NCBI GenBank assembly: GCA_036676475.1
Contig: JAKFCU010000028.1
Coordinates: 5,867 to 69,866, forward strand
Source: Brevibacillus sp.
GTDB taxonomy: Bacteria; Bacillota; Bacilli; Aneurinibacillales; RAOX-1
Reading direction: 5' to 3'
Length of the DNA stretch: 64,000 bases
The translations under genes and the position numbers were made by a program. Below, piece after piece: positions 1 to 64,000 of the stretch. The notes under the pieces were generated by a model. It was not told the DNA's origin. It made no database searches and worked only from the letters and a program-made list of their open reading frames with translations. How positions within the stretch are numbered: position 1 is the first letter of the stretch; every line of letters begins with the position of its first letter.

Positions 1-3
1 AGC

Positions 4-747
4 ATGAACCAAGAGCAAATGTCACAGCTACGCAGCATCATTTATGAGGAAAAAAAAGGCCTGGAAGATATGCTTCAAGAAAATGATCATTTTGGCATGG
101 AGCATGCAGGTGTGCATGAATCCATTGGGGAATTGTCAAGTTACGACAATCACCCTGCCGATTATGGTTCTGAAATGTTTGAACGAGGAAAGGACCTGGC
201 TCTAAATGATCATGAAGAAAAGCATTTGCATGAACTGAATGAAGCCTTAAAAAGAATGGACAACGCCACATACGGAGTGTGTGCAAAATGTGGAAAGGAA
301 ATTCCTTTTGAACGTCTGGAAGCCATGCCAACGGCTGTTTTTTGCATTGAACACCAATGGGACGACGAAGTAAGTCAACGCCGTCCAGTGGAAGAACAGT
401 TTCTTTATCCGCCATTTGGGCGCACCAGCTTTGACGAGAAGGATAATGAAACCGAGTATGATGGTGAGGATTCCTGGCAAGAGGTTGCTCGCTATGGCAC
501 CTCAGAATCCCCATCAGACATGGAAGCCGGGCGGACCCTTTCTTACAATGACATGTACATTGAAAGCGATGAACCCATCGGGTATGTTGAAGCATTGGAA
601 GGCTTCATCGTGACGGATTTGGATGGCGGGGCAGGAGAAGATTATGACATCGTTCGCAACGACATTTACAAATCGTACTTGGAACGAGGAGAAGGAGAAG
701 GCATTTTAGAATACGTGACATTTGATGAAGAAGATAACCGTTTATAA
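4..747 (+). CDS. TraR/DksA-family zinc-finger protein (YteA-like)
   Basis: 247-aa ORF starting at ATG 4. Carries a DksA/TraR-type finger, CAKCGKEIPFERLEAMPTAVFCIEHQ, and an acidic C-terminal extension. Confidence 0.7.
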   Translation: MNQEQMSQLRSIIYEEKKGLEDMLQENDHFGMEHAGVHESIGELSSYDNHPADYGSEMFERGKDLALNDHEEKHLHELNEALKRMDNATYGVCAKCGKEIPFERLEAMPTAVFCIEHQWDDEVSQRRPVEEQFLYPPFGRTSFDEKDNETEYDGEDSWQEVARYGTSESPSDMEAGRTLSYNDMYIESDEPIGYVEALEGFIVTDLDGGAGEDYDIVRNDIYKSYLERGEGEGILEYVTFDEEDNRL

Positions 748-876
748 GAAAAGCAGCAAAGAAGGGGGACACCCCTTTCCTTGCTGTTTTTATCTTTTCA
801 GACAAACATGCCCCATGGCGACACCACTGATGAATGTAAGTATTATACGCATAAGCTTCCGGCATTAGTAGCTTTC

Positions 877-2205
877 TTATCGCGACCGGACTTCAAAAAT
901 GGCAAATTTCAAATAATGTCCTTCATTAACTCCGAGAATTTCCGGATGGTCAATACCTGCTCCTGTCCAATGTACCAGACGTAATATCTTTTTGGCATCC
1001 ACAGCTGCCTCTTCAATCGTGTCTCTAAACAACTCAGGAGACATATGAAAAGAGCAGGACGCAGTGACCAAAAATCCGCCTTCATTAACCAGCTTTAAGC
1101 CCTGTAAATTGATATCCTTATACCCTCTGCAAGCCGATTGGACTGCCCCGCGTGATTTGGCAAATGCAGGTGGATCGAGGATAACCACATCCCATGTACG
1201 TCCTTTCTCGACTTGTTCACGCAAATAATCAAAGGCATTCGCTACCACAAACTCTACCCGATTGGAGAAATCATTGAGCTCCACATTACGTTTTGCCGTT
1301 TCAATAGCATGCTCAGAGATATCCAGGCATGTTACTTTCTTAGCGCCATGTTTGCATGCATTCAGTGTAAACGATCCTGTATGGGAAAAACATTCTAAAA
1401 CCGTTGCCCCATCCCAATAAGGAAAGGTGACGATTTGTCCGTTTTTATTAACGGGAACCACTTTCGGCTGGCCATGGGGAAATGTAGGATTATTCGGATC
1501 GCCCTCCATTACCTGATCTATAGGAACTAAGTGTATTCCGCTTTTTCCTCCCCATCCTTTCATTAATGGAGCAATCGCTGCACGATTTTCCCTCTGGTCA
1601 AAAAAGTATCCTGTTTTTTGACCTTCTTTGATATCTACGAAATAGCGCAATCCATTCTCCTCAATTTCCACCTCGGTATGAAATTCTCCATGCCAAAAGC
1701 CTTTCTCTTGCTGTAAACCCTCAAGCTCCCTTACAGGCACATCGTTGCGTAAATAGATCCCTCTAGGTTGGAAAACATCAAGCAGTGCCTGACGGATGTG
1801 CTCCTTGCGGACTTCCATTCCAAGTGAGAGAATTTGGACAACCAAAATATCCTCAAATTTATCAACAATAAGTCCTGGCAAGAAATCTGCCTCTCCATAT
1901 ACCACCCGATAAGAACCAATGTCCCCTAACAAGCGTCGGCGATACTCTGATGCTGTATGGATTCGATTCTTGAAAAAAGCTAAATCGATTTCTTCTTCTG
2001 GATTATAAGTGAGAACGCGAATGATAATTTGAGATTTGTCATTGATATACCCTTTCGCAAGAAACTTCCCCTTGTGATTCAATACTTCTACCACATCACC
2101 GGGTTGATGTGATCCTTCAATTCGCTCCACTTCGGATTGAAATATCCATGGATGTCCTTTCTCCGTTCTCTTTTTACGATTGCTCGCTAAATATACCTGT
2201 GTCAT
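877..2205 (-). CDS. Class I SAM-dependent rRNA methyltransferase, RlmI/YwbD family (PUA + MTase)
   Basis: 442-aa ORF with an N-terminal PUA-like region. Has FFDQRENR, VLECFSHTGSF and VILDPPAFAKS motifs typical of RlmI-type m5C methyltransferases. Confidence 0.8.
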   Translation of the reverse strand: MTQVYLASNRKKRTEKGHPWIFQSEVERIEGSHQPGDVVEVLNHKGKFLAKGYINDKSQIIIRVLTYNPEEEIDLAFFKNRIHTASEYRRRLLGDIGSYRVVYGEADFLPGLIVDKFEDILVVQILSLGMEVRKEHIRQALLDVFQPRGIYLRNDVPVRELEGLQQEKGFWHGEFHTEVEIEENGLRYFVDIKEGQKTGYFFDQRENRAAIAPLMKGWGGKSGIHLVPIDQVMEGDPNNPTFPHGQPKVVPVNKNGQIVTFPYWDGATVLECFSHTGSFTLNACKHGAKKVTCLDISEHAIETAKRNVELNDFSNRVEFVVANAFDYLREQVEKGRTWDVVILDPPAFAKSRGAVQSACRGYKDINLQGLKLVNEGGFLVTASCSFHMSPELFRDTIEEAAVDAKKILRLVHWTGAGIDHPEILGVNEGHYLKFAIFEVRSR

Positions 2206-2326
2206 GTTTACATTCCTTTCGATTCGTTATTCTTCCATTTGCTTGTCATGCCTGTCTCCTTTTATACATACCTATAATTATCATAAACTATTTCTCTTTC
2301 GAATTATCCCTTTTAGGAGATGAACC

Positions 2327-3259
2327 ATGAAAGAAATGATTATTCCTTTTGCTGTGGGTATTACTATTTTTCTATTTGGTATGCAAATCATGCGAATCGG
2401 CTTAAATAATTTGGCGGGAAATAAGCTAAAGGATATTTTGACCCGCTTTACCAAAACCCCTGTACATGGTTTTTTCACAGGAACAGTCATTACCATGCTG
2501 ATGCAAAGCAGCAGTGCTGTCACCGTCATCACCATCGGGTTGACCAATGCCAGGCTATTGACATTCCCCCAAACCATTGGCATTATACTTGGAACCAATA
2601 TCGGGACCACTGTGACCACGCAGATCATTGCCCTTAATATTTCTGATTATGCCCTTCCACTCTTTCTCTTAGGGGCCTTATTATGGTTTCTTCCCATACA
2701 TGCTCTGCGTTGTACCGGCCTTGCTATAGCTGGATTTGGCTGCATTTTTTTGGGCATGGATGCCATGCAGATGATTGCTGAACCCATTCGGGATACAGGG
2801 ATCTTTCGCGAGCTCGTCCTTATGGGCTCTGAAAACAGCGTGATTGGCGTTTTAATCGGGACGGCCATGACAGCAGCGATACAAAGCAGCACAGCGACGA
2901 CAGCGATTACTATGAGCTTTATTGGGGATCATTTGATTCCTTTAACCATGGCCATTGCGATTATTTTGGGGAGCAATATCGGAACCTGTATGACTGCGCT
3001 GATTGCCTCATTGGGAGGGAATACGGCGTCGGCAAGAGTAGCGTGGAGTCATATCATCTTGAATGTGGCAGGGGTTCTCTTCTTTATCCCCTTGATTAGC
3101 GTGCTGGCTTTAATTACCACAATGATGTCCGATTATCCTCCAGCACAGGTAGCCCATGCCCAAACGATCTTTAATGTCATATGCTCCTTGGCCGTTTTGC
3201 CCTTTGCCCATGCCTTTGCTAAATTGATCGAGTTCATCATCCCACATAAAAGGTCTTAA
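2327..3259 (+). CDS. Na+/phosphate cotransporter family protein (YqeW-like)
   Basis: 310-aa polytopic ORF with a duplicated QSSSA/QSSTA Na/Pi-cotransporter signature. RBS AGGAGA lies 6 nt upstream of the ATG. Confidence 0.8.
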   Translation: MKEMIIPFAVGITIFLFGMQIMRIGLNNLAGNKLKDILTRFTKTPVHGFFTGTVITMLMQSSSAVTVITIGLTNARLLTFPQTIGIILGTNIGTTVTTQIIALNISDYALPLFLLGALLWFLPIHALRCTGLAIAGFGCIFLGMDAMQMIAEPIRDTGIFRELVLMGSENSVIGVLIGTAMTAAIQSSTATTAITMSFIGDHLIPLTMAIAIILGSNIGTCMTALIASLGGNTASARVAWSHIILNVAGVLFFIPLISVLALITTMMSDYPPAQVAHAQTIFNVICSLAVLPFAHAFAKLIEFIIPHKRS

Positions 3260-3362
3260 GAAAGCTACTAATGCCAAAAGGCGTATGCGTATAATACTTT
3301 CCGATAAGTGTAAGAAAGCTACAATTGGCCTAGCCATTGCGTATAATACTTTCTGATAAGTG
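3257..3362 (+). repeat. Head-to-tail doublet of the ~52-nt two-hairpin intergenic repeat (copies 1 and 2)
   Basis: TAAGAAAGCTAC...GCGTATAATACTTTC(C/T)GATAAGTG occurs twice, at 3257-3310 and 3311-3362. The first copy begins on the stop codon of the Na/Pi gene. Confidence 0.85.
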
Positions 3363-3383
3363 GTAAATAAGTATAGCGAAAGT

Positions 3384-3425
3384 AAAAAAGATGCCCCTTT
3401 ATCACTTCTGGGTCATCCTTTTTTA
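3384..3425. terminator. Bidirectional terminator-like hairpin between the Na/Pi gene and deoC
   Basis: GATGCCCC-N12-GGGTCATC stem with one mismatch, flanked by an A-run and a T-run. Confidence 0.45.
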
Positions 3426-3426
3426 A

Positions 3427-4095
3427 TTAGTATCCTTGATCTTCAGCCTTTGTTCCCGACACAATCGACACTCCCGCACTAGCCCCGATACGGCTTGCAC
3501 CGGCTTCAATCATGGACATTGCTGTTTCAAGATCTCGTACTCCACCAGAGGCTTTCACGCCTATTTCCGGTCCAACCGTTGCACGCATCAACTTGATGTG
3601 GGCGACGGTTGCCCCTCCTGGTCCAAATCCAGTTGAGGTCTTCACATAATGGGCACCTGCTTCAACGGAGATTCGGGATGCCTCTTGAATTTCTTGGTCA
3701 TTTAGAAGCCCCGTTTCCAGGATAACCTTCACAAGAGCTTGATTGCCAGCTGCTTGCACAACGGAGACGATATCCCTTTTCACTAAAACCTTATCTCTCG
3801 ACTTCAAAGCCCCAACATTTAATACCATGTCAATTTCCGTTGCTCCGTGTTCTACCGCCTGCTTGGTTTCAAACGCTTTCACTTCTGGGGTTGTGGCTCC
3901 CAAGGGAAATCCAACCACCGTAGCTACTTTTACATCCGTACCTGTTAATTGCTCAGCGCAGAGTTTAACCCATGTAGGGTTTACACAAACTGCAGCAAAA
4001 TCATAGTCCTTTGCTTCCTGACACAACTGAAGGATTTGCTGTTCTGTTACTTCTGGTTTTAATATCGTATGATCTATGTACTTGTTCAGTTTCAA
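3427..4095 (-). CDS. deoC: Deoxyribose-phosphate aldolase
   Basis: 222 aa, full-length DeoC-like sequence ([36 protein letters not shown]). Confidence 0.9.
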
Positions 4096-4100
4096 TTCGT

Positions 4101-4562
4101 TTATCCTTTCTTCAAATTTAATAAGGTAAATGCTTTATCGATGACAGAATGGTTATTCTCATAGCCATTCTTCATTTGCATCGTCCATGCTTCAGAGGGT
4201 TGCATCCACTTTACCTTATTAATTTCTTCTAGTTGCGGGACAGGATCCCCGGAGATGGCTTCAACTAAAAAATAATGCACTTCTTTATTAATCTGCCCAA
4301 ATTGAGGATGATAATATTGATAGTAAATAACTTCCAAGGCTTCCACGATCCGTCCTTCAATTCCGGTTTCTTCCTTCACTTCCCGAAGGGCAGTCTGCTC
4401 CATGGTTTCGCCTGATTCTTGTTTACCTTTAGGTAGGGATACCTTCATGTAACGATCTTCAATAACTAATAATTGCAGCCCTTTAGCTTCCCTACGGTAT
4501 ACAACTCCTCCTGCCGATATCTCCTTCAATTCGATCACCCTTTTCTGATCCCAGATCTGCAA
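4101..4562 (-). CDS. NUDIX hydrolase
   Basis: 153 aa with Nudix box [23 protein letters not shown]. Lies 5 nt upstream of deoC on the same strand. Confidence 0.8.
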
Positions 4563-4604
4563 TGACTTTCTCTTATTTTAACCTTTATTAACCAAGAAAA
4601 AAAG

Positions 4605-4656
4605 TAAGAAAGCTACTAATGTAGAATTTATGCGTATAATACTTTCTGATAAGTAC
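4605..4656 (+). repeat. ~52-nt two-hairpin intergenic repeat (copy 3)
   Basis: TAAGAAAGCTACTAATGTAGAATTTATGCGTATAATACTTTCTGATAAGTAC. Confidence 0.85.
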
Positions 4657-4726
4657 AAAGAAATACAAATAAGATATCTTGATTAACATTATCAAGACCT
4701 AATTTAAAAGAAATACAAGAAAATAA

Positions 4727-4776
4727 GGGGGCATGACATATTAGCTATGGCTAATATGTCATGCCCCCGTTTTTTT
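4727..4776 (-). terminator. Rho-independent terminator of the 5651-to-4871 operon (hairpin is symmetric, possibly bidirectional)
   Basis: Perfect 19-bp stem GGGGGCATGACATATTAGC / GCTAATATGTCATGCCCCC with a 4-nt loop. T-rich tracts follow on both strands. Confidence 0.8.
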
Positions 4777-4870
4777 ATTGAACTTTCGAATCCCGTCCAT
4801 GAAGCCCTACTTCACCACAGAATATGAAAGATTATTTCGTTCTTTCATAGTAGCTTAATAACTTGCGGAA

Positions 4871-5185
4871 CTAATCACTGAAATCTTTAAACAGTGATTC
4901 TAACTCTTTAACATCATAATAGTTTCCATCACTTATGAATTTTTCAATATCCACCGTACCATCTTCCATAAATTCGATTTCCCACCGTTGACCCGGTACT
5001 GCTACCTCAACCATAATACTTTCGTTTCTTACTTTGTTCAGTTTGTAAAATATACTGCTTTCCTCTAATTTATTAAGAAAATTGATAAATTCTTTAAGAC
5101 CAGCCAAATCCTCACCCCACATCCACATTCTTATGGCACTATCGATCCTCGTTAGCGAAATAAATGATCTACAAGATCTTATCAT
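4871..5185 (-). CDS. Hypothetical cytoplasmic protein (104 aa from the RBS-supported ATG)
   Basis: The ORF-track ORF is 4871-5206. ATG at 5185 has RBS AAGGAAAG 6 nt upstream and lies 1 nt after the upstream stop. No recognisable motif. Confidence 0.5.
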   Translation of the reverse strand: MIRSCRSFISLTRIDSAIRMWMWGEDLAGLKEFINFLNKLEESSIFYKLNKVRNESIMVEVAVPGQRWEIEFMEDGTVDIEKFISDGNYYDVKELESLFKDFSD

Positions 5186-5186
5186 T

Positions 5187-5651
5187 TTATCTTTCCTTAG
5201 TCTCATTCAATCGCTTAGACAATAGTTCCTTAAGTTCCTCAGTAAATTCAACATAAAATGTATCCGAAGCAAGTCCACTTCCTTCCCACCCCATACCAGT
5301 GAATAAGACATTAACTCCACTTCTTATCTCAATCAACATATCTCTGCCTGAACGTTCAAGGAATGATAATGGGTCATTGTGAGATGTTACCTGAACAATT
5401 TTGCCTTTTTTCAATTCTCCAAATACAAACCTAATCTCATTAGGGTCTGTTACATCCACAAACTTCCGATTACCACCTTCTGTATGATAATAGCGAATTT
5501 GCATCGGCAACTTGTAATCATCCCAATCAGCGTTTGTTATGTAGTCTCGCTCGAAATTAAAAGGACTGTATAAGTAATTATTAAAGTAAATCAATACACC
5601 TAGTATCGAAATTACTACAACTGAAGCCGAAATAAATAATATTTTTTTCAT
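5187..5651 (-). CDS. Hypothetical membrane-anchored protein (N-terminal TM helix)
   Basis: 154 aa with strong RBS GGAGGCTAC before the ATG and a hydrophobic N-terminus, KKILFISASVVVISILGVLIYF. No recognisable domain. Confidence 0.55.
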   Translation of the reverse strand: MKKILFISASVVVISILGVLIYFNNYLYSPFNFERDYITNADWDDYKLPMQIRYYHTEGGNRKFVDVTDPNEIRFVFGELKKGKIVQVTSHNDPLSFLERSGRDMLIEIRSGVNVLFTGMGWEGSGLASDTFYVEFTEELKELLSKRLNETKER

Positions 5652-5883
5652 GTAGCCTCCAGTAAGCGAATAAATGTATCTTTATTTTAATTGTACATTA
5701 TTTTTACTTTAACCAGAGCTATATCGAACAGTTCTTATTGAAGTAACCTGCCAGTTAGCAAAGCAAAAAGCAGGGGACGGATGCCGATCCCGTTCCCCTG
5801 CTATCGATCTCCGTTAGTTCAATATGACAATAAAATAACTTTTATAGTAAAATATTAGTATTTGCAAAAGGAGGCTCGTTCTT

Positions 5884-6504
5884 ATGAATATTTTACTTTT
5901 AGGTGCAACTGGACGAGTTGGAAGTCAAATCGTTACTTATGCCCTGCATGACAGACATCATGTTACTGTATTAGTTCGCACTCCAGAGAAGATTCAACTA
6001 AATAATGAAAATTTAACCATTATTCAAGGGAATGTTTTAATTAAAGATGATATCGTACGTGCAATGCATGGGATTGATGTAGTTATTAGTGCACTAAATA
6101 CTGATGGCACAACCACTCTATCAGAAAGTATGCCACTTATTATCGAAGCAATGGAAAACGAAGGTATAAAACGAATAATAACTATAGGAACTGCAGGTAT
6201 CCTGCAAAGTAGAACCACGCCAGATTCTCTGCGTTATCAATCAAGTGAATCAAAGCGTAAGTCAACCCGTGCAGCGAAAGAACATCATAAAGTTTACGAT
6301 ATGCTCAAACAATCAACCCTCAAATGGACGATTGTCTGTCCTACGTACTTGCCGGATGGAGAAAGGGTAGGCAAATATCGAATAGACCGAAATTTTTTGC
6401 CGGAGGGTGGAGTTGAAATATCCGTACCGGATACAGCAGAATTTACATTTAGACAGATAAAAACAAGCGATTATATAAAATCACGTGTAGGTATCGCCTA
6501 CTAA
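5884..6504 (+). CDS. NAD(P)H-binding protein (atypical SDR / NmrA-like)
   Basis: 206 aa with Rossmann N-terminus MNILLLGATGRVGSQIV. RBS AAAGGAGG. Confidence 0.75.
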   Translation: MNILLLGATGRVGSQIVTYALHDRHHVTVLVRTPEKIQLNNENLTIIQGNVLIKDDIVRAMHGIDVVISALNTDGTTTLSESMPLIIEAMENEGIKRIITIGTAGILQSRTTPDSLRYQSSESKRKSTRAAKEHHKVYDMLKQSTLKWTIVCPTYLPDGERVGKYRIDRNFLPEGGVEISVPDTAEFTFRQIKTSDYIKSRVGIAY

Positions 6505-6651
6505 TAATATTCTTAAACTACTTTCAAATTGGATTAACTCGTTTGTTGAAAAAGAAAATAAGATGCGGCAACAATCTACCATCTTCAACTAAAGTCCCTT
6601 TCTGTTATATCTAAATTATGAATTAGAGTCTAAAAATCACAAGGAATTATA

Positions 6652-6724
6652 AGTAAAGGAGATGTTGTAAAAATTTAACGGGTTCTCTTTTGAGGTGCAA
6701 AATTAAATTCCACAATACATTTTT
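6652..6724 (+). repeat. Left arm of a ~70-nt imperfect inverted repeat bracketing a 1.9-kb cassette
   Basis: Core TAACGGGTTCTCTTTTGAGGTGCAAA (6676-6701) matches the reverse complement of 8528-8553 at 25 of 26 positions. Flanking GAGATGTT and ACATTTTT blocks are also shared. Confidence 0.8.
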
Positions 6725-6726
6725 AG

Positions 6727-6750
6727 CGTGAATTCACACATGAATTCACG
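6727..6750. promoter_or_regulatory. 24-bp palindrome made of two GTGAATTCAC-type boxes (candidate operator)
   Basis: CGTGAATTCACACATGAATTCACG. GTGAATTCAC (6728-6737) is itself a perfect 10-bp palindrome. The second box starts 12 bp later. Confidence 0.6.
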
Positions 6751-6853
6751 TTTTTTATTTCCTTGGTATTACTGCACTCTTTGGTATTTTTCTTTAAATT
6801 CAAGCAAGAATTCGCATACTATTTCTCGAATATGGAAAAAATTATTGTACAGT

Positions 6854-6896
6854 GTGAATTTAACTGTGAATTATTATGTGGTTTTCTTTGTGAATT
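6854..6896 (+). repeat. 12-bp-phased direct repeats of GTGAATT (iteron/operator-like)
   Basis: GTGAATT occurs at 6854, 6866 and 6890, with a degenerate GTGGTTT at 6878. The array sits immediately upstream of GGAAGGAG. Confidence 0.65.
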
Positions 6897-6963
6897 TGGA
6901 AGGAGAACAGATATAGAGTTTATTAAACCTAAGAAAACCCAAGGACGAAAAGTTAACTGGATA

Positions 6964-7221
6964 ATGTCTGAACACACCAGAGCAATCGTTAAATACTATG
7001 CTCAATACACTGAATATAGCGAGGATGAAGTTGTGGATACATTTTTAAAAAAATTACTCAAAGATGAAGATTTTATGGAGTGGATTCAGAAGAAGCGTTT
7101 TAACAAACGAATTACAGACCAGCTCTTAATCAATGTTGAGGAAAAGTCCCCGCACCATCGTGAATTCATTCATGAGTTAGTGGGCTTTTTTAGTGGTTTA
7201 AAAATACAGATATTTATATGA
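6964..7221 (+). CDS. Hypothetical small protein (85 aa; start uncertain)
   Basis: The ORF-track ORF 6763-7221 has an N-terminal part that runs through the repeat array. The first ATG after the repeats is 6964, with a weak RBS. The stop overlaps the next start as ATGA. Confidence 0.4.
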   Translation: MSEHTRAIVKYYAQYTEYSEDEVVDTFLKKLLKDEDFMEWIQKKRFNKRITDQLLINVEEKSPHHREFIHELVGFFSGLKIQIFI

Positions 7222-7658
7222 AAATTAATTTAAGGAGGAAGAAGAACAACTTTTCTAAATTGAAAATACTTGCTACCAAAGAAGATAATATTGTTGTTAT
7301 TGAAAGTCCCATCACTGGCACCGAGTTGTCGGAGCGTAAAAAAGATTATCCTCTCCTTTTCCCCTCAGACTTTGCAAAAAATTATCGTGACCTACTGTTT
7401 CAACCCGTGAAATTTCACTTCAAAGGTCAACCCTTCCTCATTCAATTTAATCGTTGTACAAATCCCTTCTACAAATGGTTTGGTGAAACCCAAAAGAGAT
7501 TCGAGGATTTAAAATACAAGCCTAGCCGATATAAAATTGCCGGAAGTGCGAAGCATAATACTCTGGCTATACAATGCAACCCTGATCCTACTGGTTCAAT
7601 ATTAGGCACAACTTGGAATTGTACTTTCGTTGAACAAGTTTTAAATTTAACATTTTAA
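7218..7658 (+). CDS. Hypothetical protein (146 aa)
   Basis: ATGA start/stop overlap with the upstream ORF. Followed by a clean terminator. No recognisable motif. Confidence 0.5.
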   Translation: MKINLRRKKNNFSKLKILATKEDNIVVIESPITGTELSERKKDYPLLFPSDFAKNYRDLLFQPVKFHFKGQPFLIQFNRCTNPFYKWFGETQKRFEDLKYKPSRYKIAGSAKHNTLAIQCNPDPTGSILGTTWNCTFVEQVLNLTF

Positions 7659-7665
7659 AGTAAGA

Positions 7666-7701
7666 GCATTTCTTTGTAATGAGAAATGCTTTTTATTTTT
7701 G
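7666..7701 (+). terminator. Rho-independent terminator
   Basis: AGCATTTCT-N8-AGAAATGCT followed by TTTTTATTTTT. Confidence 0.8.
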
Positions 7702-7761
7702 TCAAAATCAAAGGGATATTTAAATAACAATAATAATATAACAAAAAACAATATTAATTTA

Positions 7762-7790
7762 TTGTAAAACGATAAATGATATGATAAAAT
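7762..7790 (+). promoter_or_regulatory. SigA-type promoter for the DUF2975 gene
   Basis: TTGTAA, 17-nt spacer, TAAAAT, with extended -10 TGaTAAAAT. Confidence 0.55.
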
Positions 7791-7822
7791 CATGTTGTCA
7801 TTAAATAAGTGAGGTGTTTTAA

Positions 7823-8305
7823 ATGAATGTTAAACGAGGTTCAACCACTTTCTTAAAGGTAATTATTTTTCTGACTGGAATTGCATTGCTTGCCGTGTGT
7901 ATATTTTTGTTGCCTGAAGCAGCCAGAAGAGACGCGATAGAGCGTCCGGGTGATTATTCGCTATATCCACTTTTGGTATGTGCATATGGAATATGTATTA
8001 CATTTTCTGTAGCGTTGTATCAAGTATTTAAACTTTTAACCTATATCGAAAAGAACAATGCTTTCTCTGAGTTATCTCTTCAATCTTTGAAGGTAATAAA
8101 AAAATGCGCTTTTACTGTCATTTTCTTCATTTTGTTAGCAATAGTTTATTTAAGGGTGCGTGCTCAATTCACAGGTGATGATGCAGCAGGTCCAATATCA
8201 CTAGGTCTAATGGGCATTTTGGCAACAAGTATCATCGCAGCCATTGTGGACGTACTTCAAAAGCCATTAAAAAATATCCTAGAATTAAAACCAGAAAATG
8301 ATTAA
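7823..8305 (+). CDS. DUF2975-family membrane protein
   Basis: 160 aa with 4 predicted TM segments. Has the characteristic RGSTTFLKVIIFL N-terminus and the NNAFSELSLQSLKVIKKCA motif. RBS GAGGTG. Confidence 0.7.
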   Translation: MNVKRGSTTFLKVIIFLTGIALLAVCIFLLPEAARRDAIERPGDYSLYPLLVCAYGICITFSVALYQVFKLLTYIEKNNAFSELSLQSLKVIKKCAFTVIFFILLAIVYLRVRAQFTGDDAAGPISLGLMGILATSIIAAIVDVLQKPLKNILELKPEND

Positions 8306-8327
8306 CGATTTGATATAGATTTAATTA

Positions 8328-8369
8328 GTGGGTGATATTTTGGAGTACAAAAGTGACGAAGACACTTAA
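8328..8369 (+). pseudogene. C-terminal remnant of the YozG-type HTH regulator that normally follows DUF2975 genes
   Basis: GTG GGT GAT ATT TTG GAG TAC AAA AGT GAC GAA GAC ACT TAA translates to VGDILEYKSDEDT*. This matches the conserved ...PGDILEY... C-terminus of that family. The HTH-coding part is absent. Confidence 0.5.
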
Positions 8370-8504
8370 TAAAAACAGACAACAACTTTCTTCAACCAAC
8401 GGGATTAGATAGTGAAATTAAGATGAAGGGATAGCGATTCGCTATCCCTTCTCTGCGTTTATTATTGTCATTTACTTAGAGAATTGCATTGATATTAGTG
8501 ACAA

Positions 8505-8578
8505 AAAATGTGATGTGATTTTCAATGTTTGCACCTCAAAAGGGAACCCGTTAGTAAAAATTAACATCTCTTTTTTTA
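8505..8578 (-). repeat. Right arm of the inverted repeat bracketing the cassette
   Basis: The reverse complement reads GAGATGTT...TAACGGGTTCCCTTTTGAGGTGCAAA...CACATTTTT, which aligns with 6652-6724. Confidence 0.8.
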
Positions 8579-8763
8579 CTAAACTGCCCATTAGCTCAGT
8601 AAGATTTAAAAAAAGCTCCATCGTTGTACATATATACTATACACAACGAAAGAGCCCAAATTTTTCGGTAATTTATTATGTCTTAGTCTTGATTTCCTTT
8701 ATTGAACTATCTATCCTCTAATAATTATAGTCTATTTAATAAAAACCAAGATATCCTTGTGAT

Positions 8764-10098
8764 TTAAGATAGGACGACAGGATCATATTCTCTAACAAAT
8801 GTACCGCGACAAAATTCAATTCCTGGTTGCTCTACACGTACACGGCATATCTTTCCAATCATATCTGGAGAGCCTTGGAAGAAAACCTTCAAATAATTAT
8901 CAGAATAACCATAGATGAGCCCTTCTTCATTTGATTCCGCATAAATGCTTTCAGGGATAATATCGAGCACCTCTCCTACGAATTTTTTCGAGTACTCCAG
9001 TGAGGATTGATTAGACAATTCAATCAAGCGATGAACACGATCATTTTTCACTTCTTCTGGTACCTGGGCATCAAATTTGGCGGCAGGTGTCCCCGTTCTC
9101 TTCGAATAAGGGAATACATGCATTTCCGCAAATTGAATGTCATGAATAAATTGAAACCCATTTTCAAAAAGTGCATCCGTTTCTCCCGGGAACCCGACAA
9201 TCACATCCGTAGTAATGGCAATGCCTGGCATCGCTTCACGAATTTGTTCTATCTTTCTGCGGTATTCTTCGGTGGTATATTTCCGTCTCATTCGGCGCAA
9301 TACTTGATCATCGCCCGCTTGAAGCGGAATATGGAGATGACGGCACATTTTCTCCGAAGTATTCAAAACTTCCAACACATCATCGGTAATTTGACTCGCT
9401 TCAATGGAGCTGATTCGCACTCGCTGCAAACCTTCCACCTGATCCAAGTCCCTAAGAAGCTTGGCTAAGTTATACTCCTCCAAATCCTCTCCATATCCTC
9501 CGGTATGAATTCCAGTCAATACAATCTCTTTATATCCGGCGGCGACTAGCTTCTGGGCTTGCTCTATGACATTTTCCGGTTCCCGGCTTCTCATGAGTCC
9601 CCGAGCCCAAGGGATAATGCAAAATGTACAAAAGTTATTACAGCCTTCCTGGATTTTCAGAGAGGCTCTCGTCCGGTCACTGAAATCGGGAACTTCCAAT
9701 TCCTCAAACGTCCTGGTTTTCATGATATTCTTAACGGCATTAATGGGCTGGCGGTCCTGGCGGTAATGATCAATCAAATCTAACAATTGTTCTCTTCCCT
9801 GTGTGCCAAGAACGATATCCACCCCGGGAATATTGGCTACCTCAGCGGGAGCTGTTTGAGCATAACAGCCCGTCACAACCACAATCCCTTCGGGATTTCG
9901 CCTTACTGCTCTGCGAATCACTTGCCGACTCTTTTTGTCTCCTGTATTCGTTACGGTACAAGTGTTAATGACATAAACATCAGAAGTTCCTTCAAAAGAA
10001 ACTTGCTCATATCCAGCCTTTTTGAAAATTTGCCAAATGGCCTCGGTCTCATAATGATTGACCTTGCACCCTAATGTATGAAAGGCAACAGTAGGCAT
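8764..10098 (-). CDS. mtaB: tRNA (N6-threonylcarbamoyladenosine37-C2)-methylthiotransferase
   Basis: 444 aa with UPF0004 N-terminal domain (FHTLGCKVN), radical-SAM CNNFCTFC and a TRAM C-terminus. Synteny with rsmE-prmA-dnaJ. Confidence 0.9.
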   Translation of the reverse strand: MPTVAFHTLGCKVNHYETEAIWQIFKKAGYEQVSFEGTSDVYVINTCTVTNTGDKKSRQVIRRAVRRNPEGIVVVTGCYAQTAPAEVANIPGVDIVLGTQGREQLLDLIDHYRQDRQPINAVKNIMKTRTFEELEVPDFSDRTRASLKIQEGCNNFCTFCIIPWARGLMRSREPENVIEQAQKLVAAGYKEIVLTGIHTGGYGEDLEEYNLAKLLRDLDQVEGLQRVRISSIEASQITDDVLEVLNTSEKMCRHLHIPLQAGDDQVLRRMRRKYTTEEYRRKIEQIREAMPGIAITTDVIVGFPGETDALFENGFQFIHDIQFAEMHVFPYSKRTGTPAAKFDAQVPEEVKNDRVHRLIELSNQSSLEYSKKFVGEVLDIIPESIYAESNEEGLIYGYSDNYLKVFFQGSPDMIGKICRVRVEQPGIEFCRGTFVREYDPVVLS

Positions 10099-10117
10099 CT
10101 CATGCCCTCCTTCCTTT

Positions 10118-10169
10118 TAAGAATGCTACTGAACGTAGCTTATGCGTATAACACTTGACTGATAAGTAT
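10118..10169 (+). repeat. ~52-nt two-hairpin intergenic repeat (copy 4)
   Basis: TAAGAATGCTACTGAACGTAGCTTATGCGTATAACACTTGACTGATAAGTAT, lying between the rsmE stop and the mtaB start. Confidence 0.85.
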
Positions 10170-10181
10170 ATAAAAATCGTC

Positions 10182-10943
10182 CTAGGTCGAGCCTTCTTCG
10201 AGCTGTTCGTAGTAGTAAGATAAGGCGGCTAAACCATACAATCCAGCGGTTTCCGTACGCAAAATCCGCTTCCCTAGCATAATGGGATGGAAGTTGTGCA
10301 GGGTGGCTTCTTCAATTTCCTGTTCGGAGAATCCACCCTCCGGTCCGATAGCAATCAAGATCCGCTTGATCCCATTAGGGAATTCCCTTAATTTCGCATG
10401 TATAGTTGACGTCTTTTCATTTTCGTAAGCAATCAAAGCTAGGTCGTAATCCTTACTTCTATTCATTAATTGTTTCCACGAATGAACAGCTGAGATTTCA
10501 GGAAGGATGGATCGATGGGATTGCTCTGCGGCTTCCTTCGCAATCTTGCTCCAGCGCTCAATACGCTTTTGCTCCTTTTTGCTATCCAGTTGCACAATGG
10601 TTCTAGATGAAATGAAAGGAACAAACACATGAGCACCCAGCTCCGTTCCTTTTTGGATTACTAGCTCCATTTTATCCCCTTTTGGAAGTCCTTGGGCAAT
10701 GGTGACTTGCAGAGGGAGCTCCCGGTCTTCCTTCAATTCATGGATGATCCGGCAGCCTACCTGGTCTTTCTCCATTTGCATGATTTCAGTTAAAAAGCAT
10801 TGAGCTTGAGAATCACAACAAATGAGTTGATCTCCAATAGACGATCTCATTACCTTCGTGATATGACCCACATCATCACCTGTTATGGTGATTCTAGATT
10901 GCTCCCGCTCTACAGCATTTGGCAATACAAAATATCGTTGCAT
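10182..10943 (-). CDS. rsmE: 16S rRNA (uracil1498-N3)-methyltransferase
   Basis: 253 aa, RsmE family (MQRYF..., GPEGGFSEQE). Confidence 0.9.
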   Translation of the reverse strand: MQRYFVLPNAVEREQSRITITGDDVGHITKVMRSSIGDQLICCDSQAQCFLTEIMQMEKDQVGCRIIHELKEDRELPLQVTIAQGLPKGDKMELVIQKGTELGAHVFVPFISSRTIVQLDSKKEQKRIERWSKIAKEAAEQSHRSILPEISAVHSWKQLMNRSKDYDLALIAYENEKTSTIHAKLREFPNGIKRILIAIGPEGGFSEQEIEEATLHNFHPIMLGKRILRTETAGLYGLAALSYYYEQLEEGST

Positions 10944-10951
10944 GTATGCAC

Positions 10952-11887
10952 CTACTTTTTAGCGACAATCGATACCCAATCTTCTAAAGACTGAGTTTCT
11001 ACTATCTTAAATCCAACCTGAATAAGTGCTTCTTTCACTTCCTCTTCCTTTTGGGAAATAATACCTGAGGTAATGAACAGCCCTCCATCAGGCAGCAAGG
11101 CATAGGCATCATCCACAAATCGGACAATGATCTCTGCCAGGATGTTTGAAACGATCAGGTTGGCCGGTCCGGAGATCCCTTCTAACAAATTGTTCTGCCT
11201 AATGGTTAGTTTATCCGATATTCCGTTAAGATCTGAATTCATCTTTGTGGATGTAACTGCAATATCATCCAAATCAAGGGCTAAGACAGAGCCGGCACCT
11301 AGCAGGATAGAAGCAATGCTTAATACCCCTGATCCACAACCTACATCAATCACCTGATCATCCTGTTGGATATATTTTTCAAGCGCTCTGACACATAAAG
11401 CGGTGGTAGGATGAGTACCCGTTCCAAATGCCATCCCCGGATCTAATTCAAGTATCATCTCGTTGTCGCTTTTTGGCGTATACTCTTCCCAAGTCGGTTT
11501 AATTGTAATCCGTTCAGTGATATGAACGGGTTTATAATATTGCTTCCATGCGGTAGCCCAATCTTCTTCCCGAACCTCAGAAAAGGTAATTTCTCCTTTT
11601 CCGACAGGAATTCCAAAGAGATGAAGATTGTTGACCGCTTGTTTAATTTCTTCAATGATTGTTCCTAAATCCAAATTCTCTTGAAGGTAAGCCTTAACGA
11701 TGACTCCCTCCTTGGGATAATCTTCTGGGGAAAGTTCATAGATCTCACCATAGCTCACATCCCAATCACGCAGGAGAATTTCCGGATCTTCAATAACAAC
11801 GCCGCTTGCGCCAGCTTCATGCAAAATATTAGAGACGGCTTCTACCGCTTCCTGTGTTGTATGAACACTAATTTCTGACCACTTCAT
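10952..11887 (-). CDS. prmA: Ribosomal protein L11 methyltransferase
   Basis: Starts MKWSEISVHT at the fourth codon of the track ORF. SAM motif DVGCGSGVLSIA. Confidence 0.9.
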   Translation of the reverse strand: MKWSEISVHTTQEAVEAVSNILHEAGASGVVIEDPEILLRDWDVSYGEIYELSPEDYPKEGVIVKAYLQENLDLGTIIEEIKQAVNNLHLFGIPVGKGEITFSEVREEDWATAWKQYYKPVHITERITIKPTWEEYTPKSDNEMILELDPGMAFGTGTHPTTALCVRALEKYIQQDDQVIDVGCGSGVLSIASILLGAGSVLALDLDDIAVTSTKMNSDLNGISDKLTIRQNNLLEGISGPANLIVSNILAEIIVRFVDDAYALLPDGGLFITSGIISQKEEEVKEALIQVGFKIVETQSLEDWVSIVAKK

Positions 11888-11959
11888 CCCTACCACCCTT
11901 TACTCTTTAGAGCTACCAGCTGTATATCTTCCAGCTGTTTACGTCACCCTTGTTATTCC

Positions 11960-13075
11960 CTATTCACCGCGGAAAGCACGCTTCATTTTATCAAAGAACG
12001 AAGATTCCTCTTCTGATGGCTTCAATCCGCCCATTTGGCTGAATTCCCTAAGGAGTTCCTTCTGATGATCGGTCAAATTCGTTGGGGTAACCACAACAAC
12101 CCGAACATGCTGATCTCCCTGCCCGGACCTGCGCAAATGCGGAACCCCTTTTCCTCTCAGACGGAAATAAGTATCGGTTTGCGTTCCTGCAGGAATTTTC
12201 AACTTTACCTTTCCGTCCAGTGTAGGAACTTCAATTTCATCTCCCAATGCAGCTTGCGAAAAGTTAATCGGCACTTTACAGTAAATATCATTTCCATCTC
12301 GCTCAAAGAAATCGTGCTTTTTCACACGCATAACGACGTATAAATCTCCTGGAGGTCCCCCATTTACACCAGGTTCTCCTTCGCCGGGAACCCGCAACTG
12401 GGCTCCTTCATCTACTCCCGCCGGAATATTCAAATGAATTTTCCGGCGTTTTTTTACCTTTCCGACCCCACGGCACTCAGAACATTTTACCTTAATCAAA
12501 GTCCCTTTTCCACCACAAGCTGAACAAGATCTGCGATTCACCACACGTCCAAAAGGGGTGTTGGCTACTTGCTCCTGCTGCCCCGTACCCCGGCATGTTC
12601 CACAGGTTTCGGTTTTGCTGCCAGGCTCTGCACCAGAACCATGACATTTATCGCAATCCAGGTCTTTAGGAATTTCAATATCAAGCTCTTTTCCAAAAAC
12701 AGCTTCTTTAAATTCCATACTTAGTGTGTATTGAAGATCCGATCCTTGACGAGGAGCATTCGGATTCCTTCTGCCCCCGCCGCCAAAAAACATGTCAAAT
12801 ATATCTCCAAATCCGCCTCCAAAGTCCTGACCGCCAAATCCGCCGGCATTCGGATCGGTTCCTGCATGGCCATACTGGTCATACATCGGTCGCTTTTGGG
12901 GATCGCTTAGAATATCATAGGCTTCCTTAACTTCCTTAAATTTTTCTTCCGCATCCTTTGCTTTATTCACATCTGGATGATATTGCCGTGCCAGCTTACG
13001 ATACGCCTTTTTAATCTCTTCCTCCGATGCCCCTTTAGATAAACCGAGAACTTCATAATAGTCTCGTTTACTCAT
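11960..13075 (-). CDS. dnaJ: Molecular chaperone DnaJ
   Basis: J domain with HPD, a G/F-rich region and four CxxCxGxG zinc motifs. Confidence 0.95.
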
Positions 13076-13121
13076 CGTCTCACACTCCCAAACCCATCAA
13101 ATTTCATTCCATTATAACAGG

Positions 13122-13155
13122 AAAAAAGTCAAAGCCAAGTATGGCCCTTGACTTT
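13122..13155 (-). terminator. Partial terminator / attenuating hairpin between dnaK and dnaJ
   Basis: On the minus strand, AAGTCAAGGGCC...GGCTTTGACTT is followed by TTTTTT. The stem is imperfect. Confidence 0.4.
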
Positions 13156-13174
13156 GACTTCCTACGGTCTTTGG

Positions 13175-15022
<1,848 letters not shown>

Positions 15023-15050
15023 TCATAGTTTAATTGTTCTATTCTTTTCC

Positions 15051-15608
15051 TTAAGAGCTTACTTTTACCATGGAAGGACGAATTACACGGTCCTTCAGCA
15101 CATACCCTTTTTGCAGCTCTTGAATGACGACCCCGGATTCATGATCAGCACTTTCTTCTTGCATAACTGCTTGGTGGTACTGCGGATCAAATGGCTGGCC
15201 TTCTGCTCCAATCTCTTGCAAACCTTCCTGTTCCAAAATCTGCTTCATTTGGCGGAATACCATATCCACCCCTTTCAGCAAGGACTCGGCCTGGTCTGAA
15301 CCTTGACCCGCCGCAAGTGCCCGTTCGAGATTATCAACAGCTGGCAACAACGACTCAATTAAAGGCTGTGATGCATACTTCAATAAATCTTCTTTTTCTT
15401 TTCTCGTTCTTTTGCGGAAATTATCAAAATCCGCCTGAACTCTTAAATAGCGATTATAATTCTCTTCCACTTCTAGTTTTAGCAAAGCGAGGGGATCAAG
15501 CTGTTCACCTTCATCTGCCAGTGCAGACTGATGGGATTCCTCCTGGTCAGCCGCATTCGCTTCAACTTCCAAATTTTCTTGCTCAACCTGATTTTTTTCA
15601 TCAGCCAT
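15051..15608 (-). CDS. grpE: Nucleotide exchange factor GrpE
   Basis: GrpE family. ATG at 15608 has RBS AGGAG 9 nt upstream. Confidence 0.9.
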   Translation of the reverse strand: MADEKNQVEQENLEVEANAADQEESHQSALADEGEQLDPLALLKLEVEENYNRYLRVQADFDNFRKRTRKEKEDLLKYASQPLIESLLPAVDNLERALAAGQGSDQAESLLKGVDMVFRQMKQILEQEGLQEIGAEGQPFDPQYHQAVMQEESADHESGVVIQELQKGYVLKDRVIRPSMVKVSS

Positions 15609-15620
15609 GACTCTCAACTC

Positions 15621-17168
15621 CTATTCCTGATCATCGGCAAGGGATTTCATCCGAATCACAGTATGAATTCTTAATATACTTTCAGCTACCTCTGCAGCAG
15701 CCTGAAGTGCATATTTCTTGACTAGGGTAGGATCAAAGATACCGATCTCCCCCAAATCTTTCACTTTTCCATCGGTAAAATCCAATCCAATGGACGTCGA
15801 GGCAGAACGGAGCTGAGCCGATCTTATGGCCTCCAATTTCTCCAATGTATTGAATCCTGCATTGATGATCATTTGGGCAAGAGGCCTTTGCAAAGCGGCA
15901 ATAACGGCTTCAACCCCATAGCCTTCAAGTCCCTGGATGCCGGTTCTCCAAGCTTCCAAATCTCTGACTACGGCCATCTCTGCGCTTCCGCCTCCAGAGA
16001 CAATTCCGCCTTTAATGGCCGCTTGAACAGAAGCGGCTGCATCTCTGGCAATTCTTCCGCGTTCACCGACCACTTCGGATGTCGAAGCTCCTACCAGAAT
16101 GGTAGCTGTCGGCTTTCCGCTTCCGTTTTCAATTCTCACCCGTCCCGTACGTTCATCCGCTCGAAAGCGTTCCGCTTTACCTAGCAAGACGAGAAGATCT
16201 TCTTCCGTTTTATGCAACCCTGTACGCTTGATGGGTTTTGCCCCTGTATGCTCCGCTAATCTTATGATCTCTTGCTTCGATGTTCTATGTAGTACCGTTA
16301 TTCCATGATCAGAACAAAATTCTTCAGCATAGGGATCACAGGTTCTCTGGCATACAATCAAATGGATGCCCAGATTAGCTATCCTCTGAAGATTATATTT
16401 AAACGTTTCCTTGTAATCAAGAAAACGTTGGAATCCGATTTCTGTTCCAAGCGCTTCATCATCGATCTCTTCAGGGGCCAGAGCATCTTCCATTATCAAA
16501 ATCATCGGTTGGTCGATTTCCATAGGCATTTGTTTGGAAATAGGCAACTTACTCAGCAAAACACCGGAAAGCACTTCGCTTTCTTCCCCTTCGTAAGGAT
16601 GAACAAGGTCAGATAATGTCCTTTGCTCATCAAGCAGCGAATCCAAGCCAACTGCTCTTGCTCCTTGCATAACTAAGTCACAAATATCCGCATTTTCCCT
16701 GGCTGCAATCAATGCCACTCTTTGCAGATGAGGATCATCCAAATGAGAGATGGGAGTGGACAATTGTGCAAATCGATCCAGTGCAAATGCCACTCCTTTA
16801 CTCATTCCGGTTATGACTTGAACCACAGGGACACCCCTTTGGACCTGGGCGGCACCCTCTTGTACCAAGGCACTTCCAAATATGGTAGCCGTGGTGGTTC
16901 CATCCCCGACCTTTTCCTGTTGGGCCATAGCAATTTTGATTAGCATTCGGGCCGCTGGATGCTTGACTTCCATTTTTTCCAGGATGGTAACCCCATCATT
17001 GGTGATCATGACCTCGCCTAAATCATCTACTAGCATCGTATCCAGACCTTTTGGCCCCAAAGTCCCTTCCACAGCAGAGGAAACGGCACGAACGGCATTT
17101 ACGTTATGGAGCAAAGTCATTAGCCGTTCATCACCTGTTTTATGCCCATTTTCATTCGTTCGGCTCAT
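15621..17168 (-). CDS. Thermosome/CCT-like chaperonin (group II-like, 'group III' bacterial type)
   Basis: 515 aa from ATG 17168, 1 nt after the hrcA stop. Motifs are LGPKGLDTMLV, ITNDGVTILEKMEVKHPAARML, VGDGTTTATIF and VSGGGSAEMA, which are thermosome/TCP-1 signatures rather than GroEL. There is no GGM tail. Confidence 0.85.
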   Translation of the reverse strand: MSRTNENGHKTGDERLMTLLHNVNAVRAVSSAVEGTLGPKGLDTMLVDDLGEVMITNDGVTILEKMEVKHPAARMLIKIAMAQQEKVGDGTTTATIFGSALVQEGAAQVQRGVPVVQVITGMSKGVAFALDRFAQLSTPISHLDDPHLQRVALIAARENADICDLVMQGARAVGLDSLLDEQRTLSDLVHPYEGEESEVLSGVLLSKLPISKQMPMEIDQPMILIMEDALAPEEIDDEALGTEIGFQRFLDYKETFKYNLQRIANLGIHLIVCQRTCDPYAEEFCSDHGITVLHRTSKQEIIRLAEHTGAKPIKRTGLHKTEEDLLVLLGKAERFRADERTGRVRIENGSGKPTATILVGASTSEVVGERGRIARDAAASVQAAIKGGIVSGGGSAEMAVVRDLEAWRTGIQGLEGYGVEAVIAALQRPLAQMIINAGFNTLEKLEAIRSAQLRSASTSIGLDFTDGKVKDLGEIGIFDPTLVKKYALQAAAEVAESILRIHTVIRMKSLADDQE

Positions 17169-17169
17169 A

Positions 17170-18210
17170 TTAACCTTCACCCTTATAAAAGCGGTCCAAT
17201 AGCATCGAAAGATCTTTGGACAGAAAATCGACAATACTAATCACTTTTCCATATTCCATCCTGGTCGGGCCCAGTATGCCTATTGTTCCAACCGGCTTGC
17301 CATCCACATGGAAAGTGGCACTGATGATACTGCAATGACTGATTGCATCTTCTCTATTTTCTGTGCCGATTTTCACTTGAAGTCCATTCGAAGGATGAAA
17401 ATGTTTCGTCAATAGTTCATTCTTTTCCAAAAAATCCAGAATCTCCTTCACCTTTTCCACGTCACGAAATTCGGGCTGCATCATGATGTTTGTCGTTCCT
17501 TTGAGGAAGACCTTTTCTTCAGGTTCTGAGATGAATGTATTCTCCAGTAATTCAATAGCCATTTCATAGTTTTCAAGCAATCGTTGCAGTTCTTCCATTA
17601 ATTCTTTTTGAATGTGCATGCGCAATTCATGTAAGGGCAAACCCGCTAGCTTATAATTCAAAAAGTTAACGAGTTTCTCAATTTCATGAATCGATACACC
17701 TTCCGGAACATGAATCGTTTTATTCTGAACTTTCCCCGTTTGGGTAACGATAATGGCGACTGCCGTCGTGGCATTTAAAGGAATGATCTGTATATGTTTC
17801 AGCTTCGCATCCTTCACTTCATGTCCTAGCACAATCGATGTATAGTTCGTTAAACCTGAAAGAATCGCGGCGGTTTGCTGCGTAATTTGTTCAAAAGCAT
17901 AGTATTTATCAGCGAATAGCTGCCTCATTGATTGAACATCGGAGTGGTCAAGTTGAATAGGCTTCAGCAGGTGATCAACATAATAGCGATATCCCTTCTG
18001 CGACGGAATGCGACCGGCTGAAGTATGAGGCTGCTCTAAGAAGCCCAATTCCTCTAGATCGGCCATTTCATTTCGTATAGTAGCAGAGCTAAAGCTGACG
18101 TCTTCCCTTTTTGAAATTGTTCGTGAACCTACAGGCTCCGCATGACGAATGTAATTATCGACAATGGCATTCAAGATTTGGATTTGACGCGTTGATAACA
18201 ACTTTTTCAC
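17170..18210 (-). CDS. hrcA: Heat-inducible transcription repressor HrcA
   Basis: HrcA N-terminal wHTH (PVGSRTISK...SSATIRNEMADLEELGF). The true start may be the TTG at 18201, given SD GGGGTGA. Confidence 0.93.
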   Translation of the reverse strand: MKKLLSTRQIQILNAIVDNYIRHAEPVGSRTISKREDVSFSSATIRNEMADLEELGFLEQPHTSAGRIPSQKGYRYYVDHLLKPIQLDHSDVQSMRQLFADKYYAFEQITQQTAAILSGLTNYTSIVLGHEVKDAKLKHIQIIPLNATTAVAIIVTQTGKVQNKTIHVPEGVSIHEIEKLVNFLNYKLAGLPLHELRMHIQKELMEELQRLLENYEMAIELLENTFISEPEEKVFLKGTTNIMMQPEFRDVEKVKEILDFLEKNELLTKHFHPSNGLQVKIGTENREDAISHCSIISATFHVDGKPVGTIGILGPTRMEYGKVISIVDFLSKDLSMLLDRFYKGEG

Positions 18211-18216
18211 CCCTTG

Positions 18217-18243
18217 TTAGCACTCCTTATTAACGAGTGCTAA
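18217..18243. promoter_or_regulatory. CIRCE operator (HrcA binding site)
   Basis: TTAGCACTC-N9-GAGTGCTAA, a perfect consensus, immediately upstream of hrcA. TTGACA on the minus strand at 18281-18286. Confidence 0.92.
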
Positions 18244-18286
18244 AACCTTCACATTAAAAATACCAAAATGTACAGTCCCTTGTCAA

Positions 18287-19444
18287 CTATCCCAAAAACC
18301 GTACAAATACTTCATTTCCTAGCGGAATCCCCTTTTCCGTCAAGCGAATCCGGTCTCCTTCTTCCACTAGCAAACCAAGTTGGGATAGGTCCTGCAAGGG
18401 AGACTGAAAGCGTTCAACTAGAGATTCCTGATAACGGTCAAAGAACTCTTGCTTAGATATGCCTTCCATAAGTCGAAGGCCCATAATCATAAACTCTTCC
18501 ATGGCATCTTGCTTGCTTACAGGAAATTCCTCAACCCGGGGCAATCTCTTTTCCGTTACGAGCTGAATATACTGTTGGACCGGGCCCGCGTTCACATGTC
18601 GCTTTCTTTCCACATATCCATGCGCTCCGGCCCCTACCCCATAATAGTCATCATTTTTCCAATAAGTTCTATTATGCCCGCTTTGAAATCCCGGTTTTGA
18701 AAAATTGCTAATTTCATATTGAGAATAGCCGTGTTTGTGCATTTCATTTCTGACCAACTCATACATAGCCACCTCTTCATCTTCCGGAGGCAGAACCAAC
18801 TGATTTTTTTCGTAAAGGACATGAAACAAGGTGTTTTCCTCTACTTTCAGGCTATAAGCGGAAAAGTGCTGCAGATCGAAGGAAAAAGCCGTATCTAACG
18901 TATCTTGAAAGAGATGCATCGTTTGTCCAGGAAGTCCAAAAATCAAATCAATCGAGATATTATCAAAACCCGCTTTTCTTGCATCCTCAATACTCTTGTA
19001 AACCTGCTTTGTATCATGGATGCGCCCCATTCGCTTCAATAACTCATCATCAAAAGCTTGCACGCCGTAGCTGAGGCGATTGACTCCCCCTTGCTTCATC
19101 AAGATTAGTTTATCCAAGTCCGTTGTACCTGGATTCGCCTCCATGGTAAATTCCAGTTCTTTCGATTGATGTGGAAAAGCCTGCTGGACTGATCTCAAAA
19201 AATACTCCATTTGATCTCCACTGAGAAAAGTGGGGGTCCCACCCCCAACAAAAATGGTTTGGATGAATTCAGGAGGCGCAAGTCGCACGGTTTCCTTCAT
19301 TTCTTTCTCTAAAGCATAAAGATAGTCCCAAACCAATTGCTGATTTTGGGTGACATAAGAGTTAAAATCGCAGTAATAACATTTGTTTGTACAAAAGGGA
19401 ATGTGGATATACACGGACTGAGGCAACGCGTCATCCTCCTTCAT
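18287..19444 (-). CDS. hemW: Radical SAM heme chaperone HemW (HemN-like, oxygen-independent coproporphyrinogen oxidase family)
   Basis: IHIPFCTNKCYYCDF radical-SAM motif plus a HemN_C domain. The likely real start is TTG at 19426, 8 nt after AAGGAGG. Confidence 0.88.
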   Translation of the reverse strand: MKEDDALPQSVYIHIPFCTNKCYYCDFNSYVTQNQQLVWDYLYALEKEMKETVRLAPPEFIQTIFVGGGTPTFLSGDQMEYFLRSVQQAFPHQSKELEFTMEANPGTTDLDKLILMKQGGVNRLSYGVQAFDDELLKRMGRIHDTKQVYKSIEDARKAGFDNISIDLIFGLPGQTMHLFQDTLDTAFSFDLQHFSAYSLKVEENTLFHVLYEKNQLVLPPEDEEVAMYELVRNEMHKHGYSQYEISNFSKPGFQSGHNRTYWKNDDYYGVGAGAHGYVERKRHVNAGPVQQYIQLVTEKRLPRVEEFPVSKQDAMEEFMIMGLRLMEGISKQEFFDRYQESLVERFQSPLQDLSQLGLLVEEGDRIRLTEKGIPLGNEVFVRFLG

Positions 19445-19453
19445 TGGTCAGGA

Positions 19454-19504
19454 TAAGAAAGCTACTAGCGTAGCCTAATGCGTATAATACTTTCCGATAA
19501 GTAT
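19454..19504 (+). repeat. ~52-nt two-hairpin intergenic repeat (copy 5)
   Basis: TAAGAAAGCTACTAGCGTAGCCTAATGCGTATAATACTTTCCGATAAGTAT. Confidence 0.85.
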
Positions 19505-19675
19505 AAAGAAAAAGGCCTTGGCATAAAGCCAAAGCCTATCATCAGCTTCTTCTTCCGCAAAGGAAAGTTTATGTTCACTAAAGAATTAATGTGTGTGAAC
19601 AAAACTTTTCTTTCGGCATAAAAAACTTCCTCTATAGGCGGTCTGGCTACCTCGAAATACTTCGAAGAAGTTTTT

Positions 19676-21490
19676 TTACTTTTTGTCCATTTTCAATACC
19701 GCCATGAAAGCTTCTTGAGGGACTTCAACGCTGCCCACCTGCTTCATGCGTTTCTTACCCTCTTTTTGCTTCTCTAATAGCTTTCGCTTACGGGAAATGT
19801 CCCCACCATAACACTTGGCTAGAACGTTCTTGCGAACCGCTTTAATGCTTTCTCTTGCAATCACTTTCTTTCCTATGGTCGCTTGAATCGGCACTTCAAA
19901 CATTTGCCGCGGAATCAGTTCCTTTAGCTTTTCACAAAGCACACGGCCGCGATTATAAGCAGTATCCTTGTGGACGATAATCGACAGGGCATCAACGACC
20001 TCGCCATTCAGCATAATATCCATTTTAACCAGCTTAGACGCTCGATAACCGACCAATTCGTAATCGAATGAAGCATACCCTTTTGTATTCGACTTTAATT
20101 GATCAAAAAAGTCGTACACAATTTCAGACAACGGCATTTCATAAGTAATTTGCACCCGATTTTCATCAATGTACTGCATATCAAGGAAATCCCCACGTTT
20201 TCCTTGGCATAGCTCCATGACCGCCCCAACAAAATCTTTGGGAACCATGATAGCGGATTTCACATATGGCTCTTCTACCTTATCAATAAATTGGGCATCC
20301 GGCATTTTTGACGGATTATCAATAATTAGCTCGTTCCCATTCGTTTGGGTAACATGATAGATCACGCTTGGCGCAGTAGTAATAAGGGTAATATTAAACT
20401 CCCTTTCAATCCGTTCCTGAATAATTTCCATATGGAGAAGACCTAGAAAACCGCAACGGAATCCAAACCCTAAGGCCTGGGAGGTTTCCGGTTCAAACTG
20501 TAAGGAAGCATCATTTAACCGGAGCTTTTCCAATGCATCACGCAAATCATTGTATTCTGCTGTATCCACAGGATACAGGCCACAGAACACCATCGGGTTA
20601 ATTTTCCGATAACCTGGCAATGGTTCGCTCGCTGGTTTATCTGCGCCCGTAATGGTATCCCCCACTCGCGTATCACCAACGGTCTTAATACTCGCTGATA
20701 CGAACCCCACATCTCCAACGGTTAACTCTTCCACAGCCCTAGGAAATGGGGCAGAAGCTCCTACTTCTGTCACCTCAAAGATCTTGCCCGTCGCCATCAT
20801 TTTCATTTTCATCCCTTTGCGGATCGTTCCGTTGATCACGCGGATGTTAGCAACAACCCCCCGATATGAATCATAGTAGGAGTCAAAGATGAGCGCTTGC
20901 AATGGCGCATCCGGATCACCCGTTGGAGCCGGAACCTTCTGAACGATCTGCTCCAGAATGTCCTCTATCCCAATCCCGGCTTTCGCGGAGGCAAGCACAG
21001 CATCGCTGGCATCCAATCCAATCACATCTTCCACTTCCCGCTTGACACGATCAGGATCAGCACTAGGCAAGTCAATTTTGTTAATGACAGGAATAATTTC
21101 CAAATTATTATCAAGGGCTAGATAAACGTTAGCCAGCGTTTGCGCTTCGATCCCTTGCGCAGCGTCCACAACCAATAAGGCCCCTTCACAAGCAGCCAAG
21201 CTTCGGGAAACTTCATAAGTAAAGTCTACATGCCCAGGCGTATCGATCAAGTGAATGATATATTCCACGCCATCCTTCGCCTTATAGGTTAACCGGACCG
21301 CATTAAGCTTAATGGTAATGCCACGTTCTTTCTCTAAATCCATCGAATCCAGGAATTGATCCTGCTTCTCACGATCGCTGAGCGCTCCTGTAAACTCGAG
21401 AATACGGTCGGCCAATGTAGATTTGCCGTGGTCTATATGTGCAATAATAGAAAAATTTCTTATTCTTTTTTGTCTCTCTCTTTTATCCAT
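19676..21490 (-). CDS. lepA: Translation elongation factor 4
   Basis: 604 aa with [15 protein letters not shown] and a LepA C-terminal domain. Confidence 0.97.
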
Positions 21491-21637
21491 GTTTCGTATT
21501 TACCTCCCTGAGGGGAAAAAATGCACTAAGTTTGATTATATCAGGGATAATTAGGAGAGGCAATCATTCTATTAGCAATAAAATAAAAACACTCCGGTTG
21601 AAACGACATCGTCTCAGGTCCGGAGCGTTCTTCTAAT

Positions 21638-21982
21638 TTAATAGAACAACCAACTAAGGAGCTTTTGGGAATAGGAAGCCATCCAGTTTCCAATCAAATA
21701 TCCTACGGAACCGGAGGGCTGTTCCTGGTTCGCACCTGAAACACCTGCAGCCGGAAGGGTTTGGAATACAGGCATGATAGCTTCGTTTTTCAAGGAATAA
21801 TCTTTCCCTAAAACCGTCATATCCAGTATCCCATTCTCCAATCTGGTAATATGAAAGGACTGAGTAGGTCCATCCTGCGTTCCTTCCACCCGTTGGATTC
21901 CTTTTTCAGCTAGATGGATGCCACCCATAATCAAGCCAAACATGGTCACGACAAGAAATATAAACTGGATTCTCCATTTCAT
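21638..21982 (-). CDS. YqxA-family (DUF3679) small membrane protein
   Basis: 114 aa with an N-terminal TM. Position between lepA and gpr matches B. subtilis yqxA. Confidence 0.5.
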   Translation of the reverse strand: MKWRIQFIFLVVTMFGLIMGGIHLAEKGIQRVEGTQDGPTQSFHITRLENGILDMTVLGKDYSLKNEAIMPVFQTLPAAGVSGANQEQPSGSVGYLIGNWMASYSQKLLSWLFY

Positions 21983-22062
21983 CCTTTATAACTCCTTCAT
22001 CTCTTGGCATTCCTGCTGCGTCGATTTCTCTGCTTGTTGGAATGTGTCAGGGTCTTTATGCA

Positions 22063-23190
22063 TCAGTGCGTATAGGCCGATACATTATCCATATCAATAA
22101 TGTCGTGTAATGCCGCATTCAATCCATTGGCAATCATATTCGCAATGTCTTCTACAAATTCATCTACTTCTTTAGGCGTAACAATTAAATTATGACCGAG
22201 CGGCTGCAGAACCTCATGAATCAACTGCCGCTTTTCCTGTTCAGGCAATGTCCCGACCAACCCCATAATCACTTGCTTGCCTTCATTCGATGGATCATCC
22301 TCCTCGGTAAAAGGTGCAGTCTTCCCCGGTAAGTTAAAGCCTGCAGGAGTTAGTCTGCTGGCAGGCGCTGGATTCGCACTCTGATTCATTTGTCTCCCCA
22401 TATGCGATAACACATAATCAATCGTATCACTGGCAATAGACACAGCGTCTACCACGGTCGGCACACCAATGGCAATCACCGGGATGCCAAGCGTCTCCCT
22501 TGTCAGCGGCTTTCTTTTATTCCCCACGCCTGAGCCAGGATTGATTCCCGTATCAGAGATCTGAATAGTCGTATTGACTCTTTCTAATGCTCTTGAAGCT
22601 AAAGCGTCCACTGCGATCACGAAATCAGGTTTCGTCCGTTCAACTACTCCAAAGACAATCTCACTGGTCTCGATTCCGGTAATCCCAAGCACTCCAGGAG
22701 ATAAGGCACTGACGGCTCGATAACCTTCATCTACATGCTCGGGCATGAGTTCAAATAAATGTCTGGTCACGAGCAAATTCTCTACCACCATCGGTCCAAG
22801 CGCATCAGGAGTCACGTTCCAATTTCCCAGCCCCACAACTAAAGCCTTGGCTTCCTTGGAAATCCCTAACTCTTGTAAAAATTCATGGAAAGCATGAGCA
22901 AATTGGGTCGCCACCTCATTCTGCAGTTCGGTATCCTTTCGACGTAACCCCGGAACTTCCAGAGTAAGATACCGGCCAGGCAGTTTACCGATATATTTGG
23001 AGCCTTGTTCATTTTTTATTTGAACCCTTGTCAGACGGACCCCATTCGATTCTTGGGCATCCATCTCCACCCCAGGAAACTGAGGCATCCCCGTCCGTTC
23101 AGTGGCCAACTGGTGGGCCTCCAAAGCCAGATCCGTACGTATAGCATAGCGGCTTAAATCGAGTTCATGTTCACGCTTTTGTTCATCCAT
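22063..23190 (-). CDS. gpr: Spore germination protease
   Basis: 375 aa, GPR family (IRTDLALEA..., [26 protein letters not shown]). Confidence 0.9.
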
Positions 23191-23276
23191 TTCTTTTCAA
23201 CTCCTATCTACCATTTTTACACATTTTTTCTATATTTATAATGGAGTAAACCACCGACTTTTATTCCAGTCTGTTA

Positions 23277-23305
23277 TTGCATTTCTTTTTTCGACATGAT
23301 AAAAT
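23277..23305 (+). promoter_or_regulatory. SigA-type promoter of rpsT
   Basis: TTGCAT, 17-nt spacer, TAAAAT, with extended -10 TGaTAAAAT. Confidence 0.6.
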
Positions 23306-23361
23306 GATTTTTGTTGCTAAATTTATTGAATGTTAAAAGATACACCAAGGAGGTGAATCTG

Positions 23362-23628
23362 ATGCCAAATATTAAATCCCAAATTAAGCGTACCAAAACG
23401 AACGAAAAGAAACGTGTACAACGCGGAGCTCAAAAATCTGCACTTCGTACCGCTCTTAAGGGCGTAGAATTAGCGGTTGCAAAAAATGACCAGGCTGCAG
23501 CTCAAGAAGCTTTCAAGCTTGCTACTAAGAAGCTTGACAAGGCTGTAACAAAAGGTCTTATCCATAAAAATGAAGCTTCTCGCAGAAAGTCTCGTCTTGC
23601 AATTAAAGTAAACGGCGTTACTGCTTAA
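23362..23628 (+). CDS. rpsT: 30S ribosomal protein S20
   Basis: [30 protein letters not shown] sits 7 nt upstream of ATG 23362. The track ORF has a spurious N-terminal extension. Confidence 0.95.
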
Positions 23629-23631
23629 TTT

Positions 23632-23683
23632 TAAGAAAGTTGCTGGCTTAGCCAAATGCGTCTTATACTTTCTGTTTAGCTAT
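23632..23683 (+). repeat. Degenerate copy of the ~52-nt repeat (copy 6)
   Basis: TAAGAAAGTTGCTGGCTTAGCCAAATGCGTCTTATACTTTCTGTTTAGCTAT. Confidence 0.6.
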
Positions 23684-23706
23684 GGCCAAGCTATTTCTTA
23701 CCTCTG

Positions 23707-23745
23707 AAAAAAAGAGTAATCCTTTAACTAGGATTACTCTTTTTT
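23707..23745. terminator. Bidirectional terminator between rpsT and holA
   Basis: A-run, then AGAGTAATCC-N8-GGATTACTCT, then T-run. Overlaps the holA stop. Confidence 0.8.
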
Positions 23746-24774
23746 CATGTGGATCAAATCTTTTATTTTCATTAAGAAAAGCTCAAGTGACAGTACTTTA
23801 TTGATTTGACCTGATTTAATCCGATAATCCTCTTCTGATAAATAAGCAAGGATGTTTCGCAGGGCTGTCTCCCCAAAGCGTCGAGACTTTTCCGCAGCCA
23901 ATTTTATAGGATAAGGATGAACTCCTAATTGGGCAGCCATTTGCTGTTGAGAATATCCTTTTTCGGATAACACTTTAACTTGCAGAATCATCCGAAATTG
24001 ACGAGCTAGCAAATTCAATATAGTTAAAGGTTCTTCCTTATTCTTCAGCAAATCATAGTAAATCCTTAAAGCTTGATCAATCTCCAATTTAGCTACTTTA
24101 TCAATCAGCCCAAAGATATCCTGTTCGAGTGTTCTTGAAGCTAAGATGTACACTACATCTTCCGTAATCCTTCCCCCGGTTCCTGCATAAGCAGCCATCT
24201 TCTCTAATTCTTGCTGTAGCCTTCTTAAATCATTACCAACAATCCGTTCTAGCATTTTGGCTGCTTGATCTTCCATATCTACCTGCAGTTTTTGGGCTCG
24301 CCGAATAATCCAACTCCACAATTCCCGATCCTTCAGGGGAAGAAAAGGGAAGAGTGCTCCTCTGTCCTTTAAGAGCTTTACTAGTTTCTTTCGCTCGTCC
24401 AGCTTTTCTCCTGAAACAGTAAGAACCAAAATACTCGTATCCATCGGCTGCTCCAAGTATGCCTGCAAAGCTTCAAGCTGATGTTCAAGTCCGCCGCTTG
24501 GCTTTGTTCCTGTTAAGAAAAATGCATTCTGAGCCACCACCACTCTTTTGTCCCCCATGAAAGGCAAGGTTTCGGTATCCATCACCACTTGTTGGATCGG
24601 TGTCTCCGCCAAATCATAAACACTGTAATTGAAATCAAACATAGCCTCATCCAATACCTTTTTCTTTACAAAATGAATGAATTCGTCTATCAGAAATTGT
24701 TCCGTTCCATATAAGGCATATACGGGTTTAATTACCCCTTGCTGAACTTCTTTCCATACACTGCGGTTCTCCAT
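23734..24774 (-). CDS. holA: DNA polymerase III delta subunit
   Basis: HolA-like, 346 aa from ATG 24774 (RBS GAGGTG 5 nt upstream). Conserved position next to comEC and rpsT. Confidence 0.85.
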   Translation of the reverse strand: MENRSVWKEVQQGVIKPVYALYGTEQFLIDEFIHFVKKKVLDEAMFDFNYSVYDLAETPIQQVVMDTETLPFMGDKRVVVAQNAFFLTGTKPSGGLEHQLEALQAYLEQPMDTSILVLTVSGEKLDERKKLVKLLKDRGALFPFLPLKDRELWSWIIRRAQKLQVDMEDQAAKMLERIVGNDLRRLQQELEKMAAYAGTGGRITEDVVYILASRTLEQDIFGLIDKVAKLEIDQALRIYYDLLKNKEEPLTILNLLARQFRMILQVKVLSEKGYSQQQMAAQLGVHPYPIKLAAEKSRRFGETALRNILAYLSEEDYRIKSGQINKVLSLELFLMKIKDLIHMKKE

Positions 24775-24977
24775 TTTTTCACCTCTTGGATCAGCGTCTA
24801 GAACATTATACAAAACATATCAGGCTTCTGTCGAAATGAATAAAAACCGCTCATCCTTAGGTCAGGAAGGCGGTTTTGTTTCCCTCAGCGTTTATGTAAA
24901 CGCCGACCACTGAATCCTAGGTTACAGTAGCCGGACGGTAAGCAGAAGTTAATTGCTTGATACACTATACGCTGAAG

Positions 24978-26114
24978 TTACAGCTTTTGTTCCAGTCTAT
25001 CTTGGATATTTATTCTCCACGTTTCCGCATCAAATGACAAATCTTTTTTCTCCTGATCAGTTTTAAGGGTCAGGGTATATTGCAAGAGTTGCTCTTCTAG
25101 CCACTCCACCTTGACTTCCATTTCAGCTGGCCATGAATGGCTTCGAAAAACTTCCACTCCACCCTGATCGATAATGACTATGGTCTGTACATCCATTTGC
25201 GCCACCCATTCTCCACCCGGAGAAGGATACGCTACTTCACCTCTAGAAGCCGCTTCTTTCGTATCGCTTAACTCAGGGGCCATAAACGTCTGGATCATCT
25301 CTGCCGATTCTTGAGGTGCCAACGCCAAGGGCGGTGGTGTTGTCTCTTCCTCATTAGGAGGCAGAATCGCTGCGATGGAAGGCATTTGCTCCAGAGCTGT
25401 TTTCTCTTGCGGTGCCAATGCCAATTGTTGATCTGCTGCTTCTTGATCGGTTGACTGCAGCTTGGATGATCCAGGTTGATCCTTCCTATTCGTTCGGTCT
25501 GGTGCAGACTCAAGGACAACTGCATCTTTTTTCGGAGAAGGTGATGCTTGCTTCTCCTTCAGAGCAGGTTGCTTGCTATCGACAGAAGGCATTATCTTAT
25601 TCTCAGCTGCTTGTTCAGGCTGTATATCTAACGAACGGTTCTTCGCCACTTCAGGGTGAGCCGATTGTTCTAGTGCAAGATCAGGCGATGATGCGGAATT
25701 TGAAGTTTTATCGGTTGCGCTTTGCATCTGTATTTTTAATTGATCCCATTCAGGGGTCCATAAGTTATCAGCCAATAACCAAATAAATAACACAGCTGCC
25801 GCACTCCCAGCTGCTAGTGCCCATCCTTTCCAAAGGAGGGGTCCCTGCTGAGCCTTCGCTTGATGCATACCGACCACGCTAATAGAACCCGCCTGATTCA
25901 TGACTTCCAACTGAGGCAATATACGATCTACTATGCTGATCGGAGGTTCGATATCAGGTAGATTTTCCAGGTCCAAAGATAAATGACTTAAGCTTTCATG
26001 AAGGCTTTGACATTCCTGGCATGAACGAAGATGCTCATGCATATTTGCCGATTCACTGGACAGATCGCCATCTAGATTTCGCTGAATCAATTCCATCACC
26101 TCTTCACATCTCAT
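24978..26114 (-). CDS. Anti-sigma factor (zf-HC2), single-pass membrane protein
   Basis: N-terminal H-x3-C-x2-C (HEHLRSCQEC), TM WALAAGSAAAVLFIWLL and a P/Q/A/E-rich linker. ATGA overlap with the sigma-gene stop. Confidence 0.75.
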   Translation of the reverse strand: MRCEEVMELIQRNLDGDLSSESANMHEHLRSCQECQSLHESLSHLSLDLENLPDIEPPISIVDRILPQLEVMNQAGSISVVGMHQAKAQQGPLLWKGWALAAGSAAAVLFIWLLADNLWTPEWDQLKIQMQSATDKTSNSASSPDLALEQSAHPEVAKNRSLDIQPEQAAENKIMPSVDSKQPALKEKQASPSPKKDAVVLESAPDRTNRKDQPGSSKLQSTDQEAADQQLALAPQEKTALEQMPSIAAILPPNEEETTPPPLALAPQESAEMIQTFMAPELSDTKEAASRGEVAYPSPGGEWVAQMDVQTIVIIDQGGVEVFRSHSWPAEMEVKVEWLEEQLLQYTLTLKTDQEKKDLSFDAETWRINIQDRLEQKL

Positions 26115-26659
26115 ACGCGAACACCCCCCTTCTGATATTCTGGAAGTAGTTTTTGCAAATGTTGTCTCGCTCGAAACAGATGGGACTTGACCGTATTAAT
26201 CGGAAGCTGCAGCGCTTCGGAAATTTCTGCATAAGAAAAATCTTGAATATACCTCAAAACAATAACGGTCCGGTGCTGATCGGGAAGAAGGTTAATCGCT
26301 TCGCGGACGTCTTTAGCCATATATGCCAGTTCTACTTCTCCCTCAACATCCGCCTTGTCTTGTAAAGAAATGTCGCGCTCATCAATTGATGTGCTTTCTT
26401 TTCGTCTTCTGCAATGGTCAATGCAAATATTCGTTACAATCCTCTGGACCCAAGTGGAAAACTTCGCTTTCTCCTGATAAGTATCTATCTTCTTATATAT
26501 TCTTATTAATGCTTCCTGCGAGGCATCTAGGGCATCCTGTTCATTTTTTAGTATATAAAAAGCGGTACGATAAACCGATTTTTCTATGTCTCTCAATAAT
26601 TGAATTAGGGCGTCGCGATCGCCCGCTTGGGCAGCTCTGATCAGATCTGCTTCCATCAC
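26111..26659 (-). CDS. ECF-type RNA polymerase sigma factor
   Basis: 182 aa with sigma-70 regions 2 and 4 (DALDASQEALIRIYK..., FSYAEISEALQLPINTVKSHLFRAR). The start, GTG 26659 or ATG 26656, overlaps the comEC stop TGA at 26656-26658. Confidence 0.85.
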   Translation of the reverse strand: MMEADLIRAAQAGDRDALIQLLRDIEKSVYRTAFYILKNEQDALDASQEALIRIYKKIDTYQEKAKFSTWVQRIVTNICIDHCRRRKESTSIDERDISLQDKADVEGEVELAYMAKDVREAINLLPDQHRTVIVLRYIQDFSYAEISEALQLPINTVKSHLFRARQHLQKLLPEYQKGGVRV

Positions 26660-29073
26660 TCGAGTTCCCCCCTCTGTTTGAATTGACGACTCTTTTTCTC
26701 CAAAGGTTGCAAAAAAGTCCCGATTTCCATATTTTCCTTGCTAAATTCAAATGTAATGGCTCCCATTTGGTCCGTTCTAAGGATTCGACTGCCTGCTCTT
26801 TCCAACGTTTCAATCGTTTGGGGGTGAGGATGTCCAAAACGATTCTGTTCCCCTACCGAGATCACCGCAAGGGACGGAGTCAGTCTTTCAATCCATTTGG
26901 GTTCAGTAGACGTTCGACTGCCATGATGACCAACTTTAAGGACATCTATTTGTGAAATGGAGTTTTTAGCTAAAAGTTCCCTTTCCCCTTTCATCTCCAG
27001 ATCTCCTGTGAAAAGAACCCTTCTCCCAAACGCATCAAGCAACAGTACAATGGATTGATTATTATCCGTATCGGAAAAAGGGGAACTAGGGTGAAGAATG
27101 GTCCATTTGACACGAGGATGGTCTTTCCAGGTTATGCCGCTTTTCCCCAATCGAAGAGAGATATTTTGAGCTTTAATCATTTTCAACAACTCTTTTTCGA
27201 AGGAGGAAGATGGCGTTCTTCCATTCCAAAGGACCTGGTTCACTTTCATTTCTTGAATAACGGCTGTAAGTCCACCTATATGGTCCATGTCTCCATGGGT
27301 CATAATCAGCAGATCAATTTCTTCGATCCCTCTGGATTTCAAGAAAGGGACAATGATTCTCTTACCGGGATCATATGGATTGCTGCGCTGTTTCCATGCC
27401 TCTTTTTTCTCAGGATGAAAAGGTACTCCTCCTCCATCAATCAAGTAGACTTTATCTCCCGGTGCCTCAATTACGATGGCATCCCCCTGACCTACATCCA
27501 AAAAAGTCACCCTCACCGTCTCACCCTTGTAGGAGAGAAAAGGCAAAAGTACATATAAAAGCATCATCCCGATGATCCAGATTTTTCTCTTTTCATTTGC
27601 TATCCACGAACCACGGATCAAACCTAACCCATAGATGATCATCCACCATGGCGGAGGACTAGAAAGATAAAATAATAAACCCTTCCATAAAGCTGTTCGT
27701 TCTAATGTACCATTAATCCAGTATAGAAGGAATGTAACAATGTGTGCTGGAATGAGAGAAAGAGCTGGATGGAGAAGTCCCAATAAGAGGCCAATAAATC
27801 CAAAGGGGGTAATGATAAAAGAATAAATGGGAACAAACAAGAGATTGATGACAAAAGATAGAATATGATATTGATGAAAATAATAGATAGTTAGTGGAAA
27901 AGAGACGAGCTGAGCGGCTAAGGTGACACTGAGAAGGCTGCGAAGGGGCTCGGATGGAATGGGAATTGCCTGTTGAAGAGGGGAAGACAAGGTCAACAGT
28001 CCCCAAGTCACAGCAAATGACAATTGGAAACCAATGTCCCATAACTGATACGGATTACATAAGATCATAATAAATAACGATGCTCCCCAAATATTGAGCC
28101 CGTCTCTTGGCCGGTTTAGGAAGTGACCATATAAGACTGCTACAGCCATGATACCAGAACGAACAACCGAAGGGGCTGCCCCCACTAGAACCACATAGGC
28201 CGGTATAAACCCCATAGTTGTCAAGATCGAGGTTTCACGCGAAAATCCTATCCCTCGCATGACTGCTAAAAGTCCGCCAACTAACACTGTCATATGTAAT
28301 CCAGAAATGGCTAAGACGTGAGTAAAACCCAGTTTTGAATAAGCATCCATCGTATCTAAAGAGATATCCTGACGAATTCCAATCAGTACTCCCTTCATGA
28401 TTTCGGCGGCAGAAGCAGGAAATATTCGATCTATTGTATCAGATAAAATGGCCTGTACTCGTTGAAGAATAAACCTGGGATGAAGACTGGATGGGGGGTC
28501 AATGGTCAGTACGGAGAAGGAAGAAGGTCGAGCAATCCAATGAATTTTTTTGTAGTATAGATAATTCTTGTATTCAAAGTTGCCTGGGTTCCGTGCGGCT
28601 TGAGGGGAAATGAGACGAGTGTTGAACCGAAGATAGCTTCCCGCCCTTAGTTCTTGGGCTTTCTTAAGATCATTTCGTGTTTGAAGGGGTACATAGCAAT
28701 CCACTTTTTCTTCCAAAGGCACGCCATTTGCTTTCTTAATTTGCAGGAGAAATTTAACTCGATCCCCATCTATGGTACCGCTAGAGATCATTTCACCCTC
28801 TACCCTCAGCTCCTCCTTGGTTAATGATAAGACGGTCTGATTACTTTGATCGTAAAAGCTGTAATAGCAAAACCCCATTCCTCCAACCACGACAAGCAAT
28901 AAACAGCTTTTCCATCGATGAGATCGAATGGCATACACACCATATAGAACTAAAATAAGCGAAATCCAAATCCATGCTTCGCTTTTCTCTGTGATCCATA
29001 CGTGGGCAGTAACCATCCCTAAGGCCAGAGATAGGCTTGTCCAATACATGGGTCTCTGTTGCAATCGATTCAC
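26656..29073 (-). CDS. comEC: DNA internalization competence protein ComEC/Rec2
   Basis: 805 aa with a polytopic competence domain and a C-terminal metallo-beta-lactamase fold (MTHGDMDHIGG). Confidence 0.9.
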   Translation of the reverse strand: MNRLQQRPMYWTSLSLALGMVTAHVWITEKSEAWIWISLILVLYGVYAIRSHRWKSCLLLVVVGGMGFCYYSFYDQSNQTVLSLTKEELRVEGEMISSGTIDGDRVKFLLQIKKANGVPLEEKVDCYVPLQTRNDLKKAQELRAGSYLRFNTRLISPQAARNPGNFEYKNYLYYKKIHWIARPSSFSVLTIDPPSSLHPRFILQRVQAILSDTIDRIFPASAAEIMKGVLIGIRQDISLDTMDAYSKLGFTHVLAISGLHMTVLVGGLLAVMRGIGFSRETSILTTMGFIPAYVVLVGAAPSVVRSGIMAVAVLYGHFLNRPRDGLNIWGASLFIMILCNPYQLWDIGFQLSFAVTWGLLTLSSPLQQAIPIPSEPLRSLLSVTLAAQLVSFPLTIYYFHQYHILSFVINLLFVPIYSFIITPFGFIGLLLGLLHPALSLIPAHIVTFLLYWINGTLERTALWKGLLFYLSSPPPWWMIIYGLGLIRGSWIANEKRKIWIIGMMLLYVLLPFLSYKGETVRVTFLDVGQGDAIVIEAPGDKVYLIDGGGVPFHPEKKEAWKQRSNPYDPGKRIIVPFLKSRGIEEIDLLIMTHGDMDHIGGLTAVIQEMKVNQVLWNGRTPSSSFEKELLKMIKAQNISLRLGKSGITWKDHPRVKWTILHPSSPFSDTDNNQSIVLLLDAFGRRVLFTGDLEMKGERELLAKNSISQIDVLKVGHHGSRTSTEPKWIERLTPSLAVISVGEQNRFGHPHPQTIETLERAGSRILRTDQMGAITFEFSKENMEIGTFLQPLEKKSRQFKQRGELE

Positions 29074-29376
29074 TCCTTTTGCTTGAATAAAAACAGGTCA
29101 AATACGATTCCTATTGACTCTCGGAAATAAGGGCATTTTCTTCCCTTATTATTAATTTTCAGTCTGGAGAAGGCTTTATAAGAGAAATAAATTCTTCTAT
29201 TTCTTAATAGAAGCCCCTATATTATGCTGAAGAGGACTGTTAAGGGTAATCTTCCGCTATTCAGTCTTTTTCCTACCCAATTTTAAGAATAGCGGAATTT
29301 TTTCCTCTATGTGACATGGCTCTAGGCAAGAAATCTTCATCAAGGCTTCCTTAATAACTCAAACCCTTACAAAGAG

Positions 29377-29667
29377 TTATAGAAGAAATTTCAATACCTG
29401 ATGCAAGCCTGACAACAGGAATTTGGATAGATAATCATATGCGATAAAGGCAACGATCGGGGATAAATCAATCATTCCCAGCGGGGGAATGAAACGGCGA
29501 AATACGGCCAAATAAGGTTCCGTAATGCTATTTAAATACTCGGCAATTTTATTTTCCTGGAGCCCAGGCAGCCAGGATAGAAGTATGCGGGCAATCAAAG
29601 CGAAGTAGTATAAACGAACGAGAATAACTGCCCCTTGCATAATCGTATAAATAATGGTTTCGGACAA
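29377..29667 (-). CDS. YggT-family membrane protein
   Basis: 96 aa with the typical YggT pattern ...ARILLSWLP... Confidence 0.65.
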   Translation of the reverse strand: MSETIIYTIMQGAVILVRLYYFALIARILLSWLPGLQENKIAEYLNSITEPYLAVFRRFIPPLGMIDLSPIVAFIAYDYLSKFLLSGLHQVLKFLL

Positions 29668-29735
29668 CTTTATTTTCCTCCATATGTTTTATTTTCCCTG
29701 TTTATTATACGTTTTTTCCTAATAAAACAAAAGTC

Positions 29736-30152
29736 TTAGCCCTGCTGTTGGAGATGAACGATTTCAACACCACGTAAAAAAATGCGGTTGCGTTCATTTT
29801 TATACTGATTTCGGAATACAATGCGCTTGATTCCCGCTTGATTCAACAGCTTTGAGCAAGTCTCACAAGGCTCATGGGTCACATAGGCTGTCGCTCCCAT
29901 GAGTTCATCCCTTTTCGCATGGATGATGGCGTTTTGTTCAGCATGAATCGTGCGGATGCATCGCCCATCATCACTTAGGAGACACCCCACCTCCGTGCAA
30001 TGCTCATGCCCATGTATCGAGCCGTTATAGCCAGTTGAAACAATCATCTTGTCCTTTACAATGACACACCCTACTGCAAGCTTGTTGCAGGTGGAGCGAG
30101 TAGCCACAACATCAGCAATATCCAAAAAGTATTCATCCCATGATTTACGCAC
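29736..30152 (-). CDS. comEB: dCMP deaminase (ComE operon protein 2)
   Basis: HAEQNAI and PCETCSK zinc-deaminase motifs. Confidence 0.85.
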   Translation of the reverse strand: MRKSWDEYFLDIADVVATRSTCNKLAVGCVIVKDKMIVSTGYNGSIHGHEHCTEVGCLLSDDGRCIRTIHAEQNAIIHAKRDELMGATAYVTHEPCETCSKLLNQAGIKRIVFRNQYKNERNRIFLRGVEIVHLQQQG

Positions 30153-30302
30153 GAGCGCTTCCTCCTATCTCTACAAACTCCGGTAAATGAATTCATGACA
30201 ATTGTACCATAGATGGTGTCTTTTCGCCCTGATAGATTGATTATAAAGGGAAAGCATGCTAAAGTTTAGTCTGTACATTTGCTGAAAGAAGGGTCTTTAC
30301 CT

Positions 30303-32213
30303 ATGTGTGGATTTGTAGCTCTTTATAATAGAAAAAAACAGCCGGTTTCAGCTCAAGACTTGAGCCAAATGACCGATATCATTATTCATCGCGGTCCGGA
30401 TGACCATGGGTTTCATCTGGATCAGCATGTGGGGCTTGGCTTTCGCCGCCTGAGCATTATTGACCTCGAAGGCGGAAAGCAGCCATTATGCAATGAAGAT
30501 GGCGATATTTGGATTGCTTTTAATGGTGAAATCTATAATTATCAAGAACTGCAGCAATGGCTAAAGGATCGTGGCCATCAATTCAAAACCGAATCGGATA
30601 CGGAGACCATCGTCCATCTGTATGAAGAAGTCGGCTTCGATGCCCCGAAGCATCTAAGAGGGATGTTTGCTTTCACGATCTGGGATCGAAAAAAACAAAT
30701 CCTCTTTGGGGCAAGAGACCATTTTGGCATTAAACCATTTTATTGGACCGAAACATCCGAGGCCTACGCCTTTGGCTCCGAGATCAAAAGCCTGCTTCGT
30801 GCAACAGGCGTAAAGAAAAAGGTCAATCCAACCTCTTTCTATCACTACTTAACCTTTCAATATGTTCCTGATCCGGAAACGATGTTCGAGGGGATTCATA
30901 AGCTGCCTCCCGGACATTTTATGGTGATCCAGGATGGAAAGATGAAAATTGAACCTTACTGGACGGTAGAATTCCATCCCGAAGACCAACCCTTTTCCTA
31001 TTATGTAGAAGGAACTCGAGAGATCCTGAAGGATTCGGTCAACAAGCACCGGGTCAGCGATGTTCCAAGAGGGGCTTTTCTTTCAAGCGGAATTGACTCT
31101 AGCAGTATAGTCGCCTTATTGCGCCAATCCGAAGAAGTCAAAACGTTCACGGTAGGATTTGATATTCCAGGTTACAGCGAATTGGATATTGCACGAGAAA
31201 CAGCCAAATATTTAGGATCCGATCATCATGAAGTGAAAATATCTGCTGACCGTTATCTGGAGGAACTGCCTCGATTGATTTGGCATCAGGATGAACCCGT
31301 TGCCGACCCTTCTGCCATTGCTCTCTATTTCGTTGCTGAGTTAGCTAGCAAGCATGTCACGGTGGTCCTGTCCGGGGAAGGGGCAGATGAATTTTTTGGC
31401 GGTTACAATATCTATCGGGAGCCTCACTCCCTTCGTTATTTCAATGGAATGCCCGGAATCCTAAAATCTTCATTGCGTCATTTTGCTGATCTTCTCCCTG
31501 AAGGAACCAAGGGTAAAAGCTTTCTCGTTAGGGGTTCAAAGAGGGTGGAGGAACGATTCTTTGGCAATGCCCTGATCTTTTCGGAAGAGCTAAAAGAAAA
31601 GGTAGCAATGAAAAGCCTGGCATCGGATCCTTACTATGTAAATGCCCGATCCATTACAGCCGAAATCTATAAGAATGCCCGCCATTATGATGATGTGACG
31701 AAAATGCAGTATCTCGATATCCACACTTGGCTGCGTGGGAATATCTTAATGAAAGCCGATAAAATGACCATGGCGAACTCCCTCGAACTGCGCGTTCCTT
31801 TTGTTGATCCCAAGGTGTTTGAGTTTGCGGCTACCATTCCAACCCAATATAAGATTGCCAACGGGACCACCAAGCATGTCTTGCGGGAAGCGATGAAAGA
31901 CATCCTGCCTCCGCAAATCAAAATGAGGAAAAAGCTAGGTTTCCCTGTTCCTACCCGCCATTGGCTAAAGCACGACTTCTATGATTGGGCAAAGGAGCTC
32001 ATCTACCAGTCTGAGGTGGATGAATTTATTAATAAGGCGTTTGTTCTCTTTATGCTTGATGAACATAAGGAAGGAAAAGCAGACTACGGTCGCAAAATTT
32101 GGACCATTCTTGTATTCATGCTTTGGCATCAAATCTACATGGAAGAGAAAATTTCCTTTGGCCCATACGTAAGCCCCTACCTCGAAACGAGGCGAAAGAG
32201 CTCTGCCATTTAA
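30303..32213 (+). CDS. asnB: Asparagine synthase (glutamine-hydrolysing)
   Basis: Starts MCGF (Cys2 nucleophile) at 30303. LSSGIDSS PP-loop. Confidence 0.9.
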   Translation: MCGFVALYNRKKQPVSAQDLSQMTDIIIHRGPDDHGFHLDQHVGLGFRRLSIIDLEGGKQPLCNEDGDIWIAFNGEIYNYQELQQWLKDRGHQFKTESDTETIVHLYEEVGFDAPKHLRGMFAFTIWDRKKQILFGARDHFGIKPFYWTETSEAYAFGSEIKSLLRATGVKKKVNPTSFYHYLTFQYVPDPETMFEGIHKLPPGHFMVIQDGKMKIEPYWTVEFHPEDQPFSYYVEGTREILKDSVNKHRVSDVPRGAFLSSGIDSSSIVALLRQSEEVKTFTVGFDIPGYSELDIARETAKYLGSDHHEVKISADRYLEELPRLIWHQDEPVADPSAIALYFVAELASKHVTVVLSGEGADEFFGGYNIYREPHSLRYFNGMPGILKSSLRHFADLLPEGTKGKSFLVRGSKRVEERFFGNALIFSEELKEKVAMKSLASDPYYVNARSITAEIYKNARHYDDVTKMQYLDIHTWLRGNILMKADKMTMANSLELRVPFVDPKVFEFAATIPTQYKIANGTTKHVLREAMKDILPPQIKMRKKLGFPVPTRHWLKHDFYDWAKELIYQSEVDEFINKAFVLFMLDEHKEGKADYGRKIWTILVFMLWHQIYMEEKISFGPYVSPYLETRRKSSAI

Positions 32214-32253
32214 ATGGCAAAAGATAATACCCGACCAATGGGTGTAAGACATG

Positions 32254-32290
32254 AAAGAAGATCCCCGTTTTTGGAGATCTTCTTTTTATT
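32254..32290. terminator. Bidirectional terminator between asnB and the saccharopine-DH-like gene
   Basis: AAAGAAGATC-N12-GATCTTCTTT followed by TTATTTT. Confidence 0.7.
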
Positions 32291-32336
32291 TTATCTATTA
32301 TCAATCAAATTCACATTTGAGGATTTGCTGTTGTTA

Positions 32337-33548
32337 TTATGCTGAACTTCTGGTCAGAATCGGACCTGTTTTTTCGATTATTTGCCACTCCATTCCCATC
32401 GTCTTAACCGTCTGCAGAAACGGTATCGGATCAATTAATTCCGGCGGAATGCACCCGGACAGACCCTTAAGAGTCCCGATAGCCAACAGCTCTAATGCCG
32501 CAACCGGAGGAACCCCTGTCTGCCAAACGGTTGCCTGGAAACCTGTTCTTCGAAAGATTTCATCGTGATTTGCTATCGTGTAAACATATATTTCTTTCTT
32601 TCGCTCTCCTGCTGTCCCTCTAACCAGGGCCCCAACGCATGAATAGCCATGAATTTTGCCAGCCAGATCTGAAGGTTTTGGCATCGTTCGAACTACCACA
32701 TCCCGAGGAATCACCTTTGCCCCGTTTACATCAAATACTTCGTCGCTATCTAAGCCAAGATAGGCAAGCACTTGCAATGTATTCACAAAATCCGGGTGCA
32801 AAGCATATTTAAAATCAATGTATTTACATCCCTTTTGTTTCCCGATAGTCTCTCCTAAAGTCGTTACTTCTTCATGCTCAACATTATAGCAATCCAGCCA
32901 ACCAATCGGTTCCGGAAATTCAAATTCTTCTTTATTAAAGAAAGGATCAGGGAAAAACAGCTCTCCTTCTTCTGCTGTCCAATAATTAGGTTTAGCTAAG
33001 CATTCTTTAATCGCTGTTTGTGGACTAAAGTAGGCACAGAAGCCATCGTAGTCAACGACTGAATTGTCCCCATCCCGAACCATTATGGCCTCTACCGTAT
33101 CAAGCTGATCCACCGCATAGCGAGCCGCAATATTAGAAAAACCCGGATCACAGCCAATCCCCATGATCCCAATGATTCCTTTCTCTTTAAAAAGTCGATC
33201 CCAAGCTAACTGCTCCAAAAGCCATTTCGGTCCATTCGACGCCATATCAATATAATGGGTTCTGCTTTCAAGACATGCCTTCATCACCTGGATATTATAG
33301 TCAGGCAGACCAGCATGAATCAACACATCAGCTCCTAATGCTACCTCGATTACATCCTCTACATAATTGGCATTTACTTTTTTAACTTTTATGGATGTTT
33401 CTGACTTTGAACGCAACTTTGCCGCAAATTTTTCCGCACAATCGCTGGATATATCCGCTAAAATTAATTGTTCAATATAAGGCTTTTTTACAAGTTCAGC
33501 TGCACACACTTGACCTACTCCGCCAACGCCGAGAACTACCACTCTCAA
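32337..33548 (-). CDS. Saccharopine dehydrogenase family NAD(P)-binding protein
   Basis: VVVLGVGGVGQV Rossmann N-terminus and family-typical length. Likely TTG start at 33548, 9 nt after AAGGAGG. Confidence 0.7.
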   Translation of the reverse strand: MRVVVLGVGGVGQVCAAELVKKPYIEQLILADISSDCAEKFAAKLRSKSETSIKVKKVNANYVEDVIEVALGADVLIHAGLPDYNIQVMKACLESRTHYIDMASNGPKWLLEQLAWDRLFKEKGIIGIMGIGCDPGFSNIAARYAVDQLDTVEAIMVRDGDNSVVDYDGFCAYFSPQTAIKECLAKPNYWTAEEGELFFPDPFFNKEEFEFPEPIGWLDCYNVEHEEVTTLGETIGKQKGCKYIDFKYALHPDFVNTLQVLAYLGLDSDEVFDVNGAKVIPRDVVVRTMPKPSDLAGKIHGYSCVGALVRGTAGERKKEIYVYTIANHDEIFRRTGFQATVWQTGVPPVAALELLAIGTLKGLSGCIPPELIDPIPFLQTVKTMGMEWQIIEKTGPILTRSSA

Positions 33549-33807
33549 ACAAGTCGTCCTCCTTAGAGATGATAAAATCCTGCACATCTATATGCGTTTT
33601 CTGAACAGCCAACGGTTTACATTCATCGCAATAGGTTTCGTCGAAATCGCCCCCCTTCTTTCACCGGGTAAAAACCCAGATCTATGTTTTATACTATATG
33701 CTTTATCTTCAGGAAATAGCTCTGGGTGGTTTCCTCAAGACAAAAGAGGTAGTTTTCGGCCACCTCTTTCTTTATTAATAGGGTTATAAAACTTTGGTCA
33801 ATTCTTC

Positions 33808-35100
<1,293 letters not shown>

Positions 35101-35217
35101 TCATTCCTCCCATATCTTTACCAAAAAAACAAAGTTGCTTGAACTATCTGTATATTAAGTAGATGATAACGTTTTCTAATCCGATCTGTCAACTGTGACC
35201 TCGATGCCTCCCAAAGC

Positions 35218-35892
35218 TTAATCTAGAGAAATGAGATCCTTCATCCGTCCAAATAATTTTTCCCCAATCCCACTCACTTCCATGATTTCTTCCTTGCTGA
35301 GAAAAGGTCCATTCTTTTCCCGATAGGATAAGATGGCCGAAGCCTTAGCCTCCCCTATGCCCGGCAGAGAAGTTAGCTCTTCTGCCGTCGCTTTATTTAT
35401 CGATATAGTTATTGTATCCTGCCCAGAATCTTTCCTTTCCTTCTGTTGCGTGATAGATTGCTTCCACGCCTCTTCATCCCATTCGTCCTTCCGGGGGATA
35501 TAAATCACTTCTCCATCCTGTATAGATTGTGCTAAATTAACCGCTCTTCTTTCGGCAACAGGAAGTAGTCCGCCCGCCAACAGAACCGCTTCATGCATGC
35601 GGGAACCGGGTGCCAACTGATACACACCAGGTCGCTGTACAGCCCCTTGAAGGTCAATCCAGATCGCCTCCATTTCTTTGGTTTCTTCCTGCGTCTTGAT
35701 ATCACTAGAGATCCCCTCTTCTTCCTGTTGCACAGAATCATCATCAGGAGGGAGAATCAATGCTTGCTCATCGTTCATACGAGAATAAATAATCATACTG
35801 CCTAAACATACCAAAACAATAGCTAATAATATGGCAAGTTTTTTCTCCCTCGGTGTCCAGCCAAAATTCATAGCAATCTCCTTTCCATTCAA
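35218..35892 (-). CDS. comEA: Competence protein ComEA (DNA receptor, helix-hairpin-helix)
   Basis: N-terminal TM, SLBB-like middle region and C-terminal HhH pairs (LTSLPGIGEAKASAIL, VSGIGEKLF). Confidence 0.85.
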   Translation of the reverse strand: MNGKEIAMNFGWTPREKKLAILLAIVLVCLGSMIIYSRMNDEQALILPPDDDSVQQEEEGISSDIKTQEETKEMEAIWIDLQGAVQRPGVYQLAPGSRMHEAVLLAGGLLPVAERRAVNLAQSIQDGEVIYIPRKDEWDEEAWKQSITQQKERKDSGQDTITISINKATAEELTSLPGIGEAKASAILSYREKNGPFLSKEEIMEVSGIGEKLFGRMKDLISLD

Positions 35893-35974
35893 AGTGAGAT
35901 AAGCTTGTCATCTTCTTGGGGTTTCTTTATAATCGAATAAATGTCAAAAGTATGAAACAGTGGGGGTCTAATCA

Positions 35975-36229
35975 ATGAGTGTGCATCATGAGATATCTAA
36001 GAAAGTAAATCATACGGTAGGAAAACTCGAAGGGTATCGGAACATGGATCAATTGCGGGAAAATGAGATCGAACAAGTCATCATGAAGGCAAAAAAAGGG
36101 GAGCACTTCACGGTGGATGGAATCAATCAAATTACGGACAACATCAATCGATATGCGCTTAAGCATCATCTCCCTTCTCGAAAACTAGTGACAGAGCAAA
36201 TGATTCTTGATGTGGTAAGAAAAGTATAG
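35975..36229 (+). CDS. Hypothetical protein (84 aa)
   Basis: ORF with a GGGGG-rich RBS region upstream. No recognisable motif. Confidence 0.4.
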   Translation: MSVHHEISKKVNHTVGKLEGYRNMDQLRENEIEQVIMKAKKGEHFTVDGINQITDNINRYALKHHLPSRKLVTEQMILDVVRKV

Positions 36230-36344
36230 ATGATTACTATCGTTCCTTCAACCAGGATTTCTTGTTTTCTTAGAATTTAACGTATGGAATCCGGTTGTAA
36301 TACATAGACATAGTTATAATCAGATTGCCGGGAGGAGTCAAATC

Positions 36345-37175
36345 ATGCGTGTGGGCTTTATTGGCACAGGGAGTATGGGGACGATTCTACTCGAAGCATT
36401 CATCGCTTCAGCAGCCCTATCCCCTAATCAAATTACAGCAAGCAATCGTTCACGGGAAAAAGTACAGAAACTAGAGCGAAGTTATCCTGGATTAAAAGTC
36501 GCGGAAAACAATATGGAGACGGTCACAGAAAGCGATCTTGTATTTTTTTGCATCAAACCCCTAGAATTTAAAAAGGTTTTTGATGAAGTGGCACCTTACC
36601 TAAGAGAGGATCAATTGGTTATCTCCATTACGAGCCCTATTCTTATAGATGATTTAGAAAAACAAGCCACCTGTAAAATAGCCAAGGTCATCCCAAGCAT
36701 CACCAATTCCGTCGGTGCAGGGGCATCCTTAATGATGTTTGGATCTCGTTGTCAAGAAGAGGACCGCAGCTTATTGCGTGACCTTTTCGGGAAAATAAGT
36801 CGACCGCTCGAGATTCAAGAATCCCATGTAAGGGTATCGTCCGACATTGTTAGCTGTGGACCAGCCTTCATGAGCTATCTTCTGCAGCGCTTTATTACCG
36901 CGGCCGTAGAGGAAACTGGAATAAGCAAAGAGGAAGCCACCTTTCTAACCTCTCAAATGATTGTTGGATTAGGGGAATTAATTTCAAAAGGCGCTTTCGA
37001 CCTTCCCACCCTGCAACAACGTGTTTGCGTTCCAGGCGGGGTAACCGGAGCAGGCTTAATGGCTCTAGAAGATATCGGTGAAGTATTTAACCGGGTTTTT
37101 CAAAATACGCATAGGAAATATCGTGAAGACTTAAAAGAGGTTTCCCACATGTTTTATGGAGACCAACCCAGCTAA
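36345..37175 (+). CDS. comER: Late competence protein ComER (pyrroline-5-carboxylate reductase-like)
   Basis: VGFIGTGSMG Rossmann motif. Divergent from comEA, as in B. subtilis. RBS GGGAGGAG. Confidence 0.8.
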   Translation: MRVGFIGTGSMGTILLEAFIASAALSPNQITASNRSREKVQKLERSYPGLKVAENNMETVTESDLVFFCIKPLEFKKVFDEVAPYLREDQLVISITSPILIDDLEKQATCKIAKVIPSITNSVGAGASLMMFGSRCQEEDRSLLRDLFGKISRPLEIQESHVRVSSDIVSCGPAFMSYLLQRFITAAVEETGISKEEATFLTSQMIVGLGELISKGAFDLPTLQQRVCVPGGVTGAGLMALEDIGEVFNRVFQNTHRKYREDLKEVSHMFYGDQPS

Positions 37176-37249
37176 GCGGCCGCCGTATCCCTCAAGGGAT
37201 GCGGCTTATTTTATTTAGACATACTAAAACAAAAAGGAGATGAGTAAAC

Positions 37250-37471
37250 TTGATTCAGTTACAGCTTAATCATGAAGCGTTGTACTCCATGTTTTTTGAT
37301 GATATCAAAGGTGGTAAAGCCTCATTCATCCAGCATGGTGATGCCCTGGTTGGCAATCTTTCACAAGAAGAATTTGACGGTTTTCTCAAGGCCAATAATT
37401 TAATCACTTATCACAATACCCTCAAGGGCTATGAAGACGGAACGGTATATGGGGAGTTTGAATTAAAATAA
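37250..37471 (+). CDS. Hypothetical protein (73 aa, TTG start)
   Basis: RBS AAAGGAG precedes the TTG. No recognisable motif. Confidence 0.4.
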   Translation: MIQLQLNHEALYSMFFDDIKGGKASFIQHGDALVGNLSQEEFDGFLKANNLITYHNTLKGYEDGTVYGEFELK

Positions 37472-37545
37472 ATAAGCGGGAAATTCCGCATATTGCCTTA
37501 TTGCCCTCCATCCTTAGCTGAATACACTATAGCAGGTGATTGCCA

Positions 37546-38079
37546 ATGTCCCTGCTATTTCAAATTTCGCATAAGGATGAATATGCCATCCACCACATGG
37601 CAGTGAAGATCAAGGAAAGAATTGAAAATCATTCCTCCTACTCCAACCTCATCGTCTTTTGTATTGGAACAGACCGATGTACTGGTGATTCCCTTGGTCC
37701 GTTAGTAGGGATGTTGCTTCAGCAAGCAAATCCGCCTTCTCTGCAGATATGGGGAACCCTCGAGAATCCCATACATGCTCTAAATCTAAAAGGAGCGATT
37801 CAAAAACTTAGCTATACCCATCATCCGCTTGTTATTTCTGTAGATGCCTGCCTAGGTCTTCCCTACCACGTTGGGGATATTCAAGTGGTGGATGGTCCCA
37901 TACATCCAGGAATGGGCGTAAAAAAAATTTTGCCTTCGGTCGGTGATTTTCACATTAAAGGAATTGTAAACGCTAGTGGCTTTTTAGATTCCATGGTATT
38001 GCAGAATACCCGGTTATATACGGTAATGAAAATGGCAGAAGTCATTGCCCAGTCCATCCTTTTAGCGTGTATAAAATAA
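37546..38079 (+). CDS. yyaC: Putative sporulation protein YyaC (DUF1256 protease-like)
   Basis: CIGTDRCTGDSLGPLVG motif. ATG 37546 lies 6 nt after AGGTGA. Confidence 0.75.
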   Translation: MSLLFQISHKDEYAIHHMAVKIKERIENHSSYSNLIVFCIGTDRCTGDSLGPLVGMLLQQANPPSLQIWGTLENPIHALNLKGAIQKLSYTHHPLVISVDACLGLPYHVGDIQVVDGPIHPGMGVKKILPSVGDFHIKGIVNASGFLDSMVLQNTRLYTVMKMAEVIAQSILLACIK

Positions 38080-38125
38080 AAGATAGCTTCTCGTTGGTAG
38101 AGGCTATCTTTTATTCTTAACACCA

Positions 38126-38881
38126 CTATTTTGTACAGGAAAAAAACCATCTTTCACTTGTTTTCCCAGGGGGCAGCAGCTCAAAATCCGCATAACAATG
38201 AATATCTTGAAAACCGCTTTGCTTGAGCCATTTCGAGAGATCTTCCAAAGCATATCCCCGTTGTACATGAAGTTCATCAAAGCGACGATAAAAATGCCCT
38301 TCCTGAACAAATATGGTTAAATCATGGATGACACTATCTTCCCCATCACACTCACATTCCCATATATAAGAGATTTCGTCCTCGGTTAAGGTAAAGGTAT
38401 GATCACCAAATACTTCCCTTATCTTATATAGAGAATGGACGTCAAAAAGAAATACCCCACCTGGTCTTAAAGCACGGTAGACTTGGTCAAAAGTTTGTCT
38501 TATACCTGCCGAACTGGTGATGTAATTTAAGGAATCACAAAAACAGACAATAGAATCCACTGGTACAGGAGACGTAAACTCTCTCATATCCTGTTGGTAT
38601 AATTCCAATTTCAATCCTTTTTCTTGTGCCTTGTCCTGCGTAACGCAAAGCATTTCATCCGATAAATCCATTCCCGTCACTTCGTATCCAGCCTGTGTTA
38701 ATAGAATGCAAATCGTTCCGGTTCCACAGGCCAAATCGATGACTTTTTGAGGTTGAAGACCACATCGCTCCCACTCCGTTTGGGCAAAATGAATCCATTG
38801 GTCATAGGGAGCATCGGCCATTAACCGATCGTATACCTGGGCCAGATGTGTATAACTAGTGGACTTGTACGACACCTGCAT
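38126..38881 (-). CDS. Class I SAM-dependent methyltransferase (YqeM-like)
   Basis: DLACGTG SAM motif and position downstream of rsfS. Start is ATG 38881 or GTG 38875. The long N-terminal extension in the ORF track is unlikely. Confidence 0.8.
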   Translation of the reverse strand: MQVSYKSTSYTHLAQVYDRLMADAPYDQWIHFAQTEWERCGLQPQKVIDLACGTGTICILLTQAGYEVTGMDLSDEMLCVTQDKAQEKGLKLELYQQDMREFTSPVPVDSIVCFCDSLNYITSSAGIRQTFDQVYRALRPGGVFLFDVHSLYKIREVFGDHTFTLTEDEISYIWECECDGEDSVIHDLTIFVQEGHFYRRFDELHVQRGYALEDLSKWLKQSGFQDIHCYADFELLPPGKTSERWFFSCTK

Positions 38882-39197
38882 CTCCCCATATTCGTTCGAT
38901 ATTATAAAATTCCCGTTCGTCTTTATGAAAAATATGGACAACCACGTCTCCAAGGTCCACCAGCACCCATCGGGCATTATCAAAGCCCTCCACGCCTTTT
39001 ACATCTACTCCTGCTTCATGCATCCTTTTCTTCAGCTCAGAAGCCAATGCCTGGACCTGTGTACCTGAATTTCCATGACAAATGACAAAATAATCGGCAA
39101 TGACAGAGAGACCCTGGATATCCAAAACAAGGACATTGCCAGCCTTTTTATCTTCCATGATTTTCGCTGTCTTTTGCGCAATCTCAAATACAGTCAT
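38856..39197 (-). CDS. rsfS: Ribosome silencing factor RsfS
   Basis: RsfS/YbeB family (LVLDIQGLSVIADYFVICHG). ATG 39197 has RBS AAGGGAGTG. Confidence 0.9.
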   Translation of the reverse strand: MTVFEIAQKTAKIMEDKKAGNVLVLDIQGLSVIADYFVICHGNSGTQVQALASELKKRMHEAGVDVKGVEGFDNARWVLVDLGDVVVHIFHKDEREFYNIERIWGDAGVVQVH

Positions 39198-39335
39198 TCT
39201 CTTCACTCCCTTCTTTAGCGAACGGATTAACGTTCCTTTTCTCTTCTCCATTTCTTAAAGAAAACTTGGCTGGCGCCAAGCCTTGGCGCAGACAACGTCA
39301 TTAACCTCCATATGGTCAATGATGTTACGCGGCAT

Positions 39336-39428
39336 GTCCCCCCTCTTGACATCAAGGTTACACCTTCATTTTGATAAAATTACATTTTATCAAAATGAAC
39401 CCAAAGGGTTGATGTCAAGAGGGGGGAC
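39336..39428. repeat. 93-nt nested perfect palindrome (20-bp outer stem, 9x9 internal loop, 16-bp inner stem, 3-nt loop)
   Basis: GTCCCCCCTCTTGACATCAA (39336-39355) pairs with TTGATGTCAAGAGGGGGGAC (39409-39428). TTCATTTTGATAAAAT (39365-39380) pairs with ATTTTATCAAAATGAA (39384-39399). Confidence 0.9.
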
Positions 39429-39465
39429 TATTTGCCCTTATGCAGCGAAGGAAAGTGAAAAAAAC

Positions 39466-40044
39466 TTATACTTTCCTAGTCGCCAAGCTGTAAATGATAT
39501 CATTATAGGTTTGCAATGTAAGGGGATAAATTCTTTTCTTCTGTTTCACAAGAAAGGAAATCGTATTGCCCAGTGCCTGAGCTAATGCAAAGTCAAGATG
39601 CTGTTCAGCCAATTCTCTGATTTCTTCCACTCCGGGAAATTGGCGGCCTGGCTCAATATAATCGGCTAACCACAATATTTTTTCCAACCTGCTCATTCCA
39701 GGTCGTCCTGAAGTATGGTAAGCGATAGCATCCAAGACCTCTTGATCCTCGATTCCCAACTCTTGTCTAGCAACAATAGCCCCTACGGGGGCATGCCATA
39801 ATTCTTTATCATAATCAAGTAAATCAGCAGGGATAGATGGTTCCCTTTCCATTATCCCTCTCATCTTGCTTTTCTCCCAATATTTGCAAAAATCATGAAG
39901 CAGACCTGCTAACTCTGCCTTTTGGGGATCGGCCCCAAATCGTTCAGCTAAAGTAACTGCCGTGGAGGCTACACCTAGGGTATGTAGAAACCGATGATCG
40001 GTCATTTGCTCTTTCACTTTGCTTAACAGCTCTTCACGATTCAT
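39466..40044 (-). CDS. yqeK: HD-domain bis(5'-nucleosyl)-tetraphosphatase YqeK
   Basis: 192 aa with HD-domain residues (HTLGV, LLHDFCK). Overlaps the nadD 3' end. Confidence 0.85.
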   Translation of the reverse strand: MNREELLSKVKEQMTDHRFLHTLGVASTAVTLAERFGADPQKAELAGLLHDFCKYWEKSKMRGIMEREPSIPADLLDYDKELWHAPVGAIVARQELGIEDQEVLDAIAYHTSGRPGMSRLEKILWLADYIEPGRQFPGVEEIRELAEQHLDFALAQALGNTISFLVKQKKRIYPLTLQTYNDIIYSLATRKV

Positions 40045-40609
40045 ACAACCTTTTCTCCTCTATGTATAGTCTAACCTCTTCTCTTACCATAAAACGAATG
40101 GAGTTTCCGCGATTGATTCGTTCCCGAATCATCGTAGAAGAGATATCTACTTGGGGAAATGCCATATTTTTTACATACTCCCGCGAAAAAAAATGATCCG
40201 GTTCATAACCGGGACGGTGAACGCCAATAAACTGGATTAACTTTACCAGGTCCTTTATTTGATGCCAATGAGGAAGATAATCGACCATATCTCCGCCAAT
40301 AATGAAAAAGAATTGGTCTTCAGGAAACTGTTCCTTCAATGCCCGAACAGTATCAATCGTATAGGATGGTCCTGCCCGATCCAGTTCAAAGGAACTGGCT
40401 ATAAAATAAGGAATCTCCCCGATAGCTAGCCTTACCATTTGAAGACGGTGAGAGGAATCGGTAACCTTCTTTCCTTCCTTATGCGGAGGAACATGGGCCG
40501 GCATAAACCAAATTTGGTCCAACTGAAATGTATCCCTCACCTGCTCAGCAATGATCATATGAACGATGTGGATGGGATCAAAGGTTCCGCCTAAAATTCC
40601 AATTTTCAT
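40034..40609 (-). CDS. nadD: Nicotinate-nucleotide adenylyltransferase
   Basis: GILGGTFDPIH and ISSTMIRE motifs. Confidence 0.9.
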   Translation of the reverse strand: MKIGILGGTFDPIHIVHMIIAEQVRDTFQLDQIWFMPAHVPPHKEGKKVTDSSHRLQMVRLAIGEIPYFIASSFELDRAGPSYTIDTVRALKEQFPEDQFFFIIGGDMVDYLPHWHQIKDLVKLIQFIGVHRPGYEPDHFFSREYVKNMAFPQVDISSTMIRERINRGNSIRFMVREEVRLYIEEKRLYES

Positions 40610-40612
40610 GGC

Positions 40613-40906
40613 TTATCTGGGAAGCTCAATCTTCTTTTGCTCTTTTGATTCCTTATATAAGACAACCGTTCTTCCAATCAATTGCACCAATTCCGCATCG
40701 GATCCTTCAGCAAGCTTTTCAGCCACATCATGCTTATCCTCACTGCACGTATCAAGCATGGAAACCTTGATTAATTCCCTAACTTCCAACGCTTCTTCGA
40801 TCTGTTTAATCAAATTCTCGTTCACGCCGCCTTTTCCAACCTGAAAAATGGGGGTAAGGTGGTGGGCTTCCGATCTTAAAAATCGTTTTTGTTTTCCCGT
40901 AAGCAT
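40613..40906 (-). CDS. yhbY: RNA-binding CRM-domain protein YhbY (YqeI)
   Basis: 97 aa (LTGKQKRFLRSEAHHLTPIFQVGKGG). Confidence 0.85.
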   Translation of the reverse strand: MLTGKQKRFLRSEAHHLTPIFQVGKGGVNENLIKQIEEALEVRELIKVSMLDTCSEDKHDVAEKLAEGSDAELVQLIGRTVVLYKESKEQKKIELPR

Positions 40907-40927
40907 TTCGTTTGCTCCCTTCTCCGT

Positions 40928-41776
40928 TTATTTGTTCATAAGGCGTTGCAAGACTAAGCTTCGCATCAGATCAATGGGAGGCCTGTGGCCTGTCCATAAT
41001 TCAAATGCAAGTGCTCCTTGATGCACAAACATACCGACCCCATTGTGGATTTTTGCGCCTTTTGCTTCTGCAGCAAGCAAGAGTTTTGTCTGAATCGGAT
41101 TATAAATAAGATCACTCACTAAAAGCCCACTATGCAGCTGTTTCTCTGAAATGGGCATCTCATCAATCTGGGGAACCATTCCAATGGATGTGGTATTTAC
41201 TACAAGGTCGATTTCCTTAAGATCAATCCGTTCCAAGTCACCCAGTGACATGGCCTTACAGGGAACATGATTGGAGATATGCCGAGCCAGTACTTCCGCC
41301 TTATCCACAGATCGATTGGCAATGACCATATGGCTAACACCTCTTCTTGCCAAGGAAATACCAACAGCTCTGGCCGCTCCGCCAGCACCAAGAACTAAAA
41401 CCCGTTTTTCCTCCACTGAAATCTGGGATTCTTCTAATAGCGATTGAATAAAACCACGTCCATCCGTATTATATCCAATCAGCTTGCCGTTATCGTTAAC
41501 AACCGTATTGATAGCACCAATATCCAGGGCTTCCTCATCGATTTCGTCTAAATACTCCATAATGGCAACCTTATGTGGAATGGTCACATTGACTCCGCGA
41601 AAAGAAAGGGCCCGAATGCCTTCCACCGCTTGTCTAAGATTATCCTGGGAAACGGCAAAAGCAGCAGAAGCATAATTTAGACCAAGCTGCTTATAGGCTG
41701 CATTGTGCATAACTGGTGTCAGGGATTGTCTAATCGGATTCCCAAAAACGCCTGTCATTATGGTCTGACTATCCAT
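40928..41776 (-). CDS. aroE: Shikimate dehydrogenase
   Basis: 282 aa (GNPIRQSLTPVMHN, NVTIPHK, GAGGAARA). Confidence 0.9.
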   Translation of the reverse strand: MDSQTIMTGVFGNPIRQSLTPVMHNAAYKQLGLNYASAAFAVSQDNLRQAVEGIRALSFRGVNVTIPHKVAIMEYLDEIDEEALDIGAINTVVNDNGKLIGYNTDGRGFIQSLLEESQISVEEKRVLVLGAGGAARAVGISLARRGVSHMVIANRSVDKAEVLARHISNHVPCKAMSLGDLERIDLKEIDLVVNTTSIGMVPQIDEMPISEKQLHSGLLVSDLIYNPIQTKLLLAAEAKGAKIHNGVGMFVHQGALAFELWTGHRPPIDLMRSLVLQRLMNK

Positions 41777-41802
41777 ATCTCTTTCTCCTCTCCTTATCTT
41801 AT

Positions 41803-42921
41803 CTATATCAATGCTTTTCTAACTATGACGGATACCCCTTCCGGTGCATAAACATCCATATAAGCTCCGATTTGTCCAATAGTGATCCAGCCAAGCCCTG
41901 AAATGACAATATCTTGTTTCTCCCCAGGAACGATTCTGAAGGAATGCCTTTTCAACGGAGGCAATCGCTTGACTTCTTCTCCCGTAGGCGGAGAGAGGAT
42001 CTCTGTTCCCAAATGGGTCCGATATAATTCATCTGCTTTTTCCAACTTGGTACGATGGATATTCATGCGGTTAGAAGCATAAACCACCAAGGGCTGTCGA
42101 TCTCCTCGCACAAAATCGATTCGAGCCATCCCCCCCAAAAACAGGGTTTGTTTATCATTCAATTGGAATACCTTGGGATTAATACGTTTCTCTGGGGAAA
42201 TCAATTTCAAATCCTCAGGAGCCACCATATGAACAATTTGGTCTTTATTAATGATGCCAGGTGTATCGAACATGGAGGTATGATCATCGATTGGAATTTC
42301 AATCATATCCAGGGTTGTACCAGGAAATCTGGAAGTGGTAAGCTCAACATCCACCTCTCCATACTGCTTAAGCAAGCTATTTATTAATGTCGATTTTCCT
42401 ACATTAGTTGCCCCTACAATATAGACATCCTGCTTCTTGCGATATGTAGACATAGCCTCCACTAACCGTTCCATTCCGTTTCCGCTTTTGGCGCTGCAAA
42501 GAACCACATCTACTGGCTTTAAGCCAAGCTGCTTCGCCTCATACTTCATCCAATTGACCAAACGATTTGGGTTGATCGCTTGAGGAAGCAAATCAAGCTT
42601 ATTCCCTACCAATAAAATAGGATTGCTGCCAACAAAACGATGAAGCCCCTTCAGCCAGCTTCCATTAAAATCAAAAATGTCAACGACTTTAACCACCAAG
42701 GCTTTAGTTGACCCAATGCCATTAAGTATCCGGATAAAATCATCATCATCCATAGATACTTGAGCGACTTCATTATAATGTATAATTCGAAAACAGCGCT
42801 GACAGATGAGCTTTTCCTTTTCCAGTGCACTTTGAGGTGCATACCCTTGTCTTTGTTCGTTTTCGGTTTGGATGATAACGCCGCATCCGGCGCAGTGTCT
42901 TGCTTCTGTTAATGCTGTCAT
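41803..42921 (-). CDS. yqeH: Ribosome biogenesis GTPase YqeH
   Basis: N-terminal CxxC...CxxC finger and circularly permuted GTPase motifs (GNKLD, GATNVGKST). ATG 42921 lies 9 nt after GGGAGGA. Confidence 0.85.
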   Translation of the reverse strand: MTALTEARHCAGCGVIIQTENEQRQGYAPQSALEKEKLICQRCFRIIHYNEVAQVSMDDDDFIRILNGIGSTKALVVKVVDIFDFNGSWLKGLHRFVGSNPILLVGNKLDLLPQAINPNRLVNWMKYEAKQLGLKPVDVVLCSAKSGNGMERLVEAMSTYRKKQDVYIVGATNVGKSTLINSLLKQYGEVDVELTTSRFPGTTLDMIEIPIDDHTSMFDTPGIINKDQIVHMVAPEDLKLISPEKRINPKVFQLNDKQTLFLGGMARIDFVRGDRQPLVVYASNRMNIHRTKLEKADELYRTHLGTEILSPPTGEEVKRLPPLKRHSFRIVPGEKQDIVISGLGWITIGQIGAYMDVYAPEGVSVIVRKALI

Positions 42922-42926
42922 CCGAT

Positions 42927-43454
42927 CTAATCCTCCCATGTTATCAACCCTTTTTTCCTTAACCAGGATAGGGCTATTCGTTCCAAACGGCGATTGAAGC
43001 GGGTAAAAAAACCGTCCGTTTGGGCAACTGGCACCACTAAGATGGTGTATAGACCTGAACGGTTTCCGCCTAAAACATCTGTAAACATTTGATCTCCAAT
43101 CACCACGATTTCCTCTGGAGACAATCCTAACCGCAGAATACCGTCCTGAAATGGGGCTCTTGTCGGCTTCTTTGCAGCGTGAATATAAGGAATACCTAAG
43201 GGATCTGCAAAAGCGGAAACACGCACCTGATTATTATTCGATACCACGATGACTTGGAAGCCTTCCTGCTTTAACCGATTTAACCATTCCATCAGCTGTG
43301 GCGTTGCATTGGGACGATCCCATTCAATCAACGTATTATCAAGATCCGCAATAATTCCCTTTACTCCGCGTTGTTTCAACGCTTGTATATCGATATCATA
43401 AATCGAATACACGTGTAAATCAGGAATCAAATTTTTTAACCACATGGCCTCCAC
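42927..43454 (-). CDS. yqeG: YqeG-family HAD IIIA phosphatase
   Basis: DLDNTL and GDQMFTDV motifs. Confidence 0.8.
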   Translation of the reverse strand: MEAMWLKNLIPDLHVYSIYDIDIQALKQRGVKGIIADLDNTLIEWDRPNATPQLMEWLNRLKQEGFQVIVVSNNNQVRVSAFADPLGIPYIHAAKKPTRAPFQDGILRLGLSPEEIVVIGDQMFTDVLGGNRSGLYTILVVPVAQTDGFFTRFNRRLERIALSWLRKKGLITWED

Positions 43455-43551
43455 CTCGCCATTACTTGTCTATTTTCTGCATATTTTTTCGGAGTTGCAT
43501 CTCCTCTATACATAAACGCAAAAGATCATAAAAGACGAAAAAACTGCGGAC

Positions 43552-44121
43552 TTAAGCCGACAGTTCACTAGAGAAGGATGATAGCACCATTACAATGAGA
43601 TCATCAAAAAGATCAGCATTAAACGGTCTTTGATAGTATAGCTCAACGATGTTTACGTTGGTGAAGGGAAATCGGGTCAATGCCATAAATTTAATGGCTG
43701 CATGGCTAGGATTCTCGATTCCCATTCTCTCAAAAAATGAAATCAGCCTATTATTGAGGGAAATATAGTGGGGCCTTATCACTTCATCAAACCGTTCCGT
43801 TTCCAGCGTGATTTCTCTCATGACAATTCTCGAAGAATCAAAATTGGAATACATATATTCAATATTATTTCTGGTTAAGTTGCAAATGGCATCTTTTTTA
43901 TTCAATATGGGTCCATCTAATATAGGATAAAGGCACTCAGATAATCCTAAATAGAATTGATCTGCAATACGATGAAGAATTCCAATTTTATTGTGAAAAT
44001 AGTACGAGATGGAACCAATATTGACATTCGCTTCTGAAGCTATCTTTCTAACGGATACGTAATCATAGCCGTATTTAGCAAACAGTAAGCGTGAAGAATC
44101 TAAAATTTCCTGCTCAGACAT
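43552..44121 (-). CDS. TetR/AcrR family transcriptional regulator
   Basis: N-terminal TetR HTH (LFAKYGYDYVSVRKIASEANVNIGSISYYF). Confidence 0.8.
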   Translation of the reverse strand: MSEQEILDSSRLLFAKYGYDYVSVRKIASEANVNIGSISYYFHNKIGILHRIADQFYLGLSECLYPILDGPILNKKDAICNLTRNNIEYMYSNFDSSRIVMREITLETERFDEVIRPHYISLNNRLISFFERMGIENPSHAAIKFMALTRFPFTNVNIVELYYQRPFNADLFDDLIVMVLSSFSSELSA

Positions 44122-44291
44122 GTTGTCACTCCCTTCGGCTTAAATTTGTCTATTTTCACGGGGTTCATTTTTACTGCTATACAAGAAGAATATAAATCAA
44201 AACTCATTATAGCCCATCTATACTATTTGGTATATACTTTACCCCAAATCTTAGATAGTTAGCCTAATCCTGACGTAGAAAGAAAGGATAG

Positions 44292-44311
44292 AAAAACCAG
44301 GCAAAGCCTGG
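44292..44311 (-). terminator. Terminator of zur
   Basis: On the minus strand, CCAGGC-TTT-GCCTGG is followed by TTTTT. Confidence 0.6.
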
Positions 44312-44322
44312 CTGCAACGTTG

Positions 44323-44736
44323 CTATCCTTCACATTGACTGCAATAACCATAAATTTCAAATTTATGCCCTGTAATGGTGAAATCATCCAGATTCCCAAA
44401 CATTCCATCTAATGGACAAGCTTTTACATGCTTTGTTTTCCCGCAACGCAAGCAGATTAAATGATGGTGATGACTTGTTTCACTGCATTGGAAACGGTAT
44501 TTCCTTTCCCCATTCAGCTCGGTATCCTCGAGAATTCCCAAATCCGCAAAGAGTGAAAGGTTTCGATAGATCGTGTCAAAGCTAAGATTCGGATATTCAT
44601 CCTTCATAAGATCAAGCAAATCTTTAGCCGACATATATCTCTTCTCTTTTGCAAAAATACGAATCATCTCTTCCCTTTTACCGGTATATTTGTACCCCTC
44701 ATTCTTGAGAAGCTCCAACGCTTGATCCAGATTCAT
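44323..44736 (-). CDS. zur: Fur-family zinc uptake regulator
   Basis: Close match by eye to B. subtilis Zur (LSFDTIYRNLSL, HHHHLICLRCGKT, GHKFEIYGYC). Confidence 0.8.
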   Translation of the reverse strand: MNLDQALELLKNEGYKYTGKREEMIRIFAKEKRYMSAKDLLDLMKDEYPNLSFDTIYRNLSLFADLGILEDTELNGERKYRFQCSETSHHHHLICLRCGKTKHVKACPLDGMFGNLDDFTITGHKFEIYGYCSQCEG

Positions 44737-44887
44737 TTGAAAATTCCCCTTCCAATTGCTTATCCTCTATTTTATCAGAGCCGTAAATGGAAGGTCAATT
44801 TAACATCCCAAGTATCCGCTTTATGCGAACCTCTTTTGAATAAAAAGAAAGACCCCGTTTTTTCACCAGGATCTTTCTCATGTATAT

Positions 44888-45010
44888 CTATTCATCATTC
44901 GACTTTTCTTTATTCGTTACATCTGTACTTACACGGCAGTCTTCACATATCCAATGGTCATTGGGTTGTCCGTCTTTTACCGTTTTATTACAGGATTCAC
45001 ATGTTGGCAT
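44888..45010 (-). CDS. Small zinc-ribbon protein (40 aa), below the ORF-track cutoff
   Basis: GGAGGTG, 6-nt spacer, ATG. Translates to MPTCESCNKTVKDGQPNDHWICEDCRVSTDVTNKEKSNDE* (CxxC-N14-CxxC). A hairpin plus T-run lies downstream. Confidence 0.5.
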   Translation of the reverse strand: MPTCESCNKTVKDGQPNDHWICEDCRVSTDVTNKEKSNDE

Positions 45011-45135
45011 TGGAATCACCTCCGTTAGATATTAATATTATCTTAACTTATCTACTCTTGTATGGCAGTGATTTAATTCACACGAAAAGCCCCATCCGAT
45101 TATCTTGGATAGGACTATGAGATACCCACTCGATT

Positions 45136-45846
45136 TTATCTGGCCTTCGTCGCCGATTTCCGATAGAACTCATTAAACAGCTTCATCAAAGCTCTCTTTT
45201 CGATCCGTGATACATAGGAACGGGAAATTCCTAATTCTTTTGCTATCTCCCGCTGCGTCTTTTCCTCCTGCGTCTCCAAACCAAATCGTCCAATAATCAC
45301 TTCTTTTTCCCGGTCATCCAATACATGAATATGCTTGTAGATCTTACTCTTCTCGATCTGCAGCTGAACCTTGTCGATGACTTCATTCACGTCCGTCCCT
45401 AAAACGTCAATGAGACTAATTTCATTTCCTTCCTTATCGGTTCCGATTGGATCATGCAAAGATACATCTTTTTTCGTCTTCTTCAAAGACCTTAAATGCA
45501 TTAAAATTTCATTTTCGATACAGCGGGCTGCATAAGTAGCCAACTTCGTACCCTTATTGGTTTGATAACTTTCGATTGCCTTAATCAGGCCGATCGTCCC
45601 AATAGAAATTAAATCCTCACTGTCTTCCCCTGTGTTTTCAAACTTCTTCACGATATGCGCGACCAGCCGAAGATTATGCTCGATCAGCATATTTCTTGCA
45701 TAGTCATCCCCTTGTTCCATCTGCTTTAAGAATTTTAGTTCTTCATCTTCCGGAAGGGGTTGAGGGAAGGCGTTATTTTTTATATAAGAGATAAAAAGAA
45801 CCAGCTCTTTTACCAATAAAGAGATGGCTGTCAACAATCCAGGCAT
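45136..45846 (-). CDS. sigK: Sporulation sigma factor SigK (uninterrupted, with pro-sequence)
   Basis: Near-colinear by eye with B. subtilis SigK ([57 protein letters not shown]). Confidence 0.9.
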
Positions 45847-45921
45847 AGGCTTTCACCTCCAACACGATTAAGGGAACTGTTATAATCCTATGCGAAGGTG
45901 AATTTGTCCGTGCCTGTACGC

Positions 45922-47754
45922 CTAATTATTATATTCAATTAAATTTTTAGCCTGCTCTTCCTGGAAAGCCAAGTGGTCCATAATTTTTTTAACTACAGGG
46001 AGCACCTTATTCCTTGAAGAGCTATCAACCTGTTCGGCTACTACGGCCACAACGTATTGAGGATGATCCGCGGGACCGTATCCGATAAACCATTGATTAT
46101 TTTTTCCTGAAACAGGGGTCTGTGCCGTTCCCGTTTTTCCTGCTAGCTTCCATTTTGCATCCTGCAGGACTTTTGCTGTACCATTCTGTACAACTAACTC
46201 CAACATTCTCCTCAGCTGAAAGGCTGTATAGCGATCGAGCTTTTCACCCGGAAGGTCCGCTTCATCAAAGGAATAAAAGAGCGAACCCGTTCTATAACGA
46301 ATTTCTTTCACTACCCGTACCTCTTGCTTTTCTCCGTCATTGACAATCGTAGCGATCATATTGGCCGCCTGCAGAGGAGTAATTTGCACATCTCTTTGAC
46401 CGATGGCAGTCTGAATCAGAACCCCTTCATCATTTTTCGCTGTCCCCTTGGAAAAAATTTGCCCCTTATCTTCACCAGACAATTGCTGGAACGACTTTAT
46501 TTTAAAGAACGGAGCTTCACGCCACCCAACAGGCTGAGTTAATCCCAATTTTTCTGCATAATCCTCCAACTTTTCGGGAGAAATTCGAAGAATGGCTTTG
46601 GCAAACGCAATATTACAGGATTGGGCAAAAGCCTCCTCAAACGTCAATACCCCATGTCCGCCTTCCTTCCAGCAGGAGAAGCCATATTTCCCATAATGAC
46701 CTTCACAAACAAATTCCTCGTCCGGCTTTACTATCCCTTCCTCCAAGACAGCAGCAGCGATAGCTGTTTTAAATACGGAGCCTGGTACTGTTTGCTTAAT
46801 TGCATGATTCACCCAATTCCCCTGAGCTACATCCATTTTTGATGGATGGAACCCAGGGCGGCTCGCCATGGCCAATATCTCCCTGGTCTGAGCGTCCAAG
46901 ATGACAGCAGTCCCTGTATCGATCCCTTCCTCTGCCAACCATTTTTCCGCCTCACCTTGAAGTTCGTGATCGATCGTTGTTATGAGAGACAGCGGATAAA
47001 AGGGATTATCCTGCTGTATCAAACGCGCTTCCAACCCATTCAGGGGGTTTCCTTTTCCATCTACGAAGTATGATACCGAAGTGGGACCTACCCCCTGAAG
47101 AAAGCGATCAAAGCTTCTTTCCAATCCCGATGCGCCTATTAAGCTTTTCCTCGTTAATTCTCCGTTCTTTAATTCCTCGGCATATTCCTTCTCGATATAT
47201 TCGGGGTTTTGGCTAATGTAACCGATTAGTTGGGCGGCCACCCCATCGGTTTGATATCTTTCCGTAATGGGCAGAGCAAGTATTCCGGGCAGGCGCAACT
47301 GATCGACTGCCTCAGCATCCTGATCATATAAAGAAATAATCTTGCCCTCCCTGTTTCGGACAAATGTAGGCTCCTTCACTTCCCTGATAAAATGAAGCAA
47401 TTCATCCTTGTCAATGTCGAGCCTATTGGCCATGGATGCCACTTTTTCCTCATCCACATACCCCCGGACTAAGGGAAACACAGCCACTCCTACAACCTCG
47501 CTGCCGGTCAGAGGTTTGCCATTTCGATCCTTGATATCCCCACGTCCCGTATGTAGAACCACTTCTTGCTTTCGCTGTGAAACGGCCTCCTCTATTAGGT
47601 TTACCTCATGCTTGGAGAATTTCTTTACATCAAGAATCTGAATCCACAGGAGCCTCGACAGAATGCCGCCCCATAAAAGAACGAGCAGGATGAGCACAAA
47701 AAATATTCTTCGTTTATTTGAATTGTATACTTCCGATTTAGACAAAAAGAACAC
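45922..47754 (-). CDS. Class B penicillin-binding protein (transpeptidase; PbpI/YrrR-like by position)
   Basis: 610 aa with an N-terminal TM, SxxK (SVFK) and KTG (AGKTGTA) motifs. Confidence 0.8.
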   Translation of the reverse strand: MFFLSKSEVYNSNKRRIFFVLILLVLLWGGILSRLLWIQILDVKKFSKHEVNLIEEAVSQRKQEVVLHTGRGDIKDRNGKPLTGSEVVGVAVFPLVRGYVDEEKVASMANRLDIDKDELLHFIREVKEPTFVRNREGKIISLYDQDAEAVDQLRLPGILALPITERYQTDGVAAQLIGYISQNPEYIEKEYAEELKNGELTRKSLIGASGLERSFDRFLQGVGPTSVSYFVDGKGNPLNGLEARLIQQDNPFYPLSLITTIDHELQGEAEKWLAEEGIDTGTAVILDAQTREILAMASRPGFHPSKMDVAQGNWVNHAIKQTVPGSVFKTAIAAAVLEEGIVKPDEEFVCEGHYGKYGFSCWKEGGHGVLTFEEAFAQSCNIAFAKAILRISPEKLEDYAEKLGLTQPVGWREAPFFKIKSFQQLSGEDKGQIFSKGTAKNDEGVLIQTAIGQRDVQITPLQAANMIATIVNDGEKQEVRVVKEIRYRTGSLFYSFDEADLPGEKLDRYTAFQLRRMLELVVQNGTAKVLQDAKWKLAGKTGTAQTPVSGKNNQWFIGYGPADHPQYVVAVVAEQVDSSSRNKVLPVVKKIMDHLAFQEEQAKNLIEYNN

Positions 47755-47802
47755 CCCCAGACATCACCATTGTTGCCTGAAAAAGGGGTGTTCATTCTCT
47801 TT

Positions 47803-49068
47803 TTATTTTTGCTTACGCATCATATCCCATGGACGCACTGGCTGATCGACCTTCAGCTTTACGATCATCAAAGGATGAGGTGCTTTCTCAATTTCCTTAC
47901 CCTCCTCATTCCACATTTCCTTCACTGTTTGCCGGAAGAATAGGCCACCTGGCCCAAAAAACTCAACCTGCTGTCCAAGTTTAAAGTGATTTCGCTGTTG
48001 AATCGAAGCAATCTGGTTATCCGTATCATAATCCAAGACTAACCCTGCAAAATCATATTCTGTCTGTTCTGCTGCTTCTCCGTACAAATGATCCTCTGTA
48101 CCAGGGACACCAAAGAAAAATCCAGTCGTGGTGGAGCGGTGAGCAGCCTTGTAGACTTCATCTACCCACTCCTGTTTCAGCTCGTAGCCGTCTGGATCTG
48201 CACAGTAAGCATCAATCGCTTGGCGGTAAGCATTGACTACCGTGGCCACGTAGTGGACACTCTTCATGCGACCTTCAATCTTTAAGGAATCAATACCCGA
48301 ATCCACAATTTCAGGAATATGTTCAATCATGGCCAGATCCTTCGAGCTAAAGCTGAATGGATCCTCCCCTTCGGAAAAGAGCGGATTTCCCTCATTTTGC
48401 TGTCCCGGATTCTCAAACATATCATAGCTCCAGCGGCAAGAGTGGCAACATCCTCCCCGATTGGAATCGCGCGCGGTCATATGATTCGATAGGACGCATC
48501 GTCCGGAATATGCCGGACACATGGCTCCATGAATAAATTGTTCAATTTCTACATCCACGTGCTGCTTGATTTCACGAATTTCTTCAAAGGAAACCTCGCG
48601 GGCCAACACGACCCGAGCGATTCCCTCTTCTTTCCAAAATTGCACAGATTGCCAATTAGTTGTAGATGCTTGGGTGCTTAAGTGAACTTCCAGATGGGGC
48701 GCTCCCCTTTTGCAACTCTCAATCAACGCAGGATCAGCTACGATAACCGCATCAATCCCCACTTCATACAGCTTGGCGAAAAATTCCTCAACACCTTGCA
48801 AATCTTCATTGTGGGCGATAATATTAGCCGCCACATAGATCTTCGCGCCATGAGCATGGGCAATCTCTGCGCCTTCCCTCATCTCATCATAACTGAAGTT
48901 ATCTGCATTCGCCCTCAAGCTAAACATCTGAGCACCGATATATACAGCATCCGCCCCATAATGTACCGCTATTTTTAGTTTTTCCAAATTTCCGGCTGGA
49001 GCTAATACTTCTGGCTTTTTCAGAATCGGGCCACGTTTGGTTTTTTCATTTATCTCCATCGTTTCCAA
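47803..49068 (-). CDS. yrrO: Peptidase U32 family protein (YrrO-like; tRNA ho5U34 pathway in B. subtilis)
   Basis: 421 aa, U32 family. Gene order yrrO-yrrN-yrrM is conserved. Confidence 0.8.
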   Translation of the reverse strand: METMEINEKTKRGPILKKPEVLAPAGNLEKLKIAVHYGADAVYIGAQMFSLRANADNFSYDEMREGAEIAHAHGAKIYVAANIIAHNEDLQGVEEFFAKLYEVGIDAVIVADPALIESCKRGAPHLEVHLSTQASTTNWQSVQFWKEEGIARVVLAREVSFEEIREIKQHVDVEIEQFIHGAMCPAYSGRCVLSNHMTARDSNRGGCCHSCRWSYDMFENPGQQNEGNPLFSEGEDPFSFSSKDLAMIEHIPEIVDSGIDSLKIEGRMKSVHYVATVVNAYRQAIDAYCADPDGYELKQEWVDEVYKAAHRSTTTGFFFGVPGTEDHLYGEAAEQTEYDFAGLVLDYDTDNQIASIQQRNHFKLGQQVEFFGPGGLFFRQTVKEMWNEEGKEIEKAPHPLMIVKLKVDQPVRPWDMMRKQK

Positions 49069-49085
49069 CGCTTTTTCACCTCTAT

Positions 49086-50024
49086 TTAAAAAACTAATTC
49101 TTTAAAGTAAAACCCAGTGGAAAGCGGGCGATTAGGATCCTGCTTCTCTTCAATATTCTGCAACATCTGATCTACTTGCTCATAGTAGGTGTCTGGATCT
49201 TCTGCATATAAATCGATAGCTGACCGATAAGCCTTTACCACGGCAACATTATATTCCACTGATTTTAATAAACCTTCAATTCTCATGCTGTCCACACCAT
49301 GGTCCATTAAATCATCCAAATTCTCAATGATACAAATATCCTCACTGCTCATAATGTGCGTACCGTTTTGATCCTCATAAATCGGATAAGCAATGTCCTC
49401 CCGCTTCTCTTCCCGCAGATAGAGTCCCCGGTCCATATGCTTTAATTCTTTGCACGCATCTTTCCCCTGATGTTCAAAATAGGAGTGAACAAGCGGGCGC
49501 TTAGAATGGAAAATACAGGAGATGCCATGAACCTGAACCCCAATTTCGATATCCGTTTCGTCCTTGATGGCTAAAATTTCGTCCATATTCAACTCACGGG
49601 ATAGCCATGCGCGCTTGATCCCTTTTGAAGCCCAATAATTTACCGTATGTGCACTCGTTGCAATGATCTCCGGATTCCAATGAAGCACAAGTTCAGAAGC
49701 TGTCACTCTTGTTGACATGAGAACAGCAGGATCTGCATATTCAATGCCGTCCACTCCCATACCGGATAGCTTCTTTAGAAAGTCATCAAGCCCCTCTAGC
49801 TTCTTGTTGTGAAAGAGAGTGTTAACCGCTACATAAAGCTTTTTCCCTCTTTCATGAACGAGAGAGATAGCCTGCTCCATTTCTTCGAGTGTAAAGCTGC
49901 CGGGCAAACGCAAGCCGAATGGATCCTGGCCAATCACAATAGCATCTGCCCCTGCTTCTAAAAATTGATTCAACTCATCTATACTTCCAGCCGTTATAAG
50001 CAATTCAGGCTTTTTCATCCTCAT
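49086..50024 (-). CDS. yrrN: Peptidase U32 family protein (YrrN-like)
   Basis: 312 aa, U32 family paralog adjacent to yrrO. Confidence 0.8.
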   Translation of the reverse strand: MRMKKPELLITAGSIDELNQFLEAGADAIVIGQDPFGLRLPGSFTLEEMEQAISLVHERGKKLYVAVNTLFHNKKLEGLDDFLKKLSGMGVDGIEYADPAVLMSTRVTASELVLHWNPEIIATSAHTVNYWASKGIKRAWLSRELNMDEILAIKDETDIEIGVQVHGISCIFHSKRPLVHSYFEHQGKDACKELKHMDRGLYLREEKREDIAYPIYEDQNGTHIMSSEDICIIENLDDLMDHGVDSMRIEGLLKSVEYNVAVVKAYRSAIDLYAEDPDTYYEQVDQMLQNIEEKQDPNRPLSTGFYFKELVF

Positions 50025-50659
50025 TCACCTTTCTTTACCGAAAACGTTAATCCATCCCCAATCGGGATCATAGAAGTTTCCAAGTCAGGGTGCCCCATAA
50101 TATAATCATTGAAGTCACGCAGCTTTTTAATCATGGGAGCCCATCTTTTATTCTCGACTTTATCTTCCACAACCAATCCCTTAAACAGGATATTGTCACA
50201 GATCACAATCCCTCCTGGTTCAAGATGAGGAAGATATAAGTCCAAATAGGCTTGATACTGCCCCTTCGCCGCATCAAGAAAAAGGCAATCGAACCGATAA
50301 TGGGAGGGAAGTCCATCCCCGGCATCACCGGCAATCAGTTCAATCCGTTCACGCACCCCAGCCACTTCAAAATTAGCAATGGCTCTCTTGATCCGTTCAC
50401 AATCAATTTCCATCGTTGTAATTCTGGCCATGGGGGATGCTTCTGCAAGCCAAATCGCGGAATATCCAATTGCTGTTCCGATTTCCAGTATTCGTTTCGG
50501 CTTATAGGCCAAAAGAAGAGTATGAATCAATTGTATACTTGAAAGCTGAATGATTGGGATTTTCTCTTCTTTTGCCTCTTCTTCCAAGCGAGCCAACAAG
50601 GGACTTCTTGGTGGAATTAACTCTTCTATATAGTTATTAATCGAATCATTTGTAATCAT
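50021..50659 (-). CDS. yrrM: Class I O-methyltransferase (YrrM/TrmR-like)
   Basis: ATG 50659 lies 9 nt after AGGAGA. The longer track ORF would read through repeat copy 7. O-methyltransferase family 3 motifs (ILEIGTAIGYS). Confidence 0.8.
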   Translation of the reverse strand: MITNDSINNYIEELIPPRSPLLARLEEEAKEEKIPIIQLSSIQLIHTLLLAYKPKRILEIGTAIGYSAIWLAEASPMARITTMEIDCERIKRAIANFEVAGVRERIELIAGDAGDGLPSHYRFDCLFLDAAKGQYQAYLDLYLPHLEPGGIVICDNILFKGLVVEDKVENKRWAPMIKKLRDFNDYIMGHPDLETSMIPIGDGLTFSVKKGE

Positions 50660-50692
50660 AAAAAGACATCTCCTGTGCCGTTCCTTTTCCCA

Positions 50693-50744
50693 TAAGAAAG
50701 CTACTGGCGTAGCCTTATGCGTATAATACTTGACCGATAAGTAC
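50693..50744 (+). repeat. ~52-nt two-hairpin intergenic repeat (copy 7)
   Basis: TAAGAAAGCTACTGGCGTAGCCTTATGCGTATAATACTTGACCGATAAGTAC. Confidence 0.9.
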
Positions 50745-50830
50745 CCTTTCAATGTCTAGCTGTCCCCATGTTATGGGTGGGAATTCATCCAAAGGACCTA
50801 ATTTATCTTATCATAGTAATATGGGATTTA

Positions 50831-51862
50831 CTATTTATTGGTCTTGCTGAGTGCGATATTACGCAGATGCTCTTGGTAGGTTTTAGAAAAGTAGTGTTCG
50901 CCAGAGCCATCTTTTTTCGTTACATAAAACAGATATCCATGCTGATCCGGATGAATCACCGCTTCAAGGGATGATTTTCCGGGAGCAGCGATCGGACCAG
51001 GGGTTAGTCCTTCATGCTTATACGTATTATAGGGATTGTCCAACTCTAGATCCTTATAAGTCAACCGGCCCTTTGTCTGCCCTAAAGCATACTGTATAGT
51101 GGCATCAGCCTGAAGAAGGATTCCTTGGGCTATGCGATTAAAATACACGCCGGCTACAATCGAACTCTCTTTCTCCACGGCTACCTCCCGCTCAATAATC
51201 GAGGCAAGGGTGACTGCTTGATGAAGAGACATCCCACGTTTTTTAAGTTGGGAATCCCAGTCAGGATTCCATTCCTCCTCAAACTGGGCTAGCATCCGCT
51301 CGATGATTTCATGTTCTGTCGCACCTTTTTTCATCTCGTAGGTTTTGGGAAAAAGATAGCCTTCGAGACGATAGGAAATGGACTCTTTATCGGGGATCGC
51401 TTTAACGAATTCGTAAGCAAATTGTCCATGATTGACTTCATGCAAAAATTTATCCTTATTCACCCATCCTTTTTCTTCAAGGAGGGAAGCAATTTGAACA
51501 ATCGTGAGCCCTTCGGGAATGGTGAACTGGATCGTATCTACATATACTTCACCTTTGATCAATTTGTTCACAATCTGCTCCATTGTCTGTCCAGGAGTCA
51601 TTTGATATCTTCCCGCCTGGAGCTGGCTTCCTTTTCCCATTTGCCGAACATAGATGGAAAAGGTTTGACTATTTCTAACAATGTGGTGCTCTTCTAGTAT
51701 TGATGCGATTTTCTTGGTAGAACTTCCTGTAGGGATTTCAACCACCACTGGCTCATCCGGTTCGGTCGGTTCTAATGAGGCTAAGTAATATTGATAAATC
51801 CCTACCGAACCGCCAACCATGAGGATCAAGATGACCAAGAAAATTTTTATCGCATTTTTCAT
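50831..51862 (-). CDS. mltG: Endolytic murein transglycosylase MltG (YceG family)
   Basis: ATG 51862 lies 7 nt after AGGAGG. N-terminal TM and a YceG domain. Confidence 0.85.
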   Translation of the reverse strand: MKNAIKIFLVILILMVGGSVGIYQYYLASLEPTEPDEPVVVEIPTGSSTKKIASILEEHHIVRNSQTFSIYVRQMGKGSQLQAGRYQMTPGQTMEQIVNKLIKGEVYVDTIQFTIPEGLTIVQIASLLEEKGWVNKDKFLHEVNHGQFAYEFVKAIPDKESISYRLEGYLFPKTYEMKKGATEHEIIERMLAQFEEEWNPDWDSQLKKRGMSLHQAVTLASIIEREVAVEKESSIVAGVYFNRIAQGILLQADATIQYALGQTKGRLTYKDLELDNPYNTYKHEGLTPGPIAAPGKSSLEAVIHPDQHGYLFYVTKKDGSGEHYFSKTYQEHLRNIALSKTNK

Positions 51863-51973
51863 TGAAGTTCCTCCTACCCTTAGGATACCCATGATTAACA
51901 GAGTATAAAAAATGACAACATTCTACATTATACTTCATTTGTGTATCTTTTGGGTATCTTAGTGAGGTATTGG

Positions 51974-52021
51974 AAAAACGAAAAAGCTATGTCGATAACT
52001 CGACATAGCTTTTTCGTTTTT
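51974..52021. terminator. Strong symmetric terminator hairpin downstream of yrzB
   Basis: AAAAACGAAAAAGCTATGTCGA-TAAC-TCGACATAGCTTTTTCGTTTTT, a perfect stem of about 21 bp. Confidence 0.85.
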
Positions 52022-52289
52022 AATCATTAAATTCGGCTTCCAATGTTTCAAAGGTGGCAATGACATTCTCCTGTTCCTCTTCCGACTCAATCGGGTAAAG
52101 GAGGCCGTCCGTCTCATCATAGCGGAGGAAATGAACTTCCACTTCCTCTTGTTCACTTTGATCGTCAGGTACCAAGCAGAGATACGTACGATCTTCAATA
52201 TCAAAAATGTACATGATTTGAAAATCCTGCTCTTCACCGGTCTCATCATCTTCCAAAGTAACCACTTCGCCTACTTCCAATTCATTCAT
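52020..52289 (-). CDS. DUF1292 protein (YrzB-like)
   Basis: 89 aa, acidic, with the pattern ...FQIMYIFDIEDRTYLCLVP... Confidence 0.8.
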   Translation of the reverse strand: MNELEVGEVVTLEDDETGEEQDFQIMYIFDIEDRTYLCLVPDDQSEQEEVEVHFLRYDETDGLLYPIESEEEQENVIATFETLEAEFND

Positions 52290-52305
52290 TTCTGCACCTC
52301 CTTCC

Positions 52306-52716
52306 TTATTTGCGAAAATCCAAATATCCCTGCAAAATCATAACCGCTGCCATCTTATCAATTACTTGTTTTCTCTTTTTCCGGCTGACATCCGCAGCAA
52401 CTAGCATTTTTTCTGCTGCCATCGTGGTTAGGCGCTCATCCCACATATGAACAGGAAGCTCAAATCGTCCTTTTAATAGTTCAGCAAATTCCTGACACAA
52501 TTCTCCGCGATGTCCGATTGAACCGTTCATATTCTTGGGTAGACCCACCACAAATTCTTCTACTTGGTATTGAGCTATAAGCTCATCAAGCCTTTCCATG
52601 TCAGTTTCTAGGGTGTTTCGCTTAATAGTTTCCACTCCTTGCGCCGTCCAGCCCATTTCGTCGCTGACCGCCACACCGATCGTCTTATCCCCTAGATCCA
52701 ACCCCATAATTCGCAT
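52306..52716 (-). CDS. ruvX: Holliday junction resolvase-like RNase RuvX (YrrK)
   Basis: [19 protein letters not shown]. Confidence 0.9.
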
Positions 52717-52737
52717 GGTTTTTCACGATCCTTTGCT

Positions 52738-53004
52738 TTATGAAGTACGGTGTTGAGATAGATAGGAACGTACCAGTTCTTCAATCAATTCATCTCTCTC
52801 TAATTTCCGAATGATGCTGCGAGCGTTATTATGCCTAGGAATATAAGCAGGATCCCCGGAAAGCAAATATCCCACAATTTGATTGATCGGATTATATCCT
52901 TTCTCCTCTAACGCCTCGTACACCGTAAGGAACGCATCCTTCACTTGTACATCTGTTTCGTCTACCTTTAGATTGAATTTCATGGTTCTATCCAACGAAC
53001 TCAT
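52738..53004 (-). CDS. ireB: IreB-family regulatory phosphoprotein (UPF0297, YrzL)
   Basis: [10 protein letters not shown]...[26 protein letters not shown] lies 6 nt after GAGGTG. Confidence 0.85.
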
Positions 53005-53141
53005 CATCAACACCTCTTTTAGTTTCTTCAGTGCGATCATGACTAGATGATCTCCCTCATAGATGAGGTTCAAAAGCTTCCTTCTTACATAATTCGTTAT
53101 ATTAAGGATATATTCCTTTTTATTTTACAGAACTTTGCCAT

Positions 53142-55775
53142 TTATTGTTGAGCAACCCAATCAAACACAAATTGAAGAGCTCCAGGAAGCTGATCTGGAT
53201 TTTTCCCTCCAGCTTGGGCCATGTCAGATCTTCCGCCCCCGCCACCGCCACAACGTGAAGCCACTTCTTTAATCAATTTACCAGCATGCAGTCCCCGATC
53301 GATCAAATCTTTCGTAATGCCAGCCGTCAAATTCACTTTATCCCCTTGTACCGATCCAATAACAACGATGGCTGATCCAAATTTATTTTTCAGATCATCA
53401 ACCATATTGCGCAGGTTTTCCATATCCATTCCGTTCACTTGGGCAGAAAGAACTTGGATTCCATTCACCTCTTTGGCTTGGTCCGTCAAGGATGAAGCTT
53501 CCATATGGCTAAGCTTTCCTTTGAGGGATTCATTTTCTCTCTCTAATTCACGGATTTGAGTTTTCAAGCCGTCCACTCGTTTCGGTACATCAACCAAGGT
53601 AGATTTAAGATCTTGAGCCATCTTACTCAATATATGATACTGGTCATTGAGATATTCATAGGCTGGCCTTCCGCTAACCGCTTCAATTCTTCTTGTGCCG
53701 GCTCCGATACCGCCTTCGCTGATAATTTTAAACAGACCAATTTCAGCCGTATTTTGAACATGACACCCACCACAAAGTTCTAGGCTATAGTCCCCTACTT
53801 GAACGACGCGAACCACATCGCCATATTTTTCTCCGAACAGCGCCATGGCTCCCATCGCTTTCGCTTCTTGGATTCCCTTTTGCATAATCGAAACATCAAT
53901 CTGCTCCCAAATTTTTTGGTTCACAAGTCCCTCAATGATTTCAAGCTCAGATGGGCTGATGTTGCTAATATGGGTAAAGTCAAATCGCAGGCGATCCGGG
54001 GCAACCAGAGATCCCGCCTGGTTTACGTGCTCTCCTAATACATCTTTCAAAGCGCGATGCAGAAGATGTGTTGCCGTATGATTTCTAATAATGCTGGATC
54101 TAGATGAAAGGTCTACGATTGCTTCTACCGTGTCCCCAACTTTAATCGCTCCTTGTTGAACGATAGCTTGTTGAATATGTTGGCCATTCGGTCCTTTTTG
54201 AACCCCATCAACCATCAATTGCGTGTTCCCGCTTGTAATAATTCCTTTATCTGCGATCTGTCCGCCGCTTTCCGCATAGAAAGGGGTGCGATCCAAGATT
54301 AATTGGCAGATTTGTCCCTCTGAAACGAAATCTACAGATTGATTATTCAAAATGAGAGCCTCTACTTTGGAGCTTGTTACCAATTCATTATACCCAACAA
54401 ATTCACTCTTAACCTTGATATCCGCTAGAATTCCGCCCTGAACTTTCATGCTGTCGACGTCTTGGCGAGCTGCCCGGGCACGAGCACGCTGTTCCTCCAT
54501 GGCTTGCTCGAAGCCGTCCCGATCGATAGAGAATTGATTTTCCAAGGCAAAGTCTTCTGTTAAGTCGATTGGAAAACCATAGGTATCATAAAGTCGGAAA
54601 GATTCTTGCCCTGAAAGCTGATCTCGGCCTTCTTTTTTAGCTAGTTGAATCATTTCTTCCAAAATGGCCAAACCTTCATTCAGTGTTTCATGGAATCGCT
54701 CTTCTTCTCCGCGAACTACTTTTTCAATGAATTCTCTCTTTTCCACAACATCGGGGTAGTAATCACCCATAATATTTCCTACTACAGCCACAAGCTGATA
54801 CAAGAACGGCTTGTCTATACCTAATACCTTGCCATAGCGGACAGCACGGCGAAGCAATCGACGTATGACATAGCCGCGTCCCTCATTCGACGGAAGCGCT
54901 CCATCCCCAATGGAAAAAGCCACCGTCCTTACATGGTCCGCAATCACCTTGAGGGCAATGTCGGTATCCACGCTGTTTTTATAACTTACTTTGCAAATCT
55001 CGCTCGCGGCTTGAATAATAGGAAACAATAGGTCCGTCTCATAGTTATTATCCACATCCTGTATAACGGAAGCCATCCGTTCAAGTCCCATTCCCGTATC
55101 GATATTCTTCTTCGGTAAAGGCGTATAGGAGCCGTCACTGTTATGGTTATATTGGGAGAATACCAAATTCCAAATTTCCAAATAACGTTCATTTTCTCCT
55201 CCGGGATAAAGTTCAGGGTCGCTCAGATCATTCCCGAAGCTTTCTCCGCGATCAAAGAAAATTTCACTGTTCGGGCCACAAGGGCCTTCTCCGATATCCC
55301 AGAAATTCCCTTCCAAACGGATAATTCTTTCTTCTGGAATTCCCACTTTCTTATTCCAGATTTCAAAAGCTTCATCATCCTCAGGATGGATGGTTACAGA
55401 TAACTTTTCAGGATCAAAGGCAATCCAATCCGGGCCCGTCAAAAATTCCCAAGCCCAAAGAATAGACTCTTCTTTGAAATAATCACCGATGGAAAAGTTT
55501 CCAAGCATTTCAAAAAAAGTATGGTGTCTGGCAGTTTTCCCTACATTTTCAATATCATTGGTTCTGAGGGACTTTTGCGAATTGGCAATGCGCGGATTAT
55601 CTGGAATCACGGTTCCATCAAAGTATTTCTTCAATGGGGCCATTCCACAGTTAATCCATAATAAAGACGGATCATCATGGGGCACTAGCGGAGCACTTGG
55701 CTCGATTCGATGACCTTTAGATTTAAAAAAGTCTAAAAACATTTGTCGAATTTCACTCGAGTTTAGCTTCTTCAT
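53142..55775 (-). CDS. alaS: Alanine--tRNA ligase
   Basis: 877 aa from ATG 55775, 8 nt after GGAGG. Has class II AlaRS motifs, editing-domain HxxxH and a C-terminal GGGGG tract. Confidence 0.96.
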
Positions 55776-55795
55776 CCTATAAACCTCCAAAAAAT

Positions 55796-56045
55796 AAAAT
55801 AAAAAACCCTCATCCCAAAATCAGGGACGAGAGTTATTCTCACGCGGTACCACCCTGGTTGCTATCCGAAGAAAATATCCGGGAAGCCTCCTTCAGGACC
55901 ATAACGGGGTCAACCGGCAGGGGTTAGCTGCTCTCTGGATTAGCATTCAACCAGGTTCTTCTAGACGCCCTTACACCCGGGGAGCATCCTCTCTGCAAAG
56001 AAGAATTCAAGGTTTACTGGATCCTTCATCAATCAATCATATTCT
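55796..56045 (-). promoter_or_regulatory. T-box riboswitch leader (Ala specifier GCU) of alaS
   Basis: On the minus strand, the specifier loop GAAUGCUAA has its codon at 55942-55944. The T-box AACCAGGGTGGTACCGCG lies at 55843-55860. A terminator hairpin plus U-run lies at about 55800-55833. Confidence 0.85.
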
Positions 56046-56051
56046 TTTGAC

Positions 56052-56080
56052 ATTATAATTTTTCCAATTTACAATGTCAA
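56052..56080 (-). promoter_or_regulatory. Consensus SigA promoter for the alaS leader
   Basis: On the minus strand, TTGACA (56080-56075), 17-nt spacer, TATAAT (56057-56052). The -35 overlaps the stop of the upstream permease gene. Confidence 0.7.
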
Positions 56081-57150
56081 TGTTTAACCAAATGTAAGAT
56101 AACATGGTGAAGGGTGACCCTCAGGATCGCTACTACGGGAACCGCAAAAATCAAACCCAACAAGCCTCCCACTGCCCCTCCAATTAGAAGGGCAAAGATG
56201 ATCAAGATGGGGTGAAGATGTAGTCTCTTCCCCATGATCCAAGGGGAAATGAGATTCCCTTCTAATACTTGGACGATAAGATTCACTACGATAACCCATA
56301 ATGTTATTTTCCATGAAATGGTCAGAGCGACTAAAACGGAAGGAGCTGCTCCAATCATAGGTCCAAAATAAGGAATGATATTCGTGATAGTAATCAGAAG
56401 GGCCAAAATTAGGGCATATGGCATGTCAATCAACCAATAACCAATGTACGCCAGTACACCCACAATAAAACATACCAACAATTGTCCAGCAATATAATTA
56501 CCTAATGCTTGATCAATATCAGCAAATAGCTTGGCAAATTCCTTTCTCTTCTGTCCGGGAACAAGTAAAAGGACACCCTTTTGTAGCATTTTCATGTCCT
56601 TTAACAAATAAAAAACCAAAAAGGGGATCACCAAAAAGTGGATCATGCTCGATAAGACTTCACTCGCTCCATTCAGGAGCCTGGTAAAGAAAGCAGAGGT
56701 TTTCTTATCGGCATTAAGTAAGGCTTGATCGACGCTAATCCGCATACTATCGGGCAAATCATGCTTGTGATTATTGACTTCATACATCCAGCCTTGGTAG
56801 GTCTTCACGAGGTCTGGAACGTGCTCAATCAAATCTTTCGATTGCTTCATGAAAGCGGGTATGGCATTCATGAAAAAAACGATGAATAATAAAGAAAAAG
56901 AAAAATAAATGAGGATGACAGCTATTCCTCTTGGAATATTCCGTTGGTGCAGTAAAGTGACAATAGGGTTCAACAGATAGGCAATAATGACAGCTATGAC
57001 TAAAGGGCTGAAGACCGCTTTAAAAATCACCCAAACCCATCCAAAATAAGGGGAAAGCTTCATCACCAAATAGATAGATCCTAAAACCATTAGACATAAT
57101 GTCAAATAGATCAGGAGCCTGATAAGCTTTTGATGAGATTCCTGCTCCAC
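56077..57150 (-). CDS. AI-2E family transporter (PerM/YrrI-like permease)
   Basis: 357 aa, polytopic, with the typical AI-2E C-terminal half. Confidence 0.8.
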   Translation of the reverse strand: MEQESHQKLIRLLIYLTLCLMVLGSIYLVMKLSPYFGWVWVIFKAVFSPLVIAVIIAYLLNPIVTLLHQRNIPRGIAVILIYFSFSLLFIVFFMNAIPAFMKQSKDLIEHVPDLVKTYQGWMYEVNNHKHDLPDSMRISVDQALLNADKKTSAFFTRLLNGASEVLSSMIHFLVIPFLVFYLLKDMKMLQKGVLLLVPGQKRKEFAKLFADIDQALGNYIAGQLLVCFIVGVLAYIGYWLIDMPYALILALLITITNIIPYFGPMIGAAPSVLVALTISWKITLWVIVVNLIVQVLEGNLISPWIMGKRLHLHPILIIFALLIGGAVGGLLGLIFAVPVVAILRVTLHHVILHLVKH

Positions 57151-57209
57151 ATATCATGCCCCCGATTCTTGAAAATTTCTTTTTATTGTTTCCACAATAG
57201 ATTAAAATA

Positions 57210-57261
57210 TAAGAAAGCTACTGGCGTAGCTTTATGCGTATAATACTTGACCGATAAGTAT
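57210..57261 (+). repeat. ~52-nt two-hairpin intergenic repeat (copy 8)
   Basis: TAAGAAAGCTACTGGCGTAGCTTTATGCGTATAATACTTGACCGATAAGTAT. Confidence 0.9.
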
Positions 57262-57294
57262 GAATAGGGGGCCATTTAAGAGGCCCCCCTAATC

Positions 57295-57507
57295 TTACCG
57301 CAACATTCCTTTAACCATTCGAAATCCGGATTTGATCATCATGGGTGATATGGGCAGTCGCATCCCCTTAATGCGTTGCATGCTGTCTGTGCTCCATTGC
57401 ATCGCTTTTTGCATCGGCGTTTTTCTTCTTCGCGGAAGCATCCAGCTAACGATTGCTACAGCCACTGCTCCCATCCCTACCATCCAAGACATGCGTTTGT
57501 TTCTCAT
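57295..57507 (-). CDS. Small Met/Arg/Lys-rich membrane protein (70 aa)
   Basis: ATG 57507 lies 6 nt after GGAGGA and overlaps the upstream stop as ATGA. One TM, WMVGMGAVAVAIVSWML. Confidence 0.5.
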   Translation of the reverse strand: MRNKRMSWMVGMGAVAVAIVSWMLPRRRKTPMQKAMQWSTDSMQRIKGMRLPISPMMIKSGFRMVKGMLR

Positions 57508-58037
57508 ATTCCATCCTCCCCTTCGCATAGATCGGTGCTGCTGTTTTCTATCATGGAACCACTTGTGATGGGCAGTACGACAGCGTCTTCGCCGATTTTG
57601 GTCCGTTCGACGTGTTTGACCGCCTTTCGTCCCTCCATGATATCGGAAAGTAAACCATCTGATAATTCATAGCCTACAATAGATCCAAACTCTGTTTGAA
57701 AATAGATATCCTCGACTTGGCCTAAGCGGTGACCATTGGCTGTAATAAGAGGTTTACCCATCATTTTTATGGGACCCGTTTTCACACCATTTAAATGATC
57801 GATTCCTTGGATAGGCAGCATCATTTCCTCATCCGCGATCGTAACATAATCATGGCCTATGGCATGAATGGAATGCGTTGGGATAAATCGGCCCCTGCGA
57901 AACATGGCTTTGACTTCAATGAGAAGGCCTTGAAATGTCAAATCCTCGTCAAACAAAACGTCGCGAACAACTCCCCGTTCTTCTCCCGCTTCCAGGTCAA
58001 GAACAGGCAAGCCAATCACATCATTCGCTTTGTACAC
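57504..58037 (-). CDS. PRC-barrel domain protein (YrrD-like)
   Basis: 177 aa with two PRC-barrel-like halves (DVIGLPVLDLEAGEERGVVRDVLFD). Confidence 0.7.
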   Translation of the reverse strand: MYKANDVIGLPVLDLEAGEERGVVRDVLFDEDLTFQGLLIEVKAMFRRGRFIPTHSIHAIGHDYVTIADEEMMLPIQGIDHLNGVKTGPIKMMGKPLITANGHRLGQVEDIYFQTEFGSIVGYELSDGLLSDIMEGRKAVKHVERTKIGEDAVVLPITSGSMIENSSTDLCEGEDGI

Positions 58038-58092
58038 GGGAAGACCCTCCTTCCGCTTCCTTAGTGTATGGAAACGGGGGAGGGTCTATGAT

Positions 58093-61015
<2,923 letters not shown>

Positions 61016-61062
61016 CTCACTTCACCATTCCTCTATTGCAAGCTATAAGTAAACATTTTCTT

Positions 61063-61482
61063 TTAAATATAGAACATATAGGAGTTTCTAGCTCCATCAT
61101 CCTGGTATGAAATAAGATCCTGCAGTGTAGTGGAATCGAGCACATCGGATATGGCATCTCGAATCTTGAGCCACAAATTTCTCTTTGCCGGATCTTCCTC
61201 TACCTCAAACTCAACTGGACTTATTGGACCTTCTAGTACACGAATAATATCACCCGCCTTAATCTCTTCCGGTTTTTTGGTTAAAATATATCCACCATAG
61301 GCCCCACGAATGCTTTTTACCAATTCTGCATTTCGGAGTGGAGCTACCAGCTGCTCCAAATAGTGCTCAGACAGATCATGTCGCTGAGCGATGGTTTTCA
61401 ATGAAGTAGGACCTTCTCCAAAGCGTTGGGCTAATTCCATCATAATAGTTAATCCATAACGTCCTTTGGTTGAAATTTTCAT
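61063..61482 (-). CDS. cymR: Rrf2-family cysteine metabolism repressor
   Basis: MKISTKGRYGLTIMMELA Rrf2 N-terminus. Conserved cymR-iscS-mnmA order. Confidence 0.85.
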   Translation of the reverse strand: MKISTKGRYGLTIMMELAQRFGEGPTSLKTIAQRHDLSEHYLEQLVAPLRNAELVKSIRGAYGGYILTKKPEEIKAGDIIRVLEGPISPVEFEVEEDPAKRNLWLKIRDAISDVLDSTTLQDLISYQDDGARNSYMFYI

Positions 61483-61877
61483 CCTCTACTCTCCCCTTTC
61501 ATTTATCTTATTTTTATGTTTGTATCCCCATGAAGCTTTCATAAATCGCTTTATATCCTTCTCTTTCATTTTTCCATGATGGGATTGTAAATAATCCTTA
61601 ATCTTTATTCTAGTCCATTTTCTGTTGGAAGGTAAAAGGTGTTGGAGGAATCATCTGGAAGATAAGATTGTTTGACAAAATTCCCTGGAAGATCAAGTGG
61701 AAAGTAATCCTCTTTCCATATTCCTATAGGGTCTGTGAATCAACTCAACCTATATTACAACAACTATACTCTTGGATAAAGTTAATGTAAAGTATTCAAA
61801 TCGGGATTCATTCTTTATACCATTAATATGGATCTATGTTTGAGGTGTTCCCCCATGTATCGTATTATTAAATCATG

Positions 61878-61979
61878 TAAGAAAGCTACTGGCCGTAGCC
61901 CTATGCGTATAACACTTGACTGATAAGTGTAAGAAAGCTACTGGCGTAGCCTTAGTGTATAACACTTTCCGATAAGTAT
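61878..61979 (+). repeat. Head-to-tail doublet of the ~52-nt repeat (copies 9 and 10)
   Basis: Copies at 61878-61929 (loop variant GACTGAT) and 61930-61979 (loop variant TTCCGAT). The doublet ends 33 nt upstream of the rarA ATG. Confidence 0.9.
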
Positions 61980-62011
61980 AAAAAACAAGCCAACATGGAT
62001 AAGGATGTTTG

Positions 62012-63271
62012 ATGATGGATCTATTCGATTTTAAAAGTCAAGAAATGAATGCCCACCGCCCCCTTGCAGAAAGAATGCGCCCCAGAAACTTAGACGAGTT
62101 TTTCGGACAAAAACATCTCTTTGGAAAAGGAAAAGTATTAAGAAATTTAATTGAGAGTGATAAAGTTACATCCATGCTCCTCCAAGGGCCCCCCTCCAGT
62201 GGAAAAACCAGCCTTGCCTTTATCATCAGTCAAATGACTGAATCGGAGTTTATTAAATTGAACGCCGTATCGATGGGTCTAGCTGATTTAAAAGAAACCA
62301 TTCAAAGGGCAAAAGATAACAAACGTTTATACAATAAAAGTACCATTCTCTTCATCGATGAAATCCATGCGATGAAAAGTAATGTACAAATGGCCTTGTT
62401 ACCCGTTGTTGAAGACGGGACACTTGTCCTTATTGGAGCCACCACCGAATCGGTGATGCATGATATTATTCCCCCACTGGTATCTAGATGCCGAGTATAT
62501 CACCTTTCTCCCCTTTCTAAGGATGAATTAAAAGAAACTATCCATATTGCCCTTACGGAGAAGGAGCGCGGTCTAGGTGAAGAAAATCTATCCATGACAG
62601 ATGACGCCCTAGAATATCTGATTGATGTTTGCAATGGCGATATAAGAAATGCCCTCAGCGCCCTTGAAACAGCTTCCTATTCCCTTTGGAATAGCAAAGA
62701 AATTACATTGGAACACGTTAAAGAAGCTTATCAGCTTAGATTAAATAATACATCAACCTCTGATTTTTATAATCTTACTTCAGCCTTTATCAAAAGTATG
62801 AGAGCAGGTCAATCTGATGCTGCCCTTTATTGGCTAGCCCGTTTGCTTTATGCAGGTGTGGATCCACTCTATATTGCTAGACGAATAGTCGTCCATTCTG
62901 CTGAAGATGTAGGGATGGCTAACCCACACGCTTTACAAATGGCCATTGCAGCCAAGCAAGCCACCGAATTTATCGGAATGCCTGAAGCACGCATCCCCTT
63001 AGCTGAAGCGGTGATATACATATGTGAATCCCCAAAGTCTAACTCGGCTTATAAAGCGATAAATAAGGCTATGGAGGTCGTGAAAAACAATCGGTCTTAT
63101 GATGTTCCTAACGACATAAAAGATGGTTCAAAGACCTATGTAAACCCGATAGATCGTCCTCATAGCTCGATGCAATACTTACCTCCTGAACTCAAAGGCA
63201 CCACATTCTATTTGCCACAAGATTCAGGTATAGAAGCTAAGATATTCAATAAGTATAAAGAAAAAAAATAG
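62012..63271 (+). CDS. rarA: Replication-associated recombination protein A (AAA+ ATPase)
   Basis: Walker A GPPSSGKTS and an MgsA C-terminal domain. ATG 62012 lies 6 nt after AAGGA. Confidence 0.9.
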   Translation: MMDLFDFKSQEMNAHRPLAERMRPRNLDEFFGQKHLFGKGKVLRNLIESDKVTSMLLQGPPSSGKTSLAFIISQMTESEFIKLNAVSMGLADLKETIQRAKDNKRLYNKSTILFIDEIHAMKSNVQMALLPVVEDGTLVLIGATTESVMHDIIPPLVSRCRVYHLSPLSKDELKETIHIALTEKERGLGEENLSMTDDALEYLIDVCNGDIRNALSALETASYSLWNSKEITLEHVKEAYQLRLNNTSTSDFYNLTSAFIKSMRAGQSDAALYWLARLLYAGVDPLYIARRIVVHSAEDVGMANPHALQMAIAAKQATEFIGMPEARIPLAEAVIYICESPKSNSAYKAINKAMEVVKNNRSYDVPNDIKDGSKTYVNPIDRPHSSMQYLPPELKGTTFYLPQDSGIEAKIFNKYKEKK

Positions 63272-63283
63272 CAACATGAATAA

Positions 63284-63316
63284 AGGGGATTGTCTTAAAT
63301 GACAATCCCCTTTTTA
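63284..63316 (+). terminator. Rho-independent terminator of rarA
   Basis: AGGGGATTGTC-N6-GACAATCCCCT followed by TTTTT. Confidence 0.85.
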
Positions 63317-63417
63317 TACTTATCGGAAAGTATTATACGCATAAGGCTACGCCAGTAGCTTTCTTATACTTATCAGTCAAGTATTATACGCATTTGGCTA
63401 CGCCAGTAGCTTTCTTA
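63316..63417 (-). repeat. Head-to-tail doublet of the ~52-nt repeat in reverse orientation (copies 11 and 12)
   Basis: The reverse complement gives the GACTGAT variant followed by the TTCCGAT variant, the same internal order as the 61878-61979 doublet. Confidence 0.9.
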
Positions 63418-63436
63418 TCTATTTCACGTTATTTTT

Positions 63437-64000
63437 CTATTCACTCACTCTCTGAATTTGGACACCTGCTTTATCTAGTAAGTCATTGATAACAACACTC
63501 GCCATAATCAATCCTGCAACAGAAGGGACAAAAGCATTGCTCGATGGCGGCTGCTTCGCCTTTCGAATCGGAGAATTCGGATTTTGCACAACCTCTTGAA
63601 GCACTTCTTCCCGCTGCTTTACGGGTATCTCTGTAGAGTAGACTACCTTGACTCCCTTTTTGATGCCTTCCTTGCGAAGCTCTCGACGCATGACCTTGGC
63701 GATCGGGTCGTATGAGGTTTGAAATAGGTCAGCCACCTTAAATCGGGTTGGATCAGTCTTATTGGCCGCACCCATACTGCAAATGATCGGAATGTTTCTT
63801 TTTTTACATTCTACAACTAAATGTATCTTACTCGATACGGTATCCATCGCATCCACAATATAATCCAACTGCTCGACAGCTGAAAAGAGCTGTTCATACG
63901 TTTCTTCATTATAAAACATGTTGAGAACGATGACTTCACATTCCGGATTGATGCGAGCAATCCTCTCTTTCATAAGTTCGGTTTTCTCTTGCCCGATCGT
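63437..64000 (-). CDS. tcdA: tRNA threonylcarbamoyladenosine dehydratase (ThiF family), 5' end outside the window
   Basis: The reading frame stays open upstream of the track's Met to the window edge (...TIGQEKTELMKERIARINPE...). ThiF/TcdA-like C-terminal half. Confidence 0.8.
   Translation of the reverse strand, partial: TIGQEKTELMKERIARINPECEVIVLNMFYNEETYEQLFSAVEQLDYIVDAMDTVSSKIHLVVECKKRNIPIICSMGAANKTDPTRFKVADLFQTSYDPIAKVMRRELRKEGIKKGVKVVYSTEIPVKQREEVLQEVVQNPNSPIRKAKQPPSSNAFVPSVAGLIMASVVINDLLDKAGVQIQRVSE

Follow-up and report, generated by a model that had tools for sequence, protein, structure and literature searches.

The genome of an uncultured Ammoniphilus relative (Paenibacillaceae) carries a genuine, previously undescribed family of short interspersed intergenic repeats that follows a strong orientation rule. 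Thirteen copies at 10 loci lie in the 64-kb window (the whole stretch of DNA analyzed here), and they are probably copies of a miniature insertion element, 51–52 nt long, lineage-specific and non-autonomous, that inserts with fixed polarity 3′ of T-runs. This is a new family within the familiar class of small bacterial "junk" elements, and it does not look like a new regulatory RNA. Small interspersed repeats are well-studied in Proteobacteria (REP/REPIN, ERIC, and Correia elements) and in a few Firmicutes (BOX, RUP, SPRITE, and bcr1). To our knowledge they have not been well studied in the Aneurinibacillus/Ammoniphilus group.

The Repeat Unit and Its Copies

The copy number rests on agreement between an nhmmer profile HMM and a covariance model. 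The family is likewise recovered by exact and 3-mismatch searches and by repeat finding, and the 3-mismatch search with the 39-nt consensus core gives 0 matches in shuffled sequence. An earlier reading made from the sequence alone (hereafter the sequence-only reading) had counted 12 copies at 9 loci. All 12 were recovered at most 1–3 nt from the positions it gave, and the totals rise to 13 and 10 with a divergent copy (836–879) that both models add. Every copy lies in a spacer between ORFs, as had been claimed, and the three head-to-tail doublets that it described (3257/3311, 61878/61930, and 63317/63367) are indeed present. Ten copies do share one absolute strand, out of 13 rather than 12. 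Strands are given here as the strand that reads YACTTATC...CTTTCTTA, such that the plus-strand copies of the sequence-only reading are minus-strand copies in this text. On this defining strand the full unit is 5′-YACTTATC-RG(A/TC)-AAGTATTATACGCAT-[small GC hairpin]-GTAGCTTTCTTA-3′. No copy varies in the 3′ TTA, which is part of the repeat and not of the flank. A young core of copies is 83–98% identical and is accompanied by decayed relics with 54–86% pairwise identity to other copies, and the family structure is therefore that of a mobile element.

The divergent copy (836..879, +; nhmmer E 1.5e-8; covariance model 47.3 bits at 823–880), which the sequence-only reading missed, is degenerate at its 5′ end, and its terminal TTA is complementary to an RlmI-like gene's stop codon (877–879). 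The first doublet is on the minus strand. Its 5′ unit (3311..3362) lies 27 nt past the deoC terminator hairpin, and its 3′ unit (3257..3310) has GCC-UUUU-GGC in place of the second hairpin and ends in a TAA (3257–3259 on the + strand) that is the stop codon of the Na/Pi symporter gene. At these two loci, then, the repeat's terminal TAA serves as the stop codon of the convergent gene. Single minus-strand copies lie between a terminator (4727–4768) and a Nudix gene (4605..4655, with the second hairpin cut to 4 bp), within the rsmE-mtaB junction (10118..10168, with 5′ flank GATTTTTATA and the mtaB RBS directly after), between the conserved lepA terminator and the hemW RBS (19454..19503), between mltG and yrrM (50693..50743, which matches the consensus exactly), and upstream of the AI-2E transporter gene (57210..57260). 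A degenerate copy (23632..23680, −) occupies the holA/rpsT convergent spacer. The cymR/rarA divergent spacer holds the second doublet, also on the minus strand, with its 3′ unit at 61878..61929 and its 5′ unit at 61930..61978, the latter adjoining the run GTTTTTTA (61979–61986, − strand). The third doublet is on the plus strand; its 5′ unit (63317..63366) directly follows the T-tract of the rarA terminator (CCCCTTTTTA) and is in turn followed by its 3′ unit (63367..63417). As regards annotation in this region, the true start codon of hemW is TTG.

Empty Sites in Relatives

Orthologous spacers were compared with those of relatives, a check that the sequence-only reading had proposed. Seven of the 10 loci can be set against syntenic DNA of relatives at 66–84% nucleotide identity, and all seven are empty there. 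The copies are thus lineage-specific insertions. The rsmE-mtaB, lepA-hemW, and holA/rpsT sites were compared in relatives L005–L013: the rsmE-mtaB junction measures 0–2 nt in L005, L006, L008, and L010 and is 38 nt long and empty in L013, the lepA-hemW site is empty in L005–L012, and the holA/rpsT site is empty in L006 and L010. The mltG-yrrM site is empty in L018, and those in the AI-2E upstream, cymR/rarA, and thiF/rarA spacers are empty in comparisons with L017 and L018. At the AI-2E upstream site (57210), which is empty in both of these relatives, the copy is present in the 97%-identical L019. Flanks are colinear across the insertions. The empty site of L012 reads GGCCTTTTTCCTATA^TCG..GAAGGAGG against GGCCTTTTTCTTTA[element]TCC..GAAGGAGG in the window, and at cymR/rarA L017 reads GTTTTTT^GGTTTAAT against GTTTTTTA[doublet]CATGATTTAAT. 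Judged from these alignments, the insertions date to after the split from the ~82–84%-identical relatives and before the split from the 97%-identical one. A search of ~235 kb of the relatives' DNA by covariance model and nhmmer found no copy, and no analogous repeat family was found at their syntenic loci.

The repeat lacks terminal inverted repeats, and its ends led to the rejection of a MITE derived from a DDE transposon. No consistent direct repeat flanks the copies, and when duplication of TA, TTA, or TTAY was considered against all flanks and the three doublet junctions, none of these models held consistently. A 2–3-nt duplication of TA or TTA is possible, the empty sites coming from relatives diverged by 16–18%.

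Target and Polarity

In most cases the repeat is found immediately 3′ of a T-run that closes with A, and its polarity is fixed. Statistics chosen post hoc give 5′ flanks ending in TTTA at 3/9 loci against an intergenic background of 1.2% (P = 1.4e-4), at least five T in the last 8 nt of the flank at 6/9 loci against 12% (P = 1.8e-4), and an overall enrichment of T-runs ending in A with P of about 1e-4 to 1e-5. At three of the nine loci (50693, 57210, and 23632) the 5′ flank is not a T-run; polarity is consistent at every locus that has one. The sequence-only reading had placed the element downstream of gene 3′ ends in one orientation, with the doublet upstream of rarA as the exception. With the 836–879 copy included this now holds for 9/10 loci, and that doublet remains the sole exception. 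All five co-directional loci are co-oriented with their genes. Two loci are on the opposite absolute strand, and one of these (63317) adjoins the terminator T-tract of a plus-strand gene. Copies occupy 4/6 convergent spacers, 5/25 co-directional (−), 0/5 co-directional (+), and 1/6 divergent ones. The minus strand, which carries 52 of 66 genes, corresponds to the leading-strand sequence and is rich in G (plus-strand GC skew −0.12); a bias of the defining strand toward the lagging-strand template is seen at only 7/10 loci.

Terminator hairpins precede the copies at several loci (lepA-hemW, rarA/thiF, and the AI-2E upstream spacer), and at holA/rpsT and deoC they do so a short distance away; at three loci the terminator is directly upstream. 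The lepA hairpin (19513..19537, −; −17.1 kcal/mol) is a pre-existing intrinsic terminator outside the repeat that is kept in relatives without the repeat, and its T-tract is the insertion site. The T-tract of the rarA terminator (63282..63313, +; −21.1 kcal/mol) is likewise the insertion site, and a further hairpin (57266..57290, −; −18.4 kcal/mol) lies 5 nt upstream of the 57210 copy. The terminator-like hairpin of deoC, upstream of the first doublet (3390..3417, −), carries a T6 run. The downstream-of-gene, terminator-like orientation follows because the T-run is often the tail of a pre-existing and much stronger terminator. The doublet in the divergent spacer upstream of rarA follows a T6 run that is not part of a terminator, and the exception is accounted for by the same insertion rule. 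Insertion of fixed polarity 3′ of a T-run explains the orientation rule better than does terminator function. The pattern of position and orientation could owe something to selection, as opposed to target choice.

Is the Repeat Kept for Its Fold or Its Sequence?

The sequence-only reading had pointed to a transcript with a hairpin and then a U-rich tract, and had suggested selection on structure in the family. On such a view the copies would be cis-acting RNAs kept by the host, as intrinsic terminators, attenuators, or 3′-end stabilizers. We regard this as unlikely. The position of the repeat does suit such a role, with transcription past the gene 3′ end at 9/10 loci giving GGCUAC-GCCA-GUAGCU and then UUCUUAU. 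The transcribed strand also folds somewhat better than its complement (z −1.0 to −1.75 against about 0), G-U wobbles favor it by 19 to 4 (10 of the 19 being one fixed position), and a simple terminator scan flags 3/13 copies. The energies argue otherwise. Hairpin 2 (GGCTAC..GTAGCT) has 8 bp in the consensus, with three G-C pairs, and is followed by CUUAU, an interrupted U-tract; it is worth −8.8 kcal/mol, whereas most host terminators in the window lie between −17 and −35. Most consensus-like copies reach −7.8 to −9.6 kcal/mol (−7.1 in the 10118 copy) and five divergent copies only −2 to −4.7. A terminator already precedes the copy at several loci. At rsmE-mtaB and mltG-yrrM the copies are internal to operons whose junctions in relatives are tight or overlapping (0–69 nt), so that efficient termination would be harmful there; a search of the rsmE-mtaB spacer for a promoter-like site on the minus strand found none. 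The weak hairpin, the pre-existing terminators, and the operon-internal copies together speak against a terminator function.

Selection on the fold is likewise unsupported. Both of the hairpins that had been described occur in the consensus. They are unrelated to each other, and hairpin 1 (TACTT..AAGTA) begins 0–1 nt from the 5′ boundary. Hairpin 2, however, is lost or replaced in five copies. Applied to all 13 copies, the two-hairpin model gives pairing in 88.8% of cells, a figure that 369/500 column shuffles match, and one cell is compensatory; covariation, the measure on which selection on structure was to be judged, is thus no higher than in shuffled controls. Nor does variation concentrate in the loops with the stems kept, as had been thought. 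Variability in the 5′ arm of hairpin 2 (0.18) is close to that of the loops. It is lowest in the tail (0.0), in the 3′ arm of the same hairpin (0.03), and in the linker (0.04), which the model takes to be unpaired. In older copies hairpin 2 has decayed while linker and tail stay conserved, which again counts against a cis-acting RNA. The host, moreover, can do without the repeat, since it is absent from all relatives at orthologous sites.

Conservation of this kind could instead mean that the repeat is a DNA binding site for a host protein, such as a regulator or a nucleoid or topology factor, kept for its sequence and not its fold. The most conserved blocks, AAGTATTATACGCA and GTAGCTTTCTTA, are unpaired in the hairpin model, and AAGTATTATACGCA contains the palindrome GTATnATAC. 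In three copies that are otherwise young, however, this palindrome is disrupted (AAGTGTTATAC), and the copies lie at gene 3′ ends and inside operons, not at promoters. They are lineage-specific insertions absent from the same sites in relatives, and strong conservation would be expected anyway from recent copying or from a transposase recognition site. A protein site is accordingly improbable. Least credible of all is that the copies are small RNA genes or portable promoters whose TATAAT (in the orientation of the sequence-only reading; TATTAT in the opposite one) would start transcription outward or in antisense: -10-like hexamers occur on both linker strands and two hybrid promoter-like matches overlap copies (818–846 on +; 50752–50723 on −), but both matches depend on chance flanking sequence, the repeat itself lacks both a -35 element and an extended -10 at the right spacing, promoter-like matches across the window show no excess over shuffles (45 vs. 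43.5 and 50 vs. 44.3), and Rfam gives nothing that would point to a small RNA.

Searches for Related Sequences

The sequence-only reading had not recognized the repeat as an Rfam family, and a search of the window against Rfam 15 in gathering mode bears this out with 0 matches. In E-value mode the 63250–63450 segment gave only sub-threshold matches, centered on the neighboring rarA terminator. Searches by blastn found no match among plasmids (PLSDB) and only two chance matches of 23–30 nt among phages (INPHARED). Scans of JGI metagenome and viral (IMG/VR) contigs with two two-block patterns gave no genuine match; one chance sequence, present on two contigs, matched just the pattern. Genome contigs scanned with GCGTATAAYACTTN{3,4}GATAAGT gave chance matches among those listed (a Lachnospira MAG and a Methanosarcinales MAG). 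A search through the repeat's open reading frame (..KYYTHKATPVAFL..) yielded 79 short-word candidates, none with E ≤ 10. Among the 30 window ORFs scanned with profiles there was no transposase or parent element, all being housekeeping genes or without a family match.

A Model for Insertion and Its Significance

The reading favored here, a miniature element inserting 3′ of T-runs, suggests how the distribution could have arisen. Intergenic T-runs would mostly be the tails of intrinsic terminators on the coding strand, and the repeat would hence build up close behind gene 3′ ends, in the direction of the gene, and be commonest in convergent spacers. The TTTCTTA at its own 3′ end appears to imitate the target, which would explain the head-to-tail doublets. 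Mobilization may come in trans from an enzyme whose gene lies elsewhere and which reads a single DNA strand; speculatively, and by analogy, the best candidate would be a hairpin- or ssDNA-recognizing transposase of the HUH/Y1 type, of the IS200/IS605-RAYT kind. Read-through transcription would add a weak hairpin and a U-rich tail, which probably are near-neutral and not the reason for the presence of the repeat, acting at most as a mild attenuator or 3′-end protector.

It is conceivable, if rather doubtful, that the repeat is the non-autonomous partner of a mobilization system new to the Bacillota. Such a system might be a REP/RAYT- or IS200/IS605-like single-strand system retargeted to terminator T-tracts, or T-runs might be used by some other mechanism, possibly a target-primed one. 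Either way, a 52-nt unit carrying two dissimilar hairpins would represent a new substrate architecture. The family is unusually clean for questions of target choice, being very short, with sharp boundaries and with empty sites in close relatives, a polarity apparently set by the T-run, and doublets explicable by a self-imitated target. Were the mobilizing enzyme found in the full genome, the repeat would offer a compact substrate on which to study how insertion beside terminators becomes strand-specific. Logan assemblies made independently from the same organism break inside copies (L004, L014, L015, and L019), the sole hint toward the hundreds of copies per genome that the sequence-only reading had thought possible; such breaks in metagenome assemblies matter for binning and marker design.

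Comparison with Known Repeat Systems

The sequence-only reading had called the repeat REP-like, which is acceptable only in a loose sense. REP and REPIN sequences are short, high-copy, extragenic, and hairpin-forming, lie mostly downstream of coding regions, lack terminal inverted repeats and target-site duplications, show lineage-specific expansions, and are thought to be mobilized in trans by a single-copy HUH/Y1 enzyme (PMC3733652, PMC3116915, PMC3333891). The present repeat is likewise extragenic, with 13 copies in 64 kb and 9/10 loci downstream of a 3′ end, hairpin-forming, without terminal inverted repeats or a clear duplication, and lineage-specific. It departs from the GTAG-REP definition and from the REP dimer type, however. 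GTAG REPs are imperfect palindromes of 20–40 nt with an unpaired GTAG tag at one end, their dimers are mainly head-head or tail-tail with head-tail rare or absent, and they are reported from Proteobacteria, Cyanobacteria, Chloroflexi, and the PVC group, not from Firmicutes (PMC3733652). Here the unit is 51–52 nt long with two unlike hairpins and a conserved linker, the GTAG is paired with CTAC in the 3′ arm of hairpin 2 rather than forming an unpaired terminal tag, and all three dimers abut directly head-to-tail.

Elements of the IS200/IS605 family have no inverted repeats or duplication and insert strand-specifically 3′ of a short motif outside the element; IS608 has similar hairpins at both ends, guide tetranucleotides, and a left cleavage site 19 nt from the hairpin (PMC3201880). 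The absence of terminal inverted repeats and of a clear duplication, insertion 3′ of a T-run outside the repeat, subterminal hairpins, and a 3′ end a few nucleotides past a hairpin are all features that the present repeat has in common with the family. Its two hairpins, in contrast, are unrelated and hairpin 1 starts at the 5′ boundary, and neither fits the IS608 paradigm. The active strand of such elements lies preferentially on the lagging-strand template, a bias that reaches only 7/10 loci here.

The bcr1 repeat of the Bacillus cereus group (a group A repeat) is a Bacilli-specific, non-autonomous, transcribed intergenic repeat of ~155 bp with two independent stem-loops, flanked by 5-bp direct repeats with a TTTAT motif, whose distribution is not conserved between close strains and whose structure has decayed in some copies (PMC3184786, PMC6542083). 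Set beside bcr1 by description, the present family resembles it in its two stem-loops, lineage-specific placement, decaying structure, and TTTAT, but differs in its 52-nt length and in having TTTAT on the 5′ side only (3/9 loci). SPRITE is a Firmicute repeat of ~105 nt with an 18-bp duplex, a hairpin and U-rich tract, and AAAA/TTTT termini, enriched near convergent gene 3′ ends and with target-site duplication undetermined (PMC3049150). The hairpin with U-rich tract and the preference for convergent spacers recur here; the stem, by contrast, is a weak 6–8 bp, and most copies come after a terminator that is already there and do not take its place. MIRUs (mycobacterial interspersed repetitive units), which range from about 40 to 100 bp, share with the present repeat the head-to-tail arrangement of intergenic units, the location inside operons, and the co-orientation with genes. 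They are mobile, insert at start codons, and contain an ORF translationally coupled to the gene (PMC12548453). Coupling of the MIRU kind was rejected for the present repeat, whose 3′ end lies 19 to ~60 nt from the next start codon with an ordinary RBS between.

Host Lineage and Genomic Setting

The window (42.5% G+C) carries a classical Bacilli block of genes comprising comEC, holA, rpsT, gpr, lepA, hemW, hrcA, grpE, dnaK, dnaJ, prmA, rsmE, and mtaB, which continues after mtaB with alaS, mltG, and rarA. LepA is 89% identical to that of Ammoniphilus species (Paenibacillaceae, Aneurinibacillus group) and 82-84% identical to those of Brevibacillus and Aneurinibacillus. The exact proteins of the window come solely from one NCBI contig and the Logan assemblies of runs SRR17380412-416, and their 90% clusters have one to three members, a sign that sampling of the lineage is poor. 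The GC skew of the plus strand is -0.12 in each 8-kb bin and 52 of the 66 genes lie on the minus strand, which is therefore leading-strand sequence. Two gene arrangements are shared with relatives. A Cpn60/TCP-1 family chaperonin gene (15621-17234, minus strand) occupies the hrcA/grpE interval of the dnaK operon; the gene (515-537 aa) occurs in L003 and L005-L012 too, and all fetched Ammoniphilus-group relatives keep it. It appears to resemble archaeal-like chaperonins known from the dnaK operons of certain Firmicutes. An insertion between comEC and holA, shared with the Ammoniphilus relatives, comprises an ECF sigma factor gene (182-183 aa) and a putative zf-HC2 anti-sigma gene; synteny with the gene calls of relatives assigns them to 26111-26659 and the neighbouring ORF 24978-26114 on the minus strand.

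Copies of the Repeat

The sequence-only reading had described an unnamed family of intergenic repeats, and this family is real: a 3-mismatch search, repeat grouping, nhmmer, and a covariance model all recover its copies. With three mismatches allowed, the first 39 nt of the consensus match five copies in the window and none in 100 shuffles, and repeat grouping places the copies in overlapping families. A profile built from the 12 copies first proposed regained all of them with nhmmer (E 1e-13 to 1e-18) and added a thirteenth on the opposite strand at 836-879 (E 1.5e-8), with no further match in the window under E 0.5; a calibrated covariance model gave the identical 13 matches (47-82 bits). 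The original coordinates are right to within 1-3 nt, and the tally of 12 copies at nine loci becomes 13 at ten. All 13 lie in inter-ORF spacers, and the three head-to-tail doublets (3257/3311, 61878/61930, and 63317/63367) consist of abutting units, as had been claimed. Elements occupy four of the six convergent spacers in the window, and at two loci the terminal TAA provides a convergent gene with its stop codon: 3257-3259 for an Na/Pi symporter gene and 877-879 for an RlmI-like methyltransferase gene. Rfam 15 has no match to the element, in keeping with its description as unnamed; sub-threshold matches near one doublet centre on the adjoining rarA terminator. A gathering-mode Rfam scan of the window returns zero RNA families because the T-box leader upstream of alaS (55820-56038, minus strand; 78.9 bits, E 1e-17), whose terminator is the hairpin at 55805-55835, falls below the gathering score of 93.

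Empty Sites in Relatives

The comparison of orthologous spacers that had been proposed as a check covered distant relatives, namely Ammoniphilus sp. YIM 78166 and other Ammoniphilus-group genomes and MAGs (66-79% nucleotide identity; L005-L011, L018), a closer species (81-84%; L012, L013, L017), and near-identical strains (97-100%; L003, L004, L014-L016, L019). Neither nhmmer nor the covariance model, with model filters switched off for L017-L019, found a copy in approximately 235 kb from relatives no more than 84% identical. Seven of the ten loci are comparable base by base, and all seven are empty in relatives. At the rsmE-mtaB junction the genes of four relatives overlap or are separated by 1-2 nt, and the gap is 38 nt in L013 versus 83 nt in the window, where the spacer consists of the element followed by a conserved RBS, AAAGGAAGGAGG. 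Between lepA and hemW, the site is empty in relatives, which keep the terminator hairpin (AGGCTTTGGC..GCCAAGGCCT) with its T-tract; in the window the element sits with the T-tract on one side and the hemW RBS on the other. An ATG at 19444 without an RBS opens the longest hemW ORF (window 19426-19444), and comparison with relatives places the real start at a TTG approximately 18 nt downstream (MPQSVYIHIP), after GAAGGAGG. Relatives also lack the element at holA/rpsT, mltG-yrrM, cymR/rarA, and thiF/rarA and in the spacer that precedes the AI-2E transporter gene. At 57210 the 97%-identical contig L019 stops within the copy, with the same junction as the window, and several Logan contigs of the organism also terminate within copies, as expected of assemblers at multi-copy repeats. 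Empty sites, the L019 junction, and these contig ends therefore indicate that the family expanded inside the host lineage. A young core (50693, 57210, 19454, 63317, 63367, 61930, and 61878) is 83-98% identical pairwise and older relics (3257, 3311, 4605, 23632, and 836) match other copies at 54-86%, values consistent with insertion and decay in several rounds. In the 82%-identical relative L017, the stretch GGTATAAGTAAGTATAAACTTCC (6830-6870), past the orthologous terminator, that of the 69-aa gene, contains the words GTATAA, AAGTAT, and ACTT(T)CC, which resemble parts of the element; neither model scores it, and the likeness is probably chance.

Proposed Insertion Downstream of T-Runs

On the strand co-oriented with neighbouring genes the unit reads YACTTATC...CTTTCTTA. 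Its ends are sharp, as confirmed by doublet junctions (..CTTTCTTA|YACTTATC..) and empty sites, and they are not inverted repeats of each other. Target duplications of TA, TTA, or TTAY were considered, none of which is consistent over loci. The 5' flanks are T-rich and mostly A-final (CTTTA, TTTTA, TTTTA, TTATA, TTTAC, CTTTG), with three exceptions that lack a T-run (ATTCA, AAGGG, CCATA). Against all possible insertion points on both strands of the window's own spacers, and with all three tests picked after the data were seen, flanks ending in TTTA occur at 3 of 9 loci versus 1.2% (P=1.4e-4), at least five T in the last 8 nt at 6 of 9 versus 12% (P=1.8e-4), and both this T content and a final A at 4 of 9 versus 1.9% (P=1.5e-5).

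Insertion in fixed polarity 3' of a T-run would account for most of the pattern by one rule. It would explain why copies lie next to terminators and why, at each of the five co-directional loci, they are oriented like the genes. At 19454 and 63317 the T-run forms the tail of a terminator hairpin that is strong and independent of the element, a strong terminator hairpin stops 5 nt upstream of the 57210 copy, and the 3257/3311 doublet, 4605, and 23632 lie approximately 20-30 nt past a hairpin and its T-rich tail. Located 72 nt from the 4605 copy, a perfect palindrome with a 19-bp stem (4727-4768; -35 kcal/mol) and T-tracts on both sides probably terminates transcription in both directions. The doublet upstream of rarA had been singled out as an exception; it does stand outside the terminator pattern, yet it follows a non-terminator T6 run (empty allele GTTTTTT^GG), the complement of an A-run in the rarA 5' UTR, and the same rule would explain it. 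The opposite-strand doublet behind the rarA terminator fits as well; the other opposite-strand copy, 836, is 57 nt past the terminator of a plus-strand gene. The 3' end of the element, TTTCTTA, itself looks like a target, which would give head-to-tail doublets a simple origin. Loop subtypes run from GGAA type to AGTCA type in two of the three doublets, an order indistinguishable from chance.

Terminator, Structural, and Coding Readings

Two hairpins are predicted in the consensus, AUACUU-N6/7-AAGUAU (-2.2 kcal/mol) and AAGGCUAC-GCCA-GUAGCUUU (-8.8 kcal/mol). The suggestion that the element acts as a terminator is not supported. Most consensus-like copies have a hairpin 2 of -7.8 to -9.6 kcal/mol; the value is -7.1 for 10118 and -2.0 to -4.7 for the five divergent copies. 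Most host terminators in the window, at -17 to -35 kcal/mol, are far stronger. As a terminator, hairpin 2 would be redundant where a strong host terminator precedes the element, and harmful within the operons at rsmE-mtaB and mltG-yrrM, since the junctions of relatives are tight there; no promoter-like site was found on the minus strand of the rsmE-mtaB spacer. We conclude that RNA-level effects, if any, are incidental and go no further than mildly attenuating or protecting read-through transcripts.

Selection on structure, which conserved stems had suggested, fares no better. Under the two-hairpin model 88.8% of cells in the 13-copy alignment pair, but column shuffles equal this in 369 of 500 cases and a single cell is compensatory. 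The whole-unit fold is unremarkable (z = -1.0 to -1.75 for most copies and -0.5 for the degenerate copy on the gene-sense strand, approximately 0 on the other). Non-majority bases are rare in the linker (0.04), the 3' arm of hairpin 2 (0.03), and the tail (0.00), and more frequent in the hairpin 1 stem (0.09), the 5' arm of hairpin 2 (0.18), loop 1 (0.21), and loop 2 (0.28). Such unequal arms are not what helix selection produces; they are expected if blocks of sequence are recognised, or if the family is simply young.

A promoter role has little to recommend it, as the element contains no -35 and promoter-like matches in the window are no commoner than in shuffles. On the plus strand, TTGAGG-17-TATTAT (61840-61868) has the counterpart TTGAGC-17-TATGAT in L017. 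Transcription of rarA from this match would start near the first base of the 61878-61978 doublet, which, if the match is right, places 101 nt of repeat in the rarA 5' UTR in the non-terminator orientation. The gene-sense strand of all copies (e.g., 50693-50752) has one frame open across the unit (..KYYTHKATPVAFL..), and across the entire 63317 doublet (63317-63417); all three frames of the opposite strand are interrupted by stops. Through the open frame, predicted genes gain spurious N-terminal extensions, the longest yrrM ORF (50021-50752) being one example, and a protein search with the unit-encoded peptide gave no match.

Comparison with Known Repeat Systems

In the best-supported reading, the repeats form a new family of miniature, non-autonomous insertion elements that is specific to this lineage and goes in with fixed polarity after T-runs. 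Related sequence is absent from PLSDB plasmids, GenBank phages, IMG/VR, and JGI metagenome contigs. The label REP-like is fair in a loose sense. GTAG-REPs resemble the element in habitat, in lacking TIR, and in the absence of a consistent TSD, but what defines them is one palindrome of 20-40 nt with a terminal GTAG left unpaired; their dimers are mostly inverted, and Firmicutes were not among the groups they were reported from (PMC3733652), whereas here GTAG is paired, the two hairpins are unlike, and all three dimers are head-to-tail. The element junctions agree with the IS608 paradigm of strand-specific insertion 3' of a tetranucleotide left outside the element, without duplication (PMC3201880), but its architecture departs from that of IS608, whose two ends carry similar hairpins and distant guide sequences. 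The discovery of a Y1/HUH or novel enzyme that targets T-tracts would make the family more interesting. Start-codon coupling of the MIRU type (PMC12548453) is not seen; SPRITE likewise looks like a terminator and is enriched where convergent genes end (PMC3049150). The nearest analogue in the Bacilli is bcr1 of the B. cereus group, a transcribed, TTTAT-associated repeat with two stem-loops that is not conserved between strains and whose structure decays; its length of approximately 155 bp and its 5-bp direct repeats set it apart from the element (PMC3184786, PMC6542083).

Follow-up and report, generated by a model that had tools for sequence, protein, structure and literature searches.

The group III chaperonin family was described in 2010, a structure followed in 2017 and it was resurrected in 2025. 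Among its members, a homo-hexadecameric double ring, a non-cooperative ATPase and refolding activity are known only for the Carboxydothermus hydrogenoformans prototype Ch-CPN (5X9U/5X9V) and for ACIII (9RWQ), which is a computational reconstruction and not a natural protein (PMC5635000, PMC12696368). ACIII, the resurrected ancestor of the family, is reported to assemble as a double octameric ring and to show ATPase as well as heat-protection activity, and its apical domains are unresolved in the structure (PMC12696368). That paper assigns 9RWQ to ACIII, in conflict with the PDB chain table, which says 'ACII'. 'With one exception', group III genes belong to the Hsp70 operon (PMC5635000, PMC5220055), and PMC5904260, citing Techtmann & Robb 2010, describes them as HrcA-regulated and heat-inducible. 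In the three papers, both the operon position and HrcA control appear as published findings referred to Techtmann & Robb 2010. Bacteria with a group III chaperonin generally also carry GroEL/ES (PMC5220055). Archaeal group II chaperonins close on ATP hydrolysis, show inter-ring negative cooperativity and work with prefoldin (PMC5635000).

Here we examined a chaperonin gene in a 64-kb stretch of DNA from a metagenome assembly (the window). The gene occupies 15621..17168 on the minus strand, a strand that the original prediction had left unstated, and encodes a 515-aa group III chaperonin, as judged by Pfam and NCBIfam profiles, PDB sequence matches, an AlphaFold2 (AF2) model, a neighbour-joining (NJ) tree, Foldseek and diagnostic indels. 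With a probability of about 0.9, we read it as a functional group III chaperonin, vertically inherited in Bacilli, that forms the second cistron of an HrcA-controlled operon and is co-produced with the DnaK system. It is a genuine but unremarkable addition to a family whose operon position has been described since 2010; the host of this further orthologue is an uncultured organism related to Ammoniphilus, and alone the find matters little, the operon context being already textbook for group III chaperonins. The protein belongs to the same clade and length class as Ch-CPN, with ~40% identity end to end, and its gene likewise lies in an hsp70 operon under CIRCE/HrcA. The hosts differ: that of Ch-CPN is a thermophilic anaerobe of the Clostridia type, whereas the window comes from an aerobic-type spore former of the Bacilli, related to Ammoniphilus and Aneurinibacillus.

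The open reading frame can be read from a TTG (17234..15621, minus strand), and an in-frame ATG at 17168 yields the 515-aa product MSRTNENGHK... We rejected the TTG at 17234 as the start in favour of this ATG because M1 is invariant, with 25/25 aligned homologues starting there, and because of the position of the Shine-Dalgarno sequence, GGTGAAGG, which lies within the 3′ end of hrcA. A single nucleotide (17169) separates the TAA of hrcA from the chaperonin ATG. At the other end, 12 nt lie between the chaperonin stop codon (TAG, 15623-15621) and the grpE ATG (15608), and a GGAG overlaps the chaperonin stop region. These coordinates confirm the tight junctions that had been claimed on both sides of the gene, and the chaperonin signatures listed with them (LGPKGLDTMLV, ITNDGVTILEKMEVKHPAARML, VGDGTTTATIF and VSGGGSAEMA) were all found in the product.

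The gene upstream, hrcA (17170..18210, minus strand), encodes the heat-inducible transcription repressor, as shown by matches to Pfam HrcA (229.5 bits) and HrcA_DNA-bdg. Its start is more probably the TTG at 18201 (MLSTRQ...) than the GTG at 18210, because the spacing to the ribosome-binding site is better; the choice has no effect on the chaperonin finding. Upstream of hrcA, at 18217..18243, lies a CIRCE element (TTAGCACTCCTTATTAACGAGTGCTAA), a predicted HrcA operator consisting of a perfect inverted repeat, TTAGCACTC-N9-GAGTGCTAA, with zero mismatches against 0.04 matches expected by chance. A sigma-A-type promoter-like site, TTGACA-18-(TG)TATTTT, lies further upstream at 18257..18286 on the minus strand and agrees at 10/12 hexamer positions, with an extended -10 TG. 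Promoter-like matches occur in the region at background frequency (16 found versus 14.5 expected), and this site is credible as the putative operon promoter because it lies directly upstream of CIRCE. The features of a class I CIRCE/HrcA operon are thus present, with CIRCE between the promoter-like site and the first gene and with hrcA itself in place. Downstream of the chaperonin gene, all on the minus strand, are grpE (15051..15608; 185 aa; Pfam GrpE, 183.9 bits), which encodes the nucleotide-exchange factor, dnaK (13175..14998; 607 aa, Hsp70; Pfam HSP70 match on an identical product) and dnaJ (11960..13075; 371 aa, Hsp40; Pfam DnaJ, DnaJ_C and DnaJ_CXXCXGXG matches). Rfam and tRNA scans of the window returned zero matches.

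With 1 nt and 12 nt between them, hrcA, the chaperonin gene and grpE leave no space for a separate chaperonin promoter or terminator, and the chaperonin gene is therefore predicted to share a transcript with its two neighbours. Promoter-like (16420..16392) and terminator-like (16583..16567) matches inside the gene occur at the frequency of shuffled background and were given no weight. Together, the short gaps, the perfect CIRCE and the HrcA profile match bear out the proposal that the chaperonin is embedded in a CIRCE/HrcA-controlled hsp70 operon. This operon runs CIRCE-hrcA-cpn-grpE-dnaK-dnaJ, with the chaperonin gene (cpn) as its second cistron and its translation probably coupled to that of its neighbours. 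HrcA bound to CIRCE would repress the operon, and heat or proteotoxic stress would inactivate HrcA and relieve the repression, so that the chaperonin would be made along with the DnaK system. In the window, the order is comEC, holA, rpsT, gpr, lepA and hemW, then hrcA to dnaJ, then prmA, rsmE and mtaB. B. subtilis has the same flanking order, with hrcA-grpE-dnaK-dnaJ-prmA-rsmE-mtaB as its class I heat-shock operon, and is not known to have a gene between hrcA and grpE. The B. subtilis operon has the same CIRCE consensus, placed likewise between the promoter and hrcA.

The arrangement is conserved across the family. At 78/80 loci examined, hrcA lies directly upstream of the chaperonin gene (median gap 28 nt, often a 4-nt overlap), so that the pair is often translationally coupled, and grpE lies downstream at 69/80; CIRCE precedes hrcA at 72 of the 77 testable loci, and 71 of these elements are perfect. 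In one clade, comprising six loci, grpE and dnaK have disappeared from the locus and CIRCE-hrcA-cpn-dnaJ remains. The near-constant hrcA neighbour and the six-locus clade would fit an alternative in which the conserved partner of the chaperonin is HrcA, not DnaK, and the chaperonin holds HrcA in the DNA-binding state, acting as a titration sensor. GroEL reportedly does so for HrcA in B. subtilis (Mogk et al. 1997). The chaperonin would then be a dedicated HrcA folding helper and titration sensor, and the operon a self-contained feedback loop. However, the adjacency is explained just as well if the gene was inserted once, long ago, and then descended vertically, and the loss of grpE-dnaK, a single event, carries little weight as evidence. 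We therefore regard a role centred on HrcA as possible but improbable; it is compatible with, and not exclusive of, the preferred reading of a functional chaperonin co-produced with the DnaK system. By analogy with CCT and Hsc70, the chaperonin could alternatively engage in a direct hand-off with DnaK.

The family assignment was supported by profile searches. Pfam Cpn60_TCP1 (PF00118) matched residues 29-508 with 346 bits. The best NCBIfam matches were thermosome models, with 280 bits for thermosome_arch (cut-off 671) and 277-279 bits for the thermosome alpha and beta subunit models (cut-offs 450 and 400), whereas GroEL models scored 150-178 bits (157 bits for GroEL TIGR02348, cut-off 582) and matched in two partial stretches confined to equatorial parts. 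Because the thermosome and GroEL scores all fall under the curated cut-offs, the protein can be classed neither as a canonical thermosome nor as a GroEL. The best sequence match in the PDB was 9RWQ (562 bits, E 7.5e-168, aligned residues 9-513), followed by Ch-CPN 5X9U/5X9V (E 7.8e-115) and archaeal thermosomes (~1e-60). In a distance-based NJ tree of 91 sequences (80 group III, 5 group I and a small, haloarchaea-rich sample of 6 group II), the three groups each separated at 100/100 bootstrap, and the window protein fell within group III, as sister to Ammoniphilus inside the Bacilli clade. Placement within GroEL (group I), which had been named as an outcome that would overturn the call, was thereby refuted.

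The residues and indels that set group III apart are also present. The equatorial-domain ATP-binding motif GDGTTTAT (residues 88-95; 16884..16907, minus strand) contains D89, T91, T92 and T93, all of them unchanged in 80/80 group III sequences, and the GGG at residues 392-394 is invariant as well. Asp376 (codon 16041..16043, minus strand) aligns with the catalytic Asp373 of Ch-CPN, at a position where Asp is invariant in groups I, II and III. Group III is defined by the absence of the nucleotide-sensing loop and by an Arg that contacts the gamma-phosphate. The region of residues 148-166 comprises 19 residues in 80/80 group III sequences versus 25 in 6/6 group II sequences, a 6-residue deletion located at LIAAREN (residues 153-159; 16692..16712, minus strand), and R157 within it, the equivalent of Ch-CPN R155, is invariant in 80/80 group III sequences. 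The missing loop with its Arg, the catalytic Asp and a shortened two-helix lid are thus all shared with Ch-CPN. Archaeal group II chaperonins (Mm-cpn, 3KFB; Thermococcus KS-1, 1Q3R) share this three-domain fold (27-31% identity, TM ~0.81-0.84), likewise carry their own helical lid and do without GroES; in contrast, their nucleotide-sensing loop is 6 residues longer and carries a Lys, and their lid is 4-6 residues longer and includes a beta-strand.

The built-in lid, or helical protrusion, spans residues 226-266 (16371..16493, minus strand), with hydrophobic residues L240, F246, F249 and F256 at its tip. Counted over residues 226-268, the lid region has 43 residues here versus 47-49 in group II and 23 in GroEL. 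Three of the tip residues (L240, F246 and F256) are identical to those of Ch-CPN, and Ch-CPN Tyr246 is replaced by Phe249, a conservative change. The tip residues L237, F243, Y246 and F253 (Ch-CPN numbering) have been called strictly conserved (An et al. 2017, PMC5635000). Across 80 family members, however, the Y246 position is occupied by Y in 60, F in 8 and Q in 8, and it is therefore not strictly conserved. The AF2 model of the protein (pLDDT 87, pTM 0.82) places lid helices at residues 237-240 and 243-266 with pLDDT 83-95. The best Foldseek match was 5X9V_A (TM 0.89/0.92, rmsd 2.5 Å), whereas group II structures reached TM ≤0.84. Together, the PDB matches, the NJ tree, the indels and residues and the fold match to 5X9V substantiate the predicted group III identity.

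Taking the C. hydrogenoformans prototype as a guide, we infer that the protein forms a homo-oligomer of two rings, 8+8, that encloses unfolded proteins, hydrolyses ATP and acts as a foldase. The chamber would be shut by its own helical lid and not by GroES. Because the nucleotide-sensing loop is missing, ATP binding would drive closure, and cooperativity would be low.

A canonical archaeal group II thermosome acquired by recent horizontal transfer would account for thermosome models being the top NCBIfam matches at 280 bits and for a fold like that of Mm-cpn and other thermosomes (TM ~0.83), and relatives are called 'archaeal chaperonin' in some sources. However, this score is far under the thermosome cut-offs of 400-671, the group II nucleotide-sensing loop is absent and the group III lid deletion is present. 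The GC content, GC3 and codon usage of the gene match those of its neighbours. The group III tree follows Bacillota taxonomy, with separate Bacilli, Negativicutes and Syntrophomonadaceae clades, and synteny is kept across 80 species. Composition, tree and synteny effectively refute a recent transfer, which we consider very improbable; any transfer from archaea would therefore have been ancient and family-wide, as proposed in PMC8166112 and PMC12696368.

The gene is intact and under purifying selection. Against an 87%-identical relative, dN/dS was 0.089 for the chaperonin gene, 0.079 for grpE and 0.043 for hrcA; synonymous sites are saturated in the comparison with a 74%-identical relative, which makes dN/dS uninformative there. 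Open reading frames were full length at 78/78 related loci free of contig-end cuts, and the decay or frameshifts in relatives that would have spoken against the original prediction were absent. These observations bear on the idea that the gene is decaying or no longer functional and persists in the operon as a relic, a reading that draws on the lack of a group III chaperonin with an established in vivo function and on the GroEL/ES generally present in the same hosts (PMC5220055). The low dN/dS and the intact reading frames rule out a pseudogene, the catalytic and nucleotide-binding residues are all invariant, the Shine-Dalgarno sequence is well placed and the fold is confidently predicted, so that we give a relic hardly any credence. 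A divergent, GroES-dependent GroEL (group I) paralogue, to which the GroEL-model matches of 150-178 bits and the extra groEL copies of many bacteria (PMC5220055) might point, is refuted by the tree, which sets group I apart at 100/100, by the 43-residue apical protrusion versus 23 residues in GroELs and by sub-threshold model matches split in two over equatorial parts, with no groES-like gene adjoining the chaperonin, and is the least credible of all. The 64-kb window contains no groEL.

Relatives of the vertically inherited chaperonin are encoded by at least 587 GTDB species-representative genomes, and the description of these bacterial chaperonins as rare was overstated. Carriers include many Paenibacillus, Aneurinibacillus, Ammoniphilus and Thermoactinomycetaceae, and the arrangement is therefore the norm within these Bacillales families. 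The modest value of the finding is to recall how widespread the family is: it extends beyond thermophilic anaerobes to common aerobic Bacillales of soil, Paenibacillus and Aneurinibacillus among them. A search of the literature on Paenibacillus for heat induction or thermosome-like genes gave nothing useful. The nearest characterized proteins are distant, at only ~40% identity for Ch-CPN, from a thermophile, and only ~60% for the reconstruction ACIII, the closest sequence among solved structures. The nearest named orthologues (P0006-P0008 and P0013-P0017) are the TCP-1/cpn60 proteins of Ammoniphilus (71-72% identity in three isolates, 61% in A. resinae) and Aneurinibacillus (55-58%), which are annotated only generically. 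At the corresponding Ammoniphilus spp. and Aneurinibacillus spp. loci (L003 and L004), the order hemW-hrcA-cpn-grpE-dnaK-dnaJ is identical and CIRCE is perfect, whereas the gap between hrcA and the chaperonin gene is 33-36 nt, compared with 1 nt in the window.

The ORF list of the window contains the 515-aa product predicted between hrcA and grpE: a minus-strand ORF (17234..15621) with an in-frame ATG at 17168 encodes the chaperonin, all four motifs quoted in the original prediction are present in the protein, and the strand is the sole addition to that observation. Both tight junctions reported there were also recovered. A single base separates hrcA (18210..17170, minus strand; Pfam HrcA, 229 bits) from the chaperonin ATG, with the Shine–Dalgarno sequence GGTGAAGG lying within the final hrcA codons, and 12 nt separate the chaperonin stop (TAG at 15623-15621) from the ATG of grpE at 15608 (minus strand; Pfam GrpE, 184 bits), followed by dnaK and then dnaJ. 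The CIRCE element at 18217-18243 has zero mismatches (0.04 matches expected by chance), and a promoter-like site, TTGACA-18-TG-TATTTT, was found by sequence match directly upstream of it. Closely flanked by hrcA and grpE, the chaperonin gene has no space for signals of its own and lies downstream of a perfect CIRCE. The hrcA ORF was called mechanically from GTG at 18210; the true start is probably the TTG at 18201 (minus strand), three codons later, which has better Shine–Dalgarno spacing (AAGGGGTGA, then 5-6 nt) and yields a product, MLSTRQ..., similar to the N terminus of B. subtilis HrcA. The chaperonin finding is unaffected.

Assignment of the protein to the group III chaperonins is backed by model scores, a tree, group-defining features and a fold match. 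Pfam Cpn60_TCP1 matched end to end (346 bits). Among NCBIfam models, thermosomes scored highest (280 bits) and GroEL models matched in two fragments (150-178 bits); all of these scores are far under the curated cut-offs, indicating that the protein belongs to neither the canonical thermosomes nor the GroELs. Among solved structures, 9RWQ gave the top sequence match (E 7.5e-168) and 5X9U/5X9V, the Carboxydothermus hydrogenoformans group III prototype Ch-CPN (PMC5635000), the next (E 7.8e-115); the reconstructed group II ancestor (E 3.6e-75) and modern thermosomes (~1e-60) scored lower. According to the depositing paper (PMC12696368), 9RWQ holds ACIII, the resurrected group III ancestor, and ACII has the entry 9RWP. 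The PDB chain table contradicts that paper in naming 9RWQ 'Ancestral Group II Chaperonin (ACII)', which could mislead classification by PDB names. For a distance tree, the window chaperonin was joined by 77 genome loci, Ch-CPN and ACIII to make up 80 group III sequences. Group I was represented by five annotated GroELs, E. coli GroEL among them, and group II by a small sample of six: four plasmid-borne haloarchaeal proteins annotated as thermosomes, Acidianus beta and ACII. Each group was recovered in 100/100 bootstraps, with Ammoniphilus as sister of the window chaperonin.

The segment of the nucleotide-sensing loop comprises 19 residues in 80/80 group III sequences versus 25 in every group II sequence. 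Ch-CPN Arg155, invariant in group III, has its counterpart in Arg157 of the chaperonin; Asp376 (Ch-CPN Asp373) is conserved, as are GDGTTT and GGG. The apical lid segment comprises 43 residues; group II sequences have 47-49 there and GroELs 23. An et al. described four lid-tip hydrophobic residues as strictly conserved in group III (PMC5635000). Three of the four are identical to Ch-CPN in the window, whereas the fourth, Tyr246, is Phe249 (codon 16422-16424), as also in Ammoniphilus; among the 80 group III sequences, 60 have Tyr here, 8 have Phe and 8 have Gln. Judged from these sequences, the group III lid tip is less invariant than published. AlphaFold2, given an alignment of 25 sequences, yielded a model (pLDDT 87, pTM 0.82) with predicted lid helices at 237-240 and 243-266. 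Foldseek ranked 5X9V_A first (TM 0.89/0.92, rmsd 2.5 Å) and 5X9U_A second, ahead of group II chaperonins (TM <=0.84).

The identical protein occurs in only two Logan metagenome assemblies. Among named proteins, those of Ammoniphilus (71-72% in three isolates, 61% in A. resinae) and Aneurinibacillus (55-58%) are closest. With each GTDB species represented by one genome, a scan confirmed at least 587 relatives; the description of the family as rare in the original prediction is an overstatement. In the best 80 of these loci, hrcA lies directly upstream of the chaperonin gene in 78 (median gap 28 nt, range -4 to 190), grpE follows in 69 and then dnaK in 68, and 72 of the 77 testable loci have CIRCE ahead of hrcA (71 perfect). 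Together with the perfect CIRCE and the 1-nt and 12-nt junctions, this conserved order supports the proposed membership in a CIRCE/HrcA-controlled hsp70 operon. Group III genes were already reported in the Hsp70 operon 'with one exception' (PMC5635000, PMC5220055), and reviews that cite Techtmann & Robb 2010 state HrcA control (PMC5904260). To this published picture of the family, its operon location and its HrcA control, the window contributes a new orthologue, carried by an uncultured Bacillales lineage.

Several loci depart from this order. Six loci forming a clade of Bacillota MAGs (Fermentithermobacillaceae and relatives; L017, L022, L023, L025, L055 and L062) read CIRCE-hrcA-cpn-dnaJ-rsmE-mtaB and contain neither grpE nor dnaK; in L022 (4717-11011), there is a 4-nt overlap of dnaJ with the chaperonin stop. 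The linkage emphasized in the group III literature is that with DnaK, but in these loci the hrcA–chaperonin pair outlasts it. In a Vulcanimicrobiota MAG (L056, 7557-10553), with no CIRCE found upstream of hrcA, a 998-aa ORF directly follows the chaperonin with a 4-nt overlap of its stop. GrpE matches this ORF at residues 780-926 only and the N-terminal ~780 residues lack any Pfam match; either the ORF was called too long or it encodes a very long fusion to GrpE. An uncultured high-GC bacterium (L074, 5965-7503) carries a group III chaperonin adjoining not hrcA, grpE or dnaK but an opposite-strand 5-formyl-THF cyclo-ligase/FolB fusion. In the tree it clusters with an Armatimonadetes locus (L078) and an uncultured one (L079), which have 458-611-nt gaps before grpE and lack CIRCE. 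Lying outside Bacillota, these copies appear to be the exceptions to the rule of operon location.

Following the HrcA/CIRCE paradigm and the reviews citing Techtmann & Robb 2010 (PMC5904260), HrcA would repress the operon, and its inactivation by stress would allow the chaperonin to be made along with GrpE, DnaK and DnaJ. By analogy with Ch-CPN (PMC5635000), the product should be a homo-16-mer with a built-in lid that does not need GroES, closing on ATP binding and, for want of the sensing loop, showing little cooperativity. Substrate transfer from DnaK to the group III chaperonin is an open proposal of the Ch-CPN authors (PMC5635000). Among the best 80 of at least 587 loci, hrcA–chaperonin is the most conserved linkage of the operon. 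GroEL serves HrcA in B. subtilis, and the chaperonin might likewise serve HrcA itself, a role compatible with this linkage and its persistence in the clade without grpE and dnaK; however, one insertion passed on vertically would account for the adjacency just as well, and we therefore regard such a role as improbable.

The chaperonin gene is intact and under selection. Against an 87%-identical metagenomic relative its dN/dS is 0.089, comparable to grpE (0.079) and hrcA (0.043) on the same contig pair, and its GC (0.47), GC3 (0.415) and codon usage do not distinguish it from neighbouring genes. Decay in relatives, which would have spoken against the original prediction, was not seen: ORFs are full length (495-534 aa) in all related loci without a contig-end cut. 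The group III tree mirrors host taxonomy, with Tepidibacillus, Thermoactinomycetaceae, Aneurinibacillus/Ammoniphilus/window and Paenibacillus in one Bacilli clade and Negativicutes and Syntrophomonadaceae in separate clades. Together, these results show that the gene has been passed on vertically since an old insertion. Recent import is ruled out by the native composition and the tree.

The window runs comEC, holA, rpsT, gpr, lepA, hemW, operon, prmA, rsmE, mtaB, the order seen in B. subtilis, with the chaperonin as the sole insertion. No groEL was found within the 64 kb. A 378-aa ORF (24978-26114, minus strand) between holA and the genes downstream of comEC had no Pfam match at E <= 1e-5; all other large ORFs surveyed had a clear family. 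In the stretch 21638-23190 (minus strand), between gpr (germination protease, 22063-23190) and lepA, where B. subtilis has spoIIP and yqxA, only a 114-aa ORF is present, whose counterpart in a relative (L093) is DUF3679; spoIIP seems absent from this position. Between dnaK and dnaJ, a weak terminator-like hairpin (13148..13131, minus strand) overlaps a promoter-like TTGGCT-16-TG-TATAAT (13138..13111, minus strand). Both are consensus matches only, and the pair (13111-13148) resembles the internal promoter that has been reported ahead of dnaJ in B. subtilis.
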